Of a DNA stretch of 30,528 bases, positions 1 through 30,528 are shown one piece after another. The notes under the pieces are model-generated. The model saw nothing but the letters and a program-made list of their open reading frames with translations. It was not told the origin of the DNA and ran no database searches. The number at the start of each line of letters is the position of its first letter. Position 1 is the first letter of the stretch. The stretch lies in NCBI GenBank assembly GCA_021732245.1, contig JAKFVJ010000361.1, forward strand, positions 1 through 30,528, read 5' to 3'. This DNA is from Candidatus Obscuribacterales bacterium (GTDB lineage: Bacteria; Cyanobacteriota; Vampirovibrionia; Obscuribacterales; Obscuribacteraceae). Position numbers and translations under genes: made by a program.

Positions 1-700
1 CCACTAGACAATGAATCAGCCAATCCCTCTCGTACGGCTTCCTGAATATCTTCGTCAGTGATTAACTTGTGCTCTATTATTCTCTTCGCTGTCTAAATAT
101 GTCCACCGGTCAAACAGCGATTCAAAGCTTGCTGCACTGCATCAGATATTTCTTTGTTTTCAACTAACTTGAGTTCAATTATTTTTTCAGCATCGTCAAT
201 GCATCCTTCAGACAAGCTTTTGATTAAGCTTTTAACAGCGGCTTCTCGGACCTTTACTGTTTTCAGATTTTCATCTGTGGCAAACTTTCTTTCAAGTAAT
301 TTCTCGACCTCAGTAATAGATCCTTGATATAAGCACTTGGCCAACCTTAGCTGAACGGCTTTTTGAATCTCGCTTGTTTTCAGATTTTCATTTGTGACCA
401 ACTTGCGTTCAATTAGTTTCTCGATAATGTCAATCCGCCCATCTCTAAAGCAATTAACCAAAGCTTGACGCACTGCTCCTTGAATCGCTTCCTCCGGAAC
501 TAACTTGCTCTTTATTATTCTCTCTGCGGTCTCAATGTATTTACCAGACAAGCAAGTAACCAACCCTTGGCGCGTCGCTTCTCGAATGTCTTCTTGCTGC
601 AGATCTTCTTCTGTAACAGAATTGTCCTTAATTATTCTCTCTGCATTGACAATGCTTCCTTTAGACAAACATTCAACCAACAATTTACGGACTTCTCGTT
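1..700 (-). repeat. Intragenic ~35-39 aa two-helix (ankyrin-like) repeats, at least 6 units
   Basis: LVECLSKGSIVNAERIIKDNSV / LVTCLSGKYIETAERIIKSKLV / LVNCFRDGRIDIIEKLIERKLV / LAKCLYQGSITEVEKLLERKFA / LIKSLSEGCIDDAEKIIELKLV / LNRCLTGGHI*TAKRIIEHKLI. Nucleotide echoes ttattattctctctgc near 511 and 630. Confidence 0.8.
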
Positions 701-1619
701 TTTCGGAAGCAAGGGAGTCGTCAAGTGTACGTTTTTCTGTCGAACGGGTACTATCAGTAGCACTTTCCTGTCTCGTATCTAAGATATCATTAGCCATCAG
801 TGATGGTGCTTGCGTTGACGGACTTGCCTTCTCTAAAGACTCAGCATTTTCAATTGCCGACTTTAGATGCTTACCCATCTGCGCATGGCGAGTGCTTAGT
901 GCTGTTACTCCTTGATTGATTCCAGCTAGCGCAAATCCTATTATTCCAAAATCAATTGCTGCATTCTGTATATTCTTCGCTTCCAGTGTGCGCCCATTGA
1001 AAGAAGCATCTGCTACCGCTCCTACTGCCCCGGCCGGCACTCCTGCAACTCCGGCTATCGTCATATCAGACAATGCATTCTTGAATGTCCCTGGCTTTAC
1101 CTTTGCCGCTACCTTCAATCCCGACAATGCTTCTGAACCAGCTCCTAAAAGCCCGAATGTAAGGGCCTGCGAGCCTGCATTGGCTACTCTGCCAGAGAGA
1201 AAATTATTACTTGGGTCCGATTCCGTGAATACCGCCCCATACACGGCTCCTTGTTTGGCGCTTCTCATAAAATGCTGTCCGCATCTTTGCGTAAGTGACA
1301 AAGTATTGGCCGTCTCCACCTGCCGAAATGGGCCCAGCTTTAGCTTGCCCAATAAGTTAAAGTCCACTGCCATCCCTATGGCACCGCCAAATTTTTGTGC
1401 CCAGGAGTCTGTCAAATTACCCTCGGCATTCTTCTCATTTACTATTGAGACATGTGGTAAATGACCTCCAGTGACTAATTGCCCCAAGCCATTCCACAAT
1501 GGAGCAATTACCGCTGATTGCACAAATGCTCTGCCAAAATCCTCGACAATAGTGAGGCAGCTAAGCGGTACTTCCGCTTTGTCTCCCTCTCTAAGTGGCG
1601 CTATTTCTCGATTAATCAA
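93..1619 (-). CDS. Hypothetical protein: hydrophobic Gly/Ala-rich N-terminal module (family B) plus C-terminal ankyrin-like helical repeats; interrupted by an in-frame TAG at 93-95
   Basis: 508 aa ORF with TTG start. N-terminus aligns by eye with 13205..16480. C-terminus has repeated units L..CL..G.I..AE.II...LV. The frame continues past the TAG as TAKRIIEHKLITDEDIQEAVREGLADSLSSG to the window edge. Confidence 0.8.
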   Translation of the reverse strand: MINREIAPLREGDKAEVPLSCLTIVEDFGRAFVQSAVIAPLWNGLGQLVTGGHLPHVSIVNEKNAEGNLTDSWAQKFGGAIGMAVDFNLLGKLKLGPFRQVETANTLSLTQRCGQHFMRSAKQGAVYGAVFTESDPSNNFLSGRVANAGSQALTFGLLGAGSEALSGLKVAAKVKPGTFKNALSDMTIAGVAGVPAGAVGAVADASFNGRTLEAKNIQNAAIDFGIIGFALAGINQGVTALSTRHAQMGKHLKSAIENAESLEKASPSTQAPSLMANDILDTRQESATDSTRSTEKRTLDDSLASEKREVRKLLVECLSKGSIVNAERIIKDNSVTEEDLQQEDIREATRQGLVTCLSGKYIETAERIIKSKLVPEEAIQGAVRQALVNCFRDGRIDIIEKLIERKLVTNENLKTSEIQKAVQLRLAKCLYQGSITEVEKLLERKFATDENLKTVKVREAAVKSLIKSLSEGCIDDAEKIIELKLVENKEISDAVQQALNRCLTGGHI

Positions 1620-1689
1620 CTACTGCCCTGCCCACTTCTGGTCGTGCTGTCTTCCTTCAGAAGATTAATTTATCAATCAAAGACTTACT

Positions 1690-1708
1690 TGTAATTGGGG
1701 AAAATACG
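1690..1708 (-). promoter_or_regulatory. Recurring upstream motif CGTATTTTCCCCAATTACA
   Basis: 76 nt upstream of the start at 1619. Shares an exact 13-mer with 4686..4698 and an exact 14-mer with 11584..11597. Confidence 0.55.
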
Positions 1709-1725
1709 GGTGCTATTTGAAAAGC

Positions 1726-1977
1726 CTAGAATATGAATGGAGTTAATCCTAGCGATGCACGATTTCCCCTTTGAACTAGAAGAGTCTCTGAAACCAGTAG
1801 TGAGTGATGAATCTGGAGTGGTTTACTGCCTATATAAATACCGTCTCTGTCGTGTGAACATATACTTACGTTCTGACTGAAGCCTGGCACGTAACTGGTT
1901 TTGTAGTACTCGGTGCGTAAAAGCCAGAAGCTGTTTACGAGAAGCTCCAGTGCGAAAGAACCTATCTCGCCGGGCAA
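1726..1977 (-). pseudogene. Possible frameshifted C-terminal portion of the PDZ protein
   Basis: ORF starts inside a T5 run (1976-1980) at the 3' end of the PDZ gene. It contains TLLVQRG, echoing SILVQRG of the PDZ domain. No obvious RBS. Confidence 0.3.
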
Positions 1978-2501
1978 AAACCATCAATAGGTGTTCTAAA
2001 TAGAACCCGGGTCATAGTAAAAGACTGGCGGGTTGTGCCTCTCTGAACTAAAATGCTGACCTTTGAATCTACTGGTCCGCGTATTAATTTTACGACTCCG
2101 TTAATAGTGGGGTTAGAGCCGATGGATCTACCGTCCACACTTATTATTTCATCGCCCTTCTGAATACCTGCTGCCTCTGCAACTCCACCTGTTATAAATT
2201 GCATTACAACTATCTTCTTGCCTTGTTTTCCCAACGTCATGCCGACACCAGTGAGTGAACCACCGGTAAGGGGATCACTCACTGTTATCCCGGAGGCAGG
2301 TGATGGCTGTCCATTTCCTGATTGCATTTCGCTGGTATCTGACGTAGAAGACGGCTTTGTATGGTCGTTTCTATTTTGAAAATTAGATGTTGTTGAATGA
2401 CTCTGGTCTTCAGTTTCTGCTGCGTATGCTATTAGCAATGACCCTGAGGAGATTGATAGGATAGTTGTCACCACTAACAGAATGTCTATCTTAAATGGCA
2501 C
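1962..2501 (-). CDS. Secreted PDZ-domain protein
   Basis: Signal-peptide-like N-terminus and Ser/Thr-rich linker. PDZ signature LTGVGMTL...VAEAAGIQKGDEIISVDG...LIRGPVDSKVSILVQRG resembles S41 protease-type PDZ. GTG start with AGAAGGA upstream. Confidence 0.8.
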   Translation of the reverse strand: MPFKIDILLVVTTILSISSGSLLIAYAAETEDQSHSTTSNFQNRNDHTKPSSTSDTSEMQSGNGQPSPASGITVSDPLTGGSLTGVGMTLGKQGKKIVVMQFITGGVAEAAGIQKGDEIISVDGRSIGSNPTINGVVKLIRGPVDSKVSILVQRGTTRQSFTMTRVLFRTPIDGFCPAR

Positions 2502-2555
2502 AATTATTCCTTCTGATTCGCATGTTTAAGTATCTCAATGCTGTTGATCGTGATT

Positions 2556-2941
2556 TCATCTATAGGATCGGTCAATATTTTTCTGGACGGAAATATCAGA
2601 AAGTTTCTCTACAGCGGTTTGTTCATTCGCCAATCGTCCGCGAATCATAACGAATAGCGCCTGATCGTTGTGCGAATTAGTGATAAGTGATTTCGCAAGT
2701 TTGTTGCCTGATGTATCAAGTTCGTACAGTTTGCCATTGCTGATTAACGCGAAAACGGCGTCAGAGCGCAATGCATGTTGCCGACTATAGGTGGCTCGTG
2801 TCAGCTTTACGTCGATTTTTTGTTTGTCATTCGCACAGCACCTTTGTCCACAAGATAACCTGTGAAGCTGGATATGGCGTTCTCTGCGCGAGTCGGAATT
2901 ACTATAAACAGCAAGATCAAAAATAACAGCAATGCTCTCAT
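2556..2941 (-). pseudogene. Frameshifted copy of the small secreted protein at 4153..4521
   Basis: ATG at 2941 reads MRALLLFLILLFIVIPTRAENAISSFTGYLVDKGAVRMTNKKST*. One base is missing in the A-run (plus-strand T-run 2816-2821) relative to the intact copy (AAA AAT ATC). The downstream frame gives IDVKLTRATYSRQHALRSDAVFAL..., matching the paralogue. Confidence 0.85.
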
Positions 2942-2998
2942 GGAAACCCCCTCTCATATTATCCGTAATTGTAATCTTTGGGAACACTTGTGACAGCT
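2581..2998 (-). repeat. Direct repeat copy A (promoter + small secreted gene)
   Basis: Aligns base-by-base with 4160..4578 at roughly 80-85% identity by eye. Offset is 1579 at one end and 1580 at the other, consistent with a 1-bp indel. Confidence 0.9.
2968..2996 (-). promoter_or_regulatory. Sigma70-like promoter, copy A (CTGTCA-N17-TACAAT)
   Basis: -35/-10 hexamers with 17-nt spacer, upstream of GAGAGGGGG RBS and ATG 2941. Conserved in the duplicate. Confidence 0.55.
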
Positions 2999-3013
2999 TG
3001 GACAAAGGGTCAT

Positions 3014-4156
3014 TTATGGTTTTGATTGATCGTTGCTTTTGTTGGGGTTTTCTTTGGTGAAACTCGTGGTCGTTTGGAATTGTTTGCGGGACTCTTGGTC
3101 GTCACGATATAACTGATGCAATGATTGTTGCGCAGTGGCGTGCTTAGCGGTGACCGATTGTAGTGGAGGCACCGCTGGTGGTGTCACTCGTTCGAGATGT
3201 CGATTGTAACCTTGAATACCATCTTCTGGGGCTTGGGCATCCTCGCTGCGTGAGAGCCAATACGGTTCAGACAGGCTTAAAGTGCGGATAAACAACTCTG
3301 CATTGTACCCATTAGTAGACTGTTTATATGGCAGAAAATAACAATCTGAGGCTCCGTGTTCAATCGAGCAAGGCTTCCTCTTATGCACTACCGGTCCACC
3401 TTTATTGTTTGGCGTCAGTGACCACGTAGTTCCGTTCTGAAACTTAGCAACGATGGTGTAAATCCTGTCATCTGGGCGCAATTGTGCTAAGTGATTGGCC
3501 ATTGGGCAAAATGTACGATCAAACGACATTCCGACACGATTAGCCGCGTGGACATTTCCGCATAGAATTAAGAGACGCTTGTTCGGTGCGGATTGTAATT
3601 GTTTTGCCAAAAATTCTGCCATGCTGTTGTCGCGGTCTTGTGGGTTTTTCGCCGAAATAGGATCAAAAGCAATGACCTTGATCGCTGGCATAGTCCGCAA
3701 ATGCTTAATTAAGCTTGCCATCGCAGTACTCCCCCGTCCATCCTGCACTGGACAGTTGAATATCGGCATTGACTTCAATATTTCTTCGTCACCAGTTTTC
3801 ATGTATTCATCAATAAATTTTTGATGATCCCTTGGTAATTCAAGTCCAACGATGAGATCGGAGCCATCATCTGATAGTTGACCTGCAAGACTGTCAACGA
3901 ATTCTGGAATTTCTTTTGAACCGTGGAATTCGCCTATGCAGACTATTCTGCAATCCCTAAGTACTTTAACGATGCTTATTGGTATATGTGTCGAATTCTC
4001 AATTGCAATAGATTGGCCGGGCTTGATGTCTTCTGTTGATACTGGGCTGGCAAAATCAGCTTTAGCATCTACCTGCGTAGTGACAAGAGTGAAGAAACTC
4101 ATGAGTCCAATCAAACAGACGTTGTAGTTGATCGTGCCTTGCATAAGGTTTCTCAA
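3014..4156 (-). CDS. Secreted ChaN/TIKI/EreA-superfamily-like protein with a short C-terminal extension
   Basis: Signal-peptide-like N-terminus. Motifs CIGEFHGSKE, LIVGLELP, DGRGSTAM, VIAFD, RDNSMA, ILCGNVHA. Start either TTG 4156 (overlapping the upstream TGA) or ATG 4144. Confidence 0.65.
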   Translation of the reverse strand: MRNLMQGTINYNVCLIGLMSFFTLVTTQVDAKADFASPVSTEDIKPGQSIAIENSTHIPISIVKVLRDCRIVCIGEFHGSKEIPEFVDSLAGQLSDDGSDLIVGLELPRDHQKFIDEYMKTGDEEILKSMPIFNCPVQDGRGSTAMASLIKHLRTMPAIKVIAFDPISAKNPQDRDNSMAEFLAKQLQSAPNKRLLILCGNVHAANRVGMSFDRTFCPMANHLAQLRPDDRIYTIVAKFQNGTTWSLTPNNKGGPVVHKRKPCSIEHGASDCYFLPYKQSTNGYNAELFIRTLSLSEPYWLSRSEDAQAPEDGIQGYNRHLERVTPPAVPPLQSVTAKHATAQQSLHQLYRDDQESRKQFQTTTSFTKENPNKSNDQSKP

Positions 4157-4521
4157 AAGTTCTGGACGGAAATATCGGAAAGTTGCTCTACTGCGATTTT
4201 TTCATCTGCCAATTGTCCGCGAATCATAACGAATAGCGGCTGATCATTATGGGAATTAGTGATAAGTGATTTCGCAAGTTTATTGCCTGCTGTATCAAGT
4301 TCGTACAGTTTGCCATTGCTGACTAACGCGAAAACCGCGTCAGAGCGCAACGCAAGTTGCCGACTATAGGCGGCTTGTGTCGACTTCATGTCGATATTTT
4401 TGTTGGTCATTCGCACCGCATCTCTGTCCACAAGATAACCTGTGAAACTGGGTATAGCGTTGTCTGCCTTGGCTGGAATTACTATAAACATCAAAATCAA
4501 AGATAGCAGCAAAGCTTTCAT
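4153..4521 (-). CDS. Small secreted hypothetical protein (intact copy)
   Basis: 122 aa with a clear signal peptide MKALLLSLILMFIVIPAKA. RBS GAGAGGA. Stop overlaps the next start. Confidence 0.85.
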   Translation of the reverse strand: MKALLLSLILMFIVIPAKADNAIPSFTGYLVDRDAVRMTNKNIDMKSTQAAYSRQLALRSDAVFALVSNGKLYELDTAGNKLAKSLITNSHNDQPLFVMIRGQLADEKIAVEQLSDISVQNF

Positions 4522-4578
4522 GGAAACGTCCTCTCACATTTTCTGTAATTGTAATCTTTGAGAAGGCTTGTGACAACT
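4160..4578 (-). repeat. Direct repeat copy B (promoter + small secreted gene)
   Basis: Aligns with 2581..2998. Confidence 0.9.
4548..4576 (-). promoter_or_regulatory. Sigma70-like promoter, copy B (TTGTCA-N17-TACAAT)
   Basis: One mismatch each from TTGACA and TATAAT, exact 17-nt spacer, 26 nt upstream of ATG 4521. Confidence 0.65.
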
Positions 4579-4685
4579 GGAGAGAATTCCTGAGCAGTAA
4601 TCGGGCAAACACCCAATGAAACCTTGAGAATCCTGATGGTGAGCTTGTACCAGCAAGGAAGAGATGGAAATATCTTCATTACGTT

Positions 4686-4698
4686 CGTATTTTCCCCA
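4686..4698 (+). promoter_or_regulatory. Recurring upstream motif CGTATTTTCCCCA
   Basis: Exact 13-mer match to 1696..1708 (minus). Lies 55 nt upstream of ATG 4754. Confidence 0.55.
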
Positions 4699-4753
4699 CA
4701 GACTAATAGTTCAGCTAAAGGTACGCTTTTGGGCAGCCATTAGGAATGAGATT

Positions 4754-5692
4754 ATGTCGCATCCTACAGATGAACTCGATCACAAATACGCAAATCCCCT
4801 TGGATTTTGCGCCTCCGCCATTTATGAAACTATGGACTTTTGTGTGCAGTCGGCAATGCACCCGGACAAACGCATAAGGCAAGCCGATGTTCTGACTCAT
4901 GGTCTTATCGTCGGTGGCATTAAGGAAATACCGAACCAAATCCTAAATCACGCTGGGGAAACTGCAACTAAGATGGGTGTTGCTGGAGCCATTGGCGCTG
5001 CCTTCAGTTTACTTATTGATTCGAAGACTAAATTTCTCTCTACAGGTGCCAAATGGCTTGGCTTAGGCATGGGTGTAGGTGCCATTGCGGCCACAGCCGT
5101 CGATCTTCATTCTAAGCCCAAACTTAAATCGGCTCTGGAAGCTGCTTGGAACAAGCCTGAAGCCGTTGCCGCCGGCAAACAGATTGCTGAAGCCGAGTGC
5201 GGACCAGACGGCTTCAATTGGGGGTTGTCCGTACCAGCAACTATCGTCGGCGGTATTGGTGCAAAAGGCGCGATGAAATATTGGTCCTACCGGCAAGCCT
5301 TGTCCAATGGCGCCGAAACGCTCTTAAAACCTGACATCGTAGACGGTCCTACACCCGGACTGGATGAGGCTGGCAGACTTCTTCTGGAGCCCACTGCTCA
5401 CGAATTCTCGATGCTACAGACATTTATTCTCCATGCTCAAGAACTTGTCCCGGGTGTAAAAGTTGACCGGGCGATCTCAATACCTGAGGAGGCATTTGGA
5501 CAACCTGCGGTAATGGCAAAGATTAGGCTTCCTGCCGGCACTACTAGACCGTTCGAGGACGCTTACAAATTGAAACGCTTGGCTGCCCACCTTGCAATAG
5601 ATAACGATTGGCTGTTTGACTGCACGATTGATGGTGAAGAACTTATAGACATGAATGGCACCGCCATACTACTTCACGGATTGAAATACTAA
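4754..5692 (+). CDS. Hypothetical protein: hydrophobic N-terminal module (family A) plus unknown ~120 aa C-terminal domain
   Basis: Start reassigned to ATG 4754 (AGGAATGAG upstream) within ORF 4664..5692. N-terminus aligns with 11667..12983 (RQ...GLI.GGI..I...ETA.K.G...L..AL.A...KQI...G..GFN.GL). Confidence 0.75.
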   Translation: MSHPTDELDHKYANPLGFCASAIYETMDFCVQSAMHPDKRIRQADVLTHGLIVGGIKEIPNQILNHAGETATKMGVAGAIGAAFSLLIDSKTKFLSTGAKWLGLGMGVGAIAATAVDLHSKPKLKSALEAAWNKPEAVAAGKQIAEAECGPDGFNWGLSVPATIVGGIGAKGAMKYWSYRQALSNGAETLLKPDIVDGPTPGLDEAGRLLLEPTAHEFSMLQTFILHAQELVPGVKVDRAISIPEEAFGQPAVMAKIRLPAGTTRPFEDAYKLKRLAAHLAIDNDWLFDCTIDGEELIDMNGTAILLHGLKY

Positions 5693-5819
5693 TACGAAAC
5701 GGCATTGTGCACATAGAGAAAACCCGGTGACGACTCCGCTTGCCGTGGAATTAATTTTCTGTCTACCCTCTGAATGTACAATTTAAGTACTGAATTTCGT
5801 AGGTTACAGCGGAGGAATA

Positions 5820-6272
5820 ATGTTCAGAAATATTCAATTAGTATTGCCGAGCGCTATCTTGGCAGTTTTTGTCCTTTTACCTGAAGCGCTGGCAGAAGAT
5901 GGAACCATGCCGCTTGCAAGAACCAATCATTTGAAGATAGTAAGTCTGCCAAAAGAAGTAAATGCAGGTGAAGACATTATCTTGGAAGCTATTACCAATG
6001 CGAATGCAAAGTGCATTATCACTGTCGCCAGCGGAGATCAGGAACTTATTGGAACTGATCTTGTGCCGAAATTGGCTGACAGTGCCGGTAACGTCAAGTG
6101 GCAATTTAAAGCGACTGACAAAGCAGGCAAATTGGACGTATACGTCCATTCTGTGTCCGGTATAGCTGATGTAGGTGCATCGACTAGTATCAATGTACAG
6201 CCAGCAACGGACGCTGCTGCTGGCAAAGCAGGAAAGTTAATGCTGACGAAGGCGAGATCACGGCAACACTAA
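5820..6272 (+). CDS. Secreted hypothetical protein, probable Ig-like beta domain
   Basis: GGAGGA RBS and signal peptide ending ALA. Beta-rich pattern with LVPKLADSAGNVKWQF. Confidence 0.7.
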   Translation: MFRNIQLVLPSAILAVFVLLPEALAEDGTMPLARTNHLKIVSLPKEVNAGEDIILEAITNANAKCIITVASGDQELIGTDLVPKLADSAGNVKWQFKATDKAGKLDVYVHSVSGIADVGASTSINVQPATDAAAGKAGKLMLTKARSRQH

Positions 6273-6348
6273 AAATCGCAGTTGTCATATATTTGCCCAT
6301 GACTGGATTCATTTGACTGGTTCCTGATACTCGATGTAATGTCAGGTA

Positions 6349-7656
6349 ATGTTGACGATTGATAAATCCACGACTGAACCGCTGGTTGAAGACAGAAGCT
6401 GGAGTGTTTTGCAGTGCACCGCTTTTCGGTTCGTTTGTGCCTACCTCATCTTGTACAACTTGCCATTCCCTCTAGGGGCACTTCCTTTCACCGAGTATCC
6501 TGGCGAAAAGTATCTGGATGTCTGGAAAACAATAATTCCTTGGATAGGCAAGCATATTTTGCACCTCAGCAAAGATATTGCTGTACTGCAAACCGGCAGT
6601 GGTGATACTACTTTCAACTATGTCCAGGTGTTGTGCTTTTTGGCTCTGTCCGCGCTGGTTACCCTGATCTGGTCTATCGCAGATCGCAAGAGAACTAATT
6701 ATATTGAACTACATCAGTGGCTCAGGCTGTATATTCGGTTCGTGTTAGCCAATGCAATGTTTACCTATGGCGCCTGCAAAGTTTTTAACACACAGTTTCC
6801 TGCGCCCTTTTTCTGGAGACTTCTGGAAACCTACGGTGAATCTTCACCAATGGGGCTGTTATGGACGTTTATGGGATCATCGAAGGGATACACGATGTTT
6901 GGGGGGCTGGCTGAAGTATTTGCCGGTTTGCTACTTATTGTTCCGCGGCTGACAGTTTTAGGGGCGCTAGTATGTTTTGCTGTCTTAACGAACATTTTTA
7001 TGCTCAACATGTGCTATGACGTGCCGGTAAAACTGTACTCGTTTCATCTTTTGCTTATGGCAGTTTTCCTGCTGATGCCCGATTTTAAGAAGTTGATAGA
7101 TTTCTTTCTCTTGAATCGTAAAGTCGCACTGTCTAGCGATGCTCAACTGTTTCAGCGTCCCTGGCTTAATCGTGGTTTGCTTGTGGTGCAATTGTGCATC
7201 GGAGGCTATTTTCTTGGTGCGCCACTCTATGCTGGTTATGAATCTGCCAAAACTATGTATAACTCATCTCTAAAGAGTCCCTTTTACGGCATCTGGTTGG
7301 TCGATGAGTTTGAGGTTGATGGAAAAGTGCTTCCACCGCTTGTGACGGATGAGACTTGCTGGCGCCGAGTCGCTTTTGATATTTACGATATGTTTACCGT
7401 TCAGCATGCTGATGGAAGTCGGCAAACATACCACCTCAAGCTCGATGCCAAGAAAGAGACAATTGCTTTGCCAACCGAAATTCCTAACTGGAAAGCGGAG
7501 TTCAGGTATAAGAAGCTAGATGGTCAACGCCTTGTATTAGACGGTGTTTTTTGTAAGCAGAGAATTCATGCCATATTGCATCGGGGTAACAACCAAGATT
7601 TCAGACTTACAAGTCGTGGATTTCATTGGATAAACGAACATCCATTTAACCGTTAG
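6349..7656 (+). CDS. DoxX-like multi-pass membrane protein
   Basis: Multiple TM helices. Motifs YGACKVFNTQFPAP, SPMGLLWTFMGSS, NMCYDVPVKLYS and C-terminal RGFHWINEHPFNR are typical of this extended DoxX-like family. Confidence 0.8.
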   Translation: MLTIDKSTTEPLVEDRSWSVLQCTAFRFVCAYLILYNLPFPLGALPFTEYPGEKYLDVWKTIIPWIGKHILHLSKDIAVLQTGSGDTTFNYVQVLCFLALSALVTLIWSIADRKRTNYIELHQWLRLYIRFVLANAMFTYGACKVFNTQFPAPFFWRLLETYGESSPMGLLWTFMGSSKGYTMFGGLAEVFAGLLLIVPRLTVLGALVCFAVLTNIFMLNMCYDVPVKLYSFHLLLMAVFLLMPDFKKLIDFFLLNRKVALSSDAQLFQRPWLNRGLLVVQLCIGGYFLGAPLYAGYESAKTMYNSSLKSPFYGIWLVDEFEVDGKVLPPLVTDETCWRRVAFDIYDMFTVQHADGSRQTYHLKLDAKKETIALPTEIPNWKAEFRYKKLDGQRLVLDGVFCKQRIHAILHRGNNQDFRLTSRGFHWINEHPFNR

Positions 7657-7667
7657 GAGGTCGTGAC

Positions 7668-16200: not shown

Positions 16201-16480
16201 ATCATTTACCTGGAAAAACGATGCCGGTGGGGTATGTTTTGACAACATAGAAGGTCAACGGCATAAGATTGCCGCCAGAACAGATGCAGTTGCCAGCATT
16301 TACCAGCAGGCGGCGAACTATCTTGTTCAAAATGCTGGATTCAACATGGTAACGATGGGAACTAAGAATAGCGATTTGGATCTTACACGCTGGACCAGTG
16401 CCGGAAAAATGAAGTGTAAGCGTCCAAATGACTACACAGGAATTACTGACGCTGATGAACAAGTTCTTTTGTCGAATTAA
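13205..16480 (+). CDS. Large mosaic protein: family-B hydrophobic N-terminus, HExxH zincin-like motif, 11-residue helical repeats, C-terminal CCQH domain
   Basis: 1091 aa ORF. GHELEHL at 14180-14200 followed by EELRA. Repeat region ~14843-15470. C-terminal RFLPRDDVRGMFLGQYTYCCQHP...GEILGQSFTW...CFDNIEG. Confidence 0.85.
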   Translation: MTSSPERHSFAETGSEGRRHLEGSDAPRPWDAEWFAGNVINPFLNASVVDVCNVAIESGKLLSGTADKKSDAIDYAAALPVTKSNLGSTEWWLQNISAGLGCAVTYGLAGGFTGGILRNVAGAFRLERTSLVVSRFAANNRVAQVLGVGVYDSLRPLAEGDTRAGNGISGAGSFAVLELGNSLVAKSRFGIGTGLVRALGRASVGVCAADTHHFLANSISHKSDTEEPEVKYENRVTGAAMNVVLPMVHNGLTRAADLGNAFMGRGTTLDGYVQKNGLLNRSSTFDNLVRNNPLVRVKVTDDTIAKALHTENTILVPKLVSLDVLGHELEHLSKYKDKAIRNSTDAGMNGVRKLLRENRFAEAEEAYIAIRMAEELRARTTEATIQKELGAKKNSQDMHPGLIAEDPFYRRIFATEFDQMNSDRRVNEHDYISDRLKELVAKNDVKGTIDYLFPSMPAFSKEILHDSVMAWTQREGRRGQKRGDNASLLLGLKGDVFTKLVSKALVDKCWQLHPHRDAGEWMKSLREFANESVDLSQFEPAFEKYNAVQERALNDYEQIDAPARERYRNLTETASSEYHAIYEPASKQYHAIRESAEMQQKVTCRQARAEYEEIKNQAWEQYRQVFDPAFKQYMQTKQQAREKLDPTNKDSREAYKAIKSQAWQQLQLVSEPALIQYETLRKQAIKKLEPIHDRAWKTSLKETEQAWKQYEQISDAPNKKYCAIEDEASKEYHAIIDPAYEQYRAVRDLASAEFFSSIRPLSLETDLDFAKVYEDLRQEYSFDNMEAEDRNASPYDPRWTNYVRLVNTFGNQSEIWLSKQAEKQISLHDATYWLPLKPAFELKGLGNFLMANRDRNRVHLGLIAKCWPKLSLEERKLSFDKLLEESINKTYVNAKAPHFAREAAKWGTDERDYPELERLYLRSQSVPSPFPLGQVWTESGLVGRFLPRDDVRGMFLGQYTYCCQHPDGEGSGCADYGQESPNAGFFVVENENTGEILGQSFTWKNDAGGVCFDNIEGQRHKIAARTDAVASIYQQAANYLVQNAGFNMVTMGTKNSDLDLTRWTSAGKMKCKRPNDYTGITDADEQVLLSN
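14843..15470 (+). repeat. Intragenic 11-aa (33-nt) amphipathic helical repeats
   Basis: Units such as ASSEYHAIYEP, ASKQYHAIRES, AWEQYRQVFDP, ASKEYHAIIDP, AYEQYRAVRDL. Confidence 0.75.
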
Positions 16481-16482
16481 TC

Positions 16483-16507
16483 GGCGAGATGGAAGTCGCC
16501 CACTTTT
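16483..16507 (+). terminator. Weak hairpin after the large gene
   Basis: GGCGA-N8-TCGCC followed by CACTTTT, between convergent genes. Confidence 0.25.
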
Positions 16508-16530
16508 AATAGAATACTCTTGTATCAGTC

Positions 16531-16866
16531 TTATTCGTGAGCACCGAACCATAGTTTCCGCCAATATTGCATTTGGTCCATTTCTAGTTCTCGTGTGCTC
16601 ACAATTTTTATCGCTAGTTCCTTGAGATCTTCGTGCTTAGCTTGTGCAAGCGCTCTTTTGGCTTCGTCAATAGCTTGTTGATTATGCGGGATCATCATAT
16701 CGATAAAAGATCGATCAAAGTCCGCACTTGGTTCGTGGGCTTGCATCATCTGTTGTTTATGTTCTTGCCAGAGTAAAAACCCAAGAACTATGCATATTGC
16801 ACTCAGAATTGCACTAGCTATTTTCCATGTGCTTGGGCTATTGTGCAGGTGCTCGTCGGCTTTCAT
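16531..16866 (-). CDS. DUF305 (CopM-like) protein with N-terminal membrane anchor
   Basis: DRSFIDMMIPHNQQAIDEAKRAL...LKELAIKIVSTRELEMDQMQYW matches the DUF305 helical pattern. Confidence 0.75.
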   Translation of the reverse strand: MKADEHLHNSPSTWKIASAILSAICIVLGFLLWQEHKQQMMQAHEPSADFDRSFIDMMIPHNQQAIDEAKRALAQAKHEDLKELAIKIVSTRELEMDQMQYWRKLWFGAHE

Positions 16867-17007
16867 TCACAAATTTCCTTCGTGCAGAGAATTTAACTTC
16901 TTGCTGTTCCGTAATAAGTAATGGTCTTTCAAAGTTGTTCCCGATCAAATAAGAAGCTTAGACTTTGTACCGGAGTGTGTCCAAATGGTGTGCCCACCAT
17001 CTTCTTG

Positions 17008-17919
17008 TTAATCCTTATTCAAAACGATGTATGGTGGTTTCTTCCACCAATGCGGTTCGGCAGTCAATTGCTGAATCAGATTTGGATCCTTCATTGCACG
17101 AAGTAAATGATCCGACCATAAAACTGCATATGTCTCCCCGACCTTATAGTTAATGGGACCTTCCCACACTAAACCATTAGGATAAATTACCAAAAGTGAA
17201 ACCGTCTGGACTTGTCCTCTCTCAATAGGTGTATTACTCTCCAGATTCGCATACTTCTCCTTCCAAAATGCTTGTCGCAATAAGAAGCCGCCGGCAGATA
17301 TATCGGAGGCACAGTCAGAGATTTCCAGATAAGATGGCAATACGCGGGGGTCGTATTTATTGTCATCACCCCAACAACTCAAGAGCTTATCCGAATCAAT
17401 AAATTGGGCATTGCAATGTTTCAAGAATTCAGTTGGATCGAACACTATGCCGCCAAGACTCCCCTTTAGAGGGAGCGAAAAATGTGAATAGATTTGATCG
17501 CCTATTTGAATTTCCAACATCGCCCTAACGATGGTTCCACGATCGGATTTTGTAGATACCCGAGAAGTAAAATGGTCGGTGTCTAAGTAAAACTGATGTT
17601 GGCGGTCTGTATCAGTTTCGGCAATTGGAATCGTGCGGTCCGAGCCAAGCCGCGCGCGCGCGATTTTCTCCATTCGAGATGAAAAGTCGGGCGTTGCGAC
17701 AATACAACTTATACTTTTCTGTCCTGCTTGCTGTGCTTTACAAACACGATTGGTACCGTTAATTACGTAGAATAGATCGCCTTCTTGTAACGGCTTGACA
17801 AGAATCGGATTGATCTTTTCAGGCAGTGCTTCAATCCGGGACTTAACCGCTGAAGACTCGTGTGTAATAAGTCTATTGAGCTGTATTTGTGTCAATTTAC
17901 TAGGGTTGTTCTGCGGCAT
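17008..17919 (-). CDS. ParB/Sulfiredoxin-like N-terminal domain plus unknown C-terminal domain
   Basis: NPILVKP...FYVINGTNRVCKAQQAGQKSISCIV resembles the ParB/Srx PI.V...Y.IIDGHHR..A...G...I.C.V pattern. Confidence 0.6.
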   Translation of the reverse strand: MPQNNPSKLTQIQLNRLITHESSAVKSRIEALPEKINPILVKPLQEGDLFYVINGTNRVCKAQQAGQKSISCIVATPDFSSRMEKIARARLGSDRTIPIAETDTDRQHQFYLDTDHFTSRVSTKSDRGTIVRAMLEIQIGDQIYSHFSLPLKGSLGGIVFDPTEFLKHCNAQFIDSDKLLSCWGDDNKYDPRVLPSYLEISDCASDISAGGFLLRQAFWKEKYANLESNTPIERGQVQTVSLLVIYPNGLVWEGPINYKVGETYAVLWSDHLLRAMKDPNLIQQLTAEPHWWKKPPYIVLNKD

Positions 17920-18026
17920 GGATAAAGACTTCTTATCGATGAGAGTTATTCACAGAGCGTACACCATACCAACGTATGCTGCATTAATTTGAGTAGTCTT
18001 TGTTCATACTTATTCGAAAAAAAAGA

Positions 18027-19013
18027 TTAGCGGCGCATGTGTTCTAGAGATGCTGCTGTTTTGAGTACGCGCTGGTATTGATCACTTGGTAATGAGGCAA
18101 CCAAGTTGAATTTGCGCATGGCTCGCACGTAATGGCACTGGCTGACAAGCAGTCCGCAATGAGGTCCTATGCGTTGATTGATAATTATCTTCTTTGCGAC
18201 AAGGTTGCTGGTTGGCGTGTTATCCAATTTGTAAGCCTCAGCAATTTGACCGGGTTTAAGATTAAGCAGATGGCTCTGTGTCGGTCCTATCGGAACGTAA
18301 AGTGAGACTGCGTTGGCTGATGAACCAACCAGATTCAGAATGGTTGGTCTGCCATCAAAAGCTGATATCAAAGTTAATGCATTGCCACCAATTTGAGCAA
18401 CTACGTTTTCATCACACAGTTTTGTTGAAACCATTATTGGCTGAATGGCTCCACGTACAATGACGGCACCCTCAATTAATCGTAAATGCCGATCATCGAC
18501 TCGCTCAAATGACGCATTGACAGTAGGCATGAAAGCAGCATCGTTGCTGGAAGTTTCAACGTGTTCAATATGTCCTTGTTTGGTATTGTCCTCGACAAAC
18601 GACACCAGTCGATAGGGCGATTTTGTCGGCACGGCACCTGACACTTTAATATCAAATGGCAACCACTGACCGGTAAATTGGAACCGCGCATCTTTAGCCA
18701 TTAAGACTGCTTTGTCAATCGGTGCTTGTTGGTTAATGCTATTTACATGGAAGCCGGAAACATCTGTTGGCAGGATAGTAGTAGGTGATGCAGCAGCCGG
18801 TAACTGGAAAGTTGCTGGCGACTGCATCACTGGGGATGTGACTAGAGGCGTTACTGTCGGTGGCGGCTGATATACCGGAGGAGTTATTGCCGGTGTTTCA
18901 TGGTGCTCTGGAGTAGTTACAACGGGTGGCTCAGGATGCTCGACGCTATGATCGGCAAAGGCGACAGTGGAGACCGCTAGTGTTAGGAACAAAGCTGTTG
19001 TTATTTTTTTCAT
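18027..19013 (-). CDS. Secreted protein with Pro/Thr-rich linker and FecR-like beta domain
   Basis: Signal peptide ending VAFA and PPVVTTP/PPVYQPPP linker. LRLIEGAVIV...IMVSTK...AQIGGNA pattern resembles FecR-type beta-sandwich. Confidence 0.6.
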   Translation of the reverse strand: MKKITTALFLTLAVSTVAFADHSVEHPEPPVVTTPEHHETPAITPPVYQPPPTVTPLVTSPVMQSPATFQLPAAASPTTILPTDVSGFHVNSINQQAPIDKAVLMAKDARFQFTGQWLPFDIKVSGAVPTKSPYRLVSFVEDNTKQGHIEHVETSSNDAAFMPTVNASFERVDDRHLRLIEGAVIVRGAIQPIMVSTKLCDENVVAQIGGNALTLISAFDGRPTILNLVGSSANAVSLYVPIGPTQSHLLNLKPGQIAEAYKLDNTPTSNLVAKKIIINQRIGPHCGLLVSQCHYVRAMRKFNLVASLPSDQYQRVLKTAASLEHMRR

Positions 19014-19193
19014 AAATAGCCCAGATACACATTAGCCAGTCTAGAGTGCTTTGCAAAGAACAGCAAGCTAACCGGTGGGTGGGGATGGTAGAGACAAAAT
19101 TGGTTCGACAGACGGACAGTAAAAGTGTGCGATTGCTTTAGCGATCAGAAATGCAGTTTGCCCTCTCTGATCGGTATGAGAAACAGATGAAAA

Positions 19194-19559
19194 TCAATGA
19201 CAACAGTCTCTGTTGGAACTTGAAGAGGGAAGTTCAGTTGTTTCGTCCTCGTATTGATAGAGAGTGGGTGCGTGGCGAAACACTTGGACAAGTTCCTCGA
19301 TAACGCTATTAGAGTCTTGCTTCTGAATTGCCTCCACAACGCAAGTCTGAAGGTGTTGTCTAAGGATAATTTCCCCAACTTTGTCCAAGGCTGCTTGCAC
19401 AGCCTTTAACTGTTGGAGTACGTCAATGCAATACTTTTTGTCATCGACCATTTGATAGACATGTTTGAGATGACCGCTTGCCTTACCCAGACGCGCCTTA
19501 ATTTTTTCCTTTTCTATATCCGTAATTGGCATATGTTTCTTTAACTCTCCTTGATACAT
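19194..19559 (-). CDS. csoR: CsoR/RcnR family metal-sensing transcriptional repressor
   Basis: RLGKASGHLKHVYQMVDDKKYCIDVLQQLKAVQAAL...LRQHLQTCV carries the Cys-His-Cys ligand set of CsoR. Start could be ATG 19532. Confidence 0.85.
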   Translation of the reverse strand: MYQGELKKHMPITDIEKEKIKARLGKASGHLKHVYQMVDDKKYCIDVLQQLKAVQAALDKVGEIILRQHLQTCVVEAIQKQDSNSVIEELVQVFRHAPTLYQYEDETTELPSSSSNRDCCH

Positions 19560-19603
19560 CGAATTGTTTGTATGATGAAAATGCCTTGGCGCAATTAAGT
19601 ATC

Positions 19604-19632
19604 AACAGGCGGTGTGAACTTTTGCGCCTGTT
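19604..19632. terminator. Hairpin between the MgtC gene and csoR
   Basis: AACAGGCG-N13-CGCCTGTT perfect 8-bp stem. The U-tract is better on the plus strand than on the transcribed strand. Confidence 0.35.
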
Positions 19633-19647
19633 TTGATAGACCAACAT

Positions 19648-20124
19648 TTACTCCTCTTTATCTCTATGTTCTTGATGTGCGGACGAAGTAGCAACATGAC
19701 TATTGCTAGAAAGCATTTTCCAACCGGGCAAGTGGTGCGAGGCAAGGAGAAAGAATATTATTGTTGCGGTCAAAGTGCCAAGCAAATACATTCCGAAGGC
19801 AATTGCCAGTCCCGTTGCCGCAGTTGCCCAAACTGTGGCGGCAGTGGTCAGTCCAGTAGTTTTGCCGTGTTCGCGCATGATTACACCGGCACCTAAGAAA
19901 CCCACTCCAGTAACCACTTGAGCAGCAATTCTGGTGTCGATGCCACCAGCGCCAAGGGCATGCATGGATACCAATCCAAACACGCATGCTCCTAATGAGA
20001 CCGCTCCGTAAGTGCGAATACCGGCATCCTGACCGTGACGTTCGCGTTCTGCTCCCACTAGTCCGCCAAGAAATGCCGCCAGTAATGCACGCATTGCCAT
20101 CACCAATTCAAGCTGCCAATCCAT
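19648..20124 (-). CDS. MgtC/SapB family membrane protein (N-terminal domain only)
   Basis: GGLVGAERE...AGIRTY, RIAAQVVTGVGFLGAGVI, GLTTAATVWATAATGLAIAFG. ATG overlaps the upstream TAA. Confidence 0.92.
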   Translation of the reverse strand: MDWQLELVMAMRALLAAFLGGLVGAERERHGQDAGIRTYGAVSLGACVFGLVSMHALGAGGIDTRIAAQVVTGVGFLGAGVIMREHGKTTGLTTAATVWATAATGLAIAFGMYLLGTLTATIIFFLLASHHLPGWKMLSSNSHVATSSAHQEHRDKEE

Positions 20125-21035
20125 TAGTCGGACCCTCCATTCGGTAGTGAACTACAGGAACCTTGGGCTACTTCCAAGGATTCTTCTGCTGATATCCGAA
20201 TTGTTTCGCATATGGAATCGAGTGGCAGATCATTTGGAAGGTCATCAAAGGGTCTTTCAACTTCTTCAGCAAGAAGCTCAAGTCCAAAGACAAAATAGGA
20301 GGTGACGAGCATGATTACAACTGACCACCAATGGAAACTCGGCACGATGAACCAGGGCACACAGACAGCATTAAGAAGCAATCCGGACCACAAAAGTAGT
20401 TTGTAGGATCCGGCAATAGGAGACTTTAAAATGCGCTCTGTGCCTCCACAGATATCCATCAGAACCTTTGCATGTTGATCAAGTTGAAGTTGTTCCCACT
20501 GATCCACAATACCTGTACTACGCCAGCGTTTAAGCTTTTTGTAGATGTGCAAAGCAATTGCCGAAGGTGGATGATTGCTTGATTCAGGTATTGAAAGCTT
20601 GGACAGTATCTCTTTGTCGCGTTTTTCCCTTAGCAGATCTTTTAGGGCAACGGCAAAACCAGCAATCAATTGAGCAACTTCGGTGCGCTCAGCATCTGAC
20701 AGTTCATCGGCATAGCTGCGTGTCTTAATTGCTAAATTCCGGCTTTCGTTAACAAGTTGTCCCCAAAGTTTGCGCGCTTCCCACCAGCGTTCGTAAGCAC
20801 TGTTGTTGCGGAAGATTAGTAATAGTCCAATTACAGCACTGATAGAGATGGCCGCATTTGCCTCCATAATCTTGCTTGCAGGAAAACCATGCAAGTCAAT
20901 CCAGCAAATGATGGTTGTATATACACCGACTGCAAAGAGGAGTTTCCAGAGGAGAAATCGCCCAGGATGACAATGATCGAAAAACTGTCTAGAACGTGTT
21001 AGATAGTGGGTTTTTATTTGTTGACTAGCATTCAT
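20124..21035 (-). CDS. Bestrophin family (YneE/UPF0187) ion channel
   Basis: FRNNSAYERWWEARKLWGQLVNESRN, ERILKSPI, EEVERPFDDLPNDLPLDSIC. Confidence 0.9.
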   Translation of the reverse strand: MNASQQIKTHYLTRSRQFFDHCHPGRFLLWKLLFAVGVYTTIICWIDLHGFPASKIMEANAAISISAVIGLLLIFRNNSAYERWWEARKLWGQLVNESRNLAIKTRSYADELSDAERTEVAQLIAGFAVALKDLLREKRDKEILSKLSIPESSNHPPSAIALHIYKKLKRWRSTGIVDQWEQLQLDQHAKVLMDICGGTERILKSPIAGSYKLLLWSGLLLNAVCVPWFIVPSFHWWSVVIMLVTSYFVFGLELLAEEVERPFDDLPNDLPLDSICETIRISAEESLEVAQGSCSSLPNGGSD

Positions 21036-21041
21036 CTTCAG

Positions 21042-21440
21042 TTACCTATAATTGTTCAAGAACTTATCCACCATGATTCGAATTTCGGATGCTGGATCAT
21101 CTGAATCTTCAAGTTCCATATAAAGTCCGATCTTGTAGAGAACAATTACTTGCAAAACTGTTGAGTGCAGCATTTTGGCATTTTCAGATGGACGGTGGCG
21201 GAAGAGTAAGATCGGGGTGTTTCCGTACAAGGAGTTTTTGCGAATATCAGCAACAAGTCTCAGAGCACTTGAATCGTCAAAATGAATATCAATAAGGAAC
21301 AAGTCAACCAACTTTTCCTGCATAAGTTGAGTGACTTCTGCGGTATTGCGGGCAACAAGCAGATCATAGGATAGGAGGGCTGACCTTACCGTCGGCAAAG
21401 AGGGCTCGTCAACTGCAATCAGTAAATGGGGGTTTTTCAT
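21042..21440 (-). CDS. Stand-alone atypical response-regulator receiver domain
   Basis: LLIAVDE and DLFLIDIHFD (phosphoacceptor-position Asp). Lacks the canonical Thr/Ser and Lys-Pro. ATGA overlap with the ATPase stop. Confidence 0.6.
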   Translation of the reverse strand: MKNPHLLIAVDEPSLPTVRSALLSYDLLVARNTAEVTQLMQEKLVDLFLIDIHFDDSSALRLVADIRKNSLYGNTPILLFRHRPSENAKMLHSTVLQVIVLYKIGLYMELEDSDDPASEIRIMVDKFLNNYR

Positions 21441-23806
21441 TTGAGGGACGCCGCCTTTTCGGACGGAAGTAGTGTTCTATGAGCAAGTAGGCGCAGTGAA
21501 TTGGCAACGACAAGTATGGTGCTTCCTTCGTGGAATAGAATTGCCCAACCAATATTTGTTAGTCCTAGAACTGCTGTACTGGCAAGTCCAAGAATGGTAA
21601 TGATAGAAACGGCCAAATTTTGTTGAATAACGGTGCGCGTGGCCCGCCCAAGGCTTATCACAAAGGGCAATCTAGCAAGATCATCTCCCATTAATGCAAC
21701 ATCAGCAGTTTCCAAGGCTACGTCTGTAGCAGCCCCTCCCATGGCTATACCGACGCTCGCGGCGGCTAATGCTGGCGCATCGTTTACACCGTCGCCAACC
21801 ATTGCTACAACTTTGTTGGCGGCTAACTCCTTCATCTGTTCGACTTTGTCTTCAGGCATCAGACCTGCTTTGACCTGGTCTATTCCCAAGTCAGTAGCCA
21901 ACTTGCTTGCAACACGAATATTGTCTCCAGATAATAGGAACAAATGCTGAAGTCCGAGTTTACGAAGCTTTGCTAGTGAGGCTTTTGCCTCGTTACGTGG
22001 AGTATCTGCAAGAGCGATGATTGCAGCCATCTTTCCATCAATAGCAATGGAAATACTTGTCTTGCCTTCAGATTCGACAGCCTCTAGTTGTTCGGTATGT
22101 TCCGGTACCAGCTCAATGCCGTTCGATTGCATAAGCCGTAAATTGCCGATAACGATTCGGTGATTATCGATTTTTGCTACAAGTCCTCGTCCGTCAATTG
22201 ACCGAAGCTCGGTTGGTTCAGGAAGCGATAGATTGCGAGATTTGGCTTCAGCAACAATTGCAGAGGCTAGTGGATGACCAGAGCGTGCTTCGCAGGCAGC
22301 GGTCAGTGCTAACACATCGTTTTCGGACATGCTTCCGTTGACTATGATGTCGGTAACCTTTGGCTTGCCGTGTGTTAGTGTGCCTGTCTTGTCGAAAGCA
22401 ATTGCATTTAACTGTCCCAAAGTCTCCAAATGTACGCCACCTTTTACGAGGACGCCATTTCTTGCTGCTTGAGCGATTCCTGCAAGAGCAGCCGATGGTG
22501 CGCCAAGCGCCAGTGCACAAGGAGAAACGCCTACTAAAAGCGTCATTGCTCGCAAGAATGCAGTTTTGAAAGGCACACCTAGTAGTGGTGGCACTACGAT
22601 AAGCAATAAGTCCAAGACAAGCACGGCTGGGACGAACCATGAAGTGAATTTTTCAGTAACCTGTTGCGTCTTAGTCTTTTGAGTTTGGGACTCCTCCACA
22701 AGTTGCATAACCCTAGATAGAGTATTGTCTTTGGCAAGCTTAGTGACTTTGATAAGTAGTTGTCCGTTGCCATTTATTGAGCCGGCAAAGACCTTGTCAC
22801 CTTTATCTTTTTCAACGGGCACACTCTCTCCTGTGATCGGAGATTGGTCGACGGATGACTGTCCGTGAGATACTGTGCCATCCACCGGTATTCGTACACC
22901 TGGTTTTACGATAACAATTTCATCAATTTGGATCTCATCAACCGAAACTTCGATTTGTTGAGTGTTGCGAACTACGAAAGCAGTGTTGGGTGTAAGTTGT
23001 CCAAGTTTAGAAACTGCGTCGCGAGCTTTATCGAGAGCAAGTTCTTCAAGAGCGTGTCCAAAGCTAAACAGGAAAAGCAAAAGTGCTCCTTCGGAAAACT
23101 GTCCAAGAATGGCTGCTCCGACTGCCGCAAATACCATCAGTAAGTCCGTATCGAATTGTCTTTCCTTAATAGAATGCCAGGCATGGCGGGCGATATCATA
23201 TCCACCGAAAATATATGCGGCCGCAAAAAATGGATAAGCAACTTCCATGGGTAGTGACAGCTTCGGTGTCAACCAAGCAATTGCCATAGTTAGACCACAA
23301 ATCAATGAGAAGATAAGTTCCCGGCGTTCGGCGAAAACGGCTCTAAGCCCTGTTTCCGGCACTTCATAGCCAAGTCCCTTAATACGTTCTTTGATTTCAG
23401 CAGTGTTTGTTTTGAAACTGTCGAACTCGACTTTCAGAGTGTTTGAAACGTAGCTCACGGAAACACTTAGGACACCATCTATGCGCTTGATTCCGTGCTC
23501 TACAACCATTGTGCAATCGGAGCAATCCATACCAATGATCGGCAGGAGTTGATGCTGGTATCGATTGGATATGGCAGCACCAGCGTGCGATGCCAGTCGT
23601 TGTACATTTGTCAGTTGAAGCAAAGTTGGGTCATAGTGCAAGCAGAGAGTATGTTGTTTCTCCTGTGCTTTGATGTGAGCTTGGGTGATACCACGAGTTG
23701 CTTGTAACTGGCGCTCCAACGACTGGATACAGTGATCACGCTCATTGTCCACATGTGGTAACAGTAGTTGAAGATCAATTTCTAGTTTTTGTTCGTCTCG
23801 TGTCAT
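21437..23806 (-). CDS. Heavy-metal P1B-type ATPase, P1B-4 signature (SPC, HEGST), with N-terminal HMA domain
   Basis: TGES, SPC, DKTGT, SGHPLA, GDGVNDAP and HEGST motifs, plus GMDCSDC near the N-terminus. Confidence 0.95.
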   Translation of the reverse strand: MTRDEQKLEIDLQLLLPHVDNERDHCIQSLERQLQATRGITQAHIKAQEKQHTLCLHYDPTLLQLTNVQRLASHAGAAISNRYQHQLLPIIGMDCSDCTMVVEHGIKRIDGVLSVSVSYVSNTLKVEFDSFKTNTAEIKERIKGLGYEVPETGLRAVFAERRELIFSLICGLTMAIAWLTPKLSLPMEVAYPFFAAAYIFGGYDIARHAWHSIKERQFDTDLLMVFAAVGAAILGQFSEGALLLFLFSFGHALEELALDKARDAVSKLGQLTPNTAFVVRNTQQIEVSVDEIQIDEIVIVKPGVRIPVDGTVSHGQSSVDQSPITGESVPVEKDKGDKVFAGSINGNGQLLIKVTKLAKDNTLSRVMQLVEESQTQKTKTQQVTEKFTSWFVPAVLVLDLLLIVVPPLLGVPFKTAFLRAMTLLVGVSPCALALGAPSAALAGIAQAARNGVLVKGGVHLETLGQLNAIAFDKTGTLTHGKPKVTDIIVNGSMSENDVLALTAACEARSGHPLASAIVAEAKSRNLSLPEPTELRSIDGRGLVAKIDNHRIVIGNLRLMQSNGIELVPEHTEQLEAVESEGKTSISIAIDGKMAAIIALADTPRNEAKASLAKLRKLGLQHLFLLSGDNIRVASKLATDLGIDQVKAGLMPEDKVEQMKELAANKVVAMVGDGVNDAPALAAASVGIAMGGAATDVALETADVALMGDDLARLPFVISLGRATRTVIQQNLAVSIITILGLASTAVLGLTNIGWAILFHEGSTILVVANSLRLLAHRTLLPSEKAASLK

Positions 23807-23854
23807 TTTCTTTGTTCTGTTTGGGTTGTTGAGGGCTATGAGTTTGTGATTAAT

Positions 23855-25168
23855 TTAGAGTGGATGTCCGATTGCTTGTTCCAGGTCCGTTAAGGACTGC
23901 TGGTAACTGCGGACGGCTTCAAGATAGGAGGCTTTGGTTTGCACATTTGCTTGTTGTGCAGCCAATGTTGCAGTAATATCGTTTTGACCAACTTCGTATC
24001 CGCGTCTTGCCATTCTGGCTACCTTTTCCGATGTAGGGAGTATTTTTTCTTGGAAATAGGCAACTCTTTGGCGTGCGGCAGAAAGCTGCTGGTATGCAGA
24101 TATCACTTCTTCAGTGACAACGTTTTTGGTTGATTCGAATTCTCGCTTTATTTGAATGTTTTGCGCTTTCAATCTAGCCAGTTCGCCTTGTTGAAAATTA
24201 AATACTGGCAATTCTTGAGTGACAGCTATGAAATAGCCCCTTGTGGCCGGACCTTCAGGAGGATTTCCGGAGTATGAACTACCTGCACTTAACTGGGTGT
24301 TAGGAACGATATTGCCTAAGGCTGTTCTCATGCCAGCTTGATTTACGGCAAGAGTTTGCCTGACGACTTTGAGATCAAGACGATTTTTGAGAGCATCTGC
24401 AATAAGACTGTCTAAAGTAGGCAGATCTTTGCTGAAGTCGGGCAATAGTTCATTGACTTCTGCTCTCAATTGAAACTGCGGAAGGTGTTGGACCGATATG
24501 CTGTTCTTGTAGTCTCTTCCTGCAATGACGCTTAGTCGTTGTTTAGTCTGATCCAGTTTTTTCTCGCTCTGAAGTAAGTCAGCTTCAGCTTGAAAGGCTG
24601 CCAATTCGGCGCGATTAACATCGAAGGCAGCGACGTCGTCTGCTGCGAATCGTTTTTGAGCGATACTTACCAGACCTTCAGAAAGTTGCCGCAAATCTTC
24701 GTATGTTTGACGACTTTCAATAGCCATGACCACATCCAGATAGGCACGGCGAACGGTACTTCTTAATTGCCACAAATTACGCTGAATTTCAAAATCAACT
24801 TGCTTTACCTGAGAACGAGCCAATAACAATCTGAAGGCAAGTTTCCATGGCGGCTCGATCGGCACTATGGCACCAACTTGTTTGGCTAACTGTGCAGTGT
24901 CATTCAGAACAAAAATTGAAGGGTTCGGTAAGGTAAGAGCTTGCGCGTAGGCTGCTCTGGATATCCCTAATTGTGCTCGAATGTTTGCCGCTCTTGGACT
25001 GTTAACTAGAGATTCATCAAAAACAGCTGACAGTGGGGTGAATTGTTGCCGATTGGATTCTTGAGGCACATTTAGTAACGCTGGATCAACAGAGGCAGCG
25101 TGGGTAGGCATCACTGTGCCAAAGACACAGCAAACAGCAAGTAACAGTGGTTTGTACCGGGCACTCAT
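23855..25168 (-). CDS. czcC: TolC/CzcC family outer-membrane efflux protein
   Basis: Signal peptide and OEP repeat pattern (VRRAYLDVV, ARRGYEVGQ). Directly coupled to the RND gene by an ATGA overlap. Confidence 0.85.
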   Translation of the reverse strand: MSARYKPLLLAVCCVFGTVMPTHAASVDPALLNVPQESNRQQFTPLSAVFDESLVNSPRAANIRAQLGISRAAYAQALTLPNPSIFVLNDTAQLAKQVGAIVPIEPPWKLAFRLLLARSQVKQVDFEIQRNLWQLRSTVRRAYLDVVMAIESRQTYEDLRQLSEGLVSIAQKRFAADDVAAFDVNRAELAAFQAEADLLQSEKKLDQTKQRLSVIAGRDYKNSISVQHLPQFQLRAEVNELLPDFSKDLPTLDSLIADALKNRLDLKVVRQTLAVNQAGMRTALGNIVPNTQLSAGSSYSGNPPEGPATRGYFIAVTQELPVFNFQQGELARLKAQNIQIKREFESTKNVVTEEVISAYQQLSAARQRVAYFQEKILPTSEKVARMARRGYEVGQNDITATLAAQQANVQTKASYLEAVRSYQQSLTDLEQAIGHPL

Positions 25169-28100
25169 TTGGTTGGAGCATCTCCCTTCAGTGTCGGATA
25201 TGTGGATGATTTTTCAGTATCACGTTTGTTGGACATACGTTGGGAGATTCGCTTAGCGGTTTTTTCGAACCATATGAAGAGATTGGGCAATAGTAGAAGT
25301 GTAAGAAGGCTTGATGTGATAAGACCGCCAATTACAACTGTTGCTAATGGGCGTTGCACCTCAGCACCAGCGGAACTTGAAAATGCCATTGGGAAAAAGC
25401 CAAGGCTGGCAACAAGAGCGGTCATAAGCACAGGGCGAAGCCTTGTGAGGGCCCCTTGAATAACCGCTGCTTCTGTGTCCATATGTTCCTTCAAGCTATT
25501 TATATAGCTGACCATTACGACTCCATTGAGAACAGCAACTCCGGATAAGGCAATGAATCCGACACCTGCCGAAATTGAAAATGGCATTCCCCGTATAGCA
25601 AGAGCAAAAACACCACCCACTATGGCAAACGGAATACCGGTGTAAATAAGCAGCGCCTCGCTGACCGAACCGAAAGTCATGAACAACAGTATGAAAATAA
25701 GTAAGAGAGCAACGGGTACCACAATGGACAACATCAGAGTTGCCCGTTGTAGATTTTCAAATTGCCCGCCCCAGGTGATGTAATAGCCTTCTGGCAATTT
25801 TATGTTCTTATCGATTTCAGCTTGAGCGTCTTTGACAAAGCTTCCAATGTCGCGGCCGCGAACGTTCAATTCGACAACAATACGTCTTCTTCGATCTTCG
25901 CGTGAGATTTGCGCAGGTCCTTCTTCGACAGTTATTTTGGACAGAGCAGAAAGTGGTATTAACGCACCGGAATTTCCGGCAGTAAGTGCCGGTGCAGAGA
26001 CAAGCAGTTTCTTAATTGCTTCGATATCCTGGGCGCTGCCTTCAGTCAGGCGCACTATCATGTCGAAGCGCTGCTCGCCCTCATAGACAATCCCGGCGGG
26101 TTGTCCGGCTATGATTGACTGGACAATGTTGTTGACGTCTTGAACATTTATTCCATATCTGGCAATTGCATCTCTGTCGGCTTCAATAGATAGTTGTGGA
26201 AGACCGGCAGTTTGTTCAAGTTTTACATCGGCTGCTCCAGGAACTTTCGAAATTACCTTGGCTATTTTCTCCGCGACTTGACGAAGCGTATTGAGGTCAT
26301 CGCCAAAGACTTTTACTGCAATGTCAGACCGGACGCCTGCTATTAATTCTGCGGTACGAAGTTCAATCGGTTGAGAAAAACTAAAAACTGCCTGTGGCAC
26401 TTTGTTCTCAAGTGCTTTGGACATCTTATTGATTAACTCTTCGCGGCTATGGGCAGATTTCCATTCGCCAATGGGCTTGAGTGCCACGTACATGTCGACA
26501 CTTTCTACTCCCATCGGATCTGTGGCGACTTCAGCGCGGCCTATTTTACTCACCGTTTTTACGACTTCCGGAAACGACATCAAGACTTGCTCGGCTTGTG
26601 TTGCAGTGGCAATTGATTGTGTAAGAGATACGCTTGGAAGTTGTTGCATCTGAATGGCCAGGGCACCTTCATCAAGACGAGGAATGAATTCAGAGCCGAG
26701 CATAGGAAATGTGATTGCGCTGAAAACAAGTAAGCTCGCAGCAACGGCAAATGTTTGTGGTCTGAAATTCCAAGCCAGTGCAAGAGCACGCTTATAGAGC
26801 GGTTTAACTATCCGTAGAAGCCAACTTTCTTCTTCTTTGACCGGACCGGTCATGATGATTGTGAGAAGTGCTGGGACATAGGTGAGAGACAGCAATAGAG
26901 ATCCAGCCAATGCAAAAACAATAGTCATAGACATCGGTTTGAACATCTTGCCTTCAATGCCGCTCAAACTAAATATAGGCAGATAAACGATGGCAATTAT
27001 GGCAACAGCAAACACAACAGGGCGTCCCACCTCAAGACAAGCTTTCAATATCGTGGTTTTGCGATCTTCATTCAGCTTTTCGTGCTGTGCTTCAGCCAGC
27101 CTACGCACGGCATTTTCAACCATAACAACTGCACCATCGACAATAAGTCCAAAGTCGATAGCACCAAGGCTCATGAGATTGCCTGACACTTTGAAGATAT
27201 TCATGCAGATGGCAGCAAATAACATGGACAGGGGAATGACGCTGGCAACAAGTAATGCGCCTCGCCAATTACCGAGTACTACAAGCAGCACTACAATGAC
27301 CAGTATTGCCCCTTCAAATAGATTCGACTCCACTGTATGGATGGTTCTATCAACAAGTTCAGAGCGGTCGTAAAATGGAACCAGCTCTACCCCTGGTGGT
27401 AGTGATTTCTTGATTTGAGCAACTCGCTTCTTGGCATTTTCTACGACTGTACGAGAATTCTCTCCTTTGAGCATCATTACTATGCCTGCAACAATCTCAC
27501 CTTTTCCGTCTGCCAGAACGGCTCCTTGTCTGACTTCTGAGCCAACATCAACTGTGGCTACATCGCGTACAAAAATTGGAACACCCTCAGCGCCTGTTTT
27601 GACAACGATGTTGGCTATTTGTTGGGTTGTTTGAGTGAGTCCTATTCCACGCAGCACATATTGCTCGCCTGAGTGTTCAATGTAGGCACCCCCTACATTT
27701 TCATTGTTGGCAACAACGGCGGACAATATTTCTTTTAGAGTAAGACCGTAAGCTTGTAATCTGGATGGATCAACACGAATTTGGTATTGCTTTTTCTGTC
27801 CACCATAACTGTTTACTTCGGCAACACCTTGTGTACCCATAAGCTGACGACGAACTATCCAGTCTTGTATGGTGCGCAATGCGATAGGATCTCTTAAAGT
27901 TCCCTGACCGGGACGAACTTCGTACTGATAGATTTCGCCAAGTCCAGTTGATATTGGACCCATTTCAGGTGACCCAATGGATTCCGGAATTTGTTGTCTT
28001 ACCTGAGTCAGTCTTTCCAACACAAGCTGACGGGCAAAATATGTATCGACAGCATCATCAAAGACGATAGTAACTGCAGAAAGACCGAACTTGGAGACGG

Positions 28101-28350
28101 ATCGTACTTGACTTACGCCTGGTAGACCACTCATTGCAATTTCAATTGGAAAAGTTATTTGGCGCTCTACTTCAAGCGGTGCAAGTGACGGAGCGGCTGT
28201 TAATACTTGAACTTGCACATTGGTAATGTCCGGTACTGCATCAATAGGCAGTTTCTGCAGGCTATACCAGCCAGCACCTATTAAAAATATGACCATCATA
28301 ATGATGAGCAGCGGTTGTTTTATGGAGAAACGAATAATTGCGTCAATCAT
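25165..28350 (-). CDS. czcA: CusA/CzcA family heavy-metal efflux RND transporter
   Basis: LPIDAVPDITNVQVQV, GAIDFGLIVDGAVVMVEN, RLRPVLMTALVASLGF, AEVQRPLATVVIGG. Confidence 0.95.
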   Translation of the reverse strand: MIDAIIRFSIKQPLLIIMMVIFLIGAGWYSLQKLPIDAVPDITNVQVQVLTAAPSLAPLEVERQITFPIEIAMSGLPGVSQVRSVSKFGLSAVTIVFDDAVDTYFARQLVLERLTQVRQQIPESIGSPEMGPISTGLGEIYQYEVRPGQGTLRDPIALRTIQDWIVRRQLMGTQGVAEVNSYGGQKKQYQIRVDPSRLQAYGLTLKEILSAVVANNENVGGAYIEHSGEQYVLRGIGLTQTTQQIANIVVKTGAEGVPIFVRDVATVDVGSEVRQGAVLADGKGEIVAGIVMMLKGENSRTVVENAKKRVAQIKKSLPPGVELVPFYDRSELVDRTIHTVESNLFEGAILVIVVLLVVLGNWRGALLVASVIPLSMLFAAICMNIFKVSGNLMSLGAIDFGLIVDGAVVMVENAVRRLAEAQHEKLNEDRKTTILKACLEVGRPVVFAVAIIAIVYLPIFSLSGIEGKMFKPMSMTIVFALAGSLLLSLTYVPALLTIIMTGPVKEEESWLLRIVKPLYKRALALAWNFRPQTFAVAASLLVFSAITFPMLGSEFIPRLDEGALAIQMQQLPSVSLTQSIATATQAEQVLMSFPEVVKTVSKIGRAEVATDPMGVESVDMYVALKPIGEWKSAHSREELINKMSKALENKVPQAVFSFSQPIELRTAELIAGVRSDIAVKVFGDDLNTLRQVAEKIAKVISKVPGAADVKLEQTAGLPQLSIEADRDAIARYGINVQDVNNIVQSIIAGQPAGIVYEGEQRFDMIVRLTEGSAQDIEAIKKLLVSAPALTAGNSGALIPLSALSKITVEEGPAQISREDRRRRIVVELNVRGRDIGSFVKDAQAEIDKNIKLPEGYYITWGGQFENLQRATLMLSIVVPVALLLIFILLFMTFGSVSEALLIYTGIPFAIVGGVFALAIRGMPFSISAGVGFIALSGVAVLNGVVMVSYINSLKEHMDTEAAVIQGALTRLRPVLMTALVASLGFFPMAFSSSAGAEVQRPLATVVIGGLITSSLLTLLLLPNLFIWFEKTAKRISQRMSNKRDTEKSSTYPTLKGDAPTK

Positions 28351-29714
28351 TACTCTTCTCCAAACTGTTCTTTAAGAAGTTTCGACTTCAGGACAAAAGA
28401 ACCATCTGCTGCTACTTGTTCACCAACTTCAAGTCCGCTAAGAATGGGCACGACCCCGGATGTGGCTGTTCCGATTTGGACATTGCGAACACGAAATTGT
28501 TCTGATGTTCTATCTTTGACGAAGACAACCGGCTTGCCATCAACTGTCTGTACTGCTGCTTGTGGAACAAACGGAACGTTCTGCATGGTTGCCTGAGTAG
28601 TGAATTCTACTTGTGCAAAGGATCCGACTTGGATCTTGTGTGCTGGATTTGCTATTTCAATGCGGACTCTCGATGTACGAGTGTCTTCATTGAGACGTGG
28701 ATCTATATAACTCACAGCACCGGTAACTAAACGATTACCCAGTTTGACATTGGCTGGGCTGCCTATGTGAATGCCGGTCATCTGGGTTTCAGGTACATTT
28801 GCTATGACCCAGAGAATATTTGTATTTGCTATTGTCAGAAGAGGCTTGCCTTGTTCAAAACCGGATCCGGGATTGACGAAACGTTCAATAATTGTGCCGG
28901 CTATAGGTGAACGTAACTCGATTTGTGAGATATTGTGTTCGACACCGGTTTCCGATCCCAGATGAGCATCCAAGGCTCGTAGTGCATCGCGAATATGTTC
29001 TGTTTCTGTTTCGGCAGTCTGAACTTCTGCTTTGGCTTGAGTCACTTCCCTATTTAATGTGATGTCTTTTTGGAAGTTATATTCGGCTTTGGCTCGATCA
29101 TATTCCGACTCCGTAGCTACTAAGTCTTTGCGTGCAGTCAGTCCTTCTGAGACAAGCAGTTTGGTTCGCTTGAGATTGGATTCTGCCTCATCGAGGCTGG
29201 CTTTTGATTTTAAGACGGAAACGCGATTGGCTGACTGTTGCACTCTATCGAGATTTATTTTGGATAAACGAAGTCTGGTCTCTGCTTCGTGTAGTTTTCC
29301 ATGCATCTCGGCTACTTGGGGGCTATCGATTTCAATAAGTACTGTCCCTGGCTTGACAGTATCTCCCAGAGACACAAATATCCTTTGAACACGGCCGCTG
29401 ACCAGTGGTGTCACCTGTTGCAATTGTTGTTGATTTGGTTCTACGGTGCCGGCGACGGAAAACGTTTCGGTCGGAGTCTGGCGAGTGACCGTAGCAAGTT
29501 TTATTCCGGCTGCTTTGCGATCAATATCAAGTGCGTCGGTTTTCTCCTCTACTTTGTTGGATTCTTTCGGTGCGCGATTGTTTAGCACAAACCAAAGTCC
29601 TAAACAAAGGACCCCAGTTACAGCAATTACTATTGCTGTAACCATCCATGCACGTGTTGCATTGCGTGATGCATTGGACGTAGATGATGGGTGTAATTCC
29701 TCAGGCGGTTGCAT
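28350..29714 (-). CDS. czcB: RND periplasmic adaptor (membrane fusion protein), CzcB-like
   Basis: N-terminal TM, lipoyl-like halves (VTPLVSGRV; LRSPIAGTI) around a long hairpin, and VPQAAVQ..G..VVFV. TAATG overlap with czcA. GGAG RBS. Confidence 0.9.
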   Translation of the reverse strand: MQPPEELHPSSTSNASRNATRAWMVTAIVIAVTGVLCLGLWFVLNNRAPKESNKVEEKTDALDIDRKAAGIKLATVTRQTPTETFSVAGTVEPNQQQLQQVTPLVSGRVQRIFVSLGDTVKPGTVLIEIDSPQVAEMHGKLHEAETRLRLSKINLDRVQQSANRVSVLKSKASLDEAESNLKRTKLLVSEGLTARKDLVATESEYDRAKAEYNFQKDITLNREVTQAKAEVQTAETETEHIRDALRALDAHLGSETGVEHNISQIELRSPIAGTIIERFVNPGSGFEQGKPLLTIANTNILWVIANVPETQMTGIHIGSPANVKLGNRLVTGAVSYIDPRLNEDTRTSRVRIEIANPAHKIQVGSFAQVEFTTQATMQNVPFVPQAAVQTVDGKPVVFVKDRTSEQFRVRNVQIGTATSGVVPILSGLEVGEQVAADGSFVLKSKLLKEQFGEE

Positions 29715-29737
29715 GAGTTCTCCTTACTGAAAAGCAG

Positions 29738-29776
29738 ACAAAACAAAAGATGCGCCACGGCAAAAGCCGTCGCGTC
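29738..29776 (-). terminator. Intrinsic terminator-like hairpin between the czcI-like ORF and czcB
   Basis: Minus strand GACGCG-ACGGC-UUUU-GCCGU-GG-CGCAUC followed by UUUUGUUUUGU. Confidence 0.55.
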
Positions 29777-29796
29777 GGAATCTGTTATTTCTGAGT

Positions 29797-30189
29797 TTAG
29801 ATTAGGAGTTGCTGGTGCAGAGAAACTAGCGTTTGTGCAGTATTTCGCAGCGGCGCCTTATTGATACCGCTTTGCGCCAGCATAGTAGAACATGCGAAGG
29901 TGCAAACAAAATTATCGGTGGAGACAAGCGCAAATGCCGTCGGCGCATTTAATTGACTGAGGGTTATTGAGCTGATGAATGGAACATCAGTATGACTAAA
30001 GCAACAATTGGTTGTATGTCCGCAGTCGCTACATAAATCTTTTACAACATTTAAGATCTTCGATTGTGTACTTTCTGAAGCTACCACTTCACTTGGACAT
30101 ATGCACAACTCAAATGGCGCTTTGGTAAACTCGGCACCAAAGCAGATAAGTAGGGTTAGCAGTAATGCGAAAACAGATTTCGTTTTCAT
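29797..30189 (-). CDS. Small exported Cys/His-rich protein, CzcI/DUF2946-like by composition and position
   Basis: Signal-like N-terminus, CICP and CSDCGHTTNCCFSH. First gene of the efflux operon. Confidence 0.55.
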   Translation of the reverse strand: MKTKSVFALLLTLLICFGAEFTKAPFELCICPSEVVASESTQSKILNVVKDLCSDCGHTTNCCFSHTDVPFISSITLSQLNAPTAFALVSTDNFVCTFACSTMLAQSGINKAPLRNTAQTLVSLHQQLLI

Positions 30190-30335
30190 ATCCCATCGAT
30201 CTTAATTTGAGGAATCAGGTTATCTCATAAATGGTCAAAGGATGCAAGTATCGCTTCTTTGCAACCACTATCCATGATAACTCCAAATCGGCATTAAGTG
30301 GGGATTTCTGTAAGCTGACTTTGACTCCATATTTT

Positions 30336-30354
30336 GAATCCACATTATGGATTC
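30336..30354. promoter_or_regulatory. Perfect 7-5-7 inverted repeat, candidate operator
   Basis: GAATCCA-catta-TGGATTC, about 150 nt upstream of the first metal-efflux ORF. Confidence 0.35.
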
Positions 30355-30528
30355 TAGAATGCTGATGTTATGGACATACTAAACAGATTATTGATACATA
30401 AGAACTCTTTTATTAGAATTTGGAATAGGCTCCAATTAATTGAGATTTTCGCTGAAGGTAATCTCCACGACTTTTTCCAGCGACTGATTGACGATTTCAG
30501 TTTCCTGCACACAAAGTGTGAGCAGCTC

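Follow-up and report, generated by a model that had tools for sequence, protein, structure and literature searches.

Do the two large genes at 93..1619 and 13205..16480 of this stretch of Candidatus Obscuribacterales DNA begin with the same module and, if they do, what might that module do for the proteins that carry it? We addressed these questions for the whole stretch of 30,528 nucleotides (the window), in which a sequence-only reading had placed both genes in one of two parallel delivery-module families that together were thought to form a dispersed, lineage-specific effector arsenal. The first gene is here called A-type and the second B-type, and their features in the window are as follows.

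1..1619, minus strand: 5' part (~539 codons) of the A-type gene, which is cut by the window start; its real end lies beyond the in-frame TAG at 93-95
885..1508, minus strand: A-type N-terminal helical domain, residues ~38-245, from the B-profile HMM and hhalign
1..689, minus strand: helical repeats, unit length 34-39 residues, motif R/KxxLxxCL...AExII, from repeat spacing
1696..1708, minus strand: motif CGTATTTTCCCCA, with 76 nt from its 3' end to the A-type start codon
13131..13143, plus strand: degenerate copy of CGTATTTTCCCCA with 2 mismatches, beginning 74 nt ahead of the B-type start codon
13205..16480, plus strand: B-type gene, complete at 1,091 aa, with an identical 1,091-aa representative (P0007)
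13256..14113, plus strand: B-type N-terminal domain, comprising a disordered leader (~30 residues) and then six long helices (residues 32-262), from the HMM match and AF2
14096..14668, plus strand: HExxH module with a gluzincin-like motif, conserved across the family
14183-14197, plus strand: HELEH, comprising H327, E328 and H331, from the sequence
14822..15484, plus strand: 11-residue periodicity, an xYxAI-type motif recurring at intervals that are multiples of 11, from repeat spacing
15785..16477, plus strand: C-terminal "CCQH" domain, with CCQH at residue 962, recognized by its recurrence among representatives

The interval 93..1619 had been taken as a whole gene of 508 aa, but it is a fragment. 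In G001, a near-identical genome, GAG stands in place of the TAG at 93-95; contigs of three public runs from three studies have C at position 95, which again makes GAG; and the G001 orthologue is full length at 1,422 aa. The 3' end of the gene was located on contig C352 of the same assembly as the window, at 99.8% identity. The full-length orthologue contains nine repeat units, which had been described as ankyrin-like. However, an ankyrin unit has ~33 residues and a TPLH motif, whereas the A-type units are longer and carry the different motif given above, and no Ank or HEAT match was found for A-type proteins in Pfam (E<=0.1 for P0001; E<=0.05 for P0155 and P0156).

When the two N-termini are compared directly by pairwise BLASTP, the match is not significant (E 0.36, 26% identity across 123 residues). 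We also compared profiles, using hhalign to align a profile of two A-type sequences (A2) with B-type profiles. Against a B-type profile built from five paralogues of the same genome, the probability was 95.9% (E 5.8e-9, 201 columns), and against one built from 81 diverse sequences it was 97.4% (E 1.1e-11, 202 columns). Shuffling the columns of A2, which keeps its composition exactly, gave probabilities of at most 11.7% and scores of at most 26.7 in 40 trials, compared with a score of 78.2 for the real alignment, and a reversed-sequence control gave 0.4%. The other two Gly/Ala-rich N-terminal families of the window (C and D), which correspond to family A, the other of the two families originally proposed, reached 0.7% and 1.6% against the B-type profile, and the shared module is distinct from them, as had been claimed. 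In addition, a six-frame search of the genome with a B-type HMM matched the window at 885-1508 on the minus strand (E 1.8e-11), hmmsearch with the 81-sequence B profile matched residues 38-245 of the A-type protein (E 2.7e-13), and the B profile also matched 14 of the 18 A-type relatives that belong to other genera. Because the profile match is clear and none of the controls, whether shuffled, reversed or taken from another family, reproduces it, homology of the N-termini of 93..1619(-) and 13205..16480(+) beyond composition is confirmed at the level of sequence profiles, which bears out the claim of a shared N-terminus. The rival view, that there is no real kinship and that the resemblance is a by-product of a common Gly/Ala-rich composition, was named at the outset as what would undo the claim; it can point to the BLASTP result, but is already refuted in the sequence data by these controls, by HMM E-values of 1e-11 to 1e-13 and by cargo common to the A and B branches, and we give it practically no chance.

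Among 1.84 billion proteins, the superfamily comprises 284 representatives at 50% identity, ranging in length from 128 to 2,013 aa, and the N-domain match begins no later than about residue 90, except in fragment-like entries. Genomes contain from several to more than ten copies. A six-frame HMM census of the genome to which the window belongs found ten matches on nine contigs, so the family is indeed dispersed, as proposed. Its predicted lineage specificity was also upheld, with the N-domain found in 69 of 107 Obscuribacterales genomes and in none of 150 other Cyanobacteriota. The domain is carried by 17 of 41 relatives, counting the window's own genome, and is absent from all six genomes of the genus to which G017 belongs. 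No N-domain copies occur in genera g16 and g5, and many occur in g20, g22, g38 and g49. A search for related loci on the genome contigs with P0002 as query found none. Among the genomes searched, these matches place the superfamily in the order Obscuribacterales only, with the domain always N-terminal.

The HExxH sequence of the B-type gene had been counted as part of its variable cargo. It is instead a conserved second module, present right after the N-domain in 74 of 131 family-B representatives. Across 45 sequences, residues H327, E328, H331 and E375 never vary, and R371 and Y409 are nearly invariant. The HExxH sits on a helix behind a small beta-sheet, and the invariant Glu lies 44 residues downstream in the third-ligand position, a combination characteristic of gluzincins. 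By sequence, the gene-13205 type forms a branch in which a HExxH...E zinc-peptidase-like module usually follows the N-domain directly, and the gene-1619 type forms one that lacks HExxH, the motif being found in 0 of 18 A-type relatives from other genera. The module resembles the zincin modules that front modular toxins (eCIS_core/DUF4157 PF13699, M78/IrrE-ImmA, SprT/Wss1-like and minigluzincins) in the placement of its HExxH and downstream Glu, but profile matches to these families are weak and scattered and structural scores stay within background. In Pfam, eCIS_core is touched weakly by two of the 45 HExxH members (E 0.12), and single weak matches near E 0.03-0.08 were obtained for M91, SprT and M78. 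A PDB profile search with the module was empty, the weak top rows of Foldseek (ArdC, selecase and abylysin, all E>1) are within background, and so is the comparison with PprI (Z 5.4).

The most frequent C-terminal domain of the B branch is the CCQH domain, which has no named family and recurs in 19 of 150 representatives, including P0007 and the C2 paralogue of G000. In 55 family-B representatives that were scanned, we found PolyA_pol with an RNA-binding domain (9/55), HD (7/55) and dCTP-deaminase-like domains (5/55); further family-B cargos are isoamylase, GH15 and LRR. AFDB clusters contain fusions to a C39-like peptidase, LRR and PNPLA (patatin-like), ESM Atlas contains a LOG fusion, and cargos of the A branch include patatin and GGDEF. 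The fused nucleotidyltransferases are extra copies, as the genomes retain the canonical enzyme of 479-501 aa. The description of the cargos as entirely different holds for the two genes themselves, for which pairwise BLASTP of the C-terminal regions is not significant (E 0.42-1.6). The CCQH profile reaches the A-type paralogue only at E 0.039, which does not establish a cargo common to these two genes. As a general statement the description fails: P0011 joins a B-type N-domain to a gene-1619-type cargo (53% identity, 1,141 residues), and the same 1,100-residue cargo, whose end is GNAT-like in the A-type protein, is found on both A-type and B-type N-domains. The sequences support an arrangement in which the N-domain is fused to shuffled, interchangeable C-terminal cargo.

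The N-domain itself has ~210-270 residues, beginning with a disordered polar leader of ~30 residues and containing six long helices of 24-35 residues each in a conserved bundle of ~230 residues. An AF2 model of the B-type domain is compact and all-alpha (pLDDT 87.3, pTM 0.82). Charged residues account for 9-16% of the helices versus 23-46% of most loops, Gly, Ala and Ser together make up ~40% of the helices, and polar residues (Asn, Gln, Asp, Glu) are conserved inside them. The Kyte-Doolittle maximum over 19 residues is 1.24 (P0002) and 1.41 (P0001), so both domains fall short of the ~1.6 or more that is classic for polytopic inner-membrane proteins. The loops show no alternating Lys/Arg bias and hence no positive-inside pattern, an analysis that is uninformative. 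Neither the N-domain nor the full proteins had a match in Pfam, NCBIfam or PADLOC, no recognized class of secretion signal was found on family proteins, and a Foldseek search of the N-domain against the PDB gave nothing at E<=1e-3, which is not proof of a new fold. In a wide VIA-align search, the best Z score was 7.4 (ECF S-component, TIM22), within the helical-bundle background; though weak, the nearest structural neighbours are almost all membrane proteins and helix bundles. The N-domain common to both genes is an undescribed, helical, weakly hydrophobic domain.

Family genes are monocistronic. A shared motif is found upstream of the A-, B- and D-type genes and of other large genes, with 55-82 nt between the motif end and the start codon. 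No downstream immunity genes were found, as each G000 copy with an assembled 3' end (the B-type gene on C1, the copies on C2, C7 and C116, and the end of the A-type gene on C352) is followed by a convergent gene and not by a small ORF on the same strand. We searched five genomes (G000, G001, which is 97% complete, G017, G021 and G025) for secretion markers, and T3SS (FHIPEP), T6SS (TssC), WXG100 (T7SS) and contractile or phage sheath proteins were not found in them. Canonical VirB4 (PF03135) and TrbL likewise had no match in the genomes searched. All five do contain one conserved cluster with a VirB4/TraC-like protein (P-loop_TraG, AAA_10) and a VirD4-like protein. This T4SS-like cluster includes a Replic_Relax gene and may be conjugative, and it is also present in G017, from whose genus the family is absent. 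Signals of known T4SS substrates are C-terminal or internal, not N-terminal; the family has the opposite arrangement, with a constant N-terminal part and varying C-termini. Another VirD4-like gene, ~6 kb past the right end of the window in G001, was considered as an effector exporter and rejected, because it is part of a relaxase/coupling-protein mobilisation module, which also contains an AbiE pair. Of the proposed arsenal, a shared, dispersed, lineage-specific and cargo-shuffled module is supported, but its role in "delivery" is unproven, given that no T3SS, T6SS, T7SS or sheath markers turned up in the five genomes and no immunity genes behind the copies. The anticipated secretion apparatus comes down to the T4SS-like cluster, which the family-free genus has too.

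How, then, might the domain act? We give about an even chance to its being a membrane-targeting or insertion module for accessory, effector-like proteins. Such a module would bring its cargo to the membrane, and perhaps across it, and in the B branch the adjoining HExxH peptidase may cut the cargo free; the only candidate exit machine seen is the chromosomal T4SS-like cluster conserved across the order. A membrane-active character is suggested by the low helix charge, the Gly, Ala and Ser content, the hydropathy of 1.2-1.4 and the resemblance, albeit weak, to membrane bundles. We also count in favour of this explanation the invariant H, E, H and E of the peptidase-like module, the shuffling of cargo, the monocistronic layout with its upstream motif and the T4SS-like cluster. 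Several observations count against it. Secretion signals and the markers sought are missing, apart from a cluster that also occurs without the family. GGDEF, LOG, nucleotidyltransferase and dCTP deaminase act on cytoplasmic substrates, and with six helices both termini of the domain would lie on one side of a membrane. Furthermore, hydrophobicity is under the classic transmembrane threshold, there is no positive-inside pattern and no solved translocation or pore-forming domain was matched above background.

Known systems offer partial parallels. Similar to the polymorphic toxin and effector systems (LXG/T7SS, Rhs-PAAR/T6SS, CdiA/TPS, MafB and MuF), the family joins a constant N-terminal module to C-terminal domains that vary and recombine, and it has many paralogues per genome; patatin, nucleotidyltransferase/HD and peptidase cargos are common to both, and one cargo moves between N-domain subtypes. 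Unlike these systems, it shows no sequence or convincing fold relation to them (PT-VENN, DUF637 and RHS rows in ESM Atlas are at TM 0.32-0.37), has neither a downstream immunity gene nor T6SS, T7SS or sheath markers, is limited to one order, and in many cases carries repeats or metabolic enzymes instead of toxins. Effectors with N-terminal transmembrane domains (T6SS prePAAR/TMD proteins with Eag chaperones, and T3SS membrane effectors such as chlamydial Inc) also place helices of intermediate hydrophobicity ahead of a functional domain, a property that lets such a protein escape insertion in the producer's membrane before export. However, these have 1-3 TM segments or a bilobed hairpin in place of the six-helix bundle, and neither a PAAR domain in the Pfam scan nor T6SS (TssC) or T3SS markers were found. 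The large exotoxins (the diphtheria toxin T domain, the delivery region and CPD of large clostridial toxins, and MARTX with its CPD) are similar in that an alpha-helical, Gly/Ala-rich, membrane-active region adjoins protease and cargo, and the B-type order is helical domain, HExxH, cargo. They differ in that the N-domain has no structural match above background to any solved translocation domain, the B-type protease is a zincin-like HExxH...E module and not a cysteine protease, and no receptor-binding domain is evident in the family. That family proteins might translocate themselves is wholly an inference.

A bolder version of the membrane-targeting explanation, which we consider unlikely, is that Obscuribacterales have a lineage-specific form of protein delivery needing no classical injection machine. 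Dozens of swappable enzymes and repeat proteins would be taken into prey or host cells by a six-helix membrane-insertion or translocation domain, often together with a zinc-peptidase module of its own that would release them. The cargos would be phospholipases, nucleotide- and tRNA-modifying enzymes, starch-degrading enzymes and repeat proteins, and the targets might be, for example, protists and algae of water biofilms. If true, this would suggest that an order hitherto regarded as free-living lives by predation or host manipulation, in a way related to that of Vampirovibrio.

A possible, if somewhat doubtful, alternative is that nothing is exported. Here the six-helix domain would tether enzymes, signalling domains and repeat sensors in the producer's own cytoplasm, by sitting in or on the cytoplasmic face of its inner membrane, and could belong to a repertoire for stress, defence or abortive infection whose executioner is either the HExxH peptidase or the membrane domain itself. 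GGDEF, LOG/SLOG-like, dCTP-deaminase-like, HD, nucleotidyltransferase, patatin, LRR and helical-repeat cargos are typical of cytoplasmic signalling and conflict systems, and an even number of helices fits, as do the lack of a signal peptide, of a co-varying secretion system and of immunity genes. A defence role, however, agrees poorly with the absence of PADLOC matches, with isoamylase, GH15 (starch/glycogen degradation) and C39-like peptidase cargos, and with confinement to one order, as defence genes are usually scattered by transfer. Hydrophobicity under that of stable transmembrane helices, with no positive-inside bias, argues against an own-membrane tether, and the number of copies (~10 matches here, more than ten in certain other genomes), with a common promoter-like motif, has the look of a deployed arsenal.

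Considerably less probable is a soluble scaffold, in which a tightly packed bundle rich in small residues would act as an adaptor, oligomerisation or regulatory domain with no membrane role. The compact, high-confidence all-alpha model, hydrophobicity under the transmembrane range and the conserved Asn, Gln, Asp and Glu within the helices are all consistent with it, but 30-residue helices at the surface of a soluble protein would usually have a charged fraction above 9-16%, and the structural neighbours, although weak, are nearly all membrane proteins.

Almost none of the non-photosynthetic relatives of cyanobacteria have been cultured, and genomes are the source from which their ecology is deduced. 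In one order of these bacteria, we have described a large, modular superfamily that had hitherto escaped annotation, with 284 clusters at 50% identity and no Pfam, NCBIfam or clear PDB match, and the common upstream motif provides a handle on when its genes turn on. If the front end is a membrane-delivery device, as the membrane-targeting explanation would have it, Obscuribacterales would be marked as antagonists or symbionts of other cells, and the polymorphic-effector repertoire would gain a new type of trafficking domain with a built-in peptidase. If it is a tether for cytoplasmic enzymes, it would be a new kind of membrane anchor whose outputs span an unusual range. Under either reading, the N-domain merits definition as a family.

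Both genes that the sequence-only reading had aligned by their hydrophobic N-termini are present as open frames in the window, and a paralogue census among the ORFs of the source genome (G000) yielded four separate N-terminal families:

Family A: 93..1619, minus strand (the 1619 gene), and a copy on contig C401.
Family B: 13205..16480, plus strand (the 13205 gene, 1,091 aa), and copies on C7, C142, C116 and C2, with later additions on C252, C290 and C390.
Family C: 8979..10727 and a copy on C69.
Family D: 11667..12983, 4754..5692, and copies on C6, C73 and C135.

Pairwise BLASTP between the N-termini of the 1619 and 13205 genes is not significant (E 0.36), and therefore the alignment, made by eye, had to be checked with profiles. 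Comparison of A and B using own-genome sequences only gave 95.5-95.9% probability (E 6e-9 to 2e-8, ~200 columns), and A against an 81-sequence B alignment taken from an exhaustive search gave 97.4% (E 1.1e-11, 202 columns). In forty column shuffles that retained the exact composition of the A alignment, probability peaked at 11.7% and the score at 26.7; the real alignment scored 78.2. The reversed A alignment gave 0.4% against the B profile, and families D and C, equal to A in Gly/Ala content, gave 0.7% and 1.6%. HMM-to-sequence matches also link A and B, at E 2.7e-13 over residues 38-245 and, when the genome was searched in six frames, at E 1.8e-11. Given the shuffles, the C and D families and the HMM matches, the similarity goes beyond Gly/Ala composition, and the two N-termini are homologous; chance resemblance is ruled out by the composition-preserving controls. 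Furthermore, A-type relatives from other genera are without HExxH, and 14 of 18 are also matched by the B profile, indicating that A and B are two branches of one superfamily and not two unrelated families.

The superfamily had been described as dispersed and lineage-specific, and both descriptions hold. G000 has 10 matches spread over 9 contigs. The A profile matches 69 of the order's 107 genomes, reaching as many as 14 matches in one genome. No match was found in 150 genomes of other Cyanobacteriota, drawn from 29 families. The B profile is found in 13/24 whole genomes of the same family and 3/3 of the sister family, and in 0/14 from other families of the class. Among 1.84 billion proteins it matches 284 cluster representatives of 128 to 2,013 aa, beginning within the first ~90 residues, fragment-like entries excepted. 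The G000 assembly, of which the window is contig C1, is fragmented (519 contigs, 3.77 Mb, 47% GC, 78% complete). Its RpoB is 87% identical to that of a 'Candidatus Obscuribacterales' MAG and at most 68% identical to those of photosynthetic cyanobacteria, which places the source, a non-photosynthetic cyanobacterium, in the class Vampirovibrionia (Melainabacteria). The window stretch is present in public runs from drinking-water, aquatic, wastewater and biofilter metagenomes.

An AlphaFold2 model of the shared N-terminal domain (N-domain), built from 81 sequences (pLDDT 87.3, pTM 0.82), has six long helices (32-62, 89-123, 126-154, 163-186, 193-220 and 228-262) behind a disordered leader of ~30 residues. 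Alignment-wide, the helices are 9-16% charged and ~40% Gly+Ala+Ser, and most loops are 23-46% charged with no positive-inside pattern. The hydropathy maximum of 1.2-1.4 is under the usual transmembrane threshold. No match was found in Pfam, NCBIfam or PADLOC, and none above background among solved structures; membrane helix bundles make up nearly all of the weak structural neighbours. Good matches in AlphaFold DB and the ESM Atlas are exclusively N-termini of other Melainabacteria proteins.

The 1619 gene, previously taken as a whole 508-aa gene, is a fragment. The in-frame TAG at 93-95 (minus strand) reads GAG (Glu) in G001, a near-identical genome of the same genus, where the frame is open to window base 1 and the orthologue is 1,422 aa, and position 95 is C, giving GAG, in contigs of three runs from three studies that extend beyond the window start. 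The TAG is thus peculiar to this assembly among those compared, and probably reflects a rare variant, or else a consensus or assembly error of the MAG, that creates a false gene end. The last 457 residues of the protein lie on contig C352 of G000 (99.8% identity). The full protein comprises the N-domain, nine helical repeats of 34-39 residues each, which had been called ankyrin-like and have no ankyrin match, and a ~770-residue region with no named family and a weak Atlas lead to GNAT acetyltransferases.

In the 13205 gene, HExxH had been counted as variable cargo. Instead, it lies ~23 residues C-terminal to the N-domain in 74 of the 131 B representatives with sufficient tail. Residues H327, E328, H331 and E375 are invariant in the 45 sequences compared, a gluzincin-type signature; the module is a small, confidently modelled domain (pLDDT 88.8) with no convincing match to any described peptidase family. 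The 11-residue periodicity between this module and the C-terminal CCQH domain is real.

15785-16477, plus strand: CCQH domain.

This domain, the most frequent cargo of the B branch, recurs in 19/150 representatives and in the C2 paralogue. It has no family name, and neither do its nearest Atlas clusters by language-model features, unnamed proteins of 195-341 aa; phages and Bacillota are among the few members that carry a taxon label.

Other B-branch cargo, in 55 representatives, includes PolyA_pol with an RNA-binding domain (9), HD (7) and dCTP-deaminase-like domains (5), as well as isoamylase with CBM48, GH15 and LRR. AlphaFold DB adds C39-like peptidase, LRR and patatin-like cargo, the Atlas a LOG/TIGR00730 fusion, and one G000 paralogue carries LRV repeats. 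A-branch cargo includes a GGDEF diguanylate cyclase in one genome (L114, G066:C43) and a patatin-like phospholipase in another (L112, G102:C55). In the 1,947-aa representative P0011, a B-type N-domain (65% identity to the C142 paralogue) and its HExxH precede repeats and a ~1,100-residue cargo of the A type (53% identity across 1,141 residues). This is direct evidence that cargo is swapped between the branches, and A- and B-type N-domains are thus interchangeable carriers. The fused nucleotidyltransferases supplement a canonical-size enzyme: in G021, another genome of the order, two fusions occur beside a 495-aa copy of it, and genomes without fusions also retain one of 479-501 aa. At G021:C136:7524-9228, an N-domain and PolyA_pol fusion apparently lies in two frames (overlapping 245-aa and 760-aa open frames), which could be a frameshift or assembly error.

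The G000 family genes are monocistronic, with a convergent gene next wherever the 3' end is assembled; in those copies no immunity-type co-directional small ORF was seen downstream. The motif CGTATTTTCCCCA occurs 15 times genome-wide in G000 at one mismatch or fewer, with sites elsewhere on contigs C7, C401, C236, C99, C428, C329 and C40, and the following in the window:

1696-1708, minus strand: motif site.
4686-4698, plus strand: motif site.
11422-11434, plus strand: motif site.
13131-13143, plus strand: motif site with 2 mismatches.

For most genes it precedes, the motif ends 55-82 nt before the start codon: 64-76 nt for A copies, 69 nt (C7) and 61 nt (C1, 2 mismatches) for two B copies, 55 nt (4754..5692) and 232 nt (11667..12983) for D genes, and 64-81 nt for several other large unnamed genes. 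Genes so preceded, among them a 1,355-aa ORF (C236) and two paralogues (C99 and C428), form a candidate regulon of effector-like genes. One copy falls within the listed ORF 4664-5692 (plus strand), and the best start codon past it is at 4754 (MSHPTDELDH...), so that this D-type gene probably starts at 4754, not 4664.

A co-occurring secretion apparatus had been suggested as something to look for. In five Obscuribacterales genomes, among them the 97%-complete G001, searches for FHIPEP, TssC, WXG100, phage sheath, canonical VirB4 (PF03135) and TrbL were negative. A conserved T4SS-like chromosomal cluster is present (L127, G001:C2:478000-497900; also G000:C120:1862-5680), but occurs also where the family is absent, in G017 of genus g16 (family in 0/6 genomes). 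L127 encodes a 1,059-aa no-family protein, DUF2225, a VirB4/TraC-like ATPase (937 aa), a VirD4-like protein (1,007 aa), a 956-aa no-family protein and Replic_Relax; the VirB4-like/VirD4-like pair is in 5/5 Obscuribacterales genomes tested, from four genera and two families, with the G000 copy on C120. The cluster is a candidate export machine for the family and could be conjugative. In a relative, Vampirovibrio chlorellavorus, a conjugative-type T4SS was proposed, itself by genomic inference, as the route by which hydrolytic enzymes are delivered into Chlorella (PMC4451040). A second VirD4-like gene, ~6 kb past the window's right end (L125, G001:C1:489000-508600), belongs to a relaxase/AbiE mobilisation module, in which a MobA/VirD2-like relaxase and a TraG/VirD4 coupling protein are accompanied by a DprA-like gene and the AbiEi/AbiEii pair. 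An integrated mobilisable element may adjoin the metal-efflux and effector-like island.

With homology, architecture, distribution and cargo exchange established, we give roughly even odds to a membrane-active N-domain that would bring accessory, effector-like cargo to or through the membrane, with the HExxH module possibly a protease releasing it. The main rival, a tether by which the N-domain anchors enzymes of the cytoplasm, or modules of conflict systems, in the membrane of the producer itself, is possible though less probable: the GGDEF, LOG, nucleotidyltransferase and dCTP-deaminase cargos, the even number of helices and the absence of any co-varying export machine fit it, whereas confinement to one order, starch-degrading and LRR/C39-type cargo and the weak hydrophobicity of the N-domain argue against it. 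That the N-domain is a soluble scaffold we consider improbable. The superfamily has the same kind of architecture as polymorphic modular effectors, but differs in its carrier domain and peptidase partner, with no immunity genes seen and no classical injection system found, and this combination is new relative to those effectors.
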